In this document: piece by piece, positions 1 to 64,000 of the stretch
Position numbering within the stretch: position 1 is the stretch's first letter
How the letters are laid out: each line of letters begins with the position of its first letter
Assembly (NCBI GenBank): GCA_010093995.1
Contig: ML992508.1
Span: forward strand, 778,506 to 842,505
From: Elsinoe ampelina
Taxonomy: Eukaryota
Direction of reading: 5' to 3'
Length of the DNA stretch: 64,000 nt
The notes under the pieces: generated by a model
Databases searched by the model: none
Told to the model about the DNA's origin: nothing
The model's input: only the letters and a program-made list of their open reading frames with translations
Made by a program: the position numbers and the translations under genes

Positions 1-2148
1 GGTGGAAAACTCAGCAAAGCCTGCATCATCGAGCAGGTCGCGTGCGCGGTAGGTGAAGCCCTCGAGAACGTTGAAGGCTTCCTCCCGAGCAAGTCGTGCA
101 CGATCGGAGCGATCGAAAGCGGCCAGTCGCTCAGCCATACGGCTGGTCTCTTCCTTTGCAGGAATTGGAATCCCAGCGTGCTTTACTTCATACTTGATCT
201 CAAAAGACTGAATCTTGAGACTCGGCGGCTCGTTGGCTGATGCAGTCTTGTTCTCCTTTCCACTGGCTGATGCTGTGGGAGATGAAGCTGTCGAGGATGC
301 AGACTCTGAAGAAGACTTGGATTCCTCGCCATCTTTCAATGGCTTCTGGTCATCCTTCTTGCCTCCGAAGAGTCCCTTCACAGAGTCTACAATTCCGCCT
401 TTCGGAGTATCCTTAACGATGCACTGAACAATACCACTCTCAACCTCAGGAATGTTGTCCACAGGGTTGAGGCGCAGAAGGAATTTGACTGAGGCCTCGT
501 CCGTATTGCATCCAAACTCATCACGGAGCTTCTTGAGGTTGTCGGTAACGTTCTTGGTCTCGATACTCGCGATCATCCTTGGCACGTCCTCCACCTTCTG
601 GTAGATGCCAAATGTGAAATCCTCCCTGTCCTTAAACGACACTTGCTTGGGTACACCATTCTTGGACGTAGGAATGAAAATTTGTTGTTGTCTCTCTTTG
701 CCAGATTGCGTTTGCGAGATACCCGCTGCGTAGACAGCTGCTTCCGAAGTCTTGAAGCCCTTCACACTGAACGATGGGCTGAGGTCTGCAGCTTTGTAGG
801 CAGCTCCAAAGGCAGCTGATTCGTCGGCGTTGACATTGGAGCGGATCTCGGCTGCCTTGCCAATGATGGATTCGAGCTTCTTCTGAACGAAAGGAGTACG
901 GGTTGCGCCTCCGTGTAGAATCACAGATGTCAGATCGTCGATCGTAATCTTCGCAGCTTCCAGCGCTTGCTTGATAGGTATTTCGACCCTGTCTGCGAAT
1001 GAGACAGTCAATTCCTCAAACTGAGTCCTGGAAAGCTTGCTGGCAAAGTCGATATCCTGATACAATCCTTCGAACGACGAACGGACGTCAGTGTTGGCGC
1101 TGAGCACCTGTCTGGCGCGTTCCGCCTCTCTCCAGAGCTTCGATGCCGTCCTGCCATGCTTCTTGACATCAGCAGCGGATATGCCAGCACTCGAGACTTC
1201 CGACTTCTTGGTGAACTCTGAGACCAAATGGTCGAGCACAATTGCATTCAGGGCGTTGCCCCCCAGCGTCCTGTCCCAACCTGCGCCGAGCACGTCAACC
1301 TCTCGGATCGTCTTGTTGAAGCTTCCTACATCCTTGACATCCCGTGATTGGAATCGGAGCACAGTGGCTTTTGTCGAGGTCGCGCCCATGTCAAAGACCA
1401 AATGAAGCTCAGCTTTCCCGCCCCTGCTGACATTTGGAAATTCTCTCTTGATTGAGTAATCCTGTCCGACCGCGAGACCATCCGACATAAGTCCCAATAC
1501 AGACAAGCCCGCAAGTTGTGCTGCTCTTTCGATAGCTTTGCGCTCATCTGCGGTGTAGAAGACAGGTACAGTAATGACGGTGTCAGTGACTCTGCTGCCT
1601 TTTCCGACGGTCACTTCAGCGTTGGTACGGATGTTCTTCAATTCCATCGCCAACAACTCTTCAACAGTCCATGGTTGTTCCTTGTCGCTGAATGCCCCTG
1701 ATTTAAAGGCAACTGACAGCTTCTGCTTTGTCTCGAGCGAAAGGGCTGGAAAACGCGAGGTGTATTCGCTGACGACGGGATCTGCACTAGGATCTATCCC
1801 CAGGAGAGGCTTGAGGTTGCTGTAGACATCTCCGGGAAATCGACCAGCCAACGCCAGGGCATCTCCACCGTATGCACGTTCGGGAAAAGATCCCAATTCT
1901 ACCGGTCCCTTCTTGTTTGGCTTGAAGGCTAGCGCGGCCGTCTCTTTCCGTTTCGAGTCCTTGGTGAGGACGATGTCAATTGGTGCTCCGGGTCGTACTA
2001 TGGCAGCTTTGATGAAGTTGGTTCCGAAATCAATGCCTAGTACGGCTGAGGCGGCGGAAGCGGTCGAGGCGAAGAGAAGAAGGGCCAGGGGGATGAGGAG
2101 GTGTAATGCAGGTATCGTCGATCTGCGATTCAAGTTTCGGCCCGCCAT
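1..2148 (-). CDS. LHS1: ER Hsp70-family nucleotide exchange factor Lhs1/HYOU1 (3' end runs off the window)
   Basis: Minus-strand frame from ATG at 2148 reads MAGRNLNRRSTIPALHLLIPLALLLFASTASAASAVLGIDFGTNFIKAAIVRPGAPIDIVLTKDSKRKE: signal peptide plus Hsp70 ATPase start. Also contains VFDMGATST and VILHGGATRTPFVQ motifs. Absent from the ORF track because its stop lies outside the window. Confidence 0.9.
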   Translation of the reverse strand, partial: MAGRNLNRRSTIPALHLLIPLALLLFASTASAASAVLGIDFGTNFIKAAIVRPGAPIDIVLTKDSKRKETAALAFKPNKKGPVELGSFPERAYGGDALALAGRFPGDVYSNLKPLLGIDPSADPVVSEYTSRFPALSLETKQKLSVAFKSGAFSDKEQPWTVEELLAMELKNIRTNAEVTVGKGSRVTDTVITVPVFYTADERKAIERAAQLAGLSVLGLMSDGLAVGQDYSIKREFPNVSRGGKAELHLVFDMGATSTKATVLRFQSRDVKDVGSFNKTIREVDVLGAGWDRTLGGNALNAIVLDHLVSEFTKKSEVSSAGISAADVKKHGRTASKLWREAERARQVLSANTDVRSSFEGLYQDIDFASKLSRTQFEELTVSFADRVEIPIKQALEAAKITIDDLTSVILHGGATRTPFVQKKLESIIGKAAEIRSNVNADESAAFGAAYKAADLSPSFSVKGFKTSEAAVYAAGISQTQSGKERQQQIFIPTSKNGVPKQVSFKDREDFTFGIYQKVEDVPRMIASIETKNVTDNLKKLRDEFGCNTDEASVKFLLRLNPVDNIPEVESGIVQCIVKDTPKGGIVDSVKGLFGGKKDDQKPLKDGEESKSSSESASSTASSPTASASGKENKTASANEPPSLKIQSFEIKYEVKHAGIPIPAKEETSRMAERLAAFDRSDRARLAREEAFNVLEGFTYRARDLLDDAGFAEFST

Positions 2149-2777
2149 GATATGTACCTTTACCCTGAGAGCAAGGCCAGATGGAAAGGAAGGAATGAGG
2201 ACAAAGGATCTGGTTCAGAGCCAATGAAAGAAGACTATGAACATGGAAGGGACAAAGCCATGTAGCCTGTACAGCGTGTTCGAAACAGAAGCGGAAATCG
2301 GAACTATGGGAGCTCTCAAGTTCAGGAAAGATAATACTTGTCCAAATTATCTGTAGCAAGCTTCAGAACACCTGGCAGAACAGCTCAAGAAAGTCTAAAC
2401 TCCGAGCTAGCTCCGCGTGTGTCGCGTTTCGAGACTCGACCAGCAACTGGACTCTTGCAGCAGAGCTCTTTCACCAAGCATATCTCTAGAAATGCTAACG
2501 ACACTGTCTGCTCATATTACTTTACACTCGACTGCTTCGAAGTACCTTTAAATTTCTTTGCCCGTAACTCTGACTCCCACGTGCAGAGCAATCGGCATTT
2601 AAGGTTCGCGGAAAGATGCTAGCGCGGGGCCCTCGAGGATCTCGTTCCACGTGAAATCCAACTTCACATGTTTGTCATTTCTACCCTCTTCTCGACCCAC
2701 TCATCTCAAGGGCTTCACGGCAGAGCAGTACCTCCTACTGGCATATCAGCCTCGCAAACACATGCTGACCATGCAAC

Positions 2778-3854
2778 ATGGACTTTGCGTCGTTAATGTC
2801 AGCGCAGATATCAAAATCTAAATCACCAGCAACTGCGGACGGACCGAAAAAGTACTTGAAGCGGGCCGATGTGGAAGCACAACGCCTAGCAGACTACGAA
2901 GCAGAGCAGAAGCGATTGGAGGATGAACGCCTTGCCAGACTCGAGAAGAAGCGCAAATTGGATGAGGATGAAGCGGAGAAGAACAGGGTGAGAGAAGAGA
3001 AGCGTCGGAAGCTTGCAGAGGAGAGTCAGAGATTACGTGAGGAAGAGGAATTGGCAGAGGAGCAGAAGAGGAGGAAGAGGCTCGGGCTGCCAGATCTGCC
3101 CACAAAGGGATCGGAGACGGATGGGACACCTATTCCTGAGGGAGAAGAAGACATTGATAATGTCGACTTGCGGAACAAGCTCAGAGATCTGGACGAGCCT
3201 GTGGCACTCTTTGGTGAGACGCACGTTACTCGCCTGCGACGCTATAGACGCATCACTGGCAAATCGCTGGCGCCAGTGATGCATAAGGGCCCAATACCGA
3301 CAACGCTCGAGCCTGTGCCAGAAGCGGACATGAAAGTACAGGAGTCGATTCCCAAGGATCCCGATCAGCTGAGATTCCTTGACCGTCAATTGGCATCATA
3401 CTTCACGATGGTATTGTCAGAATGGCAGACTGCGCTAGCTAGGAGAGACGAGGAGGTCAAGAACAGCACATCCGGCAGAGCTGCGTACAATTCCATGCTT
3501 CAGGCTAAGGAGCACCTTGTACCACTCTTCAGGAAATTGGAAAAGGGCAACGTGGAGAAAGGCATCTTAGAGCCAGTGGTTGAGATCGTCAGATGCTGTC
3601 AAGGTCGGAAATACGTGGATGCAAACGACGCCTACCTCCGTCTTTCCATCGGCAAGGCAGCATGGCCTATCGGAGTGACCATGGTGGGTATCCATGAGAG
3701 ATCAGCACGTGAGAAGCTCCACGAGCACGACAGAGACGCAGGACATATCATGAGCGACGAGACAACGAGAAAGTTCTTGCAGAGTATCAAGCGGTGCTTG
3801 AGCTTTGCGCAGACGAGATGGCCGCCTGATGACCATCTCCAATTGATGGGCTGA
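2778..3854 (+). CDS. PRP18: Pre-mRNA splicing factor Prp18
   Basis: PRP4-like motif (LRDLDEPVALFGET..RLRR) and Prp18 signature AYLRLSIGKAAWPIGVTMVGIHERSAREKL...ETTRKFLQSIKRCLSFAQ. Confidence 0.95.
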   Translation: MDFASLMSAQISKSKSPATADGPKKYLKRADVEAQRLADYEAEQKRLEDERLARLEKKRKLDEDEAEKNRVREEKRRKLAEESQRLREEEELAEEQKRRKRLGLPDLPTKGSETDGTPIPEGEEDIDNVDLRNKLRDLDEPVALFGETHVTRLRRYRRITGKSLAPVMHKGPIPTTLEPVPEADMKVQESIPKDPDQLRFLDRQLASYFTMVLSEWQTALARRDEEVKNSTSGRAAYNSMLQAKEHLVPLFRKLEKGNVEKGILEPVVEIVRCCQGRKYVDANDAYLRLSIGKAAWPIGVTMVGIHERSAREKLHEHDRDAGHIMSDETTRKFLQSIKRCLSFAQTRWPPDDHLQLMG

Positions 3855-4151
3855 GGAAATGAGGTTAGGCAGCGGAGTCATTGCATTATCACATGCTCCC
3901 GTCCAGATTCTTGGCACCTCGTTTGTCACTCCCATGCTTGCATCGACAAACGGCATCCTTGCAATTGTGAAGAATTTTCTGTCAATAAATACCTCACTTC
4001 GACAGAACATCACATTCCGACTCTTTCATCAGAAGTTGAACTTGCTGACCGTTCAGGATCAGTCGTTGACAAGTCATCTCTGGCAAGCACTTCCAATATC
4101 AGAAATCAACGTCTTACCATCCGGTTGTAATAGATAGGCGACCACCGAACC

Positions 4152-5584
4152 ATGGACCGATCACTCCTGTGGGATCCATTGAAGCCGGGCGACAAAGAGC
4201 GGACTGGACCTTCCGCATGGCTTGGTCTTCTAGAATCGTTGCGCAACGCCATCATCAACGAGCCTATCCCATATACCAGATTGAGTCGTGTTGAAGACGT
4301 CCGCGATCTGCTAGAGGCCATCTGCAGGCAGCAAAATCAGCAGCAGCCAATAGCTCCGCTTGCGCCATCTTTTGCCGACATCTGGGAAAATGGCAATGCG
4401 TCAACGAATGAGGAGTCGACCAAGCAATCCATCATCGACGACCTGACAATCAGTGACGATACAGGTGGCAGCTCTCCAAGATCGGTGGAAGATGACCAGA
4501 ATACCAATGCCGGCACATACACACTGGGTACACGTCGTTCGCCTGCATTGCAGGTGTTCGAGCAGTCGCTGCGCCTGGCACTTTCGGAAGGGGATACATT
4601 CTTCGTTGCCGACTTTGATGCCTTCATCTCCGCTCGCAAGGAAGCTTTTCGCATTTTGATGAGGCGTGGTCTAATGCGCAAGCCAGCACATGAGACCAAT
4701 CTCAACACAGTCATGCACATATGGGCATCTAACATACTGTCACGCGAGCGTGCCGATCGACTCTCTCGCTTGACTGGCTCTGGCGCTCCAAAGTCATTCA
4801 AATTCCCTCCACTCGAAGAAGAAGCCGAAAGACGTCGAGCCATCTGCAAGTCCGAATCCGAAAATCTCGTCAAAGTCTACGACGCTTACATTGCCCACGG
4901 ACACCTTATGCACCACCCGATCATGCAAAACATGTACCTCTCCAACTTCTACCGCTACTTCTGGATGCTGTCTGAAGAAATAGAACGCTCCGACAGTGCC
5001 ATGCGCAAGATCATCCGCAAGCACGGACTGGAACCAAGCAAGAACCAAGGCCCCACTGGCGCAGCTTTCAAATGGATCATGTTTCGATTGGAGGGCATCA
5101 AGCCCGGCAAGAAGAAGGAGTACATGGAGACCAAATTCTACAACCTGGTGCAAATCGGCCGCTTCATCTTCTGCCTGCAAAGAACCTTTGGCAAAGGGGC
5201 CCTCGCCTTGGTCACCCCAGGATCACTCATGAAGTAAGCCCATCTCCCATCCCCTCACCCGTCCCTCTCCTACCATCAACTATACTGACTGTAGAAAGAT
5301 ACCTCCCCCTCGATTCCCGCTCTTTCCTCCACATCGCCGAAGCCATCAAGATCAAGATCCCTCAAGTCCTGCAGATCTGCGAAAAGCTCGGTCCTAGACT
5401 GGTCGAGCCGGTGCTGAAGCAGCAGTTTGTGGAAGCTAGGGAGGTGGACTCGGTCAACAATTATACTTTTCTGGAGTTTGTGGATGCGTTGCTGCCGGAT
5501 GCCCAGTATGGCGAGTTCGAGGACGAGTATGAGCCGCCTGAGCCGTTTGAGTATCGTGCTGAGGAGTTTCCGCCGCTTGGGTAG
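4152..5584 (+). CDS. Hypothetical protein, 2 exons (intron about 5234-5298)
   Basis: 361-aa ORF ending at a GTAAGC donor (5234). CTGAC branch and AAG acceptor at 5298 restore the frame into YLPLDSRSFLHIAEAIK...EEFPPLG*. No family recognised. Confidence 0.6.
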
Positions 5585-5763
5585 GAGTGGTGATGGATTT
5601 TCGATGGAGGGCATTTGGGGACCAAAAGGTCTTGATGTGGTTCGGTGACAGCTGGTTTTTCGGTTTGCATAACGAGAGAATATGATTCGAAATATATACT
5701 TACCGTCAGTTTACGTGATCCAGCCTGGTGCAGTGCAGGTTGTGACGTATCTTCATTACATAT

Positions 5764-7539
5764 CTACAGAATTGCACTACATTTCGTCGTGAAACACACA
5801 TGGTCTCGGAGCTGCAAGTGCTCATTCGCCTCTTCTCGACGCAGGGGCTGAGTCACCTCAAGCGATGTCTCTGACTCGTCCGCCCTCTGACCCTTTTCCT
5901 CGCTCGTCCGCTCGTTCCCCATCTCCAGCATAGCCTTTTCATCGCGATGATCTTCGCTGATCACATCTCCGCTCTTCACTGGTGCCTCCACAACTGTCAT
6001 CGCCACCGCAGACACCGTGACAGTGGTCACAGCCTCCTTGACTGGCAAAGCCTCCATAGTGGCAGTAGTTCTCGACGTCATGTCCACCACGTCCTGGATC
6101 GGGGGATTATACGTCAACCTCCCCAACGACTGCGCAATCGTCTCGCCCATGACCCTACACGAATCAAACCTCTCCATCTGCCCTGCCGACCGTGCCACGG
6201 TGAGTTGTATCGACAATACCACCACTACTACCAATAGGACGGCGATGGCAATGTTCTTGGTGTCTTTCGCAAGGAGGACCAGGTAATTCCGAAACAGAAC
6301 TTCGATGGGGATCTGCTCTGGTTTGAAAGCTGGCGGGAGGTCACGGACATCGAAGTTGGTGTGGTCTCGTGATTGTGATGTGGAGGGTTCGCGTTGCTGT
6401 TCCCGGGAGAGTTCGCGAAGGCGGGCTTCAAGAGCGATAATCTTGTTCAGGACTGCGGTCTCGTGTTGGTCGCGGCGGAGTTGTTCTTGGTCCTGGATGT
6501 GACGGCGGAGGGCTTCTTCTGCTTCTTGATCGAGGGCTGCTTGGTCGGAGTCGTTGTGAAGGTAAATCGCCGCTTCGATGTCTGCTTCAGGAGAGGCTGG
6601 GTTCTCTTTGCTGTTTGTGCTGGAAAGAGATCTCCTTGCGTCCGCGAGATTGAGTCGCTCTTCCTCACTCATCCATGGTAGGATTACCACGTCGACCATC
6701 TCCATCTCTTTCCATGCTACGGTCCACGTCTCTGCTCTCATCCTGCCGTTTCCAGCGAAGACCTGCACATCCCACTTTTGCTCGCCTGCTACGCCACTTC
6801 CAACCTCCTTGACGTGCCTCGAGCAGGTGCTGCACTTCCCCGAGCCAATGTCCTCGAGCTCGGCACCAGAGTCGACTCTTCCCTGATCGTCCTCTTCTTC
6901 TTGACTATGTCCGATGTAATGACCATCATCACTCAGCCTACCCTGCTCCAGCTCCAGCCCTTGCAGAATCCTTTCCTCCAGCAAATCGTAGTCTCCCCGA
7001 GGATGCTTGATTAGCAGACCTCTTTTGCTGACCTCGCCCGTAAGTTTCGTCTTCAAGAGTGACAACCTCCTCCTGGTATCCTTTCTGAATATACCAGAAA
7101 TCCCATCATCTTCAAGCTCTGCTGTCAACGGCAGGATCGTGACGTGAAGCAGGACCAGGGGTAGACTATCGGGTGGTGGCTGTGTGGACTCTCTCAGCTT
7201 CGAGCTCGGTCTACTCTTGAAAACAGGATGAGGCGTGCCATTCCGTGTCCTCGGAGTATCTGGTCGGCGATGGACAGTCGTCCGGCGGGTCCTGGTAGGA
7301 GTGGAGAAAACGTCAGATCCTAAGCTCGGAGTGGTGGTGTTGTGGAGCACTGATGAGTGGCGGGTGCCAGGTAGCGGGAAGATCACCTGATCACTTTCGC
7401 TGTCTGCGTCGGAAGAGGGATTCGAGCTCGAGGAATGAAGTTCCTCGCTGTCAGATTCAAGAGCTTGTTCCTCCTCAGGTCGGGGTATGGGAAGTGGTGT
7501 TGTGTCGTATGGTTGATAGATGACGGATTGTCTTGCCAT
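5764..7539 (-). CDS. Conserved-looking fungal hypothetical protein with coiled coil and one C-terminal transmembrane helix
   Basis: 591-aa ORF; globular motif PLVLLHVTILP...RGLLIKHPRGDYDLLEERILQGLEL; CxxC; hydrophobic NIAIAVLLVVVVVLSIQL. Confidence 0.7.
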   Translation of the reverse strand: MARQSVIYQPYDTTPLPIPRPEEEQALESDSEELHSSSSNPSSDADSESDQVIFPLPGTRHSSVLHNTTTPSLGSDVFSTPTRTRRTTVHRRPDTPRTRNGTPHPVFKSRPSSKLRESTQPPPDSLPLVLLHVTILPLTAELEDDGISGIFRKDTRRRLSLLKTKLTGEVSKRGLLIKHPRGDYDLLEERILQGLELEQGRLSDDGHYIGHSQEEEDDQGRVDSGAELEDIGSGKCSTCSRHVKEVGSGVAGEQKWDVQVFAGNGRMRAETWTVAWKEMEMVDVVILPWMSEEERLNLADARRSLSSTNSKENPASPEADIEAAIYLHNDSDQAALDQEAEEALRRHIQDQEQLRRDQHETAVLNKIIALEARLRELSREQQREPSTSQSRDHTNFDVRDLPPAFKPEQIPIEVLFRNYLVLLAKDTKNIAIAVLLVVVVVLSIQLTVARSAGQMERFDSCRVMGETIAQSLGRLTYNPPIQDVVDMTSRTTATMEALPVKEAVTTVTVSAVAMTVVEAPVKSGDVISEDHRDEKAMLEMGNERTSEEKGQRADESETSLEVTQPLRREEANEHLQLRDHVCFTTKCSAIL

Positions 7540-7976
7540 CGAGTAGATAGATCAATGCGAGCAGTGTGACATTAAACCCAGTGACAGGATCGTGATAATG
7601 AGGTCGAGCTGTCAAAAAAATTGATGCAATAGTCCATGGTTCACAAGACCCTCTGGAGCCCCACTTTTGTTTATCCCTATCGATACCACAGCAACGGCAA
7701 TCCGATGAACGCGTGGTCACTGCGCAGAAATACATAAAAGACCTGTGAACCACGCTGCAGGTCAATTTGTATCCTGCAACCTTGACAATTAGAAAGTCGT
7801 CTTGACCCGTCCATGATCTTTGTACAAGGCGCTGCAAGCTCGAAGCTCAATGTGGAATTGCTGCGATTTCCGTTCCTTCCCTTCGAGACCTCCATACAGC
7901 GACGTCGTAGGTATTTCGCTCTTCGATTTGCACATCGTTCTGTCAGAAGCACTATCATTCCTATCATTTCAGAGCG

Positions 7977-9484
7977 ATGCCATCCCCGCTCGATCATCAG
8001 GAGATGTTCTCCGACCCACATAGCTTGTCCTCGACTGCCAGAACATCATCTACCGAGCTATCCTGTCGTGACGATGCAAACACTGATAACATCTCCGACT
8101 TCGATCCTTCCCGCTTTTTCAATGATGCTATGAATGGGAGATGGACCAGAGAGACCACACGTACGATCCTGAGAGAATGTATTGAACCAATCCACCTAGC
8201 TTGACTGATCTTTTCGCAGAGGACAGCTCTGCTGAAAACGCCCAACCGTCTTGTCAACCAGACGATGTGAACGGCAGTGCCGAAGCATACCAACCAGTCT
8301 CTCCTGATGATGAGAGGCAGCCCTACGGCGAAGGAGATTACGACCGTCACAGCCGAGACAACGACAGAGACGATGCGAGCTCAACAGACTCTCAAATTTC
8401 ACGCAGATCCCGCTCCAACGCCTCTCATGCTAGCCACCGGACAAGAGAGTCGTAGCCAGATGAGCCTGTATCGGGTGTAACAACGTCGCATGATCAGCCG
8501 TATCTGCAGGAGACCCACAATACACAGCCGTTGGCACCGCCAACTCATGATGAGCGGCCCCGGCCACAACTGAATCGACCAGCTCCCTCACATATGGGCT
8601 CCTATGAGCAGTGGCGACAACAGTCGCCGCAATGGATTCAGCGTCAGACCATCCCGCAGCTGCCTCTTTCTGCTGCGACCTGGTCATCGCCCCTGCATCT
8701 GGCACCGCCGCATCCAACGCCATTTGTCCATGCTCCATCCGACCAGATCAATTCAAATCTGTATTCAACGATGAATTCACTGGCTCAACAGCCCATTCAA
8801 ACGCATTCGCTCATCCAGAATCCACCACTTCCATACAATCATCCAGCCTCCCAAATTGTACAACCGTGGGCACCAGCCTATAGCCAGATCTTCGTTCCAG
8901 CATCATTCAGCGTGCTCCCTCAGCAAGGTTTGCTAACAGGCTCACAGCCGCCTGACATCGCTGGATGGGTGCAGCGTCAAATTCTACCACCTGCTGAATC
9001 CATGCCCGGCTCGCGACTGGCAATGCCTTACTCCCGGCTCACGGCGGAAGAAGTCAACAGGTACAGACCACAGTACGCACCAGGCTGGTGGTACATGACT
9101 GACGTTCAATGGTTCGCGCACACTGTTTCCATCCGGAATAACTACAGCAGGATCGGGCTGATCATGGAGACTGAGCTCGGTAAGAGATATACCGGAAATG
9201 AAGCCTGCTCGAATTGTAACGAGAAAGGTTGGGAGTGTTGGAGCTTCACACCAACAGCGGTCCGACGTATCGTGACCAACGCCAGACTACGTTATGCACA
9301 TTGTCGTGGCGTTGGTAACCAGAGGGTGGAATGTACCAGGATGGACATATGCAGGCGAGAGTTCATGGCCACCGACGAAGGTCCGCTGAGGTCACAGGGA
9401 GGACATTTTGGGAACCTACGAGTGAATCTCGACAGACCAGTCGGAGGTGAAAGTCGTGACACCACAGCGGAAGAAGAGAACTAG
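7977..9484 (+). pseudogene. Probable pseudogene (or stop-containing allele) of a Ser/Pro/Gln-rich protein with a degenerate C-terminal Zn-cluster-like motif
   Basis: Exon 7977-8160, then a phase-compatible intron 8161-8219 (GTACGA..CTGAT..CAG), then one frame to 9484 broken by a single TAG at 8453-8455. C-terminal motif CSNCNEKGWEC-x18-YAHC-x9-C. Confidence 0.5.
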
Positions 9485-10019
9485 GGCGGTCGACGACCAG
9501 GAATCATCTAGGGAATCGGAGTCCTGAATCCATGAGGGTGATGGCTTCTGTCGACGTGGTCGTGAAGCAACGGTATCTTTTAGGAATGTCATTCGTTGGA
9601 CGAGCTACCAGAAAGACAAACGTCGACACCATCAGGCGGACCCCTGCATCATTCCAAGTACGATAGTATCAAGGATTCCACAGACATTGAACGTTCCCTC
9701 CATTACTCGTGGTTCTCCTCGTGATAAGCTACGAAGCACGACTACCAAAGCAGTCTTCTCTCCTCGCAATGAGCATGTCTTGCAGGTATGTCGAGGGGTT
9801 TTTAGCAAGGCGAAGGAGCGGGTCACCTCACTCCATCGCCATGGGCAGGCAGAAGTTCAGCATCTGGTAGTACGAAAGCCCGCCAAAGCACGACGGCACC
9901 ACAACACCACAGAAGGATCAGGACATGATTTCACGGTATTCATTTCCATCAACTTTTGAAAAGCGGTATCATATCGCTACTACCTCCGTCCATCCTCCCT
10001 CTCCCTTCTCCATCCTCAA

Positions 10020-12621
10020 TCACACCTCCCTACTCCCCCTCCTAATCTCCTCCTTCAACCCCTTCAACCTCTCATGCATCCTCCACACCCTCTCCACCTC
10101 CTCCCTCTCCGCCCTATCCCCCAACGCCGTCACCCTCGCATGCAACTTGATGTACTTGGGGTACAGCACGGTGCGGAACCGCTCCGCGTCCTCGATGGCT
10201 TTTTCCCAGCCGTACTTCCCCAACGGGTCCGAGGAGCTAGACGCAGTCGAGGGCGAGTACGAGCCGTTGGCTGCTGGTTGGGAGAGGCTGGTCAGGGGAA
10301 TGTGGGAGGGGGGGGATTGCGAGGAGACGCTGGTGCGGGCGGTGGTGGTGCGGCTGGCGGAGGAACTGGCGGAGTTGGTGGAGGCGGATTCGGTGCGGCG
10401 GTGTTTGGGGTAGTGGGTGTGCGGGAGGGGGGAGGCGTCGGGGGCTTTGCGCTTGGGTGGGGAGGGGGGTTTGCGGGGGGTTTCGGTGGTGGAGATGGGT
10501 TTGGCGGAGGCAGGGGTGGATTTCTTGGGTGGTGCCTTGTGTTCGGATGGGGGCAGGGGGGCGGAGGACTTGTTGGGCGTGGCTGTACCGTTGGTCTTGA
10601 CTGCTTTACGGGGCCGTTCGCGGTCGGAGTCGTCGGCTGGGGCGGTGCGCTTCTTGGGGGGCTCGGCGCGGGCGGTGGTGGTGGCCTTCTTGATGAGCGA
10701 GGGAGAGCGCTCGTGGTTGCCAAACATGGAGGGGGTGGCGTTGGCCATGGTGGTGCGGCCCAGCGGCGAAGGGTTCTTCGGCTTGGTCGTGTCCGCCTTG
10801 CGAGGACTTAGCTGGGGCTTTGCAGCAGGCTTGTCGCCGGCGCGTTTCTCAACCCGTTCAGTCGGTGTCTCCTTGCGCGCTTCAGTCTTTGCCTTGGTAT
10901 CACCCGAAGGCAAAGGCGTAGCGGCGCCTTTGGAGGCAGCGACCTTTTGGGGAGAATCGCGCTTCATGGCGGTGTTTGTTGAAACAGCCTGCTTTGGAGC
11001 CGAGGGCTTCAGTGTCGAGTCCTTGGCGTTCTTGACCAGCGATGAGTCCTTGAGAGGCTTCCCGTCGCTCGAAGAAGTGCTCTGAGGTGAGGGAGCGTCT
11101 CGCGCTGCTGGCTGAGCTCGCGCCTTGATGATGTGTGCATCCTTGCCTTCACTGGCACTTTCGTCGTCCGAGCTATGGACGATCTCATCCGACTTGAACT
11201 TGGAGGGAGGTTGCTTTTTGGTCGACGTCGTAGTTTTAGGTCCTTTGGCAGCTGCAGTGCCTTGGGAGCTGTTGACCTTTGATTCCTTCTCCTTTCTCCT
11301 TGCCTCTTTTGCCTCCTCTGCCGCTCGAGCTTTCTGAGACTCCTTGAGACGCTTCTCAATCGACATGGTCTTTCCAGGTGCCGAGGCTGTGCGTGACATT
11401 GGTGTCGACGAGGGCTTAGGAGTGAGCCGCCCATTGGCCTTGCTATCCGTGTCCGAAGCTACCGCGAGCGGGCTCGAAGCACCAGGTGGGCTCAACCTGT
11501 CCTTTGCAACGGTGAGGTGGTTGCCACTTTGATTGTTGTTCCCGTGAAGTCGTGACAACAGCTTGCCTTTGCCTCGTTCTCCTTGCGGGAGTAGCATTTG
11601 CCAGAGCTTGTCGTCCTTGCCAAGTCTTATCCTGTCAAACGCTCGAACACTGTTATCGATAGCCTTGTCCCTCAACTCGGACTGCCCTCTCCAATTGAAT
11701 TCCCAGATGTCTAGATCCTTATATGATCGGTCCTTCAACTTCCACTTCTTACTCGATGTATCAAACTCGGCATGCTTTTGGAGAACAAGGGGAATGTCTG
11801 CTGGGGGTATCTTTGTGGTCTTGTGTATCGTATGTTCGTCTTTTGGATCGCTCGCAAGGAAATGTAGGACGGCCGGCGTCAATGCTTTCAACCTCTCTCT
11901 TCTGACTTGCTCGTTTGGTGGAGCAGAGGTGGGTGCGGATAGATGCTTGGTTGCTCCGAGGGACGGGCTATGTTGTGAACCAGATCGTGGGACGAAGCGA
12001 TCTGAAAGTATACGATTCCGCTTCGCTACTTGAGGGTCTGCAAACACACTGTTACTGATGGTGGCTCTGTTCAATGTCAGTAGTGTCTCCATGATAGGCA
12101 TGTGAGATCAGCGTACTGGTTGGCCTGCTTGTCGTGGGCAACAGAAGCGAGGTTCTGCTTGAGAGCTGCAAGAGCATTATCGGTACCAGCGGTATCTTGA
12201 GCCATGATCGAGGAAGACTGGGTAAGACTGGCTCGTTGAGTGACCGAAGCGATATACTCGAGGCTGTCGTGTGAGGGATCATTGGTGTAAAGTTCATGTG
12301 TAAACTTCTCGGGCTCCACTTGGAGGTCAATAGACTTTGGGCCATATTGAATCCTCTATTATGGTATGTCAGTCTCAAATTGTTCCGGTCTGTATTGTCA
12401 AAGGAGTATTGTGTAGCAACACCTACCGGAGCACGTCCTGCCAGCAGACGAACCGCCTTCCCGCTCTTTGCACATTCCTGTAGGTCTTGAATTATTTGTC
12501 GGTTGACCTTGAGTACGACGGCAGATCTCTTGATTGTTGACTCTTTGCTGGAATGTCTGTAGGGTTCCGCTGGCCATCCTATGAGTGGCAGTCCAGCAGA
12601 AGGGATGTGGAGGGCAGCCAT
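10020..12621 (-). CDS. RNA polymerase II elongation factor ELL-like protein, 3 exons (introns 12356-12426, 12067-12116)
   Basis: Spliced ORF with winged-helix-like block LDIWEFNW...AIDNSVRAFDRIRLGKDDKLWQMLLP, a long low-complexity linker and an occludin/ELL-like C-terminus (AERFRTVLYPKYIKLH...MHERLKGLKEEI). Canonical splice signals. Confidence 0.75.
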
Positions 12622-14997
12622 GCCTGGCCAGAGGCCTGCTTCGACACAGAGCAGGGACAGCGAGACTCGGCGTTCATTCGAATGTCATGCAATTTGGTGA
12701 TTCTCGGAAAGGATGTAGTGGAAGTAGGGTATGTTCAGTGGACTGGTCGAGGTCGTTCAGGTCGTCAAATGTATCGTATCCTGGTACGGCTCGGGGACAA
12801 AGAGAAGGTTGGGAGCAATCACATCATGGCGAGGAGACGAGAAATTGGTCTGTACTCGGTAGTGGCCAGACTACGCGCAAAGTAGCACAAGTACGAGAGG
12901 GTGAGGTAAGAATAGGAAGTGGTGGTGAGAGAGTAAGAATCACGAGGGTGTGCAGGTGGTGGAACAGGCACACAAGCGGCGGATGATGGCAACGGACCCG
13001 AGTGCTTGTGTCGACGCCAGATGAGCCGTGGAGATCAGCACTTGGACGCTGCAGATGCAAGGTTCGAGCCGAGTAATTGGACCACGAGGGAGCTTGGTTT
13101 GCTGCTCTAACCTTGTCCGACAGTAGCGTGCTTTTGCCTGGCAGGGCAGTCCTCATGAACCCGAATCGAACACGCAGTGCACCACGGAACAATTGTCCGA
13201 TTCGCCCTAGGCACGCTGCACTGCTGCAGGTATTTTGCAAGACGCAAGCCGGTTGCGTTGTCGATTGGCTTGGACTTTTCAGACGTCAAAAAGGATCGTC
13301 CGTCAGAGAATCATTGACGGGTGAGGATCCAACGGCTTCTATTCTTCGGGCTACATGTTTGGCGGCTTTGGCCACCTTCTGCTTCGCTGGGGGTCCTTGT
13401 GGTTTGTGCATAGACATACCTCTTCAAAGTGTAGGGCAGAACAGCCAACATTGTCCCGTCCTCATCCTATCACTATCACCGTCTGACCACATCTCCCCCT
13501 CCATCTGCCCAGGTATCCTGCCCGGCATCGCGAAGGGGAGGATCTTGTTCGCTTGCAAATGCCCGGATCTGCCTTCCGTCCCGAGCCACAGCCCTTTGTC
13601 CCGGCCCAATCTAGCCTAGTCCGTCCGTGCGAAACCGTCGATTGGGTCTCTGTTCGAGCCAACAAATGGAACATGGACATGCTCTCTGCCAACGCGAGAC
13701 GGTCATGCTCTGTGCCTGTCTTTGCCTTGTCGAGGCCATGTTTAGATACGAGCCAGCTGATAACTGTCCTCAAGCCTGACACGTACACCGCTGTAAACCG
13801 CTCATCCACATTCCACCCCCTCCTCGCGTGACAACAGGACAAGGTTTCGATAACCCCAGACGAGGCAGGTCGACTTGGCGAGTGGAATGTGGCTTGCGCG
13901 GGCACACACATCATGCATGCGTCTGCATTAACTTATCCTTCTTTCCAAGCTTCTGTCTTCCACGCACCTCGGACGCCAATGGTGAGTGACGCGGGGCTTT
14001 TCCCCTCCAGTGTCTCATTCGACATCGGTAATTCGGGTCTGAACAGCAAAGGTGTGACAGCCTTTAGAGTCAACTGCCATTTGTGCCTGAATCTATCCCA
14101 TGCAGGTCCACGAACCGAGGGACTTCGGAGTGATGCGGGCGGTGATGAAAGGGTTAATACAGTAGATAATAGACGAGGTATATGCAGTTCCGAGCGTGGG
14201 CTATTGGTGGAGCACTGCCTTCCGTTTGGCGGCATGTGGAATAGACTGGCTAGCAGGGTAATCGAATCTGCCGGGACCTGCTTCTGCTTCGGCTTCACGC
14301 TTCGGCTTGAGCTGCTATTGCTGCTGTTCCTGCTTCACCACTTGCTTCAAGTCTTCTTTGCCCTGTCCCTGTCATCGTCTCAGGGCACAAATGTATGGTA
14401 CTTGTGGCGTGTTGAAATAACTGCTTGCGGGGAGCACAGACAAAGCATCCGTTGTCGCGGTGGTAAGTATTTTTGGGGCCTGGACTCCACTTCATTGCAC
14501 GTTCCCCGATTGTTGTCCTCCGAGTGCTGAGTGACCACCCGCTGGTCCCTGAGTCCGTCACAGAAATTCTCCCCTACCCTTTCTTCCAGCAAGTGAGCGG
14601 CTAATGACCGTTGCGTAAAGCCCTGTCCGTCATTCCGGTTGGACTACCTCAGGTCCTCTACCGCTCCGTCGAGGGGCTCTCGCAACGTCTAGAAAAAGTG
14701 GTAGAGATGGAGCCATGCCCTACTTGGGCCACGTGCGGAAGATGGTCCGGTCGGTTTGAGTATGTACAAGCTTGATATTCGCAAAGCTGCCCTGTCGTAG
14801 CAGAGTCTCTAGAACTGCCTAAAGTGGTATCTCCGGGGGAATCAACCAAGACCTTCCCTCCTTGGTCGTAGCATCCTGTGTCTTCGCATATCTTCATCAT
14901 ACCCAGAACGCCAACATGCTTGTCTTGAGCATGTCACACCCATGTACCGGACCGTAATAAGCAAGAAAGAAGAGGGTAGTGCCACCAATACCCGCGA

Positions 14998-16605
14998 CTA
15001 CAAGCTCCCGCCGCTGTCTTGCTTGACCAGTCCCGGCGTGCTCATCATACTGCTGTTGGCCCCGGGTGTCTGCCCAGGTGTTTGTCCACTCCCGTTGTCT
15101 ACCCCTGTCCGCTTCTTCTCTTTCTTTGCCCATCTAAGACCACATGCATTGCATAGGGTCTTTGGACCCTTTGGACCCTTTCTCCATTCCGGGCTGTCAA
15201 GCGTGCCACAGTCGGCGCATACGTACTCGTCTGCGACCTTGAGCTTTTTCTTCTTCTCCTTGCCACCATCTCGGTCGCGATCAAGCAGGATGGCTATTCC
15301 CGCGTCGCCACGGATCAGCGCCGGTGATGTGTCGCCTGTTGAGATACCATGACTTCGTTCACCATCACGATACCGTAGACCTGTGAGCATCTCGATGGTC
15401 TCGAGGTGATTCGACCCTTCGTATCTTGACATCTTATCCGCGATGCTATCCGGACGTTGACTCGACAGAGCCGAGTCGAGATTTTGGCGCGTAAGAGCTG
15501 TGTTTGATATTGGTGGCTTTGCTGGTGGAGGCATTCCTTGGTAGTTTGGCGTCCGGCCGGTGTCTGGATTCGTCGATGTCAAGCCATGACCATCTGACAT
15601 GGGTGTCGACTCGTTCCGTTGTGATGCACTTTGTGCCTGCCATTGTCTCTCTTGCGCTTCATTCTCTTCAGCCTCTTCCTTCTTCAATTCTTCTATGCGC
15701 TTCATGAGTCGCTCATTCTCGATCTTGTGTTCCAGAAATGAATCTAGCAAGGCGGCATTTCGTGTTGGGTACGGCCGTGCCATCATGAAGAAACCTCGGC
15801 AGAACCCAGTCGTTGGTGCCATGGACGGCGATTGGTTCATTCCCATTCCGTTGAAGCCTATAGTCGGGGTCTCGGACGAGATGTGCGGGTGTCCATCGCA
15901 TTCGAAAATGACATATGTCCCATCGTCCTTCTTGAACCGGTAGAAGAAGCGTAACGCGTTTGCAGACGCGATTGACTCGTTGAACTCGCGCATGAAAATA
16001 CCACTGTCGTCGGGATGTACAAAGTCTCCCATGAACTTGCCTATCAAGTCCCCTGGCTCATACCCAGTGATGCTCTTGCATGATGGCGACACATACAGTA
16101 TCCGACCATCAGGTGTGAGAATGTGTAAAAAGTCCTTCAGCTCCTCTATCACTCTTTGCGACCAGTTCCTCCTCTTTGTAAAGTCGGTCAAGGTACTGCT
16201 CGAGGCAGGGGGCCCCATACCAAACCCAGTCGGTAAAGGCCCTGCGCCGACGCCGGAAGCAAGATTACCATCATCTTGGCCCATGAGCTCTGCTGTGTTG
16301 TTGGTCTCATTCGAGTTCTGCTGTGGCATGGAAGGCATGCCGGTCAAATGGTCAAAATTGGCGTCGGTCAGACTCGTGTCAAAGTCTAGGTCCATGGGCA
16401 TCATATCTCCGTCAAGCCCTGCCATGAGGTCGGTCCCATCGTGGAGCATATCCGGCATGGTCATGCCACCGACCATCTGCACGTCAAGTCAGTCCTATTC
16501 GGCCCACATGCGAAAGCAAGGCGGCAGCAGGATCGTGCCATCGAATGTTCCAAACCCTGCGCGACTCACATTCTGGGCTGGGGAAATATCCGAAAGAGGG
16601 TCCAT
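14998..16605 (-). CDS. wc-2: White collar-2 (PAS plus GATA zinc finger) transcription factor; exon 1 16605-16570, intron 16477-16569
   Basis: [36 protein letters not shown] domain; [36 protein letters not shown] finger; first exon [12 protein letters not shown] followed by a GTGAGT donor. Confidence 0.95.
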
Positions 16606-16967
16606 ATTGGACGGCGGACCAGGTACGAGCTGGCGCGATCAACGATGTGAGGGAGTGGTGTGACCTGTGGACCTCTGCGGCCGTGTGCGCTCGTTGTCGC
16701 CGGGCGTCGGAGTGCAAAAAGGTTGTCTCGCGATCGTAGAATACTGCGGCATCTGTCGTTTGTCGATGTCGATTGCGGTGACGACGGGCTGGGGGTCTGG
16801 TGTTTGACTTTCCGCTCGCCGTGCGTCACTGCTGCGGATGCTGACTGACAACTGCCCACCTCACCAGTTTGCACAGACCAGCCTTGCCAGGTCACTGACA
16901 GGAAGAGCTGCGATTCGATCGGCGATGATCCGAAAGGGTCCTGATGGACGGAAATAGCTGTACAATA

Positions 16968-17331
16968 CAGTGACTTCTTTATATAGCGTTAGCTTCGTGA
17001 CTAGCGTAGATACCGCTGTAGACAGATTATCGTTGTGATGAACACGGGCTTGGCGCTCGGCCCCGCCCCGGAATGCCGCATTAGGAAGTCCGTAATTTAT
17101 CGTGCTTGATTCTGTCAAGGCTTGGCATTTATACTAAGCCATTTCAGGCTAAGCTTAATGCCTCCCCTATACAAAAAGTAGCCCTTTATAGCGATATTTA
17201 GCATAGTTTCTTAACGTAACGCAGTAAGGAGAAAACCTTATTTTACTATGTAAAATAAACGGTAAGACCGCCTCCTACCGCAATAGGCAGATTATCGCTG
17301 TGTCCGTTAACGCAATAAAAGGAAGTCACTG
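16968..17331. mobile_element. MITE / non-autonomous Tc1-mariner-like element, 364 bp
   Basis: Terminal inverted repeats CAGTGACTTCTTTATATAGCGTTA and TAACGCAATAAAAGGAAGTCACTG (21/24 match), flanked by TA on both sides (16966-67, 17332-33). Interior is AT/TpA-rich and non-coding. Confidence 0.75.
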
Positions 17332-17643
17332 TAGAAGCTTGCGTGCGTTTGGAACATGTGAAGGTGTCGTTGTTTCCTCCAGCGAGCTGTGATGGTCCTT
17401 GCCCTCTCTGCTCTGTCGCAATCTTGTGATTGGTTCGAGGTGGAGTAAAGTGGTTGCAGACCGATCACGTGTTGTCGTGTTTCGGCCCGTTCTTCCTAGC
17501 GTTCACATCACGTTTGTCTGCCTGCAGAGCTGCAGCTCATGCAACCACATTTTCCAAGTGAATGCTTCCGTCTTCTTTCTTTACGTCCATGACACCTTTT
17601 CTTTCACACACGTAGTCGACCTTGTTTGAGGGATAAAGTCAAG

Positions 17644-20600
17644 ATGTAAGTATATTGGTGAAACACTTGCTACGGCAGCTAACAGAGCATCAGGTGTATG
17701 GTCACTCCGCAATGCTCTATCAAAAGTATACTGCTGACCCCACCACAGCTAAGATTGACAAGCTGTCCATCTTGGGGTATGGATCCACTACTGTTATGGA
17801 TGAACTTGACTGACCATTGTCCAGCATCAGATCCTTCAGTCCCAAGACCTGTGAGGTCATTGAGTTCTTGACGCCACTCACACTCATCGTCGGCTTCAAC
17901 GGATCCGGCAAGACGGTCTGTACTTTCACGAGCCCGAAAGGCACCAATACTCATCTTTGTAGACCATCATCGAATGCCTCAAATATGCCACCACTGGTGA
18001 AATGCCTGAAGGGGCAAAGGTCGGCGGCGCCTGGATTCACGATCCCAAGGTACGATGATAAGAAGTCACGGCATGGAAACAAGCTAATGATCGTGGCAGC
18101 TCACTGGAGAACGGGACACTCTCGGTCAAGTCCGCTTGTCCTTCCGTAACGGCAGGGGAGAACGCATGATCCTCAACCGCAATGTCCAACTCACAGTCAC
18201 CCGCACCAGCCGATCTTTCAAAGCTCTGGAGACAACCCTTGTTCACAAAAAAGCCAACGGCGAGCGTGAATCTCTGTCATCAAAGGTCGGTCAGATCAAC
18301 GAGCTTGTGCCAGATCTCCTGGGCGTGTCCAAGGCAGTTCTGGAGAACGTCATCTTCTGCCACCAAGAGAACAGTCTGTGGCCCATGATGGCCCCCAATG
18401 ACCTCAAGAAAAAGTTTGACGACATCTTCGAGGCTGTCAAGTATACACAAGCTGTCGACAACATCAAGAAGATCCGCAAGGAATACGCCGACAACCTCAA
18501 GACTTTGAGGGTCATTGAGGCCAACGCAAAGGAATACAAGGACAAGGGTGCCAAGGTGAGTATGGGAAATCACGACATTTTGCAACCACTCATGTTTTCC
18601 AGGTCGAGAAAGATACCCACGATCTCACTGCACAGATCGACGAACTTCGCGACCAGGTCACCCAGCTCGATGATGAAAAGACTGAGACTGAGAAGCGCCT
18701 CAATGAGTGCTACGACAGAATCTCTCAGCTCAGCACCCTCCACGGCGATCTCCGCGGCAAGCGCATCATGCTGGAAACCAAGCAGGAGAACATGGAAAAG
18801 TTGAAGCGCAACATCAAGATCCTGCCGGAGCCTGACGCAGAACTTCAGAAAATGCTGGACGACTTTGCCGGTCGTGTCTCTGACCTGGAGTCACAGGTCG
18901 ACTCCCACAGGAAGAAGTACACAGAACTCCAGTCGCAGATTCAAAAGACTCGCAATGCACTCAGCAACAAGGAGCGTGAGCTGGGCTCACTGACCGCCCA
19001 AAAGGATAACTACGAGCGACAAGTCGAGGTTCGCGAGAAGCTAGTCAAGGAGATCGCCCGCAGTCACAACATTCGCGGCTACGATCTTGACATCAGTGAG
19101 GACCAAGTTGCAGAGTTCAAGAGCAAGATGAATGGCATCAAGAGGACTCAGACACAAGCTCTCCAGGAGGCTCGCCGCAAGACCAATGAGGAACTCCAGA
19201 ATGCCCAAGCTACTCTGTCAGGGATCAACGAGAGGAAGACCGGCTACGTTCAACGTAAGGAAAGTGCCAACTCTACCATCGCCGCCAACAACAAGAGGAT
19301 TACCTCTTTGCAGTCCGAGTACGACAACATTGAGGTTGATGAAGGCGCGAAGGCGACACTCGAATTGTCCATCACGGATGCAGAAGAGCGTCTGGCGAAG
19401 AACAAGACAAGCTTCGACAGGGCTGGCTGGGACAACAAGATCCAGCAGATCAACAGCGAGCTCAGCGACCTTGATGACGAGAAGGACAAGCTAGATGCAG
19501 AGCTGGCAGAAGGTGCCAAACGTGCTGGCGAGGTTGCCCGTCTTGAGTATCTGCACAAGGAGGTCAAGGATGGAGAGACCAGCTTGAAGACCATGGCCAG
19601 CACTCATGGCAACAAGATCAAGAAGATCATCAACTCAAGCTGGGATATCTCACGCATCGCTGACCTGGAAGTTGAATTCCAGAACACTCTTTCCACGAAG
19701 ACATCGAGCTTGACAGAGGCTGAGCGTCAACGTGATGGCGTGGGCAACGAGCTGTTACAACTCAACAGCAAGCTTCGAGACTGTCGTAAGAATCTCAAAA
19801 AGAAGACCGAACAGGCTGGAAATCTTAAGGACACGATCGAAAAGGCCCTTGAAGAAGACATCAGCCAGTTTGACGAAGAACTGTCCAAGCTTGAGGAGGA
19901 GGCGGAGACGGTCATGGGGAATAAATCGTCTTCCGAAGCCATGATCAATTACTTCAAGAGCGCAATCAAGAGTGCCAAAGATCACTCCACCTGCCGCCTC
20001 TGTACTCGTGGCTTCGACAAGCACTCCGCACAGCTGGAAGATTTCATCAAGCGCTTGCAGAACAATATCGACAAGACAGCGGGCAACAATGCCAAGCAGG
20101 ACGCAGAAGACCTGCAGTCAGAGCTCAAATCGCTTCGTGCTTTAATTCCGTCACACGAGACTTGGAAGCGCCTAGCCAACAACGAGATCCCAACCCTTGA
20201 GCAGGAGGAGAAGTCGCTGCAGGCGAAGAAGGATCAGCTTGACACCGAGATTGAGTCTTATGATGCTACCGTTGCGGAGCGCCAAAGCGAGGTCGGCGAC
20301 GTTCAGTCTTTGACCAACACCATCAAGAGCATGACCAAGTATCATGCCGACAAGGTCGCCCACGAGCGTCAGATCAAAGAGCTCGAAGCCAAGCAGACTC
20401 ATTCCGGCCAATCTCGAACCCTCGATCAGATCAATGAGTCGATCAAGTCAATTACCGAAAAGGTTCGTGCTGTCAAGGTCAATCTCGGCAAAACCACTGG
20501 CGACCGCGACAAGGCGCGCGCTGCAATCAACAACCTCGAGCTCGAACTACGTGATCTCCGCTCAAAGCTGGAGGGCACTTCATACAAGCTCAAAGAGCGC

Positions 20601-21909
20601 GAAGCCATCGGTCGTCAAATTGGCGAGCTGAGAGCCTCGATCACGGAGCAGCGTGAGGTATACAAGTCGGCGGACGAGCAGCTGAAGTCTCTCGCTCCAG
20701 AGCTCGGTCAGGCTCAAGCTGCTTATGACGAAGTCTCTCGTCAAGGTTCGGAGAAGGACAGCCAGCTTCGCGAGACCATTGCCGCTCTCGACAGCAGTCT
20801 GAATCGCCTTTCGGTATCCGAACAAGAGATCAACGCATACATCGATCGTGATGGTCCAGCTCAGCTTCATCGAACACAGTACTCAATCGACAGCATGAAG
20901 AACGAGCTGCAGTCCTTGGATCAGAAGGTCAACCAGATCACCCGCGACGTCAAGAATATCGAGAACCAACTCCGGAACAACGAGGACACCAAGCGCAGTA
21001 TCGGCGACAACCTCGACCTTCGTCGCGATGAACGTGACATTGAAGCGGTTACTGCAGAGATCAGGAACCTGGAGAGTCACAATGTCGAAGGTGAAAGAGA
21101 CCGCTGGGATCGTGAATGCAAGCACTATGAGAACGAACGCCTCAAGGTCAACGCGGAGCTGAACAAGCTTGTCGGTCAATTGCAGGAGAAGGACAGTCGC
21201 CTACAGAAGAACATCGAAGACTGGGAGACCGACTACAAAGATGCCGCCTACAAGTACAAGGAAGCTCACATTCGTGTCGAGACAACCAAGGCTGCCGTGG
21301 AGGATCTTGGTCGCTATGGAGGTGCTTTGGAGAATGCCGTCATGAAGTACCACACGCTCAAGATGGAAGAAGTCAATCGCATCATCGATGAGCTTTGGCG
21401 TCGCACCTACCAAGGCACCGACGTCGACACCATTGTCATCAAGTCCGAGAACGAATCACAGAAGGGTGGAAAGAGCTACAAATACCGCGTCTGCATGGTC
21501 AAGCAGGACGCCGAGATGGACATGCGTGGTCGCTGCTCTGCCGGTCAGAAGGTGTTGGCCAGTATCATCATTCGTCTCGCCCTGGCAGAGTGCTTTGGCG
21601 TCAACTGTGGTCTCATTGCCCTTGACGAGCCAACCACCAATCTGGACCGCGACAACATTCAAGCTCTTGCTCGCGCTCTTTCCGAGATCATCCGCGTCCG
21701 TCGTCAGCAGAGCAACTTTCAGCTCATCGTCATCACTCACGACGAGGAATTCTTGCGCTATATGCAGTGCTCCGACTACGCCGATGAGTACTATCGCGTC
21801 AGCCGTGATGCGAACCAGGACACGGAGATCACAAGACAGAGCATCAACTACGTGAGTACTTTCGCTGACATGGATGAACAAGACTGACATGATACAGGTC
21901 ATGACCTAG
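17644..21909 (+). CDS. RAD50: DNA repair protein Rad50; introns 17646-17693, 17696-17748, 17777-17824, 17916-17962, 18050-18099, 18556-18602, 21852-21897
   Basis: Spliced N-terminus [15 protein letters not shown]; Walker [22 protein letters not shown]-loop IFCHQE; zinc hook CRLC; signature CSAGQK; Walker [20 protein letters not shown]. Confidence 0.97.
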
Positions 21910-22166
21910 ACATGAGTGAGACAGACGACGACGTTCCATTTAGCATATTTAGAATAAGCATAGCTTTGCGGCCGCCATCTATGGTGGGCTTTTGCGGTGT
22001 TACCAAAGGATCTTGGGACTGGCGTTGATGCGACGGGAAAAGCATAGCGAGGCGCGCATGATAGCTTAGAGATACCCAATGGTCTTTTCGATTGCTTGAC
22101 TGAACTTGGGACGCCCTTTCAATTATGTTTCATGAGACCCTTCTTGTGTGCATGGTCGTCTCATTT

Positions 22167-22192
22167 ACGCGTCGTTTTCGCGTCGTGATTGG
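22167..22192 (+). promoter_or_regulatory. Putative MCB-like cell-cycle elements plus an inverted CCAAT box upstream of the APC/C E2 gene
   Basis: ACGCGT (22167-72), TTTCGCGT (22176-83) and ATTGG clustered about 350 bp upstream of the ATG; motif match only. Confidence 0.3.
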
Positions 22193-22526
22193 TCGTGAGC
22201 TTTTCGCAGCCGTTTCCCCGCCAAAGTTGTTTGCACCCAGCAACGACGATTACCTCATCCTCATTCCAACAAAGTCAGCCGCCTCGAACTTCGTCCTCCT
22301 GATAAATTTACCTGCCTGAGCTCTTTCATATATTGCACACAATATCTCAGGCTCGATACAACTATCCTGTACATTTTCTCAACACACCCAAAGTCTGCCT
22401 GCTTCACTGCTAGGTCTTCTCACCCACCACTCGAGCTTCCCGGTCACACGACAGTCCAGCTCCACATCCAACCCGGCCTGCTACCCGCATCCCTCAATCT
22501 TCCTCTCCGATACAACCAGCTTGAAA

Positions 22527-23157
22527 ATGGCCAACGCTACTGCCATCATGACAGCCACCAACCCTTCCAGCCCCCAGCGCACCGGCGCCAAAGACAGCGG
22601 CAACATCATGAAGCGGTCCGTCCTCCTCTCTCCCTCTTCCCTTCCCCTTCTAATCCTACTCCAGCCTGCAATCCGAACTCATGACCCTCATGACCTCCCC
22701 TCCTCCAGGGTGCTCCGCATTCCCCCACAACGGCGACATGCTCCACTGGGACGCCACCCTCCTCGGGCCTGAAGGCACCCCCTACGCTGGCCTGACACTC
22801 AAGCTCTCCTTTGAGTTTCCCGCTCGTTATCCTTTCGTGCCGCCCGAGGTGCGCTTCATCACGCCTATTTACCACCCGAATTTTGATTTCAAGGGGAGGA
22901 TTTGTCTGGATATTCTGAAGGACAAGTGGAGTGCGGTGTTGAATGTGGGAACGGTGTTGATCAGTCTGCAGAGTCTGTTGGGGGAGCCAAATAAGTGAGT
23001 ATCTGTGATCGTGAAGGGATGAGAGAAGATGCTGACCAGAGACAGCGCAAGTCCATTGAATGGACAGGCGGCTGAATTGTGGGATAGTGATATGGAGGAG
23101 TTCAAGAGGCAGGTGTTGGCCAGACACAGGGATATTGTTGATGGGGAGGAGGCATAG
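22527..23157 (+). CDS. UBC11: Ubiquitin-conjugating enzyme E2-C (UbcH10/Ubc11 type); introns 22616-22664, 22995-23045
   Basis: KRLQSELMTLMTSPPPGCSAFP...[54 protein letters not shown]; N-terminal extension typical of E2-C. Confidence 0.88.
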
Positions 23158-23838
23158 GACATATGCATGGAGACACGAAGCATTGCGATGGAGTTTGCGT
23201 TTACGAGAGATGCTCACGGCCGGATTGCTGGTGGTTGCTTTGCTGGTCATTACACGCAGACCCAGACGGGAAGGGAAACCCGGAACGTCTTCGCACACAG
23301 GAGGCTATGTACCATCCTATGTATACTATGATCTTACCCTCGTCGCTGTTGGGGGAGAGGTAGAATCAATCACTACGACACAGACTCTTAGAGATTGATG
23401 ATATAAAGATCGATGTGCTTTCGCCGTCGACTCGACTGGATTACGAATCGTATGCCGCACTATGCTACCCAACATATTGTTGGCCATTTCCACGCCGGTC
23501 CTGTTCATCTGCTCGGCCACGTTGCGCTGTCGATCCTGTCACCGTCAACCAGGAAAAATGCAGAGACAGTGCCACCTTGCCACCGTGCCTGCCCGCCAGG
23601 CTCATCAATAGCCCAATCTGCTCCAACCCTGCTCCTGCCTCCTGTCCAACGAACCCCACATGCAGATATACACTCATCCAGCATCGCCAGCCCCGCTTGC
23701 CCAGGAGCGACCATCGAGCCTCTGTGGCCATTCCATTCGACCCACCTTCACTCCCGCGAAACGACCTTACCTCACTCCCTGCTCTCCCTTCCCACTCCAT
23801 ACCCCAACGCCGCCCTCCCTCCCTCCCTCAGGCTCGAC

Positions 23839-24738
23839 TCATCCATCCTCCAACAAAGCCCACTCGGCCCACAACTTCGTCGGCGACCCACCATCCTCTT
23901 CTCCCTCCCACCCCTCTTCCCCTCCCCGCTGCCCGTGCCCTGCCCCTCCCCGTTGCCCGTGCCCCATCCCTCCATTAAGCCCCGGGATATGAATCCTCAG
24001 CTTAGGCGTGATCTTCTCGTCCACCTTCTCCGCTACAGGAGGAGGGAGGAGGGTGTGGGCGTACCCTGCATCGACATGTGGAGAGGAGGAGGAGAGGGAC
24101 GAGAGGGTGAGGGAGAGGAGCTGGCTGTGTAAGGATCGGGCGGTAGAGGTGCGGGTGGGTGGAGATGGGGATGTGGCGGCCTCTGAGGCAGGGGAAGGGC
24201 AAGGAAGAGGTGGGTGGATGGCGAAGAATGGCCGGGGGGAAGATGGGGATGGGGTGGTGGCCGCAGGGATGAGGGGGATTGTGGCGCGGGCGATGGTGTG
24301 GATGAGGGCGATGGTATGGTTTAGAAGCGCCTGGAGATCAGAGGGGGGAAGGTCCAGGAAGGTTGGAGAGGTGTGTTGTCCTGAAGCAGGGTCGGTGGGG
24401 AAAAGGAGGAGGACGCCATGAGGGGCTTTGAGCGAGAGGGAGTCTAGCGAGGCTGATATCTGACTGCCAGTGGGTTCAGACGGTAGGTCGTGTAAGGTCA
24501 CGGAGAGGTTGCGGTGGAGTTTGCCTGCGAGGGAGTATGCTTCTGTTCGGAGAGCCTGGGGGTTCGCGGAAGAGGGCCCGAGGATGTGTAGATCTGTGAT
24601 TGGACGTGTATGTAGAGCATTGGAGAGCAGTGTTTTACTGTCGGAGGAGGTAAGAGAGTCTGCTTCAGTGGCGATGAGGATGAGTGAGAGGCCGCTGCTA
24701 CTTGCTGCGCCGCCGTTGGAAGTCAAAGTTGAAGCCAT
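23839..24738 (-). CDS. Hypothetical protein
   Basis: 299-aa intronless ORF with an ATG start; alternating beta/alpha pattern in the N-terminal half; no family recognised. Confidence 0.6.
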   Translation of the reverse strand: MASTLTSNGGAASSSGLSLILIATEADSLTSSDSKTLLSNALHTRPITDLHILGPSSANPQALRTEAYSLAGKLHRNLSVTLHDLPSEPTGSQISASLDSLSLKAPHGVLLLFPTDPASGQHTSPTFLDLPPSDLQALLNHTIALIHTIARATIPLIPAATTPSPSSPRPFFAIHPPLPCPSPASEAATSPSPPTRTSTARSLHSQLLSLTLSSLSSSSPHVDAGYAHTLLPPPVAEKVDEKITPKLRIHIPGLNGGMGHGQRGGAGHGQRGGEEGWEGEEDGGSPTKLWAEWALLEDG

Positions 24739-25183
24739 GTGCGCGGTCTGATATCAATTGATACTTTTGAGGACTGCCCGTTATTGATATTCCATGGTAA
24801 ACAACTTGCAGAATGTTGTAGGAGAAGAAATTGTGACATGAGTACCACATCCAACTCCAGACGGAAGGCTGGCGGGGCATGCCACAATGTTCCAGCAGAA
24901 ACATGTCAGGATCGACAAACTTTGACGGCAGACACACTGGCAAACTCAAGGAGACATCAGATTTGAGATGGCTTTTCATTCGTGAATCGATCTTGGTATA
25001 GTACATGTCGTCCCTCAATCAAAGTCATGTGCACCCGCCCCTTTCCGGTCCTGTCCCATTCAGCCAGCAAGCCTGGGATGCAAGACTTCTGTCTCGAAGC
25101 TGACGGCGATTTGCTGTATGTTCATTCTGGTCGCATAATATGTAGCGCATGGAAACGCTTGTGTAGATCCAAGTCGAAGGCAT

Positions 25184-26500
25184 CTACCACTCAAATTCCC
25201 CTTGAGCTTTGTGAAAGAGATATCTGGGACAGAAGTTAGCATAATCTCAGGCTGAGACTTCAAACGACTTACTCTTTGCCATTGGCTGAGAGCACACCAT
25301 CCTTGAGTGTGCACTTCCACTTGTTCTTGACCCTCTGGACCTTGTCGTATGTGCACAGCATAGAGTCGATGTCGTCGTCATCCTCATCGGCGTTGTTAGC
25401 CTCCTCGCCAGAATCATCAAGATCCGAGTTGATGGCATTCTCATCGTCTTCGTCCTTGATCTTGTCGTCATCGGAAAGCTCGCCATCCAGTTGAGGAATG
25501 GTTGATGCCTGTTGCGATTTGACGATTCGGCTGGACTTCTTGCCGCGGCGTCCTTGTTGGTCCAGAGGCTGCATCAGTCCGTTCTCCAGCTCACGTGCCA
25601 TTTCCGCAATGTGCTCTCGCATCATCGCGTCGTTCTTCGCACGATCGTCCTCGGACACCGACCTGGCCGAGTTCAACATCGCTTTCCACTCCTCCATGCC
25701 GTCGCCAGCTCCGTCGTTCTGAGCGTACGCTAGACGTGCGCGCTTATTCGCCTGGAAATCGTCGGCAGCTCCATCCGTCTCGGCCTTGATGCGGGGCTGC
25801 TGAGCAGCTTGTTGCTGCTTCATTTGTTGTTGATACTGCTGCTGAAGTTGATGCTGGTTCTGTGGCGGAAGTTGAAGCCCCGTCGGCTTCTGCTGTTGAC
25901 CAGGCAGGGCGATACCACCTTGACGCATAGCTCCGAGCGAAGCGCTCGCTTGATTGCCATACTGCTGCTGTAACAAGCTGGCTGCACGCTGTTGCGCAAG
26001 TTCGGGGTTCATGGCTTGAGGCATGTAAGAGCCATTGTTGTAGTTCTCCGTTCCAGGTTCGTTCTTGATACGAGGTCCGTTGGATGCTTGTGCTTGTGGA
26101 GGAGGGGCATATGACTGCGTAGATACTGGTGGGGCTTGAGCTTGTGGTGGCGGTGCCGGCTTGGGATCCCATGGCATCTGTGCGACGTTGCGAACAGACA
26201 GCTTTTGCTGCCATGTCTGGAGCTGTCAGCTGCCGTGCTTCATATTATGATAATCGCCGGCCCACGTCCCAGGCGCCATAGGTGCAGGAGAACTCAGTCG
26301 ACAAAGCAGAACGAGGAAAGAGACTTACCTGCTTAAGCTCGGTTAGGGTCTGTTGAGGCACACCGTTCTCCTCAAAGTCAGTCATACTCGCAGACACCAC
26401 CTCGTCGATGACCTTGTCGAAGATGTCTCCCTTCAATAATGTCAGTCACACGAGCAGTCTACTTGTGGCGAAAAGCAATTACCGCTACGATGTTCGACAT
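25184..26500 (-). CDS. TOA1: Transcription factor IIA large (alpha/beta) subunit, 4 exons
   Basis: MSNIVA|GDIFDKVIDEVVSAS..FEENGV...LKQ|TWQQKLS; Gln-rich middle; QLDG cleavage-like motif; INSDLDD; MLCTYDKVQRVKNKWKCTLKDG...E|YLFHKAQGEFEW*. Confidence 0.95.
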
Positions 26501-27054
26501 GTTGGCGAATGAAGACTTTGTTGATCAACGTTTCTTGTGAAAGACAGATGAAACAGTTGCGATATAGCTGGGGCTCCAGAAGTAAGACGTCAGCGGCGGA
26601 ATCACCAGTGAAGGCTTCCGCGATTGAAGGCCGCAGTGGAGCGCATGCACCTATAGAGCTCCGTCTATTGTGTAACGGCTGTATTATCGTCCAAGTGAGA
26701 GGTTCAGAGATGTTGATATGAAAGTTGATGATTGATGGTAAGCCGAGCAGGCTAGATGGCTTGGTCGTGGTAGGAGGCGAAGTTGAGAAAGGGTCGGCAG
26801 AAAGGACGACACCCCGTTCCCGATGACTAAGCATAGACGCCGCCAAATCGGGATCTCACTTATGACTGCAAATGCTCCATTGGCACATGATAATGCAATA
26901 ATGAAATGGATGGACCTGCGACGAACCTGATGCCTGGTGCTCTTTGCACGCTCATTTGAAACGAGGGTACAAAGACGCATTGGTGTGACTCGACGCGACC
27001 CTCAGCTTCCAATACCACGTCCCCGTGCACCACAGATGCAGCAACAAAATCACC

Positions 27055-27780
27055 ATGTCACGCTCGTCAGATCCAGAAGAATTGGAGGATGAAGACGAGG
27101 AGGAACAGATCGAGCACGACGAAGACGACATTCACGACATTCACGTTTCAGCATCAGCTTTGCCACCAAAAGGACTCAAGGAGATATCATCTCTGGCTTC
27201 ATGGACGCTCTCTTCTGCCAAGGCGGGGTCTGGTGTCGCTGCTTTGAGATCACTCGACATGACTCAATTCTGGCAGTCTGACGGCCCTCAGCCTCACTAT
27301 CTTACTATACACTTCTTCAAACTCGTCTCCATCGTCCACATGAGGCTGTTCCTGGATTTCGAGCAGGATGAGAGCTATACTCCGACCAAGATCCAATTCT
27401 GGGCTGGCATGGGAACTCATGACCTCCAGGAATTTTGCGAGATGAGCTTTGAGCAGCCCAAGGGATGGATCGATGTCGACTTCAGTAAAGTCGGGCCTAT
27501 CTCGGATGAAGTTTCTGATCTTCCAAATGGCGAGACCGACTGGACCGCGCGGCCCGTCCTCAGAGCATTCTTGGTGCAGGTCCGCATTGTCGAGAACCAC
27601 CAGAATGGCAAAGACACTCATCTTCGAGGCTTGCAACTATTCTCAATCGATCCGACAGCCTCAGAAGCTGCGCCCTCGGAACCCAGCCCAAGAAAGGTCC
27701 TCCTTGATGAGCGACCGAAGCGTAAGAAGGCGATACCTATACGCAAGGCGCCGTGGATGATGGAGCCAGAGCTGCGGTAA
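27055..27780 (+). CDS. APC10: Anaphase-promoting complex subunit 10 (Doc1)
   Basis: EISSLASWTLSSAKAGSGV...FWQSDGPQPH...DESYTPTKI...ENHQNGKDTHLRG; C-terminal LR tail. Confidence 0.93.
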   Translation: MSRSSDPEELEDEDEEEQIEHDEDDIHDIHVSASALPPKGLKEISSLASWTLSSAKAGSGVAALRSLDMTQFWQSDGPQPHYLTIHFFKLVSIVHMRLFLDFEQDESYTPTKIQFWAGMGTHDLQEFCEMSFEQPKGWIDVDFSKVGPISDEVSDLPNGETDWTARPVLRAFLVQVRIVENHQNGKDTHLRGLQLFSIDPTASEAAPSEPSPRKVLLDERPKRKKAIPIRKAPWMMEPELR

Positions 27781-27823
27781 AGATATGCCGGCGGAATGAA
27801 TCTAGCTGCAGTCCAATCGCCTT

Positions 27824-28834
27824 TCACACTTGCTGCAATCGAGCCTGCCGTTCCTCCAGATCCCTCTTCCCCTGCACATTCTGCAAGAAGTCCATCTTGT
27901 CCATGTATCCCTGCTTGCTTCTTCCATATTCATCTAATTCGTCCTTGAACCCCTCTGCATCCACGTGTGACACCCAATCCAGCTTCGACTTCTGCACAGT
28001 ATTGAGCCGTTGAGCCTTTCCTCCCGATGCCTTCGCTTCGTCTTCCAGTCTTTGCTGTTGTGCGAGGACATCTGCTCTTGATGGTGTCCGTAGTCGTTGC
28101 TTGTGGAGTGGAACACCTTTGACCTCTCCGGTAGGGTTTGGCTCAAACCGCGAGGCTCGTTTGAGGGGTTTCCTCATGATCACTCCGTCCTCGCTGTGTT
28201 TGCGCGCCGTTGCTTCCTGGGGCTTTTCTTCTTGATTCGACAGGTACAGCCTCGCTTCCGCCGAGTCTCTGTGCACTTGCTTTTCCTCTGTCACTGTCTG
28301 GCCGGCGAAGGTGTAGCTATGCTTGATAGTTATAAGCTCGTTCTCATCCACTGCAGCTTCGTCTCTCGTTTGGTCGCGGGCCTCCGTTCCTGCAAGTCCT
28401 GTCTCATCAATTTCTTCGATGAGCTTTGATGTTCGCCCGACAGGTGCAGCGCTTAAGCTCGCCCAGAGAGAATCCACATCAATAGTGACTGGCCCTTTGT
28501 TCGTTCTTCGAAATTCACGCCGTTCCTCTTTCTCTGCACGCCGCTGGGCACGTGTCTTGACCAGTCCTCCTTCGCCTCCACTGTCATCTTCCTGCTTGTC
28601 TCCAGACTTTCGTTTCTTTCGTCTTCGCTCCTGAATGGTAGCCTCGTCTCCAGAGTCCAGCTCCTCTTCGACAGCAGGTTTGCGCTTTCGCACCGCCTTA
28701 GCAGTCTTCGCTACCGTGGTGGCCGATTCATCTTCGTCGGACGATGATGAGACATCTTCTTCGCCAGCATCTGCAGTCTCGGGATTGAAGTCCTCGTCTT
28801 CGCTTTCGATATAGTTCCGTTCTTCCTCCTCCAT
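27824..28834 (-). CDS. SWC5: SWR1 complex subunit Swc5 (BCNT/CFDP1 C-terminal domain)
   Basis: Acidic N-terminus (ESEDEDFNP); YTFAGQTVTEEKQV; BCNT motif LNTVQKSKLDW...GFKDEL...GYMDKMDFL. Confidence 0.92.
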   Translation of the reverse strand: MEEEERNYIESEDEDFNPETADAGEEDVSSSSDEDESATTVAKTAKAVRKRKPAVEEELDSGDEATIQERRRKKRKSGDKQEDDSGGEGGLVKTRAQRRAEKEERREFRRTNKGPVTIDVDSLWASLSAAPVGRTSKLIEEIDETGLAGTEARDQTRDEAAVDENELITIKHSYTFAGQTVTEEKQVHRDSAEARLYLSNQEEKPQEATARKHSEDGVIMRKPLKRASRFEPNPTGEVKGVPLHKQRLRTPSRADVLAQQQRLEDEAKASGGKAQRLNTVQKSKLDWVSHVDAEGFKDELDEYGRSKQGYMDKMDFLQNVQGKRDLEERQARLQQV

Positions 28835-29224
28835 CGTCGTAAACCCAAGCGAATAATTTTGGCGAGAGGATGTCGCGAAGCAGGTCGAGTGATGGAAGAC
28901 TGACCTCCGCGGACTTGACTACAGAGGTCCGTGCACCCAAAGCAGCTTTTGAGATTCTTCAAGCTCACCCTATGTTCGCCTCAGCACTCTTTTCGCATCA
29001 CTTTCCACCCCTTTCCGACTTCATCTCGCGCCATCACCCGAGGTCTTGCGGTTTGCGACAGTTGCGCACGAAATCGTGCTGTAGTACGCGTCTCAGCAGC
29101 AACGCGCTGCCCCTCGCGGCCTTGCACGATTTGCGCCTGTCATTCCGAGCGCAGCAACATCGAGTCACGACTGTGGTGACACTAGGACCGTCGCAATCTT
29201 CGATCTCAAAAGATTTCCATCAAG

Positions 29225-32200
29225 ATGGCAGACTGGGACACTGGCAGCGATGTCGCCGAAGACCCCTCGATCATCACCAGTGAGGACTGCTGGACCGCGA
29301 TTTCAAGTTTCTTCAACAGTAAAGGTCTGGTTTCGCAGCAGCTCGACTCTTTTGATGAATTCGCCGGCACGACTATGCAAGAGATTGTAGCTGAGACGGG
29401 ACGGATTGTGCTAGATCAGAATGCGCCTTCGATGGAAGACGAGGATGATCCGATCATCAAGCGAAGATATCAGATCGAGTTTGGCAACATCACAATCTCG
29501 CAAGCTGCCATCACTGAGGGTGACGGATCGACTCGACCGCTGTTCCCGCACGAAGCACGGTTACGGAATCTCACATACTCCAGCCCTATCTACCTTGGTA
29601 TGAAGAACAGTGTGTTGGTGGCAAGAGAGCGACCTGTGCCGAAGCTGGATGAAAGTGGAGAACCGATTGACTACGATGATGGAGAAGAGCCAGAGACAGA
29701 GCTGGTATGGGAGAAGGAGAACCCAGATGAGCCGGAAGAGGAAACCAGAGTCTTCATCGGCAAACTCCCAGTCATGCTAAAGTCCAAGATCTGCACGCTG
29801 CGAAATCGGCCAGAAAACGAGCTCTACGCTTTTCAAGAATGCCCTTACGACCAAGGAGGATACTTTGTCATCAACGGTAGTGAGAAGGTGCTGATTGCTC
29901 AGGAGAGAAGTGCTGCCAATATCGTCCAGGTCTTCAAGAAGAAAGGCAGTCCGACTCCAATCATCGCAGAATGCAGATCAGCCACCGAGAAGGGATCGCG
30001 GCTACTTTCTTCAATGTCTCTCAAGCTCTACGCCAGAGGCTCGAGCGTCGGCGCTGGCACTGGAGGGACCGTCAAGATGACTCTACCATACATCAAGTCC
30101 GACGTTCCGATCGGTATTGTCTTCCGCGCACTTGGTATTGTCAGTGATTCGGAAATCCTCAAGTGCATCTGCTACGACGAGAACGATACCCTTCTCAAGG
30201 AGATGATCAAGCCATGTCTGGAAGAAGCCTTTGTCATTCAGGATCAAGAAGTTGCATTAGATTATATTGGGAAGCGCGGTAACCAGGTTGGCACCCGGGA
30301 GAAACGTATCCGCTACGCACGAGACATCCTTGTGAAGGAGTTGCTACCGCATTTGAGCCAAGAGCAAGGCTCCGAGACCAGGAAAGCTTGGTACATTGGA
30401 TACATGATCAACCGTCTCTGTCAAGTGGCTCTTGGTCGAGAAGATGAAGACGATCGTGACCACTTTGGCAAGAAGCGGTTGGATCTGGCTGGACCACTCA
30501 TGGCTCAGGTCTTCCGCCTCAAGTTTGCACAGCTCGTTCGCGACATCAGGATCTATCTTTCTCGCTGCGTGGAACAAGGCAAAGACTTCAATCTGACTTT
30601 GGCAGTCAAATCCAACATCATTACAAATGGTTTGCGATACTCTCTCGCGACCGGTAATTGGGGCGACCAGAAAAAGGCATCATCGGCTAGAGCTGGAGTA
30701 TCTCAAGTGCTGAACCGCTTCACCTACGCCGCATGCCTGTCGCATTTGCGAAGAACGAACACTCCCATCGGACGAGACGGGAAGATTGCGAAGCCTCGTC
30801 AACTACACAACAGCCATTGGGGTCTGGTGTGCCCTGCTGAAACTCCGGAAGGTCAAGCTTGCGGGTTGGTCAAGAACTTGTCTCTAATGACATACGTTTC
30901 TGTCGGTACCCCGGCTGGACCCATCATCGAATATCTCTACCAACGAGCTGTCGAGATCATTGAAGAGTACGATCCGAAGACCAACCCAAATGCGACAAAA
31001 GTGTTCGTGAACGGACAGTGGATCGGCGTGACAAGAGATGCGGCAAGCTTGCACGAGACTATCCTCAATCTTAGACGGCATGACACGCTCTCATTCGAAA
31101 TCAGTTTGATCCGAGACGTTCGCGCCCGAGAGTTCCGCATCTTCACTGATTGCGGTCGTGTAATGAGACCTGTCTTCGTCGTCGACAACACTCCGGGTGA
31201 GAACCAAGGCAAGCTTATGTTCAAGCGCGAGCACGTCGATCGACTTCAGGCAGACAACGAAATCGACACGACTGGCATCAGCGAAGAAGATCGAGACAAG
31301 GTCGTCTTTGGTTGGACTGGACTGGTCGCGAGCGGTGTGGTTGAGTATCTTGATGCAGAGGAAGAGGAGATGACCATGATCGCAATGTCGCCAGAAGATC
31401 TGGACGAGCACCGAGCCATGCGGCAAGGCCACACGATTGTCGAAGATACCTCTGATCCTCATCGTCGCTTCAAGTCGAAACCGAATCCTGCCGTTCGGCA
31501 GTACACGCATTGCGAGATTCATGCATCACAGATTCTGAGTGTCTGCGCCAGCATCATCCCATTCCCCGACCACAATCAGTCTCCTCGTAACACTTACCAA
31601 TCTGCTATGGGTAAGCAAGCCATGGGCATGACGCTTACCTCTGTCGGCACTCGTATGGACACCATGATGAACGTTCTTTACTACCCCCAGAAGCCGCTGG
31701 GCACAACAAGATCTATGGAGTACCTCAAATTCCGAGAATTGCCTGCCGGACAGAACGCTATCGTGGCCATCATGTGTTACAGTGGTTACAACCAAGAAGA
31801 TTCGGTCATCATGAACCAGTCATCCATTGACCGCGGACTTTTCAGGTCGCTTTACTACCGAGCATACATGGATCAGGAGAAGCGGATCGGCATGTCAGTC
31901 GTTGAGCAGTTTGAGAAGCCGACTCGTGCAGACACGATGCGTCTGAAGCGTGGCACGTACGATAAGCTTGACGAAGATGGAATTGTGGCTCCTGGTACGA
32001 AAGTGTCTGGCGATGATATCATCATTGGCAAGACCGCGCCCATGGCACCAGACGCCGAGGAGCTCGGGCAACGGACCAAGATGCACGTTAAGCGAGACGT
32101 GTCTACGCCTCTCAGATCAACCGAGAGCGGTGTCATTGATCAGGTTCTACTAACCACCAATGTGGAAGGTCTTCGATTCGTCAAGGTCCGAACGCGAGTA

Positions 32201-33071
32201 ACCAAGATACCTCAGATCGGAGACAAGTTCGCTTCGCGCCACGGTCAAAAAGGTACCATTGGTATCACGTATCGTCAAGACGACATGCCTTTCACAGCCG
32301 AGGGTATTGTACCGGATCTCATCATCAACCCTCACGCTATTCCGTCCCGTATGACAATTGCCCATTTGATCGAGTGCTTGCTCAGCAAGGTTGGATCGCT
32401 AGGTGGGCAGGAGGGTGACGCTACTCCCTTTACCGATGTCACGATCACTGCTATTTCGGACATTTTGAAGAGCCACGGGTACCAGTCCCGTGGCTTTGAG
32501 CTGCTTTACCATGGGTTTGTGACTCTGTTTTCCAAGCTTATATAATGCTAACACTTCGACAGACACACCGGGAAGAAGATGACGGCCCAAGTCTTCCTTG
32601 GTCCCACCTACTACCAACGTCTCCGCCACATGGTCGACGACAAGATCCACGCCCGTGCCCGTGGTCCTACACAGATTCTGACGCGCCAGCCCGTCGAAGG
32701 TCGTGCCCGAGATGGTGGTCTTCGATTCGGAGAGATGGAACGTGATTGCATGATCACTCACGGTGCAAGCGCATTCCTCAAAGAGCGCCTGCTGGATGTG
32801 TCGGACGCTTTCCGCGTACACATCTGCGAGATCTGCGGTCTCATGACACCCATTGTGTCGTTGAAGAAACAGCAGTACGAGTGCAGGCCGTGCAGGAATA
32901 AGACGGCTGTGGCGCAGATCATCCTTCCTTATGCGGCCAAGCTGCTTTTCCAGGAGGTGTGTATCGAGTACTCATTAACCTCGAACTTCACTGACAGTGC
33001 CACAGTTGCAATCCATGTCCATCGCGACACGCATGTTCACGAGCAGGTCCGTCGGTGTGAGTCTGAGGTAG
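29225..33071 (+). CDS. RPB2: RNA polymerase II second-largest subunit; introns about 32515-32562 and 32957-33005
   Basis: [71 protein letters not shown] and the C-terminal zinc ribbon. Confidence 0.99.
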
Positions 33072-33887
33072 GTGGAGGGAGCGTCAAAGGCACATTTGCA
33101 TGAGAAGTAGAAAGACACGAAACAAGCTCAAGGCGGTCTGAGAAAAGCACGGCGTTCTTGGGAAGGGTCAAGCCATATATTGGCCTTGTATACCAGATAT
33201 CATAGCGTGGAAAATGCATTGTGGAAAGTGCGGCAGACTTTGTAATGGTGCGAGAACTGCTACAGTGTACACGGCACGTTATGCCGTCTCATTTGGTCAA
33301 GTCGGCCAGACTCGAGTGACTTGGTTTAGCTATGTGAGGACGAATGAAGATTGTGTGCCTGTCACGCTCGAAGCGCCGTAGCCATGTCTCCCGAAACGCC
33401 TCTCAGCCAATCAACACGATGACTTCATCTTTCTCATCCTTTCGCACGTGCATGCATCTAATTTCTCCCCAGCATCACAGTATCATTGGTCATGACTATG
33501 CATACGCGCTGCGATGACTTTGATCAAGTCGCACCAAGCACTACCCTTCTGCAGGTCCCTCTTGCGGCCACAGCGAGGTCCCCATGAAGCGCCGACAGCA
33601 CAACCACCTCATGCAAGGCACTAGCCCCAGACACCTTCTACACGCAGTCTCTACGTCTCATTGGTTCCCCCATGACTCCTCCAGACAAGTCCCTACCTCC
33701 ATCCACGACTCTAACAATAGCCCGGAAGACCTCGACTGATATAGCCCCCCATCCCATGACCCCTTGCTCTCCCAGACGTCCTGGTCATTCTTGGTAGTAT
33801 CCAATCTCAAGCCCCTCTGCCTGTTTCACACTCTCACACTCTCGCTCACCCTCTCATTCACCCCATTCTCTACCTCACCAAAAAAAC

Positions 33888-34649
33888 ATGCCCACCAAAA
33901 TCGCCTCGCGCATCTACATCACCATCTTCGCCTCCCTCTCCATCTGCCTCTCCCTCGCCGTCCTCGGCTGCGCAGGCCACATCCTACATACCTACAACAC
34001 ACAGAAAAACGGCAACCCATGGTGGCTGCCTCTTTGGCCGCAACACTTTGACGACAGAGGCCTCAAGGCGTTGATCGGCGGGGGGACGAGCGTGGTGGTG
34101 CTCGACGCGGTCTGCGTGGCGGCGTTGTTCAAGGAGGTGAGTACCCACCGTACCAATACGGACAAGGCACAGGGGCTGACGAGGCGCAGCACAAGTCGCA
34201 GAAAGACGCAGTGTTCCTCTCGTCGCTGGTCGCTGCTGTCGCCGCTGGTGTGGCGGTCATTTATCCCGCCGTGTTGAACAGGCAGTCGCCCGCGCGGGAC
34301 ACGATGCAGTCGTGGACGTGTGCGTATAGCTTCACCACCGAGTCGGTTAGTGCAGGGGTGCCGCCGAATTTCCCGGCGCTTTGCGTGCAGAATGTGGGTA
34401 TCGGGCATGTTTAGGAGGGGATTGTGATGCTGACTGGGGGGGCAGAAATTGGCGTTTTATGCTACGGTGCCGATACTGGTTCTGCAGCTGACGGTGTTGG
34501 GGGTGGGCATGTTCAGTATGAAGAAGAATTCGAGTCAGGTGCAGGCTTTGAGGTCGAAGAGTAGTTATGAGCTGCCGTCGTATGAGGCCACGGTCAGGTC
34601 GGGAAGCACGGAGAAGGAGGTCAGTCATGTTAGGGTTGTGAGCAGATGA
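33888..34649 (+). CDS. Small four-TM (MARVEL-like) membrane protein; introns about 34137-34189 and 34394-34446
   Basis: Four hydrophobic segments after splicing; PWWLPLWPQHFD and TMQSWTC..FPALC motifs; canonical donors, branch sites and acceptors. Confidence 0.7.
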
Positions 34650-35176
34650 TGGGCATGGGACGAGGCATCGATCACGACAGTATGGCAGGAAGAGCGAGGA
34701 TCAGAGTGGCGATTTTTACACGGGCATTATCTGGCGTCTGTAGGAATACCTTGATGTACTGTCTATTGTCTAGCATACATTATTTCGTATCTCTAGCACT
34801 GGTACATGCATGTCAGAGTGCCATGGCTTGGGCTCATCGGTGGTACCGACGCCTCTTTCGCTTGGTGAATTCACCGCTTCTCTTCCTCTCATGCATGAAC
34901 GTTCCACTATCGACCGGGGCACCATTACCCCTGCTTGTCTGCATCCCTCCTCGATCATGCTTGGATGATCCTGCACGAACGGTCAGCTTGGCGATAGTTC
35001 TGAGCTCAGCTGGTGTGATTGGCGCTGCTGACAACCACAAGCGGGAGAGCTGATGGTGGGCTTTTGGCATGTGATCGCCAACACCTCAACGAACATATAT
35101 CCATCAATCGTCACCACTGCAATGGCCCAAGTATCTCTCATTCATCCTCCCTATCTCAAGTCCTGGTAAATGCATC

Positions 35177-36448
35177 ATGGCAGCCATTGGACTACCCTCT
35201 TTGTCACCATATTATGCTGAGCACACCGACACCTTTACCCAACACTTTGACACTCCCCTCGTCAAGCAGCTACCTTCACCCCTCACACTCTTCTGGGACG
35301 ATGTCTACAACATCATCAAAAACTCGGACCTCGTCACCAAAGTCCTCTCTCCCTTCTTCACCACCGACAAGGATGACGAACTCTATCTGCTGCCCCCAAC
35401 CGGCGTCTCAATGTGGTGGTGGTCTTTCTTCTCACTCCTCCAATTGATCCCTCTGTTCATCGTCGTCATCTTCTCTGTCATGGCCATTTCTCTCCTCCAA
35501 GTCCTCACCAACCTTCACGACCTCCTCTTCTGGTCCCCCATCCAAGGGCCCACCCTCCAAATCCATCCCCCTTCCCCTCTTCCCACCCACAACCCCCGCC
35601 ACCGGTGGGTCTACATCAACGGCATCGCCACCGGCGCCCGCGGTCTGCATCAGAACCTCGAGGTCCTCTCCGCCCGCTTCAACGCCCCTGTCCTCGGCAT
35701 CCACAACCGCACCTACGGCTTCTTAGGGGACATCATAGAGTGCGTCCTCCAACGCTCCTTCGCCTTCAAAACACTGGAGACCCGTCTCGCCGTCCCAATC
35801 CTCAAGAAATACCTCCTCCAACCCCGCGACCAGGTCGAGAAAGTCATTCTCATCGCACACAGCCAAGGCGGTATCTGCGCCTCGATGCTCATCGACCAGC
35901 TGTTTTCGGAAGTCAGCTGGGATCTGATCCACGATCGATTGGAGGTCTACACTTTCGGCTCCGCGGCGAGTCATTTCCGGAATCCTTGGTATGATTTTGG
36001 CAAGAAGCAGCGTCTCCTCACGCATTTGGAGCACTATTGCCACGAGCAGGACATGGTGACTTCTTTCGGGGCGTTGTCTGCTTTGCGGGCGCCGGGGGAT
36101 CCGCACAAGGGGAAGGTGTTTGTGTGGAAGGGCAAGGGTGGGCATTTGTTGAATCAGCATTACCTCAAGGGGATGTTTGATCCCGAGGTGTCGTTTGCAA
36201 AGGACGGGTTCTTGGAGGGAAAGATTGTGCCGTACTTGGATGTGGAAGGGGAGGGGAAGAAGAATGGCGGGCGCTGGTATGTACTACCGGGCACCAGAGT
36301 GGGTGAGGGGGACAAGAAGGTGAGGGAGGTCAGTCATTTGTGGAAGTACATGGTGCCTTTCTCTGCCGAGGAGAATGGCGGGAAGAAGGTAGACGAAGGC
36401 GTAGCGGTGGATGGCGTCAACGGGTGGAAGAAAGCTGTGCAAAAGTGA
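35177..36448 (+). CDS. Membrane-anchored alpha/beta-hydrolase-fold protein
   Basis: N-terminal TM segment; WVYINGIATG; nucleophile elbow VILIAHSQGG; VYTFGSAA; EHY..D; GHLLNQHY. Confidence 0.8.
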   Translation: MAAIGLPSLSPYYAEHTDTFTQHFDTPLVKQLPSPLTLFWDDVYNIIKNSDLVTKVLSPFFTTDKDDELYLLPPTGVSMWWWSFFSLLQLIPLFIVVIFSVMAISLLQVLTNLHDLLFWSPIQGPTLQIHPPSPLPTHNPRHRWVYINGIATGARGLHQNLEVLSARFNAPVLGIHNRTYGFLGDIIECVLQRSFAFKTLETRLAVPILKKYLLQPRDQVEKVILIAHSQGGICASMLIDQLFSEVSWDLIHDRLEVYTFGSAASHFRNPWYDFGKKQRLLTHLEHYCHEQDMVTSFGALSALRAPGDPHKGKVFVWKGKGGHLLNQHYLKGMFDPEVSFAKDGFLEGKIVPYLDVEGEGKKNGGRWYVLPGTRVGEGDKKVREVSHLWKYMVPFSAEENGGKKVDEGVAVDGVNGWKKAVQK

Positions 36449-36499
36449 ACGCGATATTCCATGAATATGTACACCACACCATAACTGTCAGCCACCAGC

Positions 36500-37675
36500 T
36501 CAAGCAATCCTAAACCCCACCTCCTCCCCTCTCACCCACCTCTCCACATCCACCGCCTGTTCCGCGTACCACCCCTCCATCGTACTCTCATTCACATACC
36601 CCATATGCGGACTCAACACCACCTCCCCCCTGCCATCCTTTCCCCACTCCGTCGTCCGCCACCTACTATCCCCCTCCAACGGCTCCCTACTCCAAAACAC
36701 ATCCAACGCTGCGCCCCTGATCCTCCCCCGTTCCAGGACATCCAACAACGCCTCCTCATCCACCACCGGACCCCGCGCCGTATTCACCAACACGGCGCCG
36801 CGCTTCATCCCCTCCAGCTCCCTCCTCCCCACCAACCCCCTCGACCTTTCGGACAAAACATAATGCACACTCACCACGTCAGCGACCGCGAACAACTCGG
36901 CCTTCCCGACGGCCCTTATCGCGCCCGCCGCCCCGAGCCCGAGCCCGAGCCCGAGCCCGACCTCCCGCGCCGCCCCGTCCGCTCTCTCCTGCGTCAGCGA
37001 ACTGCTCCACGCCACGACCTTCATGCCCAGCGCCAGCGCGCACGCGCGCGCGAATTGCGCCCCGAGTTTGCCCAGCCCTACGACGCCGAGCGTTTTGCCT
37101 GCCAGGGGCATGGTGAGGCCGCTTTGCCATGCTGAGGGGGATGTCTTGAGTGCGTGGTCGTCGAAGGGGATGCGCGAGGTGAGGGCCAGCAGGAGGGAGA
37201 GGGTGTGTTGCGTTGTTGAGGAGTAGCCGGGGGGAAGGGGGGAGAGAGAGGTGGCTGTGTTGGGGGGTGTGGAGGGGCGGGAGACGGAGGGGGAGGTGTG
37301 GATTGGGTTGCCTTGGGCGTCGTAGTAGGTTGGTCGGGTGCCTTTTGTTCCGGCGATGGTGATGGAGTGGGATTTGCAGTGGGTGAGGTCGATGGAGGCG
37401 TTGCGGATGCCGGTGGTGAGGATGAGGCGGAGGTTGGGGAGTTGTGACAGTAGAGAGGAGGGGAGTGGGGTGCGTTCGCGCATGGTGGAGATTATGGTGT
37501 AGGGGCGGAGGCGTGTGACGAGATCGTTGAGCTCGGAGGGGTTGGAAGGGGAGAGGGTTTCTGGAAAGGAGGTGACGGTGAGATTGGGGATGTGGGAGAA
37601 GTGTTTCGAGGCGATGTTGGCCCAGTCGTCAAGGATGGCCAGAGACGCCTCTGGAGGTGGCGCGTCGGTGGTCAT
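36500..37675 (-). CDS. D-isomer-specific 2-hydroxyacid dehydrogenase
   Basis: MRERTP, GVVGLGKLG (Rossmann), VNTARG, ALDVF..EPL, SPHMGY catalytic residues. Confidence 0.92.
   Translation of the reverse strand: MTTDAPPPEASLAILDDWANIASKHFSHIPNLTVTSFPETLSPSNPSELNDLVTRLRPYTIISTMRERTPLPSSLLSQLPNLRLILTTGIRNASIDLTHCKSHSITIAGTKGTRPTYYDAQGNPIHTSPSVSRPSTPPNTATSLSPLPPGYSSTTQHTLSLLLALTSRIPFDDHALKTSPSAWQSGLTMPLAGKTLGVVGLGKLGAQFARACALALGMKVVAWSSSLTQERADGAAREVGLGLGLGLGAAGAIRAVGKAELFAVADVVSVHYVLSERSRGLVGRRELEGMKRGAVLVNTARGPVVDEEALLDVLERGRIRGAALDVFWSREPLEGDSRWRTTEWGKDGRGEVVLSPHMGYVNESTMEGWYAEQAVDVERWVRGEEVGFRIA
36932..36960 (+). repeat. (CCCGAG)n hexamer microsatellite encoding GLGLGLGL inside the dehydrogenase
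   Basis: About five tandem CCCGAG units visible directly. Confidence 0.8.
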
Positions 37676-38246
37676 TGTGGCAGTTCGCGGTGGAGGTGTA
37701 TGTGCAGAAGTCCTGGTACTGATGCAGTTAGCACTGACTTGGCTGCCCTACTTCAGACCTCAAGATATTGACGCAGAAGTAATGTCCTTGGTATCTGAAT
37801 CGCAGAGCATGCAGTATGTAGGAATTGCACAACAGAATGGCTTACAGATGATTGCGTGCTTGCTTCAAGCGGGGAAGATATCGGCTCATGACAGCGGTAG
37901 AGAGGAGATGAAGAACAGCAGTCAGGATCAAAAGATCATCGCTTACCTGACAATTCGGACCAAGAGACTGTTCAATCTCGAGCAGCTCACTTTATATCAA
38001 GCATGTCGAAGAGTGAGAATCGCCCGCCGCTAACGATAGCGATGTCGTCGTTTCGGTGTCGTGTCCGATATCGGCGACAGCATACGGGCTCAGTCACATA
38101 AAGGCCGATCGCTCTCGCAGGATTGGGTCATTGTAAGATGCTGAATAGTGATTGATGTAGGTTTATAGAATGCGTCGCGGATGCAGGAGAAGGTGAAATG
38201 GTATATACAAAACGAGCCATGCTGGCCGCAGTCATCATCAATGGCA

Positions 38247-39283
38247 CTAGATTCCCGTGAGACCGACCTTCCAGTCACCCTTGAACTGATGGCCGACCAG
38301 TTGCTCTTCATTACCCCAGTCGGCGGCTCCTGAATGTGGTACTCCGGACGCGAAGCCATTTATGGGAAGGACAAGCACATCGCCGAACAGCTTCGGACCT
38401 GGAAGCATACTGAACTCCTTGTAAGGCACCTCCCTGCCCATCTGTGCCGAGATGGCCTCACGGACAGCTGCAGTGAAGATCTATCGTCATGTTAGTCGAT
38501 GGCCTGCATCTGCCCTGGGTAACGACGTACCATTGGACCTGTCATTGCGAAAACATCGGCCTGCGTCTTGAGATGAATACCGCCGGCTTCGGACAAAGCA
38601 GACGCAACACTCTGGAAGACCCTGTCCCGAGCATGTTGCATCACCGGGTGGTTGGGCCTGCTCGCCATTGTCCACTGGCTGAATTGCACTCGGTAGCTGG
38701 TACCAGGCAACCGACCTTGGTCGTTTCGTTGATCGTATTCGAGGCCGAGAATCATGCCTACACTGCTAATGTCGTGCTCTCCGGACCATAGATCAATCGA
38801 CTTGATGCATTCGGTGTCCATATCGGAGTAAATGCCGCCATCTGCTGACAAAACCAAATAGCGGATCATGTCGGCGCGGAGGACTGGTTCGGTAACGGCT
38901 TCGAAGGTGCTGATGATGTCCGGGCGGTCCTTGTAACGAGCATGAATGTATTCGAGACTGCTGTTGCTCTCCAACCGAGTGTAAGTATAGAACGGGTTGC
39001 GACCACTCCATGTGCGTGACAAACGTTCCAAATTGTCGTCGGGCTTTGCAGGTGGATTATCGCCCGGTCTTGTCTGCCAGGTTTGCCATATTAATCGTGG
39101 AATCAAAGGCTTCCGAGTGATGGAGTATCCAGAGATCCTTGTCAGAGCATGCGAGAGAGGTTCCCGAGCCGAGTCTGTTCCAAGGTTGTGAAAGGTGACG
39201 AGCAGAATTGCAAAGACGGCAAAGAAGGACACAGCAAGGTAGAACCTGGGCATTCTCGATGTGCTACCTCCGATGGCGACCAT
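38247..39283 (-). CDS. Glycosyltransferase family 32, Och1-like alpha-1,6-mannosyltransferase; intron 38481-38530
   Basis: Type II TM anchor; IPRLIWQTW; RADMIRYLVLSADGGIYSDMD (DXD); QFSQWTMASRPNHP; TGP|IFT; VLVLPINGF...HQFKGDWK. Confidence 0.9.
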
Positions 39284-40141
39284 GATGAAGTCTTGCTGAT
39301 GATGAGAGTACTCACAAGTTGTAGAGAGGCAAGTCTGACATGATGCGAAAAGATACTTATTGTGAAGCCGTTGCTGGCCAAAGGGGTCGCAACTTCTCGA
39401 CGGCGCCATCGTTGGAAAACAAAATGGGCTCAGACATGAGATGCACAGGAAAGCACATGAACCAGCTGCAGGTCGCTCCTTCCGGTGAAGTGAAGTGGGG
39501 GCTCCTGTTCCTGCCAAGGAAGTCTGTACAGGGGGCGGCTCCCAACGGTCGTCACTGGCTGGAACCCGCTATTTCTCGATAGTTTCCATTATAGTTTTGA
39601 TTTTTGAGACTCGCGTATATCAGAGGCCACCGATCAATCGTCGTGGTAGGTGATAGAAGATCGCTTGTGGTTTGCTCAGATTGAAATAGTGCGAGTTCAT
39701 GGAAGTCCCTTCAGATGCTCATCAAAACAGATCGGCAACCCTGCATGAGGATGCGGGGCTCTTCATCTCTTCCAGCGGACCGTTGACTGCAGGAGTGCAT
39801 GTTTTCCTGTCGCACGCCACGGATCTATCGGGTGATTCACCAAAGGACGCCCACGACGAGCTCTGTGACATACTACCAGAGCTAAGATGCATAGCTCTGA
39901 CATCCAGCTGGTGTACAATACAGCTGATAGTTTTTCTGACATCTTACCAGGTTTCGACGGACTTCGAGAGTGCTGCCGCCTCGAGATCCTGGTAGTTTGG
40001 ATGCTTGAAAACAATGCCAGTCCATATGGTCATCATGGCAATTCTGTGATGATCACCAGCTGATAGAAAGTCCACGATTGAATCTGGAATTTGCCTTTCG
40101 ATCATGGGCCAGGATCTGCGCCGATTTGACTGCTCAGCTCA

Positions 40142-41665
40142 TCAAGTTCTTGCAACAGCATACCAGACCAGTCCCATTGTAGCACCAGTGATAATAGCCA
40201 ACGGCGGAGTAAGCTTAAAATGCATGCCACCAATATAGCTGGTCGCAACAATAACCACCCACCACGGATCGCGGCTCAAACTACCACCACTTTGAACCTC
40301 GCTATCCAGGTACCCGATTTGGAAGAGTCGATAAATCGCAGTGAAGATGAGCCCGACGGCCGTCGCGTGTACTCCCCTTAGGCAAGCTCTCACAGCATGC
40401 AATTTACGGACGGTGGACCAGATGCCCATGAAACCAGTGTGCAACCAAAGACCGGGTGTGAACATAGCTACATAGCCAATGACTGCTCCAATAGCGGCAG
40501 GAACATTCGAACCTTTCACGGCAAGCGCACCAAGATAGACAGCAAAGTTGAAGTTGGGACCGGGAAACGCTTGTGTGATGGCCAGGCCCAGTAAAAAGTC
40601 GCGAGGAGATACCCAGCTTGGAGAGACAATGTACTCGCGCAGCAAGGGAATGACAACGGGTCCACCGCCAAATATGATGGTACCAGCGAGATAGAGGTTG
40701 GCGAAGAGATCGAAGCCACGCTCCTCGCCTCCGTAAAGACCACGACAGACCATGATGACAGTGAATGATGCTATGAAAGCGGCAATTATCGATGCTCCGA
40801 TCTTCCAGGATTGCACAAGTCCTGATGGACGGCGATCTTGTCGTTCAGCTGCTGTCGCTTCCTCGGCTTCTGGCGCAGGACCGTCTATACTTCGCATCGA
40901 GCTGTTAGTGTGTGTGTTGTGGACGCTGCCAGTACTTGGTCCTTGTGACGGAAACTGCATGGGGACACTCTGGTCTAACCGAGGTGATTCGGGATCTCTA
41001 TCTTCTCCACGGCCGTGTAGTCTTTCCCTGAGCTTCGAGAAGAGTTTCAAATCTACCACTATTGTGACAGTCCCTCCGGCTACCATGAGGACAGGGAAAT
41101 ACCAAAGAGCATTGTACAGCATGCCCGCGGAGCCGCCGACGAATACTAGTATCAAGCTAAGCTTGTCTGTCACAGCCTTCCGACTGAGCTGTACTGCAGA
41201 GAGAGCAATGACACCTACCGTAGCAGAGTTCAAGCCGCTCAACAGCGCATAAGCGGGTCCTGGAAGTTGATCTCCAATGTTACCAACTCCGAGCGCAAGG
41301 CCGAAGGCGGCGATAGCCATTGGAAAGCTCCACACGAAGAAGGACAAAAAGCCAGTCCAAAAGCCATATCGCAGGATATTGATGGCATATATCATCTTCG
41401 TACTGCCAGGTCCGCTGAGTGCTTGACATAGAGCGAACATCTCCTGAAAGGTGGTTACATCTATCCACTGATACTTGTCCACGAATAGTTCTCGGAAGAT
41501 CTGAAAGTGCACAGTAGGTCCGCCAAACGAGGTGAAGCCCAAGTACCAATTGTGAGCAAGCATGTCGACGACTGGGGTCTTGGAGGTCGGCTCTCCTGCT
41601 GGGAAGAGAGCATTGTGACGGCTTTTCAGGGCCGAGATCAAGGCCGTCCAGCCTGTCGAAGACAT
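40142..41665 (-). CDS. Chromate ion transporter (CHR family, bi-domain); alternative upstream ATG at 41866
   Basis: Two homologous halves: GFTSFGGPTVH...ALCQALSGPGSTK and GTIIFGGGPVVIPLL...AITQAFPGPNFNF; multiple TM helices. Confidence 0.93.
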   Translation of the reverse strand: MSSTGWTALISALKSRHNALFPAGEPTSKTPVVDMLAHNWYLGFTSFGGPTVHFQIFRELFVDKYQWIDVTTFQEMFALCQALSGPGSTKMIYAINILRYGFWTGFLSFFVWSFPMAIAAFGLALGVGNIGDQLPGPAYALLSGLNSATVGVIALSAVQLSRKAVTDKLSLILVFVGGSAGMLYNALWYFPVLMVAGGTVTIVVDLKLFSKLRERLHGRGEDRDPESPRLDQSVPMQFPSQGPSTGSVHNTHTNSSMRSIDGPAPEAEEATAAERQDRRPSGLVQSWKIGASIIAAFIASFTVIMVCRGLYGGEERGFDLFANLYLAGTIIFGGGPVVIPLLREYIVSPSWVSPRDFLLGLAITQAFPGPNFNFAVYLGALAVKGSNVPAAIGAVIGYVAMFTPGLWLHTGFMGIWSTVRKLHAVRACLRGVHATAVGLIFTAIYRLFQIGYLDSEVQSGGSLSRDPWWVVIVATSYIGGMHFKLTPPLAIITGATMGLVWYAVART

Positions 41666-42564
41666 TGCTGTGATATGGATGCGCAAACGGTGGTTGTGTT
41701 GATCTGGCAGAGCCTCTTGAAGAGCCGTGGAAGGCGAGCCCTCGGCAGCTGGAAAAGTCCGTGCACAGAGCGGAAAAACACGATCAATGCCAAGCATTTC
41801 TTGGAGAGAGTTTGGTCCGCCTATCCCTCCCTTCTCTCGCACCTGCAACACATTTTGCCGTGACATCGCGCTGGCTCTGATCTACGGGAGTAACGACAGC
41901 CCGTATCCATAGCAGAGATAACGAAGGTCTTGGTCCAGTGTCACTGGACTACCATCCCGACCATCGCAAGGCAATAGCATGAAACCTCCCGTCCGCCCAT
42001 GATGAGGTTGTAATTTCTCCGCACACCGGGGCCTGACCGATGCCAGTGACGAGATGACCTGGCCGTGTCTGCAGCCAATCGACCCATCGGTGCCTTCGCG
42101 GAGCACACACAAATCGCTTTCAGGCCACCTGCCTCTCCACTGGTAGAGTAGCGCGATTACACATTTCCACAAGCTCCATGATTATCGCACGTTCCTTTCA
42201 CCGGCCATGCTAACTTGATACGAGCAGGATGATGAGCAATGACCAATGAAACAAGCTTGTGCAAGCCATCACAAAGTACCGGACCGTTCGCTTAGCACAT
42301 CATCCGCAGGGAGATATGCTGAATCATCGCGTCAAGATGCAGATCTACTACCTGCGGCTCCTTTGTCGCAGGAATGGTTCCAAGGCTAAACAGGTCAGCC
42401 TCAACGAGAGGCCTAACAGAAATGTTCCCGCCCGCTCTGCACGCCGCTGCCCCGATTGCACTGCCCAGAGCGGTGGCTTCTTGCCTGAATCCTTCCTGTG
42501 TGTGTATCTGGTAGGTCGATCTGCTTGTTCACTCCTTCCTCATCCACTGCGTCGTGATGTGAGT

Positions 42565-43620
42565 ATGCTTCGACGTGGTCTTTGGTGGCAGCTATTGCTC
42601 GCATTTCTATCTCTTGCTTTCCTCAGACATGCTTATCTCCAATGGAGCTTCGAGACCTACCTCAAATCAGTCGAGATCACCTTTGACACCTTCCCTTCCG
42701 ACTACTCTGCCGCCCTCCGACTCGCAGGCACCAAACGCTTCGACGCCGACTACAACTTCAACACCTTCCCCAACACCACCCAGATTCCCCGCCTGATCCA
42801 CTTCATCTGGTTCAAAGACCTCTACAACGACACCTCCCGCCCCTCCCAAATCCCCACCAAAGGCTCCCACGGCCCCGGCAAATGCATCGAATTCAACCCC
42901 TCCTTCGAGACCAAAATCTGGAACTCGACCGAAGCCCGCTCCCTCATCGCAACCTCCTACCCCTGGTTCCTCCCCACCTACGACGCCTACCGCCACCCCA
43001 TCCAACGCGTCGACGCCTTCAAGTACTTCCTCCTCTACCACCACGGCGGCGTCTACGTCGACATGGACGTCGCCTGCCGCCGGGACCTGCGCCCGCTCCT
43101 CACCATGCCGGCATGGTTCCCCAAAGCGCAGCCCTTTGGCGTCAACAACGACATCATGGCGACACGGCCCGGCCATCCTCTGTTCCGTAAAATGATCGAG
43201 AGTCTACAGGCGCGAGACGTGAATCTCGTTTCGCCGTACCTCACCATCTTCTGGTCCACAGGGCCACAGTTCACGAGTGATCTGGTCAAGAGCTGGTGGA
43301 GCGACCAGAGGCATAGGTATCCTCGGTATACCTTCGACCGCGACGCAAAGGTCATGGAAACCCCGTATCCCGAAGAGGATGGCATCATGATTTTGCCAGA
43401 AATGTTCTACTCGGAGAAGTATACTTTCTTCGGGCACAGTCCGGGCGGGACGTGGTATGGGAATGATGTTATGGTTGTGCTGTGGGTCATTGATCGGCTT
43501 TGGATTATAGCCGTGGTGGCGGTGACGGGGACGCTGGGGTTTGTGGCTTGGGCGCAGAGGAGGAGGTTGAGGAGTTTTAGGAAGGGTGGGCATGGGTATA
43601 AGTATATGCCGATGGCATGA
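42565..43620 (+). CDS. Glycosyltransferase family 32, Sur1/Csh1 (MIPC synthase)-like
   Basis: IPRLIHFIW; YPWFLPTYDAYRHPIQRVDAFKYFLLYHHGGVYVDMD (DXD); HPLFRKMI; STGPQF; N- and C-terminal TM segments. Confidence 0.9.
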   Translation: MLRRGLWWQLLLAFLSLAFLRHAYLQWSFETYLKSVEITFDTFPSDYSAALRLAGTKRFDADYNFNTFPNTTQIPRLIHFIWFKDLYNDTSRPSQIPTKGSHGPGKCIEFNPSFETKIWNSTEARSLIATSYPWFLPTYDAYRHPIQRVDAFKYFLLYHHGGVYVDMDVACRRDLRPLLTMPAWFPKAQPFGVNNDIMATRPGHPLFRKMIESLQARDVNLVSPYLTIFWSTGPQFTSDLVKSWWSDQRHRYPRYTFDRDAKVMETPYPEEDGIMILPEMFYSEKYTFFGHSPGGTWYGNDVMVVLWVIDRLWIIAVVAVTGTLGFVAWAQRRRLRSFRKGGHGYKYMPMA

Positions 43621-44134
43621 GCCGCTGGAGAAGCATCTTTGCATCGCATTACGCCGCACATCGATGGATAATACCGTGGGACTGGGTGATGTGGCTCTCG
43701 GACGAACGCGCCATCAAGTCGACACTGACCAACTCTGAGCTACGTTTTCGAGACCTCGCGAAATCACGATTGTGGTGCGACGCCAAGCGACGACACTCGA
43801 TCCGAACTGCAGCGGGCGAAGCCACTCCCTGGATTAACAGATCGTGCATGGATTTGAGATTAGCCTCATCTGTCTGTCGGCTCTTGGAAATCATGATACC
43901 AACGGAAAGCACATCGGCGGGGGGGCCGCAATACTGGATACGGACAAGGATTTGCAATTGGTTATGCTCGAGATGCATATAGCGACGGCGCAGGATTGAG
44001 TTGAGCGGATACTTGACCATTCTGATGGAGATATTAATCAGTACCCTCTCGGAGTGATCAATGTAATTACTCCTCCCCATTCAAGGCACTGACTTCATGT
44101 CACAACATCCGCCCCAATTGTTTTCTCACCACAT

Positions 44135-44722
44135 TCACTCCTCCCTCCCCTCCTCCATCGTCCCAACCTCATATTCCTTTCCCTGCTCCATCCTCCACCT
44201 CTTCGGCCCCACCAAATCGTACCCCTGCGTTGCATTCTCCACCCAGATATGCCCACTCATACTCGTGTCCAACAACACATCCCCCCATCCGCCCTCCCTT
44301 ACCGCCCTCTTCCCAAACCTCCCTTCAGTTTCCCCCACTTTCTTCCCCGCCAACACATCCTCGTCCACAGTCCCGAGGAAGATCTCGAACCACTCCATTT
44401 CCCCCACTGCCTTGCCGTGGAAAGACAAGCTACTGCCGCAAGTGGAGCAGAATCCGCGGTGGCCTGTCACGCCTGGGACGACGGTGGTGGTGTAGGTTTT
44501 GTACTCCGCGGAGTGGTGGAAGAGGGGGAGGTTCGACCAGGAAATGTGGCAGCTAAGTAGGCGTGGGATCACTGCGCCGGTGAACTTGCGACAGAGGGTG
44601 CAGAGGCAGACGCCGTTGTCGGAGAGAGGGAGGGTGGTGGTTGGGGGAAGTGTGATGGAGTAGCGGAGGGCGAGACAGTTGCAGCCGCCTGTGATTGTGA
44701 TGGGATGCGACGGTTGGGTCAT
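44135..44722 (-). CDS. GFA/Mss4-like (CENP-V) zinc-binding protein
   Basis: GGCNCLALRY...CLCTLCRKFTG...RGFCSTCGSSL...HIWVENA. Confidence 0.88.
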   Translation of the reverse strand: MTQPSHPITITGGCNCLALRYSITLPPTTTLPLSDNGVCLCTLCRKFTGAVIPRLLSCHISWSNLPLFHHSAEYKTYTTTVVPGVTGHRGFCSTCGSSLSFHGKAVGEMEWFEIFLGTVDEDVLAGKKVGETEGRFGKRAVREGGWGDVLLDTSMSGHIWVENATQGYDLVGPKRWRMEQGKEYEVGTMEEGREE

Positions 44723-44925
44723 GGTCGGGATGTTCGGAGCGTAGGGACAGGTGCTGTGATATGTGAAGCCGAGAGAGACGGGGCGTTGTGCTTATATGTT
44801 GTTGTTCGCGTAGCTACCCCGCAGTAAGCCTTCGTATGGTGCAGGAGGTGGCCTGATTCTGCAGAGCATCATGGCACGCGTGACCTGGGTCGTGTTTCCG
44901 GGTCGTGTATCCTGGTCGGGTCTGC

Positions 44926-45684
44926 TCAATATCGTGATCCACCTCGCCTGCCTTGATCAGTCCTAGGTCCTTCGGGCAGTCTCTCGCCCCTTCTCCATTC
45001 TCCAGCCGGAATGTTACTTGCTGGACCATAAGCTCTATCCCCGAAGTTGCCTCTACCTCTGCCAAATCCGCCCCCTCGTGAGTGTCCGTTCATGCCGATG
45101 TCGTACGCTCTTCTTGGACCACCACGATCCCCAGCTGGGAGACTGCCGATGCTGCCATCTTGTCGTGGCGTGATGATGGCACAGCTCACGTAGTCGCCGA
45201 TTACAAATCGTGCGTCCGCCAGAGTCTTGTTCGCATCTCCCGTCAAGCGGCCGAGACCAAGTGCTTCGTTGTCGCCACCATCATCTGGAAGTCCGTCCGC
45301 GTCGATATTCCCATCATGAGCTGAACGCACATCTTCCCCAATTACCACGCTGCCTAGCTCTTTGCTCATCCATCTGCCTCTGCCTTCGTACTCGGCTCCT
45401 GGCGCTCTAGTATCAGGAAAGATGAGACGAAAGCCAATGCGAGTGCCCACAGCAGGGGAGGGTAATAGGTCAGGTATCGCTGAGGTTACATGCGAAGTCA
45501 GCTCTGACAGGGTGCAGTCCGGCCATGTGTAGATGGTGATGGATGATGCAGCAAGAGCTGAGGTTGGTGGGACTGTGTTGAACTCATTCGGTGAGTGGAA
45601 AGTCGATTGACGGTAGAACAGTCGTAGAAGAAAAGGTGGTGTCGTTGTCCGTGACATGCGACCTGGTTGTGGTTGTAGCGCCAT
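44926..45684 (-). CDS. SAP18: Sin3-associated polypeptide SAP18
   Basis: SRTTTPPFLLRLFYR..FH; IYTWPDCTLSEL; GTRIGFRLIFPD; KTLADARFVIGDYVSCAI; RGG-rich tail. Confidence 0.9.
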   Translation of the reverse strand: MALQPQPGRMSRTTTPPFLLRLFYRQSTFHSPNEFNTVPPTSALAASSITIYTWPDCTLSELTSHVTSAIPDLLPSPAVGTRIGFRLIFPDTRAPGAEYEGRGRWMSKELGSVVIGEDVRSAHDGNIDADGLPDDGGDNEALGLGRLTGDANKTLADARFVIGDYVSCAIITPRQDGSIGSLPAGDRGGPRRAYDIGMNGHSRGGGFGRGRGNFGDRAYGPASNIPAGEWRRGERLPEGPRTDQGRRGGSRY

Positions 45685-46618
45685 GCTGGAGAATGAGTAT
45701 TAAGCTCGAGTGCAAGCTATGGATTCACCTTTAAGCATTTACCGCTGCGTTGTCCTTTCGAGACTGCTTGCAGCACTTTGTGATCAGGTAACGTCAGTTT
45801 GAGAACTTACCTGCGCTCGGAATGGCTTGTTGATGACAATTGTGCAGAGATGGTAAATTTCCAGCGCAGAAGATGTTTTATTCACGATGAGTTGAGCTTC
45901 CTCACAGAAGCTTTGACCAGCTTCGAACTCAAAGCCAGGGCCAATTTGACTATGGAGCAATTCAATAATGAAGCGTGTCAGGACCAGCCGCTAGACTACC
46001 AGAAGCGTCCTGCAATATACCAATTCTCCAGAGTCGACATCGATTACCCCACTTTCTGCATACACTTTGCGCTCTTCGTGTCGTCCGCGCGTCCTGTTCT
46101 CTATCGATCAAGTCCGAAGAAAGGAGATGGGGAGACAGATCAACGGTCGAGCATCAGAAAAAGGTACCCGCAGCCAATCTTGGTGACGGTTTCCAGTTGC
46201 CAGATTTTGTTGATTGCTGCCGTCACCTTCCCGGCAAGTCGAGAGCTGTCAGGGTCCTTTTTGGCCAATTTTTCGTGGGTTCAGTGGTTTCTTTGTCCGC
46301 GACGATTGGCGAACAAGACCCGCACTTTCCCAATCAAGGGCCGCCCCAAGTCCGTAACTTTGATCGCCTCTGGACCTCACATCTTGTCCTCGTGTTCGCT
46401 CCACTCGTTCTTTGCAAAGCCAACTCGGTTCAATGTGTCTTTGGACACTTTTATAGTCTTGTCGCTCCCTCGCGCGCTCCTCTTGGATCTCTTCTGCAAA
46501 TTGGACTTCGTGGCATCTTCAGCAATCCTGTCGGACTTCTCCGCATTGTACGGACGGCGCATCCCTTTGAGCTCCTCGGTTCGGTATTGAGAGTGAAGAC
46601 ACAGTCACTCCACCAGCC

Positions 46619-48153
46619 ATGGTGGAAGACAAGTGAGGAGCTTGAGTTTTGACTTGCGCATATGGTTCGCTGACGTCTATCCAGATACATCGGATTGTCG
46701 CTGGCCGTCACTTCGACCCTTGCTATCGGTACGAGCTTCTCAATCGAGTCGGTAGAGTCGCCCCATAGCTAACCTGAACGACCAGGCTCAAGTTTTGTGA
46801 TTACGAAAAAGGGCCTCATAGATGCGAACGAACGACATGGCTTTGAAGGAGATGGATTCTCATACCTCAAGAGCCCGATATGGTGGGGAGGCATTATTAC
46901 CATGGTCATCGGAGAAATCGCCAATTTCGCTGCATACGCATTCGCGCCCGCAATTCTGGTAACACCACTAGGAGCACTGAGCGTTCTCATCGGAGCTGTA
47001 CTCGGCGCATACTTCCTTGGAGAGCGACTAGGGACACTCGGCAAACTTGGTTGCGCGACATGTCTGATCGGGTCGGTCGTGATCGTTCTACACGCGCCGC
47101 CAGATAAGGATGTCCAGACGATTGACGAGATTCTAAATTATGCGATTCAGCCAGGTGGGGATATCTCATTCTTGAGGAGAGATCGTGGGGTTGACATTCG
47201 CAGGCTTCCTCTTCTACGGGCTCTTCGTTATTGTATTCGCAACTGTCATGATCTATTTTGTTGCGCCAAAATACGGTCGGAAGAACCCACTCATCTATTT
47301 GAGCATTTGCAGCACCGTCGGAAGCATCTCCATCTGCGCAGTCAAGGGTCTCGGCATTGCTCTCAAGCTCACTTTTGCTGGGAGCAACCAGCTGACACAT
47401 CCCTCGACTTACGTCTTCCTAATCGTGACCATCGTTGCGATCATGACCCAGATGAACTACTTTAACAAGGCGCTTTCGCAGTTCAGCACAAACATGTAGG
47501 TCTTGTATTCAGGAATAACACGCACGGAGACTGACTAGACCAGCGTCAATCCCTTATACTACGTGACATTCACGACATGCACGCTCCTGGCGTCTTTCAT
47601 CCTCTTCCAGGGCTTCAACACGACTGACACTGTAAACACGATATCTCTGCTCTGTGGTTTCCTCGTCATCTTCTCTGGTGTCTACCTTCTCAACCTCTCC
47701 CGTGACGATCCTGATGGTCGCAAGAACATGCTTGCTGCAGGCAACTCACGCTACGAGATTGATGGCATCCCGACCGACGCCATGGCCGCACCCTTGACGA
47801 GAAGATCAATGCAAGCCCGGAGATCAGGAGACTCGCATTCACGATCCGGCAGTCTCAACTTCGGCTCTCCCGATGACAGACGGAAGATTCAAGAACGACT
47901 TATGCACAACTACGACGTCGAGCGTGCAAGCGAAGACAGATACGGCCTGAGCGACCTCGCAGAAGACGAAGAAGACGACGATGCCTCTGGCGGCAGCGGC
48001 AAGAAACGCACCAGCTTCGACAGAGCCGGACTTGCCGCCAATGGACGACTATCTGGCGCTGGAGCGCGACGAATGAACGGCGGCAAGCTTTTAGATCTAG
48101 AAGACGGCAAAGAGTCACCGAAGCGGAAAAGTAGCCGGGATTCACGACGATAG
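46619..48153 (+). CDS. NIPA-family magnesium transporter, 5 exons
   Basis: MVEDK|YIGLSLAVTSTLAIG|SSFVITKKGL...YLKSPIWWGGIITMVIGEIANFAAYAFAPAILVTPLGALSV...QMNYFNKAL..F..N|VNPLYYVTFT. Confidence 0.92.
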
Positions 48154-48795
48154 TGATGCTGTTTGCATGTATGAGGCATGAATTGGTATAGACTCCCGCA
48201 TCAAGGGATGAGCCATTGGGTGGCAATTTTGCATTTGAGCATTGGGACAGGGCAAAGCGAATAGCTAGCGAGGGCGTTGTATACTATATCATCTGTCCTG
48301 GTGATGGATTGAATGAAAAAGTGGTATTGCTTTGTGCATGTTCTCACACTCTGCCCCTGTGTGATTACCATGTTGCACGCCTGAAGGCAGTGCCTTCTTC
48401 AGACCTTCTAGCGTCGAAGTCTACATCCTGCTGGCGGAGCGGACGGCTCAGCCACGGCACGTTGTCGATCGCGGGATGGAGATTGTCGTCATGATCTGCT
48501 ATGAGGGGAAGCCTTGCGGAAGACCATCTCTGATACTGTTGGAATCGAAAGTAGGTGAGTATTGGCGTGTATGTCATCAAACATGAGTGTGGTGAATTGC
48601 TACACTGCAGGGAAAGAATGTTACCTCGGTAGTGAATCATTCACGTCTATATGGAAAAGAACCACGAGATGCATGAACAGGGTGAGCAAGTAGGTAGAAA
48701 CGATAGTCGTTCTGATGCTATTCGTATCCAATCATCGCTATCCACCTTTACTGATACAGCTCATTAAGTCGTCATGTCTTTCCCCTCATCTCCGC

Positions 48796-49641
48796 CTATG
48801 CAAAGTACACGATACTCCCTACTGTAGCGAGCATCATCCACCAACCGCTGAACTCGCCAAAGCCACCCAGCTTCACCGCGCCAGAAGAAACGACATCGTC
48901 GTCCGTTCCTCCAGGTGCAGTCGTGCCATTCGGTAGCGAGCCGTTGATGACAAGTGTTTGCGTGCCGTTCAGATCAACCACGCGAGCTAGAGTCTGGTTG
49001 AGACCTGTCCCGTTGCCTACGATGCCGTCGAGGTAGCTCCTGTCCCCGTTATCGTCGCAGCCGCAGGATTGATACTGGCCGCACCAGCATTGGACAGGGA
49101 TGGACTCGTTGGTTGCGTTATTGCGCGAGACGTTACGGAAAGAATAAGGGCTTGAATAGGGATAAGCGAAAGCCCCGTAGGCCCAGAGACCACCGAACGC
49201 GAGCGCTGGTGCAGCGATGAAGAGTGGGTTGATGCGAGCGCGAGGTGATGCTACGCCTGCGCTGTAAGGAACGGCCGCGCCGCCACCGTAGTATCGACCT
49301 CCACCGTAGCTAGGAGCAGGACCTGATCCTCGTGATGTTGAGCCTCCTACATTCGAGCCGGAGCCTGTGCGGGCTGATGTGCCTGTTGAGCCTGAGGAGC
49401 CGGTCGAGCCTCGCGAGCCACTGGAACCACTGGAACTGCTAGAACTTCCAGATGAACTTCCTCCACGGCCTCCTCCGCCTCCTCCTCCACCTCCACCTTT
49501 GCGCTTGATGAGATCAGACTGGTGTGGGATAGATTCGGATATTAGGTCGCGGATGGCGAGGGCGGCAGAGTCTGGGATGACCGAAGCGCTGGTTGTGGAT
49601 GTGATGCCGTATAGGCAGAGAAGGTATGATGCGACCTTCAT
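48796..49641 (-). CDS. Secreted or GPI-anchored glycine-rich protein
   Basis: Signal peptide MKVASYLLCLYG; KR followed by a poly-Gly/Ser tract; YGGGRYYGGGAAVPYSAG; CWCGQYQSCGCDD; hydrophobic C-terminus. Confidence 0.75.
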   Translation of the reverse strand: MKVASYLLCLYGITSTTSASVIPDSAALAIRDLISESIPHQSDLIKRKGGGGGGGGGGRGGSSSGSSSSSSGSSGSRGSTGSSGSTGTSARTGSGSNVGGSTSRGSGPAPSYGGGRYYGGGAAVPYSAGVASPRARINPLFIAAPALAFGGLWAYGAFAYPYSSPYSFRNVSRNNATNESIPVQCWCGQYQSCGCDDNGDRSYLDGIVGNGTGLNQTLARVVDLNGTQTLVINGSLPNGTTAPGGTDDDVVSSGAVKLGGFGEFSGWWMMLATVGSIVYFA

Positions 49642-50284
49642 ATTTGTGATACTCTGATCGTGTCTGTGGTTGTTGGAGAGATGTATAGTCTGTTGGAGAG
49701 ATGTGTTCGTCCTTGAAGTAGGGTGAGCGGAGTATGTGAATATAGGTGTGGTCAAAAAAGTGACAGGGGTATGACGATTTAGATATTTAACCCAAGGAAT
49801 TTTCGGGGACTGTGACAGATGCAAGATGAGATCAATCTCTAGGCAAAGGCTATGAAGTAACCAACCACCGTTCTCAGCCTGCCACAGCCTCTTGATTGGT
49901 TAGGTCTCACTTCGCAGTCTGCACTGCCAGAAAACAGAGTCCCTGCGCCCCGATCAGCAGACCCAAAACCGCGGTGAGGCAATGCGGCTGCAGGCGAGGC
50001 CAGACACGGTTTGAACGGCATCTCATTGCTTGTCCATCATGACCCGTTGCCGGCGCCACATGTCCCCGCGAACGAAAATGCACAAGCCACAGTGAAGCCC
50101 TGCAGCACTCTCCAAATGTGATGTTGCCAAGACCTGGAGAAGGTGTTTACGCTTTGCGAAGATCGGATAATCGAACGCGCCTGGTATCCACCACAAAGGC
50201 AGTGAACCTTCCTGCCTGAGACATCTCTGCCTTTCGCTGTATCTACACGTCGATCAGGTACGCTTCCACCGCGACCGGCCAGCA

Positions 50285-51330
50285 ATGCCTTCGCCGGACC
50301 AGATCAAGACGGCACTCTTAACCGAGCACTTTCGGTACACACCTCTGGTAAGGCAGACTTCAGGCAAGCCAAAGTCTGGTTGACTGACCATGCGCAGACA
50401 CTGCTAGACGACATCATCAACTCCGTCAATCAGCTGGTATTCGAGGCAGTCAACCAGATCGAGGAGAGCCTGCTCAATGCCGACACCGAGACACTGGGCT
50501 TCACGAAGCAAGAAGGCATAAGCGATGAGGATTTTGATGCGATCGCACGCACAGAGGTCGAGGCTGGCATCGTACAACTGGAGAGTCTCCTCAACTCCGT
50601 GATAGACAAGAACTTTGACAAGCTGGAGATCTACACGCTGAGGAATCTGCTCACGGTGTCGAACGTCAAGGAAGAAGAGGGGCTCGAGAACTGGATCGTG
50701 CTGGACCACTACCGCGACCTGAAAGAGCCGAGCGATGCTGCTATGGGAGATGCGACAATGGAAAGCTTTGAGACCTTGCGCAAGCAGGTACAGGAGACGG
50801 ACAAGCTTCATCGCGCCCTCAAGGCAGAGGTTGCGCGTAACGAGGCACTTCTTGCGAAGTTAAGACCACTTGGACTTGACGGTCAAGGATCCCGACAATC
50901 AATAGGTGGAATCGATCAGTCATTGAACTCAGTGACTTCGAACGGCATACCGGAGGCATCATCTTTCTCATTCTTATCGTCAGTGCCGGCGGCATCGGAG
51001 CTCGAGATCATCACGAAACGAGAATCGCGACCTCTGACTCAAAATACAAAGTTCACGCTGGCGCAACTACCAGCCTTGAAGAAATTGCTTGAGGACTTGA
51101 GGCCACATCTAGCCAGCGTACCTAGACCGGGCCCGGGAAGTGAAGCGCAAAGGACAAGAGACGCATATATCGAGAGTCAAAGCCGGAAGGCCATGGCTAG
51201 GAATGGCGTAGAACCTGGTCAGAGTGGCGATGCAGTTCCGGGCAGACCGGTCACAGCGGAAGAGGTGAAAGCATTAGAAACCATTGCGGATGCCCTCGGT
51301 GGTGCATCCAATACTCGCATGGAGGAGTGA
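50285..51330 (+). CDS. MIS12: Kinetochore protein Mis12/Mtw1; intron 50348-50397
   Basis: LLTEHFRYTPL|TLLDDIINSVN...EVEAGIVQLESLLNSVIDKNFDKLEIYTLRNLL. Confidence 0.9.
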
Positions 51331-52132
51331 GGGTGAACGGGCGGGGCTGATTTTTGACGGGTTGCATACGGATCCCCATTCAGCGTCGAACGCATGCAGG
51401 TGCCACAAAACAGCAAGGGGACGAATTTGGACGTTCCACTGACATGCTGGCTTCCATTGAAGACTTCGATGCACGAGAAAGCAGGATTACGGATATACAC
51501 TGAGACATGGGCAGGACTATCCGCGGCATACGGACGGATCGAAGTGGCAGGAATGGCAAGGTTTTTGGCGTACGAAGCGTGGCGTGGCTTCCGAAGACAC
51601 GAACATGGATGATAGGCTTGGTCCTGGCACGCAAGCGATTAATGTCCGCTGACGACGTGCGTGGTGAGGAGACAGACGGGTGCATTCATCATTGTGAAGA
51701 ACTCGTGTGTGATGAGAATGGAAATACTTGACCACTTCTTCAACCCAGTCATCCCCCCTTGTGCTCGCATGCTCGGATGATCCAAAAATCTGACAGGCGC
51801 AGGGCAAAGCGTGTGTTCAAAAGCGTGTGCCTCGTGCGGAGCAGACCAATCGGAATCTCTGGGAGTCTGGGCATTGCCCGCGGTGACGTCGTCGTCCTGC
51901 AGGCAGCTCAAAGGCTCCACCCGGCAGCTCTCCAGGACAACCCGGCGCATTCACTTTGCTCTGCTAGTTCAAGACATTCTAGCTCGCCTCCTCAGCTCGT
52001 TCGAGCACTCGCCGCTCTTACAGATGTTTCACTGAGAAAATTGCTTCTCACGAGCACCTCTCTGGACTCGACATGAATCCCCCGCTATAGGAAAAACGCT
52101 ACAGCCGACGCCCGCCTTTCTCAGCCGCAGCC

Positions 52133-54259
52133 ATGGCGGCACAACAGACAACTTTCTGGGAGAAGACGAAGAGCGGAGGAAAGGTCGGGTTTGACAAGCT
52201 GTATGCATTGGTTGACAAGCTGGGTCCCCCGGTCAATCGACTGAGCAACAAGTTGGGAAGCGAGGCTTTTTGGCCCACGACTATGGACAAAGAATGCGAC
52301 AAGGCCGCGAGGATTTTGAAGAGCTTTTGCAGTATGTGGGATGACCATAGTCGAGCCGTTGGAAACGTCTGACACAAACGCAGAAGATGGCTTCTATGCG
52401 GAGGAGGAAAGGCCGTCAGCGGATGGTCCCAAGGCAAAGCAAAGGGTGTTGATGGAAATACCGGCTGAGGTACGACTACTGCATACTCAACGCTTATGTC
52501 TGCTAATACCATGTAGGTGATACAAAATGCTGTTGGTCTCGCCATATTCACCACCATGCGCACCGGACTGTGGATTGGAGGATCGGGCGGATCAGGTGTC
52601 CTGGTCGCCCGCAAAGCTGACGGCAGCTGGTCTTCACCCTCGGGGATTCAAGTGCAAACACTGGGCCTCGGATTTCTGGTAGGTGTGGACATCTATGACT
52701 GCGTCTTGGTCATCAACAATCAAAAAGCACTCGAGGCCTTTACCCGAGTAAGGACAACAATAGGAGGAGATCTGAGCGTATCAGCGGGGCCATTCGGCAT
52801 GGGCGGAATGGTCGAGTCGGAAGTTCACAAGCGACAAGCACCCATATTCAACTACATCAAGTCGAGAGGATTCTATGCCGGAGTTCAGATCGATGGTACA
52901 TTAGTCATTGAGCGTAACGACGAGAACGAGCGCTTCTATGGAGAGAAGATCACAGCACAAGATATTCTCAAGGGCAAAGTGCGGCATCCCCCATACGAAT
53001 GCAGAGGTTTGTACGAGACACTCAAAGCAGCCGAAGGATCGAGTCATGATGCGACACTGCTACCCCAGGAAGCTCCTCCCTCAGATTTTGAGATCGAGCA
53101 GGAAGGGCATGTCTTTGGTGTGCCGGACAAGGATGATCCGGATCCATACGGCGTACTTCAGCTGGAAAAGGAGGGATTGGTGATACGAGAAGCAGGGACT
53201 CAAAAGCGAGCAAGTTGGGAACAATTCACCTTTTCCCCAGCCGTCACAAGTCCGGTCTACGACACCTTCGATCGTCGAAGCAATCGTGACAGCAGAAGCC
53301 CAGCTATCAGTAGGAGGGGTAGCTGGATGACAAACTCTCACTCACAAGCTTCGACGGCTTTCACAAACGGTGCTGGCGAGCGGCGACTGTCGAACAATTC
53401 GCTCAAAACACCTGTGCCGATGGCGGACATGTCAACACAGACAGACGATTTACCACCACCGCCAACAAGTCCAGGTCGTCAAAGCTTCCGTACGAGTACG
53501 ATGAGCAGTCAGCGACCTTCGATGGACTTTATTCCCGAAGACACTGTAGCACCGCCGTCACCGTCAGCTCATTCGCGATCTGGCTCATGGACTGCTCGGA
53601 AGCGAAGCCCACCGTCTATGCTTTCACAGCCTTCGACACCGCCAACCAGATCCTCCATATCAGAGGATGAAGCGCAACCAGGAGCGGTAGCCCATATGTC
53701 TGACGCCAATGACGCAGATGCAGAAGACACCAACGATGATCTCGATGATGACGAACCTGTCGTCGTTGAAGCACCTGTCGTTCAGACGATCCAAACCGCT
53801 GCAGCTCCCAAAGTGCTACAAAAGGCGAGGATGGTGACAGTACCGAAGCGTGGACCCCCACCCGCGCTACCGCCGCGAAACCCAGACAGACGCAGTGGTC
53901 CGTACGTGGTTAACGGGGAGCGACCCGAGAGCAGAGCCAGTAATGCTTCTGCTCCCAAATCTCCAGCTTCCATTCCCGCCATCACTACTTCGCCTCTGGA
54001 CGAGGACGCGTACGGCTCCGGTCAGAGCGCTGTCGATGCGTACCTCGACGATTTGCACAATGGAACCGCTTCGACGGGTCCGTCACCGGCAGACACACCC
54101 GGCATGACCCCCGGAGAGTCTCGGGATCCCTGGTCAGGCATTTTGGCTCAGCATAGTAGTGTCAACAACAGCCAGCAAAGTTTGGATGTTCCTGGCGCAT
54201 TCCAGTCATTTCCGACTACTCCGGCTGAGGAGAAGCAACATCCTACTATCAAACCATAG
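52133..54259 (+). CDS. Ysc84/Lsb3-like SYLF (DUF500) domain protein; introns about 52332-52384 and 52470-52516
   Basis: KLGSEAFWPTTMDKECDKAARILKSFC; GSGVLVARKADGSWSSPSGI; KSRGFYAGVQIDGTLVIERNDENERFYG; Pro-rich tail (PPPALPPRNP). Confidence 0.88.
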
Positions 54260-54522
54260 CTGTTCGTAACTTTTCGTGGATTTCGCACATCATTCTTGGG
54301 TTTTATCTTCTTGGACATTTCAAAAGCGAGGTGTTGGGTTTAGGGAGGGCATGCTACATTCCCACATCATGACGGATAACGCTACACGGAAATCACTTCT
54401 CGCCTTTATGATACCGGGCATAGTTCATGCATTAGACATCTCACGTAGCTCACGCAGCGTTGAATTATACTTTCATCGTCGCCCCGTAACATCCTTATCG
54501 TCCATTTCTCTTTCCCGTATAA

Positions 54523-56479
54523 TCACCTGCTCCCACCAACTCGTCTCATCACAACGTCAAAAGGTGGCCACCTGATTTCGACCTCACCATCCCTCTCCAC
54601 CGTCACAATCTTACTCAACGGCCACCCATTCGCATCCGCATACCCATCAAAATCGAACCAGTCACACTCCTCCAACTCCGGTATCATTCGCCAAACACTC
54701 GCCCCCTCGCCAAACTCCGCCCTCTCTCCCTCTCCTTCCGCCGGGTTCAATCCCACCCCTCCCTCCGCGCTGAAGAACCTCCCCTGACTCTCCTCCGTCC
54801 AACCCAATCGATCCACCCCCTCCAACGCATTCGTCCCATTCACCCACATCTCCCTGAGAAACAGCCCTCCCCTCTCGACCTCAACCCTCGCATACGAAGT
54901 CCCATTCCCATTCCCCCCTCCAACCTCCTCACTAACCAACCCCGTATCCTCCGCCCCAGCATACATCCCCGCGTACCTATCCCGCATCACCTCGCCCACC
55001 GCCCTCCCCACCGCCGGCGCCAAAATCCCATGCACCGCATCCCTGATCCCCGTCGGCGACAGTCTCACGTACGCCCCTCCCGCCGCCTGCGCCTCGGCGG
55101 TCAAGACCACAATCCCGTAACCTAAATTCGGCACCACATCAACCCACGAGTGATAACCCCCTCCATCCCCCGACTTGCCGTGGGCCCAGTACGTCTTGCC
55201 CTGCACCTCCGCCTCGACACGCGCGATTTCGAACCCAAAGCCCACCTGCTGCTTCCCGTCCGGCAACAGCAATCTCGGCTGGAGGACATTGCGCCTCTGG
55301 ACAGATGTGATGAGCTCGGGTGCGGGGGCGATGTAGTTGTGCATGTACTTCACCAGATCGGAGGCGGAGGACCAGAGGCCGCCTGCCGGGTCGTAGCCTG
55401 GACCTATCTGGAGGGAAGACCAGTTGGGGCCGCCCGGGACGATGGTCTGGGGGAGGAGGGAGGCGGGGACGGGGCCGAAGAAGGAGTGGGTCATGTTGAG
55501 GGGGGAGAGGATGGAGTGGGTCGCGAAGGAGGACCAGGTTTGGTTGAGGGAGTGGAGGAGGTTGTGCTGGTGGGAGGCGGTGACTGGGTGGGTTAGCAGG
55601 GGGGAAACAGAGGGGGGGGTGGAGAGGGGGAGAGGTACTGGCTAGAAGGCACATGCCGGCGTTGGAGTCTGGAGGTGTTAGCTGGCGGACGGGGAAGGGG
55701 GGGTGGAGAGGGGGCAGGCATACAGGCTGCTCGTTGGCCGGGGGCGAACATGAGGGGTCGGGTCTTGAATGATTCGATGAGGCTTTCGGGGGTCACGCTG
55801 GCCCATTCTGCACCGATGGTTTCGGCGGTGGCTTTGGATTGTGCGACGACCATGTTGTAATCTGTCACGTAGCCCTCACGAGGGAGGCCTGAGCTATGCG
55901 TCCCTAGCATGGAGAGGGTGATCTCGCTGCCTCCATTACGCCAGTCGATATCTGGTAGTCCGAATGATGGGAGTATCCGCCGGACTGGTGTGTCGAGGGT
56001 GAAAGCAGATTCGGAGCCACGCTGTCGACTCTCGTTTTCCACTACCAGGGCTGAGAAGGTGGCGATGTTTTTCGACACGGAGAGCACGCGGAAGATCGAG
56101 TCGGAGTCGACCTGCAATGTGCTGTTCACGGTTGAATTGCTTCCTGTCTCGTTGAAACGCCGCGGCCCATGGTTGAATGCGAATGCAGGCTCGGGTGATG
56201 ATGCATGGACCTGTCCCTCTTGTTAAATCAATGCTCGAGCTCGGGCCAGTCCTGACCTACCACAGCGAAGCTCAAGGCATCACGAGTGTTCTCCGTGAAC
56301 AGAGCCGACAGGTTACGCTCGACTTCCTTGAATGCTTCTACTACTGCTGGATGCTGGGCAATTGCTGAATCTGATAGTAGAGCAGAGGGGAAGTCGGGAA
56401 TGCACGATGACACAACAGCTGAGATCAGATAGGAGAAGACAATTGAGGCTCGCAAGAATGAAAACAAGATGCCACACAT
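54523..56479 (-). CDS. Secreted beta-lactamase/penicillin-binding-like serine hydrolase, 4 exons
   Basis: Signal peptide; FRVLSVSK (SxxK); LGTHSSGL; spliced YSN motif; PAGGLWSSASDLVKY; HGKSGDGGGY. Confidence 0.85.
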
Positions 56480-56988
56480 GATTGCGTGGAGGTATGGCCC
56501 CGTCCTTGCACTCACCTTGGGAGGAATCCTGGTAGTCACAGCGGAGGATGACCTAGCTTTGTTGCTTTATATGTATTACGTCCTCATCACTTGGCCTCAA
56601 TTTGACTTCTCAGGTCTATTCGTGCTTATCGGTAGGGAAATCAGTGGGGGCAGAGATGCTGATCATTCGCCAGCAAGGAGAAGGTGAGGCAGGGGTGGGG
56701 TTGGCAAGACTTCGCTGCCCCAAGTTGCAACTCTTTCACCGTCGTGCAGCCGGAGGGTTCCGCCAAAACAGTCAAAACCGTCAAAACGCTCAAACCCAGG
56801 GTTTATTACTACACTACCTTTTTGCGCACTAACTACACCACCTAATACAATAATTACTATTGCAATTAACAGCTCTTATGGCCCTCTATCGATTAATGTA
56901 AGTTTTATTATCTTATTATATATATTTATTATTTTATAGCTTAGTGTTATATAAAAATTAGATATAGTAGTTCTCTATACCTTCCTTC

Positions 56989-57451
56989 TATCACGAACCG
57001 TCCAAACACAGCCTACGCTAGTGGTCTAAGCTAAGCTAAGAACGAGGTAGTTCTACTTCTATAGTAGTATAGCACTAAGGTAAGAGTTAAAGAAGATATA
57101 TCTTATAGATAATAAAGTACAATTAGATAGTATTATAAGGGCCAGCCTTAGCAATACTAGTGTTTGCTATCTAGACGAGGTTAACTATAGTACTTATATA
57201 AGGTAAGGACTACTCTTATATATATATATTCTTCCCTATATACTCTATATACTCTATATACTTTATAGCGAGAGTTAGGGGCAATATAGAGTATACGTCC
57301 GCTAGTAACCTATGTGCTCTATAGTCCCTAAGGTAGAGCCGCTAGAGAAGATAGAGAACTAGGTAAACGTCAGGCTAGGTTACGTAATAACCTTAGTAGT
57401 TTAATTAGTCCTAATGTCTCTATACTTTAGCTGTCCTACTAGTTTGTAATA
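56989..57451 (-). repeat. 3' LTR (463 bp) of the Gypsy element
   Basis: Starts TATCACGAAC (from TGTCACGAAC) and ends GTTTGTAATA (RIP'd GTTCGTGACA), giving a 10-bp terminal inverted repeat. Adjacent TTACTCTTCTCCCTT is the polypurine tract on the minus strand. Confidence 0.85.
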
Positions 57452-57525
57452 TTACTCTTCTCCCTTAATTAAGTTATTCTAATAAGTAAGTATCCTTTCT
57501 TGTCCTTATGCGCTATATACTAAAC

Positions 57526-58060
57526 ATGTCTCCTAGTTATTAAAGGTATAGTAAATCTAGTATATCTATACGAAAGAACCTCTCGGAGTTTATTAAATTA
57601 TTTAGAACTAACATGCTATAAGCTTACTCTCGTTGTAAGTCGAAAGGGCTAGACTATAAAGTCTACGTTTAGTTAGGTATTTATAGCTAGTATGTCGCGA
57701 GTAACTACTTGAGTTATAATATTTAGGTAATAAAATCGAAATAGTAGCGTCTCTAGTCTAAGTATATTCGTTTACGAAAGGAATTAGTTATAGCTAAGAC
57801 TACTAGAAAGAAAGCTAAAGAAGCTTATAAAAAGGTAAAAGAGGCTTATTAAAGAGCTATAGGCGATAAGCTTTGCCTACGTAAAGAGATATAAAAGTTA
57901 GAGAATAAGGCGAAGAAAGTAATCTCTCTAGAGAAGACTCGTATTTAAGTCCTAGAGTAGAAGAAAATACTATTGTTAGTAGATCTTGTCCTACTATAGG
58001 ACTAGTAATTATTTATGTCTAACTCTAACTAGGGTTCTCTATTTAGCAACGATTAAGGTG
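57526..58060 (+). pseudogene. RIP-degraded antisense ORF in the retrotransposon: Zn(II)2Cys6-like cluster plus coiled coil
   Basis: One frame from ATG 57526 with the pattern Y-x2-C-x6-Y-x8-Y-x2-Y-x7-Y, where every Y codon is TAT/TAC (one G>A from TGT/TGC). A K/E/A/R heptad-rich segment follows. All stops read (to about 57960) are TAA/TAG; the 3' limit is approximate. Confidence 0.65.
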
Positions 58061-58099
58061 CTTCTATTAGCTAAGCGATCTTCCTTAGGCATTCTTATT

Positions 58100-61000
58100 T
58101 TTGTTTAGTGTTAGGAGTGCTAGGTCTATCTAGTTAGTTCGCTTAATAAGGGGTTCTTAATCTAGTAGTCTAGAATTACTTACGAGGTAAGGTGTTCTTT
58201 TAGTTCCTATGTTGCCTTACTATACTAATGTCCTTTCTAGTAGATAAGATAGTAACGTTTTCCCCTTATAGATTTATAACATAAAATTCTTTTAATCTTG
58301 TACTATAGCTTCTATGTTTCTTTATCTAGTTCGATAGGTCCGGGTATAGCGTTCTATAGTGCTTTCTCTAGTAGTAATATATAAAAGACTAGATAGATCC
58401 TTATATGTCTTAGTAGTTCTAGTTTATATACGTTCTTATTTTTCTTTTCTAGGATCTTAAAGAGTCCTAGTTTAGTATAGTTAAGTTTCTTACTTAGTTA
58501 TTTTGTTTTAATATTTCTACTAAGGAGGTAAACTTTCTCTCTCTCCTATAGAATTAGTTCTGCAATTCTCTTCTAGTTAGCAAAATCTACTATTCTTTGT
58601 AATATAAATACTATATCGTAATATAGCTAGTTATATAGTTTCTTAATATTAGCTACTAGTATATTAGCGTCCTTAGATATTAGCTTAATTCTAAGTATGT
58701 TATAGTATAGATCTAGGTGTATTCTATAGTTTATATAGAATAGTAAAATTCTATTTGCTAACTTTCTATTATTAATAGCGAGCTCTATAAGTAGTAATAG
58801 TATCGCCTATAAGTCTTGCTTATAATTTAGGTAGCATCGTAGGTACTACTCTAGTACTTAATTTGCCCGTTTAGTTTGTCCGTCCGTTTATAGATAAAAG
58901 AAGGTTAATAGCTTATGTTTAACTCCTAGTAGGTCTATAAATAATTACTAGAATTATAACGTAAATAGCTTATCTCTGTTAGTTATTAGGTCTCGTAGTA
59001 CTCTATGTTATAAAATAATTATTTAGAGGAAGGTAAAGGCTATATCCTCGGTAGTTACTATTGTCTTATATAGTATAAAGTAGTAATACTTCGTAAACTT
59101 ATCTACTAGGACTAGGATACTATTATACTTTATACCTATAAGAGGTTCTTCTAATAGTAGTAAAGGTCCTATAAAGTCTATCGTAACTAATTACTATAGT
59201 TTATCTAGTGGTAGTAAGGGTTATAATAGACTATATAGCTTATATCGTAAGTGCTTAGACTTATAGTATATATCGTATATAGCGATATATATCTTAATAT
59301 CGTTTCGGAGTTCTTTCTATAGGTAGTTTTATATAATAAGTTTAATAGTCTTATTAATCCCGCTATGTCCCGCCGTTAGGTTATTATAGTATATTTAAAT
59401 AACTTCTTTCTTCTGTTCTTACGTAAGCTCCTAGGTAAGGCTATATAACTACTCTATCTTCGGGTGCTTATAGACTAGAGCGCTGTCTTACTACTTTAGT
59501 ATAGAGGCCTCTATTATTGTTATATTCTTTAAGTAATCTAGTCGTCGGCTAAGAGCGTCTACTCTACTATTCTCTAATTCCTTAATATAGTAGATCTAAA
59601 AGTTATAGCTTATAAGTGTTTCTAACTATCGTACTTGTCGTCTATTAAGAACCTTAGTTATTGTCTAATATAATAGGTTCTTATAGTCGGTGTAGACTTG
59701 TATAGGTAAGGTTGTTCCTTCTAGGTATACTCTCTATTCGCGGAATGCCTCTATAATTGTAAGTAACTCCTTATTATATATGTCGTAGTTAAGTTTAGGT
59801 CCGGTTATTTTTCGTAAGTAGTATACGATTAGGTAGCGTTATTCTTCTACGTCCTTCTATACTAGACACGCTTCTATTATAAAGTCTAAGGCATCCGTTT
59901 CTAGTAGTGCTTATTAGTCTAGGTCGAAGAGTACTAGAATAAGTACTATTATAAGTCTAAGCTTTAGCTCCTTAAAGGCCTACCTATATTTCTTATCGAA
60001 GACAAATCTAGTTTCTTTCTTTATAAGGTTAGATATTAGCGTAGCTACCTTAGAGAATCCTTTAACAAACTTATAGTAGTAGTTAAAGAACCCTAGTAGC
60101 GCTTAAACCTCCTTAACTATTATAGGTTCCGGCTAGTTATTTACTAACTCGATCTTCTTTAGATTAGGTCCGATGCTATTAGTAGATATAACATAGCCTA
60201 GAAATTATATCTTATACTTATAGAACTTATACTTAGAGAGTTTTACTAGTAGGTCTTTCTCTTTTAGTTTCTATAGTACTTTATAAATATGTCCTACATG
60301 TTTATTGTACGTCTTTAAGAAGATAATAATATTATCTAAATATGCTAAGACAAAGTTATTAAGGTGTTCTTGTAGAGTATTATTAATTAACTCTTAGAAG
60401 GTTATAGGAGCGTTAGTTAGCCTAAAGAGTATAACGAGGTACTTATATAGGCTCTATTATATTCTAAAAGCTATCTTCTACTCCTTACTCTTCTTTATTT
60501 ATACTTAATAATAGGCATCTCTAATGTTAATTACGGTAAACTATTTAGCTCTAAGTAGTTAGTCTTAAAGTTCGTTAATCCTTAGTAGGGGATAGTAATT
60601 CTTCCTAGTAAGTGTATTAAGTTTCTAGTAATTAATATATATTTATAACGTTCTATTCTTTTTAGGTGTAAAAAGCACTCCGTATGTAATAGGTAATTTT
60701 AATAGTTGTATAAATCCTTTAAGTAAGTGCTTATTAATATAGTTCTTAAGGATATTCTCCTCTTGTTTCGATAGTAGTATAAGACCTTAATAGTGTATCG
60801 GGGATTTACTCTCTTTAAAGAGTATTTTGTAATTCTATAGTTTATATTAGAGTAAGGCTATAATGCCTTTCCTTTCTTTAAATAAGTCCTCGAAGTCTTT
60901 ATATTCCGGCGGAAGTGCTTAGTCACTTACGCTAGTAATAGCCCTAACTATTAGTCGTACCTATACTATCCTTATAGTTAGTATCTATAGAGCTAATTAT

Positions 61001-63434
61001 ACTCTCTACGTTCTATAATTACACTTAGGAAATTCGAGTGTTTCTTTAATCTAGTCTACGTCTAGATTATGTTATTAAAGCTAGTCTATACTAAGTACTA
61101 TATTGTACTATATATCTACTATATCGATTAATTATTTTTCTATATGTGTTTCAATTTTAATTATAACATTTTATAGTTCCTAAGTAACTTTCCCGTTCTT
61201 CCCTATAGGGGTTCTATCCGCTATAGTAAGTAGGTAAGGTAACTCCTTCTAGTGTTAATAAGGTTTAAGCTAATTAGTAACTATTATAGAGACGTAGCTA
61301 TAGTTAGCTCCCGAATCTATTATTACTCTTACTTTACTCTCTTATATCTCGACTTCTAGTATAAAGTAGTTTAACGTATAGATCTTTATTATACTAAGAC
61401 TTTAGCTAGTGTTATTGTCTTGCCTTATTAGGCAACAACTAGCTAGTTTTTTGTTATTATAGCTCCTTAGATAAGTAGCTAATCCCTTCCTATACGTATC
61501 TACTATTAGTACTATATCTATTAGGTAAGTTGTATCTTGTCGCTACTTAATATAGTAAGGTAAACTTCTAGCGCCTAAGTCCCTTAGTAACTATAAAGTC
61601 CAATAATTCCCTACTAGTTACACTAAGTAGTATTATACACCCATATAAGTATAACTATTCCTTCCAGGTATAGCTAGGCGTTAGTATTAAAGACAAAAAC
61701 AAGTTATATAGATTTATCTTGTTGTGTCCTATTCTAGTAGTAGGTGTATATTATTATATAATTCCTCTATATCCCTATAAGGTATGCTTTAAGTCGTCTA
61801 CCTAGTAGTAGTACGTCGTTGTTGTTATTGTTGTTATTAGATAAGTCCTTATCTATATTATTACATTATAGTTACTCGGTGTATTCTTCGTTGTATTTCT
61901 CTTCTTCGCTACTGCCCCTAGTATAGTTATAGTTAGTAAGGCTATACTAAGTATATTCTCTTACTTAGCTATAGGGGATAGTACTACCTATTTTAATTAC
62001 TAAGAAGTCTATAGTGTATTTAAGACTAATAGCGTCTTCTCTAAGTACGTCGTGTAAGTAGATAGTATAGTACTATTCGTAATCTAGATTTATACATTTC
62101 TAGAGCGATATATAATATACCTTTCCTTATAGTATACTATAAGAGCTAAAGGTAAGACTACTATATTATTGTATAGCACTTGCGTCCTAATACTTCGTCT
62201 TAATAATCGTATATTAGTAATTATTACTAACTATCTTCTAAGGTTAGTTACTATTACTACTAATTATAGAGAGCTCTTCTAGGTTAGGTTCCTAGTCTAG
62301 CTATTTCGTTAGTTGCCTACGCTTAGATAGCTTATATAGGAACTAACTAGATCCCTACTTATCTAATAAGTAAATATAATAAGAGTTATTATAATATACT
62401 ATCTATAATAGTGTTACGTGTTAGCTTTATTATTTACTATTAGTTATAGAGATGTTAAGTATAATATCTAGAGAGGATTCTACTACCTCTCGAGTTATTA
62501 TAGACTTCTTCTATGTTTTCTTGCCTATACTAAAGGTCGTTAGGTCTTCTATAGTAGTGTCGGCCTTTTTTTCTACTAGCCCGGCAACTATTATATATAA
62601 TTCATCGGCTAGCGCCCCTTACTAGTAGTCCCTAGCCTAATACCTAGGTCTTTTATACTTAAAACATAGGTTGTCTCGTCTATACTTCTCTCTCTCTTTT
62701 CTACTAAGGAACTTTCCTCTATAGCCGCGGCCTTATATCTATAAGGGGTAGCCTTCGCATATAGTATTAAGTTCTATAGAGTCTCTATAGTTTCGAGAGG
62801 AACGTGTATATCTAGTGTTTACCTTATATCCTCCGCGACGTTCTATATGTCGTTTATAAAGTTAGTTATTAATAGCAATTATAGTATCTACTAGTTCTTA
62901 GAGGCTATTAGGCGGCTCGGGTATTATTTAGTCTTTAACCGAGTTACTTAGTCCTTAGTAGAATACTAAATGTTTAGCACTATTATTCTAGTCTAGGTAT
63001 ATTACGAGTTATTAAAACTAGAAATAGTACTAGGCTATAGACCTACGTTGTTATAGTTGTTAAATCTTTGTCGTAGTAACGTGCTCCTTATTAGATACGT
63101 TAAAGACTTATTTAATCTTTGCCTAAAAGATGTTAAAGCTCTTAAAGATAGCCTTTGTATCTAGGCTTAGTTATCTATCTAGGTAGCTACTTATATAAGG
63201 CTCGAACTACCCGAAGGTAGCGCCTTTAAGGTATATCCCGGCATAGAGGACCTTTACTATGTCGTTAGCGTACTTGTCTCTCTCTAGGGCAAAGAAGGCT
63301 TTAAGTTAAACAAGAAAGTGCCTTAAGTAGGCGCGGTCTCTATAGAAGAGTTCTACTTCTAACTTAGGCTTGCTTTGTCTTTCTATACTAAAAGACCTTC
63401 TATGTTCGCCCGAGGTTAAACTAGTAGTAGACAT
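58100..63434 (-). pseudogene. Degenerate gag-pol of the Gypsy element
   Basis: De-RIP readable motifs: gag ATG 63434 ..FYGDRAHLRHFL; CCHC knuckle about 62630-62670; protease IDSGA about 61300; RT LYEYLVMPFGLTNAP and AYLDD about 60320-60450; RNase H ETDASD and NYDIHDKELL; integrase GHSG and QTDGQTER; HPVFHVSLLE; chromodomain YYLIHWKG..ATWEP about 58200-58290. Confidence 0.9.
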
Positions 63435-63550
63435 GTCGTTAATAGTAAGCTTTCCTAGCTTACTAGCGATTAAAGATGCTAATAGTAACTTAGAGCGAGA
63501 GTTACTTATTAACCTTATAGCGTGCTATACTATAGTAAGGGTAGTTAAAA

Positions 63551-64000
63551 TGTCACGAACTGTCTAAATATAGCCTACACTAGTAGTCTAAGCTAAGCTA
63601 AGAATAAGGTAGTTCTACTTCTATAGTAGTATAGCACTAAGGTAAGAGTTAGAGAAGGTATATCTTATAGATAATAAAGTACAATTAGATAGTATTATAA
63701 GGGCTAGCCTTAGCAATACTAGTGTTCGCTATCTAGACGAGGTTAACTATAGTACTTATATAAGGTAAGGACTGCTCCTATATACATATATTCTTCCCTA
63801 TGTACTCTATGTACTCTATACACTCTATAGCGAGAGTTAGGGGCAACATAGAGTATATATCTACTAGTAACCTACGTGCTCTATAGTCCCTAGAGTAGAG
63901 CTACTAGAGAAGATAGAGAACTAGGTAAACGTCGAGCTAGGTTACGTAATAACCTTAGTAGTTTAATTAGTCCTAACGTCCCTACGCTTTAGCTGTCCTA
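63551..64000 (-). repeat. 5' LTR of the Gypsy element (truncated by the window edge)
   Basis: Colinear with 56989-57438; the differences I checked are C/T or G/A transitions. Confidence 0.9.

What the first reader, a model, noticed from the sequence alone, without database searches (positions are those of the whole stretch)
17644..17776. RAD50 start codon is split by an intron and completed by a 2-nt micro-exon
Seen: AT (17644-45) | intron GTAAGT..GCTAAC..CAG (17646-17693) | GT (17694-95) | intron GTATGG..GCTGAC..CAG (17696-17748) | CTAAGATTGACAAGCTGTCCATCTTGGG. Joining gives ATG TCT AAG ATT GAC AAG CTG TCC ATC TTG GG(C) = [11 protein letters not shown](IRSF), matching the conserved Rad50 N-terminus. 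Unspliced, the same ATG is followed immediately by TAA. Skipping the micro-exon destroys the AUG. Inference: translation depends on inclusion of a 2-nt exon that itself looks like a donor site, so splicing could act as an on/off switch. Gene predictors would probably mis-start at the in-frame ATG at 17712 inside intron 2.
Basis: partly seen in the sequence, partly recalled or inferred. Interest (0 to 1): 0.7.

Follow-up and report, generated by a model that had tools for sequence, protein, structure and literature searches.

The report
Two-base exon completes RAD50 start codon
In this fungus the start signal of the DNA-repair gene RAD50 exists only after two tiny introns are cut out around an exon of just two bases, and the same odd layout turns up at the same spot in distantly related moulds, truffles and lichen fungi, where it often seems to trip up gene annotation.

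Summary
The window is Elsinoe ampelina, and the gene is RAD50.

**Sequence.** It reads AT | 48-nt GT..AG intron | GT | 53-nt GT..AG intron | CTAAG...

**RNA evidence.**
- Spliced contigs from two studies join 17647 to 17749, so the mRNA reads ATG TCT AAG.
- The contigs cannot tell a 2-nt exon from a single AA..AG intron.

**What favours the 2-nt exon.**
- Chance: about 5e-5 for the internal splice signals.
- Intron size: 48 and 53 nt, against 46-50 nt for the gene's other five introns.
- Comparison: 23 of 80 metagenomic RAD50 loci have the same layout at the same site, AT|intron|G(T/G)|intron|CN. These include a locus 95% identical to a Tirmania nivea (Pezizomycetes) protein.
- No locus keeps only one of the two introns.

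**Annotation.** Only 17 of 101 NCBI-named Pezizomycotina Rad50 models start canonically.

**Not supported.** The splicing on/off switch is untested. The predicted mis-start at 17712 does not occur in this species' deposited model.

**Novelty.** This is a new variant of a known kind. One-nt exons and start-codon introns are already published. I found no paper on this RAD50 exon.

The parts
17571..17645 (+). 5' exon as far as RNA contigs reach. It is the untranslated leader and ends in AT, the first two bases of the start codon (17644-45).
   Evidence: the X1 contig starts at 17571 and the X4 contig at 17581; sequence. The true transcript start is not known.
17589..17615 (+). Short upstream ORF in the leader: ATG, seven further codons, then TAG.
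   Evidence: sequence. It lies inside both RNA contigs. Not followed up.
17646..17693 (+). Intron A, 48 nt, phase 2 within codon 1. Donor GTAAGT, branch GCTAAC at 17678-83 (branch A at 17682), acceptor CAG.
   Evidence: Absent from the RNA contigs. An orthologous intron of 48-62 nt is present in 23 of 80 loci.
17694..17695 (+). 2-nt exon GT. Its G completes the AUG and its T is the first base of codon 2 (TCT, Ser).
   Evidence: the mRNA reads ATGT|CTAAG. GT in 16 and GG in 1 of the 17 distinct intron pairs.
17696..17748 (+). Intron B, 53 nt, phase 1 within codon 2. Donor GTATGG, branch GCTGAC at 17733-38, acceptor CAG. It contains the in-frame decoy ATG at 17712-14.
   Evidence: Absent from the RNA contigs.
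17749..17776 (+). Coding exon 3: CT AAG ATT GAC ... TTG GG, giving (S)KIDKLSILG.
   Evidence: pieces 17749-17775/6. (matches P0002).
17777..17824 (+). Intron 3, 48 nt, donor GTATGG.
   Evidence: joint (GT..AG, cut +1)..
17825..17915 (+). Coding exon 4, which includes the Walker A motif GSGKT.
17916..17962 (+). Intron 4, 47 nt.
   Evidence: joint.
17963..18049 (+). Coding exon 5.
18050..18099 (+). Intron 5, 50 nt.
   Evidence: joint, seen in X1, X2 and X4.
18100..18555 (+). Coding exon 6.
   Evidence: laid up to 18550..
18556..18602 (+). Intron 6, 47 nt.
   Evidence: the only GT..AG choice that reproduces P0002. Not covered by the laid stretch.
18603..21851 (+). Coding exon 7: the coiled coil and the C-terminal ATPase half.
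21852..21897 (+). Intron 7, 46 nt.
   Evidence: needed to reproduce the deposited C-terminus. No RNA was laid here.
21898..21909 (+). Last coding exon: GTC ATG ACC TAG.

Best explanation
RAD50 of Elsinoe ampelina has its initiation codon assembled by splicing. The leader exon ends in AU. A 48-nt U2-type intron follows, then a 2-nt exon (GU), then a 53-nt U2-type intron, then CU AAG AUU...

**Shown.**
- The mature RNA reads AUG UCU AAG.
- That reading gives the canonical Rad50 N-terminus, [11 protein letters not shown].
- Both sub-introns carry full donor, branch and acceptor signals and have the normal size for this gene.
- The same layout sits at the same codon position in many other filamentous ascomycetes.

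**Inferred.**
- The GU in the mRNA comes from 17694-95, not from the identical GU at 17646-47.
- The two introns are recognised separately by intron definition.
- They are removed one after the other, because a 3' splice site and a 5' splice site only 2 nt apart can hardly be occupied at the same time.
- The order of removal is unknown.
- The arrangement dates to early Pezizomycotina. It has been lost, both introns together, in several lineages.

**Consequences that follow from the sequence.**
- Retaining intron A gives AUG UAA.
- Retaining intron B alone gives an out-of-frame ORF from the AUG.
- Skipping the 2-nt exon leaves no AUG.
- So only the doubly spliced RNA can make full-length Rad50.

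I see no evidence that this dependence is used for regulation. The simplest reading is a constitutively spliced, evolutionarily frozen structure.
For: **RNA.**: contigs from two studies (X1, X4) join 17647 to 17749 with no extra letters. The same contigs lack three further GT..AG introns, so they derive from spliced RNA.

**Match to the deposited protein.**: a model using the 2-nt exon reproduces the deposited 1308-aa protein P0002 exactly.

**Canonical N-terminus.**
- full-length solved Rad50 chains (7zr1_C, 9bi4_C, 9q9h_A) align residue 1 to residue 1.
- Pfam AAA_23, AAA_15 and SMC_N profiles begin at residues 3-6.

**Intron size.**: introns are 48 and 53 nt, against 48, 47, 50, 47 and 46 nt for the others. 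A single 101-nt intron would be twice the gene's norm.

**Chance.**: about 5e-5 for the internal signals, times 0.003 for AAGT after the first GT.

**Conservation.**
- 23 of 80 metagenomic RAD50 loci (16 distinct intron pairs) show AT|GT..AG|G[TG]|GT..AG|CN.
- The intron sequences differ between loci, but GT..AG ends are kept in all 48 introns of the 24 sites.
- A [CT]T[AG]A[CT] branch motif is found in 23 of 24 A introns and 20 of 24 B introns.
- the strict pattern has 0 hits elsewhere in 861,886 nt.

**Taxonomic spread.**
- locus L047 is 95% identical to a Tirmania nivea (Pezizomycetes) protein.
- other loci are nearest to Arachnomyces (Eurotiomycetes, 76-86%), Aureobasidium (64%) and Ikaeria.
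- L032 is nearest to Lasallia among named proteins (56%).

**E. fawcettii read-through.**: the deposited E. fawcettii N-terminal extension reads Q-V-Y exactly 17 residues before RIDKL. The unspliced E. ampelina frame does the same (CAG GTG TAT = acceptor, 2-nt exon, donor). This implies the same 53-nt spacing.
Against: - The RNA contigs cannot say which GT (17646-47 or 17694-95) is in the mRNA. The aligner itself reported one 101-nt skip with ends AA..AG.
- No raw reads were available, so no splicing intermediates, lariats or minor isoforms could be seen.
- The runs are only guessed to be RNA in their records. That they are RNA is my inference from the spliced contigs.
- In L041/L042 the 2-nt exon is GG. 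The micro-exon model then predicts Met-Ala. The rival contiguous reading would keep the commoner Met-Ser, so this locus does not help and leans slightly the other way.
- The taxa of the metagenomic loci rest on protein similarity only.
- E. fawcettii DNA was not seen.
- I could not see how the depositors drew the CDS of P0002.
Confidence: 0.9

Rival explanations
1. There is one non-canonical 101-nt intron (17648-17748, AA..AG). ATGT is contiguous in the genome, and the internal AG-GT-GT is irrelevant.
For: -: this is how the aligner placed the joint (from 17647 to 17749, ends AA..AG). It explains the mRNA equally well.
- in L041 this reading would give the commoner Met-Ser start.
Against: -: across the 17 distinct sites such an intron would begin GA (7), AA (4), AG (3), TT (2) or AC (1). 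No conserved 5' end exists.
- The internal AG|G[TG]|GT junction, with a branch motif upstream, is kept in all 17.
- that junction is expected by chance in about 5e-5 of sequences.
- 101 nt is twice the size of the gene's other introns.
- From general knowledge of U2 and U12 splicing, no spliceosomal class uses such variable 5' ends.
Confidence: 0.04
2. The working protein starts at ATG 17712 on an RNA that keeps intron B. It would carry a 12-residue extension. The spliced form is a minor or non-productive species.
For:: ATG 17712 is in frame with exon 3. Many deposited relatives carry comparable extensions.
Against: -: the only contigs at this place, from two studies, lack 17648-17748.
- If only intron A were removed, the upstream AUG would open an out-of-frame ORF ahead of 17712 (from the sequence).
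- The extensions in relatives are unrelated in sequence and length, as expected of read-through intron. 15 of 34 carry Ala where the acceptor's G is read into codon 2.
- Solved Rad50 chains and Pfam profiles start at residue 1-6 of the spliced form.
Confidence: 0.02
3. The ATGT|CTAAG junction is an assembly artefact of the k-mer contigs.
For:: the evidence is contigs, not reads, with one contig per run.
Against: -: the same junction appears in runs of two different studies. One of them carries 2 other letters in the leader, so the two contigs are not copies of one data set.
- The same contigs show three further exact GT..AG junctions.
- The product equals the deposited protein and the conserved family N-terminus.
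Confidence: 0.01

Closest known systems
1-nt constitutive exons of plant APC11 and VPS55 (PMC4674806, passages read; PMC8831610, passages read)
   Same: - An exon too short to be recognised on its own, flanked by two canonical introns.
- Conserved over long evolutionary spans.
- Missing from most annotations, which gives wrong N-termini.
- Lost together with both flanking introns in some lineages.
- Authors propose one-after-the-other removal under intron definition.
   Different: - Here the exon is 2 nt.
- It lies in a fungus with introns of about 50 nt.
- It bridges codons 1 and 2, so the AUG itself does not exist before splicing.
1-nt exon of Fusarium CYP621A (PMC12940212, abstract and passages read)
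   Same: - An ultra-short exon in a filamentous ascomycete.
- An intervening sequence about twice the usual intron length was the clue.
- SRA transcripts support it.
- Annotation pipelines miss it.
   Different: - That exon lies inside a conserved internal motif and is confined to one genus.
- The RAD50 exon lies at the start codon and is seen in loci nearest to several classes of Pezizomycotina.
- That paper calls its case the first for a fungal gene and says that 2-5 bp exons are known from Arabidopsis, Drosophila and human.
Spliceosomal twin introns (stwintrons) of Pezizomycotina (PMC5639578 and PMC7138796, passages read)
   Same: Two small U2 introns packed together in a roughly 100-nt intervening sequence. 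They must be removed by consecutive reactions and are often auto-annotated as one odd intron.
   Different: [quoted passage not shown]
- Here the two introns are independent units, and 2 nt between them stay in the mRNA.
Recursive splicing at AG|GTAAGT ratchet points, or zero-nucleotide exons (known to me only through the reference list and discussion of PMC4674806, and from recall)
   Same: An acceptor directly followed by a donor. After the upstream intron is removed, a 5' splice site stands ready for the next step.
   Different: Ratchet points leave nothing in the mRNA and subdivide very long introns. Here 2 nt are kept and both introns are minimal in size.
Introns that disrupt the start codon (PMC1626468, passages read: 'relatively rare'; PMC13309789, passages read: 42 Yarrowia introns whose 5' splice site follows the A, T or G of the start codon)
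   Same: Intron A is a phase-2 intron inside codon 1.
   Different: The known cases have a single intron and a normal downstream exon. Here the missing G is supplied by a 2-nt exon that is itself followed by another intron.

Membership tests
Ultra-short micro-exon flanked by two U2-type GT-AG introns | Both flanking introns have GT..AG ends. | tested here: met
   (window); all 48 introns at the 24 sites (23 loci plus the window) are GT..AG. The regex required this, so the test is whether such a parse exists at all. It exists in 23 of the 23 loci that lack a contiguous ATG and look like Pezizomycotina.
Ultra-short micro-exon flanked by two U2-type GT-AG introns | Each intron has its own branch-site motif a short distance before its 3' splice site. 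| tested here: met
   -, window: CTAAC 11 nt and CTGAC 11 nt before the intron ends.
-, all rows: the motif [CT]T[AG]A[CT] is found in 23 of 24 A introns and 20 of 24 B introns.
Ultra-short micro-exon flanked by two U2-type GT-AG introns | Each intron has the normal length for the gene. | tested here: met
   48 and 53 nt, against 48, 47, 50, 47 and 46 nt for the others. A introns are 48-62 nt and B introns 50-86 nt across the loci.
Ultra-short micro-exon flanked by two U2-type GT-AG introns | The mature RNA carries the exon's letters between the neighbouring exons. | tested here: inconclusive
   the mRNA reads ATGT|CTAAG as required. But the exon (GT) is identical to the first two bases of intron A, so the contigs cannot say which GT was used.
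Ultra-short micro-exon flanked by two U2-type GT-AG introns | Two separate lariats or half-spliced intermediates exist. | not testable with these tools
   Only assembled contigs were served, with no raw reads and no lariat data.
Stwintron (spliceosomal twin intron) | An internal intron interrupts the donor, branch or acceptor of an external intron, which becomes functional only after the first excision. No exonic base lies between the two. | tested here: not met
   both introns have complete signals of their own. I tried every way of assigning the G and T of the mRNA to genomic positions. No nested parse with canonical ends gives ATGT|CT. Definition taken from PMC5639578.
Recursive splice site (zero-nucleotide exon) | An AG|GT junction that leaves no base in the mRNA. 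| tested here: not met
   two bases remain. The stepwise order of removal, which the two share as a mechanism, could not be tested.
Start-codon-disrupting intron (phase 1 or 2 in codon 1) | The intron lies between bases of the ATG. | tested here: met
   intron A lies between the T and the G. In the genome the ATG at 17644-46 is followed by TAA.
Single non-canonical or U12-type intron | A conserved 5' end (for example AT-AC, or the U12 donor box) that defines one intron of about 100 nt. | tested here: not met
   the 5' dinucleotide of such an intron would be GA, AA, AG, TT or AC in different lineages.
Rad50 (SMC-like ABC ATPase of the Mre11 complex) | N-terminal Walker A half, long coiled coil and C-terminal Walker B half, with full-length similarity to characterised Rad50. 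| tested here: met
   - AAA_23 (1.5e-32, residues 6-234) and SbcC_Walker_B (residues 1183-1249).
- 7zr1_C, E = 7.8e-250, aligned 1-1305 to 1-1312.
- 100% identical to the deposited 'DNA repair protein Rad50 [Elsinoe ampelina]'.

The most novel reading that the evidence does not exclude
The 2-nt exon is kept because it is useful. Rad50 synthesis would be gated by two obligatory, sequential splicing events. Slowing or skipping either one yields RNAs with an AUG-stop mini-ORF (14 of 17 lineages read UGA, UAA or UAG right after AUG if intron A stays) or with no AUG at all. Such slowing might occur in quiescence, after DNA damage, or outside meiosis. This would be a conserved post-transcriptional switch on a core DNA-repair gene, maintained since early Pezizomycotina.
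Probability: 0.1. Interest if true: 0.8.

Novelty: new variant of a known kind. Interest (0 to 1): 0.62.

Why it matters
1. It is a natural test case for how a spliceosome that works by intron definition handles a 3' and a 5' splice site only 2 nt apart. It comes with many independent sequence variants to compare.
2. It would explain much of a systematic annotation error. In my sample only 17 of 101 named Pezizomycotina Rad50 models have the canonical N-terminus, which is the first strand of the ATPase domain. Many orthologue sets, alignments and structure predictions therefore start from wrong sequences. How many of these species actually carry the 2-nt exon was not checked.
3. It shows that exons of 1-2 nt are not curiosities confined to plants. 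They can persist over the whole span of a fungal subphylum, and aligners report them as a non-canonical intron.
4. If intron retention here proved to be regulated, it would link splicing to control of double-strand-break repair.

Tried and rejected
- **Whole genome of the window.** Not held, so no genome-wide scan for other 2-nt exons was possible.
- **Sequencing runs.** No RNA holder is listed. The five holders are only guessed to be RNA. I treat X1 and X4 as cDNA-derived because their contigs lack GT..AG introns.
- **Uncovered stretches.** 17350-17570 carries no contig, and X2 and X3 do not reach the start codon. Nothing is concluded from this.
- **RNA structure.** Window 17630-17780 folds at -40.3 kcal/mol against -35.9 ± 3.5 for shuffles, z = -1.28. 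There is no sign of a special fold presenting the exon.
- **Earlier findings of this scan.** No look-alike stretches by place or by protein. The word search gave only analogies from other organisms.
- **Paper searches on this exon.**
  - The '2-nt exon' phrasings found 6 papers (5 listed after merging copies). By their titles and abstract starts none concerns a natural fungal exon.
  - Six further phrasings found 0 papers.
  - rad50 combined with microexon, stwintron or mini-exon gave nothing on fungal RAD50.
  - sldI, uvs-6 and rad50 with cDNA and introns gave nothing relevant.
  - The Elsinoe ampelina genome search found no genome paper that I could use.
  - Subscription journals are not in the library. 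I read no supplements.
- **Back-translating the odd N-termini of Sphaceloma murrayae (P0005), Dothideomycetidae sp. 11243 (P0007) and Aureobasidium pullulans (P0011).** They are compatible with several structures. Nothing can be decided without DNA.
- **Stwintron and nested parses of the locus.** None gives canonical ends.
- **Similarity between intron A and intron B** (duplication origin). Judged by eye only; none is evident. Not tested formally.
  - One script ended with an error, because the last intron was not yet known.
  - One call gave a frame error. I searched with P0002 instead.
Full report
**What is in the sequence.**

- AT at 17644-45.
- GTAAGT...GCTAAC...CAG at 17646-17693.
- GT at 17694-95.
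- GTATGG...GCTGAC...CAG at 17696-17748.
- CTAAGATTGAC... running to 17776.

Unspliced, the ATG is followed by TAA. The ATG at 17712 is in frame with the next exon and would give [21 protein letters not shown].

The gene is RAD50 of Elsinoe ampelina. The long exon is 100% identical to the deposited 1308-aa 'DNA repair protein Rad50 [Elsinoe ampelina]' (P0002). Pfam finds AAA_23 and SbcC_Walker_B. Full-length solved Rad50 chains align from residue 1 to residue 1.

**RNA evidence.**

No whole genome is held for the window. Five public runs hold the stretch. None is on record as RNA.

I laid four of them on 17350-18550.
- Two reach the start codon: X1 of study P1 and X4 of study P2.
- Each has one contig that runs up to 17647 and continues at 17749, with nothing between.
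- The same contigs also lack three further segments bounded by GT..AG.
- The contigs therefore come from spliced RNA, and the mRNA reads ATG TCT AAG ATT GAC.

This is precisely the predicted product. A model built from exons 17644-45, 17694-95, 17749-76, 17825-915, 17963-18049, 18100-555, 18603-21851 and 21898-909 reproduces P0002 residue for residue.

The aligner placed the GT at 17646-47 and reported one 101-nt skip with ends AA..AG. Because the 2-nt exon equals the first two bases of intron A, the contigs alone cannot distinguish the two readings.

**Why two introns and a 2-nt exon.**

1. It is the only parse with canonical ends. I went through all assignments of the mRNA's G and T to genomic positions, including nested (stwintron-like) ones.
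2. Each sub-intron has its own donor, its own CTRAC branch 11 nt before its end, and its own CAG.
3. The sub-introns are 48 and 53 nt. The gene's other five are 46-50 nt.
4. Chance is low. Of 100,000 simulated 101-nt sequences, 0.005% carried AG-GT-GTRNG with a branch motif upstream and two sub-introns of at least 40 nt. The consensus AAGT after the first GT adds a factor of 0.003.
5. Comparison, described next.

**Conservation.**

I scanned metagenome contigs with an alignment of eight Rad50 N-termini. This returned 80 loci. They sort as follows:
- 23 have the same layout at the same codon position, AT|GT..AG|G[TG]|GT..AG|CN.
- 54 have a contiguous ATG and codon 2.
- 3 are otherwise: one is cut by its contig end, one has an unusual N-terminus, and one, not like Pezizomycotina, has a phase-0 intron after ATG.

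No locus has only one of the two introns.

The 23 loci give 16 distinct intron pairs. The intron sequences differ from locus to locus, but the signals are kept. Intron A is 48-62 nt and intron B 50-86 nt. The exon is GT in all but L041/L042, where it is GG.

Read as a single intron, the 5' end would be GA, AA, AG, TT or AC depending on lineage. That fits no spliceosomal class.

A strict pattern demanding both donors, branches and acceptors matched 18 of the 24 known sites. It matched nothing else in 861,886 bases.

**How old.**

- L047 is 95% identical over 287 residues to a Tirmania nivea protein. T. nivea is a member of the Pezizomycetes.
- The window is a Dothideomycete.
- L039, L045 and L017 are 76-86% identical to Arachnomyces, a Eurotiomycete.
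- L010 is nearest to Aureobasidium, L074 to Ikaeria, and L032 to Lasallia at 56%.
- Loci nearest to Sordariomycetes, Saccharomycotina-like loci and Basidiomycota-like loci have a contiguous ATG.

I infer an origin early in Pezizomycotina, followed by repeated loss of both introns together. These taxon labels rest on protein similarity only.

For the sister species E. fawcettii I saw no DNA. Its deposited protein carries a 29-residue extension. That extension reads Q-V-Y exactly 17 residues before RIDKL, just as the unspliced E. ampelina frame does. It also has A-D and T-D where the two branch motifs would lie. This fits an unrecognised copy of the same structure.

**Annotation.**

For this genome that is wrong: the deposited protein starts [11 protein letters not shown].

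Among 101 NCBI-named Pezizomycotina Rad50 models returned, the N-termini sort as follows:
- 17 start canonically.
- 34 carry unrelated N-terminal extensions. Of these, 15 have Ala where the acceptor's G is read into codon 2.
- 24 start just before VRSF.
- 26 are further truncated or otherwise aberrant.

I picked the 101 by hand from the rows that carried an NCBI name. I left out proteins from Basidiomycota, an animal and archaea, two partial or very short models, and all unnamed predictions.

Over all 165 proteins of at least 1150 aa, whatever their source, the counts were 37 canonical, 35 extended, 29 lacking the first coding exon and 64 truncated. Many of the unnamed ones come from automatic gene calls.

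Not every aberrant model need be caused by the 2-nt exon.

**Mechanism.**

Shown:
- The doubly spliced product.
- The signals.
- The conservation.

Inferred:
- Recognition of each roughly 50-nt intron as a unit.
- Removal one after the other, because the acceptor of A and the donor of B are 2 nt apart. The authors of the Arabidopsis 1-nt exon paper argue the same for their case (PMC4674806, passages).

The order of removal is open. I found no special RNA fold (z = -1.28).

From the sequence, retention of A gives AUG UAA, retention of B alone gives an out-of-frame ORF, and skipping the exon removes the AUG. In 14 of 17 lineages the codon after AUG would be a stop if A stayed. This follows from the donor consensus GTRAGT and need not be selected. 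Nothing I could test speaks for or against regulated use.

**Comparison with what is known.**

- Exons of 1 nt are published for plant APC11 and VPS55 (PMC4674806; PMC8831610, passages).
- A 1-nt exon was published in 2026 for Fusarium CYP621A (PMC12940212, abstract and passages). That paper also states that 2-5 bp exons are known in Arabidopsis, Drosophila and human.
- Introns inside start codons are a known, rare class (PMC1626468; PMC13309789).
- Stwintrons are the nearest fungal relative in appearance. Their defining nesting is not met here (PMC5639578, PMC7138796).

My searches found no paper describing a 2-nt exon in fungal RAD50. The library lacks most subscription journals.

Two earlier notes of this scan concern Ostreococcus: a split A|TG in RPL3, and a 5' micro-exon in RAD50. 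They are analogies on other DNA, and they led me to PMC1626468.

**Verdict.**

It is an apparently undescribed, deeply conserved 2-nt exon that builds the RAD50 start codon in many filamentous ascomycetes, and it is probably the source of many of the mis-annotated N-termini.

It is a new variant of a known kind, not a new kind.

What remains open:
- Direct proof that the internal GT, and not the first one, is used.
- The order of the two reactions.
- Whether the arrangement is ever used for control.

Noticed in passing
window 17589-17615 (+): A short upstream ORF (ATG, seven further codons, TAG) lies in the RAD50 leader, inside both RNA contigs. It could dampen translation of the main ORF.
   Followed up: no
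window 21852-21897 (+): A 46-nt last intron is needed to reproduce the deposited C-terminus (...INYVMT). Unspliced, the frame would run on to ...[10 protein letters not shown]. No RNA was laid here, so this junction rests on the deposited model only.
   Followed up: partly
window 17696-17701 and 17777-17782: Intron B and intron 3 share the same unusual donor, GTATGG. Most orthologous B introns in other loci have GTAAGT or GTGAGT.
   Followed up: no
L041:2298-2425 and L042 (same sequence): In this locus, whose N-terminal motif is shared with Pleosporales models, the 2-nt exon is GG. This predicts Met-Ala-Thr-Ile-Asp. It is the natural test case that could separate the two readings of the RNA data.
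   Followed up: partly
P0168 (Tirmania nivea), P0025 (Arachnomyces), P0246 (Aspergillus niger), P0022 (Pycnora): Deposited Rad50 models of well-known fungi are fragments or start at invented methionines just before VRSF or later. The Walker A half is therefore mis-started in public databases.
   Followed up: partly
window 22654-22998 (+): Downstream of RAD50 there is an ORF whose translation looks like a ubiquitin-conjugating (E2) enzyme core. I named it from recall of the ...HPN... motif region and ran no search.
   Followed up: no
L072:2400-2530: A more distant RAD50 locus (46% identical, not like Pezizomycotina) has a single phase-0 intron directly after ATG. This is the common 'start codon intron' type, not the 2-nt exon.
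   Followed up: no
L018:2422-2460: One locus that looks like Pezizomycotina has a contiguous ATG but keeps the intron after ...ILG. So the two 5' introns can be lost without intron 3.
   Followed up: no

Follow-up and report, generated by a model that had tools for sequence, protein, structure and literature searches.

G+C content falls from ~52% to ~30% from ~56.9 kb to the end of the window (the whole analysed stretch of 64,000 nt from Elsinoe ampelina), and positions 56991–64000 are occupied by a Ty3/Gypsy element that runs on the minus strand and has been degraded by RIP (Table 1). Its two LTRs are 93% identical over a 300-nt core and differ by transitions only, which is the mark of RIP. 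Contigs from two DNA sequencing runs of the same organism allowed 5162 and 3327 pieces of the element to be placed, and the differences between these read copies and the window element are again nearly all transitions.

The gag assignment rests on a Retrotrans_gag match covering residues 80–151 of the frame that ends at 63398, with stops read as X. Read in the same way, the pol of the window matched the Pfam models RVT_1 (4e-14), RT_RNaseH (1.5e-18), Integrase_H2C2 (5e-6) and SH3_Tf2-1 (1.6e-7). The first-pass annotation had described this pol as ending in a chromodomain; in the mutated window copy the Chromo model found no match, but it did find one in the pol of relatives, among them the intact pol of a metagenome locus (L004; Chromo at 3e-18) to which the window pol is 51.5% identical over 1040 aa. 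The full chromovirus set, i.e. the order PR-RT-RH-INT with a C-terminal Chromo domain and flanking LTRs, is present in the relatives. At the other end of the gap under study, the LTR edge reads GTAATA (57446–51) in the window and GTAACA in relatives. Between the end of pol (~58160) and the polypurine tract, ~690 bp remain.

Table 1. Features of the retrotransposon and of the frame on its opposite strand (positions refer to the window).
Feature	Position	Strand	Remarks
5′ LTR	63553..64000	−	Clipped by the window end, ~13 nt of its start missing; aligns with 56991–57438
gag region	61300..63398	−	RIP-degraded; Retrotrans_gag E = 2.8e-4
pol	58160..61299	−	RIP-degraded; protease, RT, RNase H, integrase, SH3 and chromodomain-like end
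Fossil antisense accessory gene	57526..58062	+	17 stops; five of six Cys now Tyr; supported by homology
Six-cysteine cluster region	57625..57717	+	Y34, C37, Y44, Y53, Y56 and Y64, aligned to invariant Cys
N-I-*-V-I-K-S-K-*-*-R-L motif (asterisks, stops), then long-helix (coiled-coil) region	57718..57975	+	From the family alignment
Polypurine tract	57455..57466	−	AAGGGAGAAGAG on the element sense strand; from sequence; same arrangement in intact relatives
3′ LTR	56991..57451	−	From the LTR alignment

On the strand opposite to gag and pol, a frame opens with an ATG at 57526; the LTR edge (57451) is 75 bp away, as the first-pass annotation had estimated, and the polypurine tract 59 nt. Retranslation reproduced the peptide given there letter for letter. 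Its description as one continuous frame is uninformative in itself: the 179 codons of 57526–58062 include 17 stops (0.095 per codon), a density equal to that of the six spacer frames (0.091–0.119). Homology to relatives (see below) extends to ~58041, and the original stop codon probably lay a little past 58062. The codons at the six cluster positions are TAC (57625), TGT (57634) and TAT (57655, 57682, 57691 and 57715); five of the six cysteines have been lost in this copy through G>A changes. RIP makes the gene completely invisible to ORF callers, as had been proposed. The copy in the window is dead and does nothing now.

Tyr accounts for 8.7% of the six-frame codons in this region. A pattern of Zn2Cys6 spacing allowing Cys or Tyr at each cysteine position occurred once in the spacer (57450–58180), compared with a mean of 0.004 in shuffled sequences (0.4% of 1000 shuffles), and twice in the six frames of 56900–64000, compared with a mean of 0.21 in dinucleotide shuffles, of which 2.7% of 300 reached two; both statistics are to be read in the knowledge that the pattern was chosen post hoc. 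The second match, at 61850, lies antisense to gag or protease and is plainly accidental. Majority letters of the read copies at 57913, 57934 and 58018 (among 40 of the 349 variable places) restored E, E and P, respectively, in agreement with the AEEAI and VEE motifs of the protein family introduced below and with an SMP motif in its L004 member.

It is homology that lifts the frame above chance. With stops read as X, a phmmer scan without length restriction against 1.84 billion representative proteins returned nine hits at E ≤ 1e-3 (best 4.9e-12), all of them 81–211 aa in length and aligned over query residues 7–154. A word-based protein search with the same X-read frame gave 47 candidates, none at E ≤ 0.1. 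Comparison of the frame with an alignment of 36 family members by hhalign yielded a probability of 99.0% (E 6.5e-18, 170 columns), and BLASTP matched it to the L004 gene at 2e-18. The one Cys and five Tyr of the window fall on the six invariant cysteines of the family, and Y47 aligns with a nearly invariant His (35/36 members). Across the 44 columns conserved in at least 80% of members, the window is identical in 18, reachable by C>T or G>A changes in 19 and otherwise different in 7; when the codons of the frame were permuted 5000 times, the number of identical or RIP-reachable columns, 37/44 in the window, averaged 7.8 and never exceeded 19.

Members of the family are 175–213 aa long and share a common architecture. 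An N-terminal segment (MP..SST.RR..L..FI..FG..M) is followed by the cluster (C-x2-C-x6-C-[KR]VH[VL]RSG.C-x2-C-x6-8-C), by a motif of the form [DN][IV][RKQ][VI]T.SE[WF].RL, by a long helical region that closes with RA.EAIAVEE, and by a tail (LALSP.TW...FW). Two predictions made from the degraded sequence alone, by reversing RIP transitions, fared well against this alignment: cysteines at the six reverted positions, which are invariant in 36/36 aligned members, and the segment D-I-Q-V-T-K-S-E-W-Q-R-L, which agrees with the post-cluster motif. Independent relatives that are themselves RIP-damaged likewise show Tyr at Cys positions (proteins P0007 and P0009; loci L060, L051 and L048).

In total, the family comprises 61 loci on metagenome contigs, found by scanning with the family alignment, and 103 further proteins. 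Named members stem from Sporormia fimetaria, Elsinoe australis and Hortaea werneckii, and Ascomycota are the commonest taxon in the nearest Atlas clusters (122, 62 and 140 members). The family has no Pfam model of its own, and wrong automatic names (AcrA, galactokinase and chromosome segregation ATPase among them) have been attached to its members in JGI records, which is why repeat annotators miss it. The members from S. fimetaria and E. australis (P0054, P0076) carry the automatic UniRef name ‘Zn(2)-C6 fungal-type domain-containing protein’, which is a label only. The family is thus real, widespread, essentially unannotated and element-borne, and the window holds a dead member of it.

An intact ORF of at least 150 aa was present in 37 of the 61 loci (35 distinct sequences). 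Where at least 500 bp of downstream flank were available (45 loci), the C-terminal part of a Gypsy pol lay on the opposite strand, convergent with the gene and within 300 bp, in 43 cases; the antisense location between pol and the 3′ LTR seen in the window, which the first-pass annotation had proposed to look for in homologues, therefore recurs in 43/45 relatives, and the other two loci lie inside an LTR pair. All ten neighbouring ORFs that were scanned proved to be Gypsy-derived (nine pol and one gag), the nine pol neighbours comprising either PR-RT-RH-INT-SH3-Chromo in full or the C-terminal portion of it. A tail-to-tail overlap between gene and pol was present in 24 of 27 elements (median 77 bp, range −9 to 185). 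In nearly every element, the sequence leading up to the ATG runs from the LTR edge (GTAACA) through CTA to the complement of the polypurine tract, with the gene starting 27–97 nt from the tract or LTR edge; the 59 nt of the window conform to the same layout.

L006 and L007, which make up the two exceptions, represent a single sequence with two entries. In it, the gene, the tract and a hairpin are flanked by direct repeats of 330 bp, which share 95% identity at a distance of ~2.1 kb, and pol is absent; this is an internally deleted LTR–gene–LTR derivative that has retained the gene. For the hairpin adjoining the tract, RNAalifold predicted no pairs, because the loop varies in length and the 3′ arms do not line up.

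Among the 435 pairs formed by 30 intact genes, six had unsaturated synonymous divergence (pS between 0.05 and 0.6), and their dN/dS values (0.03, 0.10, 0.15, 0.10, 0.09 and 0.15) indicate that the protein is under purifying selection. The gene is retained in most copies (37/61 intact) and conserved in the manner of an element gene. In the closest pairs, gene and pol C-terminus track each other (0.99/1.00, 0.97/0.95, 0.90/0.94 and 0.84/0.90, respectively). Over 231 pairs there was no overall correlation between gene and pol divergence (Spearman 0.10, Pearson 0.38); in a Mantel test, the observed value was reached by 442 of 2000 permutations; the co-divergence data speak neither for nor against strict co-inheritance of gene and pol at depth.

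How close is the six-cysteine domain to the fungal Zn2Cys6 (Gal4-type) cluster, to which it had been likened? The spacing C-x2-C-x6-C-x5-12-C-x2-C-x6-8-C is present in 35/36 members, L052 being the exception with x8 between Cys2 and Cys3, and the domain is basic (3–9 K+R vs. 0–3 D+E). That part of the claim stands, but the sequence profile falls short: no member of the 36 reaches the 21-bit gathering cut-off of Pfam Zn_clus (PF00172), for which sub-cut-off matches at E ≤ 1 occurred in eight (best E 0.0053; scores shown 12.1, 11.2 and 11.8 bits), and two other models, DUF5651 (11/36) and DUF3716 (4/36), did as well or better, likewise below cut-off. The X-read window frame matched no Pfam family. 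A sequence profile search of the PDB with the family found nothing significant, the order being a zinc-ribbon ribosomal protein (E 0.12), then Lac9 (0.54) and Leu3 (0.7). A host Zn2Cys6 gene, sought within the window for a comparison profile, was not found. As far as this evidence goes, the domain is ‘Zn2Cys6-like’ at most and not a demonstrated member of PF00172. The cluster nonetheless likely holds two zinc ions, as a Zn2Cys6 domain does.

AlphaFold2, run on the 36-member alignment, returned a confident model (mean pLDDT 82.9; numbering of P0001) with a helix at residues 17–31, a compact cluster region in which two short helices start at the C-x2-C pairs (40–45 and 59–63), and a single helix spanning 75–159 with pLDDT 94–99 over most of its length, the latter in accordance with the long coiled coil that had been expected to follow the cluster. 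Searching 350,542 PDB chains with Foldseek placed Zn2Cys6 DNA-binding domains at all of ranks 1–24, with E values that are not significant (0.31–5); this held for both the full and the domain-only model (best E 0.57 and 0.31, respectively). The top matches were Leu3, Hap1, Gal4, Pho7, Ppr1, Put3, Lac9, AlcR and chains of the kinetochore complex CBF3, the last of which are presumably Cep3. In VIA, a comparison independent of Foldseek, eight of 48,161 chains reached Z of at least 2, four of them Zn2Cys6 domains (Z 2.0–2.3); Ppr1 scored Z 2.3–2.8, Gal4 Z 2.0, Pho7 Z 2.1 (rmsd 1.9 Å over 35 residues) and Lac9 Z 2.0 (2.2 Å over 33), all of these Z-scores (≤2.8) being in the chance range.

Homodimer prediction for residues 30–165 scored 0.50 in three runs, which carried four zinc ions, whereas none of three controls exceeded 0.00, with a contact agreement of at least 84% and a partner pLDDT of at least 77. 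This is to be read against a calibration that held no small molecule, in which the homodimer mark was reached by 21/30 solved one-chain pairs and 0/23 single chains from microbes, and by 17/29 pairs from eukaryotes, where only 1/7 without an older solved relative did so. The predicted contacts are antiparallel (123–88, 130–81, 109–109; pair sums ~211), and the predicted interface includes the cluster residues 37, 51, 56 and 71–73. On the strength of these models, we lean towards a protein that dimerises via its long helix, in a predicted antiparallel manner. Such an arrangement would set the clusters at opposite ends of the dimer instead of next to each other on a single DNA site.

Homology, position, orientation and purifying selection together bear out the proposal that this element family encodes an accessory antisense protein. 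The plus-strand stretch 57526–58062 is most likely a copy, killed by RIP, of an accessory gene conserved among ascomycete Ty3/Gypsy chromoviruses. Where the element is intact, this gene runs opposite to gag-pol and fills the gap from the end of pol to the polypurine tract; it begins 27–97 nt inward of the 3′ LTR edge, and in most cases its end overlaps the pol stop codon in a tail-to-tail manner. Since only 27–97 nt separate the LTR edge from the ATG, the promoter would be expected to be a backward-reading one within the 3′ LTR, unless the gene is transcribed by read-through from outside; the antisense transcript would end within the 3′ end of pol. The encoded protein of ~190 aa consists of a predicted N-terminal helix, a basic cluster whose six cysteines are spaced as in Gal4 and which has an invariant His in addition, a predicted helix of ~85 residues and, finally, a conserved tail; the product would be a small, basic, zinc-binding dimer.

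As to function, HTLV-1, a human retrovirus, offers a possible parallel. Its antisense strand encodes HBZ, a bZIP factor of the DNA-binding type that forms dimers; the gene is expressed from the 3′ LTR, and its product modulates transcription driven by the 5′ LTR. By analogy, the family's antisense transcript may start in the 3′ LTR and its product may act as a nuclear, DNA-binding protein that regulates expression or integration of the element itself; we put this forward tentatively, at somewhat below an even chance. A narrower version is more doubtful still: ascomycete chromoviruses would possess their own Zn2Cys6-type DNA-binding factor, expressed backwards from the 3′ LTR, which would bind sites in the LTR or the genome and thereby set transcription, integration or escape from silencing.

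About equally doubtful is a real element protein with a role other than that of a transcription factor, its zinc cluster and coiled coil being put to use at another step in the life of the element, e.g. in binding RNA or cDNA, in tethering integrase or chromatin, or in blocking host silencing. The failure of all members to reach the Pfam cut-off would suit such a role, as would the antiparallel predicted dimer with cluster residues in its interface and the family's own conserved N-terminal helix and C-terminal motif; the strongly basic cluster, the nearest solved folds (DNA-binding domains throughout) and the automatic Zn(2)-C6 name on two members point the other way.

It is highly improbable that the gene is a captured fragment of a host Zn2Cys6 transcription-factor gene, transduced in this one element family. 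Cysteine spacing and fold do resemble those of host Zn2Cys6 domains, and LTR elements are able to take up host genes, a possibility discussed, and doubted, for plant antisense ORFs in one account (PMC7264820). However, the gene occupies the same place with the same tract-adjoining start in elements whose pol C-termini average only ~58% identity, it is under purifying selection, and the phmmer hits, obtained without restriction on length, are all short, with no long host factor among them. A very old host capture may nonetheless lie at the origin of the gene.

Even less probable is that the antisense RNA alone matters, by forming dsRNA with the 3′ end of pol and so controlling silencing, while the frame is incidental. 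Convergent transcripts would pair over the tail-to-tail overlap seen in 24/27 elements, and a dsRNA role is one of the proposals made for plant antisense ORFs (PMC7264820). Yet the low dN/dS (0.03–0.15), the six cysteines invariant in 36 members and the confident predicted fold show selection to act on the protein. RNA and protein roles could coexist.

That Tyr-rich, stop-rich, RIP-mutated DNA mimics a Cys motif by chance would accord with the Tyr content, the further pattern match and the unremarkable stop density, but has next to no probability, being contradicted by the codon permutations and BLASTP and refuted by phmmer (4.9e-12) and hhalign (E 6.5e-18).

An accessory gene in antisense orientation within an LTR retrotransposon is a known kind of gene. 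Zhao et al. (2011, Virology 417:248) reportedly described one, brtn, in Boty-like elements. According to citing papers, brtn (BRTN) lies in antisense orientation in the Boty-like Gypsy elements found in Botrytis cinerea and Sclerotinia (PMC8365987, PMC4227169, PMC7264820), and plant elements harbor antisense ORFs termed aORF-3R, namely gene23 of maize Grande and counterparts in rice RIRE2, Silene Retand (ORF4) and Phaseolus PvRetro13 (ORF2) (PMC7264820). The statement in the first-pass annotation that canonical Ty3/Gypsy elements encode only gag-pol overlooks both. As described, brtn resembles our family in being an extra antisense gene located between pol and the 3′ LTR of a fungal chromodomain Gypsy element, and a single Monilinia transcript that matched both a truncated Pol and BRTN (PMC5987419) fits the tail-to-tail arrangement. 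In contrast to our family, no zinc cluster is ascribed to BRTN in the citing papers, the comparison being one by description only, and none of the family's database hits bears the name BRTN.

The plant genes, as portrayed in PMC7264820, share with the fungal family the antisense orientation, the location in the gap between pol and the 3′ LTR and retention in most copies; some of their products are nuclear. They belong to non-chromovirus plant lineages, however, whereas the fungal genes reside in chromoviruses and encode a recognisable six-Cys cluster. The same source describes the functions of aORF-3R genes as unknown and reports no clear similarity to other proteins. The literature searched, which did not include Zhao et al. 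2011, held no relevant report of an antisense retrotransposon gene encoding a zinc cluster; within it, the combination of a Zn2Cys6-like cluster with a coiled coil, and the breadth of the family across ascomycete chromoviruses, appear to be new. With a family that is widespread, under strong purifying selection and equipped with a domain whose nearest relatives bind DNA, there is now a way into the function of antisense genes: what antisense retrotransposon genes do becomes directly testable with one small protein.

Like Gal4-type transcription factors (PF00172), the family combines the characteristic Cys spacing with two short helices at the C-x2-C pairs, a basic domain and a long helix thereafter. 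Unlike them, it stays under the Pfam cut-off, carries an invariant His three positions downstream of Cys3, packs an N-terminal helix in front of the cluster, and is predicted to form an antiparallel dimer, compared with the parallel one of Gal4; its proteins of 175–213 aa are encoded by retrotransposons and have no middle-homology or activation region. To HBZ, the family bears no relation in sequence or fold, and any parallel would be functional only. If the regulatory reading is true, the family would constitute a fungal retrotransposon counterpart of this retroviral antisense factor and could act as a mobile source from which host genomes acquire zinc-cluster regulators.

Between the polypurine tract and the ATG of the antisense gene, we observed a hairpin on the strand of that gene (see table; the tract complement is the tract as read on this strand). 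An uninterrupted stem of at least 6 bp was present in 27 of the 32 distinct tract-to-ATG sequences vs. 19% of mononucleotide shuffles, with TCC(T/C) as the loop in most cases. As the 5′ arm occurred in 23 different versions, the stems co-vary. RNAalifold was without success on this hairpin across loci, due to the variable loop length. On the sense RNA of the element, the hairpin would have a purine-rich loop immediately 5′ of the tract.

Positions of the hairpin and of other features in the metagenome loci (L-numbers) and the window
Feature	Position	Remark
Hairpin region	L001–L052	20–30 nt directly after tract complement, upstream of antisense ATG
Hairpin, example	L005:186-205	
Hairpin, example	L013:3300-3316	
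Hairpin, example	L020:4633-4650	
LTR-gene-LTR element	L007:9551-11964	~2.4 kb; identical sequence in L006
Terminal repeat	L027:239-366 = 7145-7272	
Second Zn2Cys6-like spacing match	window 61850-61945 (+)	antisense to gag or protease
AT-rich, RIP-like stretch	window 56800-56990	extends ~190 bp past 3′ LTR end

Tract and hairpin were also retained, together with the antisense gene (product P0008, shortened C-terminally), in the compact element of L007 and L006, from which gag-pol is absent. Its direct repeats (330 bp) share 95% identity, AT-rich DNA flanks it on its sides, and a host MIF4G/MA3 gene lies ~3.7 kb upstream. Four further contigs (L019, L030, L033 and L027; 6.5–7.4 kb) carry exact repeats of 127–174 nt at their ends. 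Each is a single element unit closed on itself, which could represent collapsed LTRs, tandem copies or one-LTR circles.

Several family proteins (P0013, P0034, P0060, P0104, P0106, P0120 and P0127) bear misleading automatic JGI names, among them AcrA membrane-fusion protein, chromosome segregation ATPase, galactokinase, YdcH/DUF465, siderophore synthetase component and TOPRIM nuclease, probably because of the coiled coil.

Within the window, the second match to the Zn2Cys6 spacing, obtained with Tyr allowed at Cys positions, is probably due to chance. The AT-rich stretch beyond the 3′ LTR, followed by host sequence of normal G+C, could be left over from a different repeat.

Independent RIP-like fossils of the antisense gene were found in other genomes, namely at L060 (G+C of 0.33), L041, L042 and L049 (0.39–0.43), and L051 (0.42). 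All of these have Tyr at Cys positions and numerous stops, so that genes of this family commonly end up in the state seen in the window copy.
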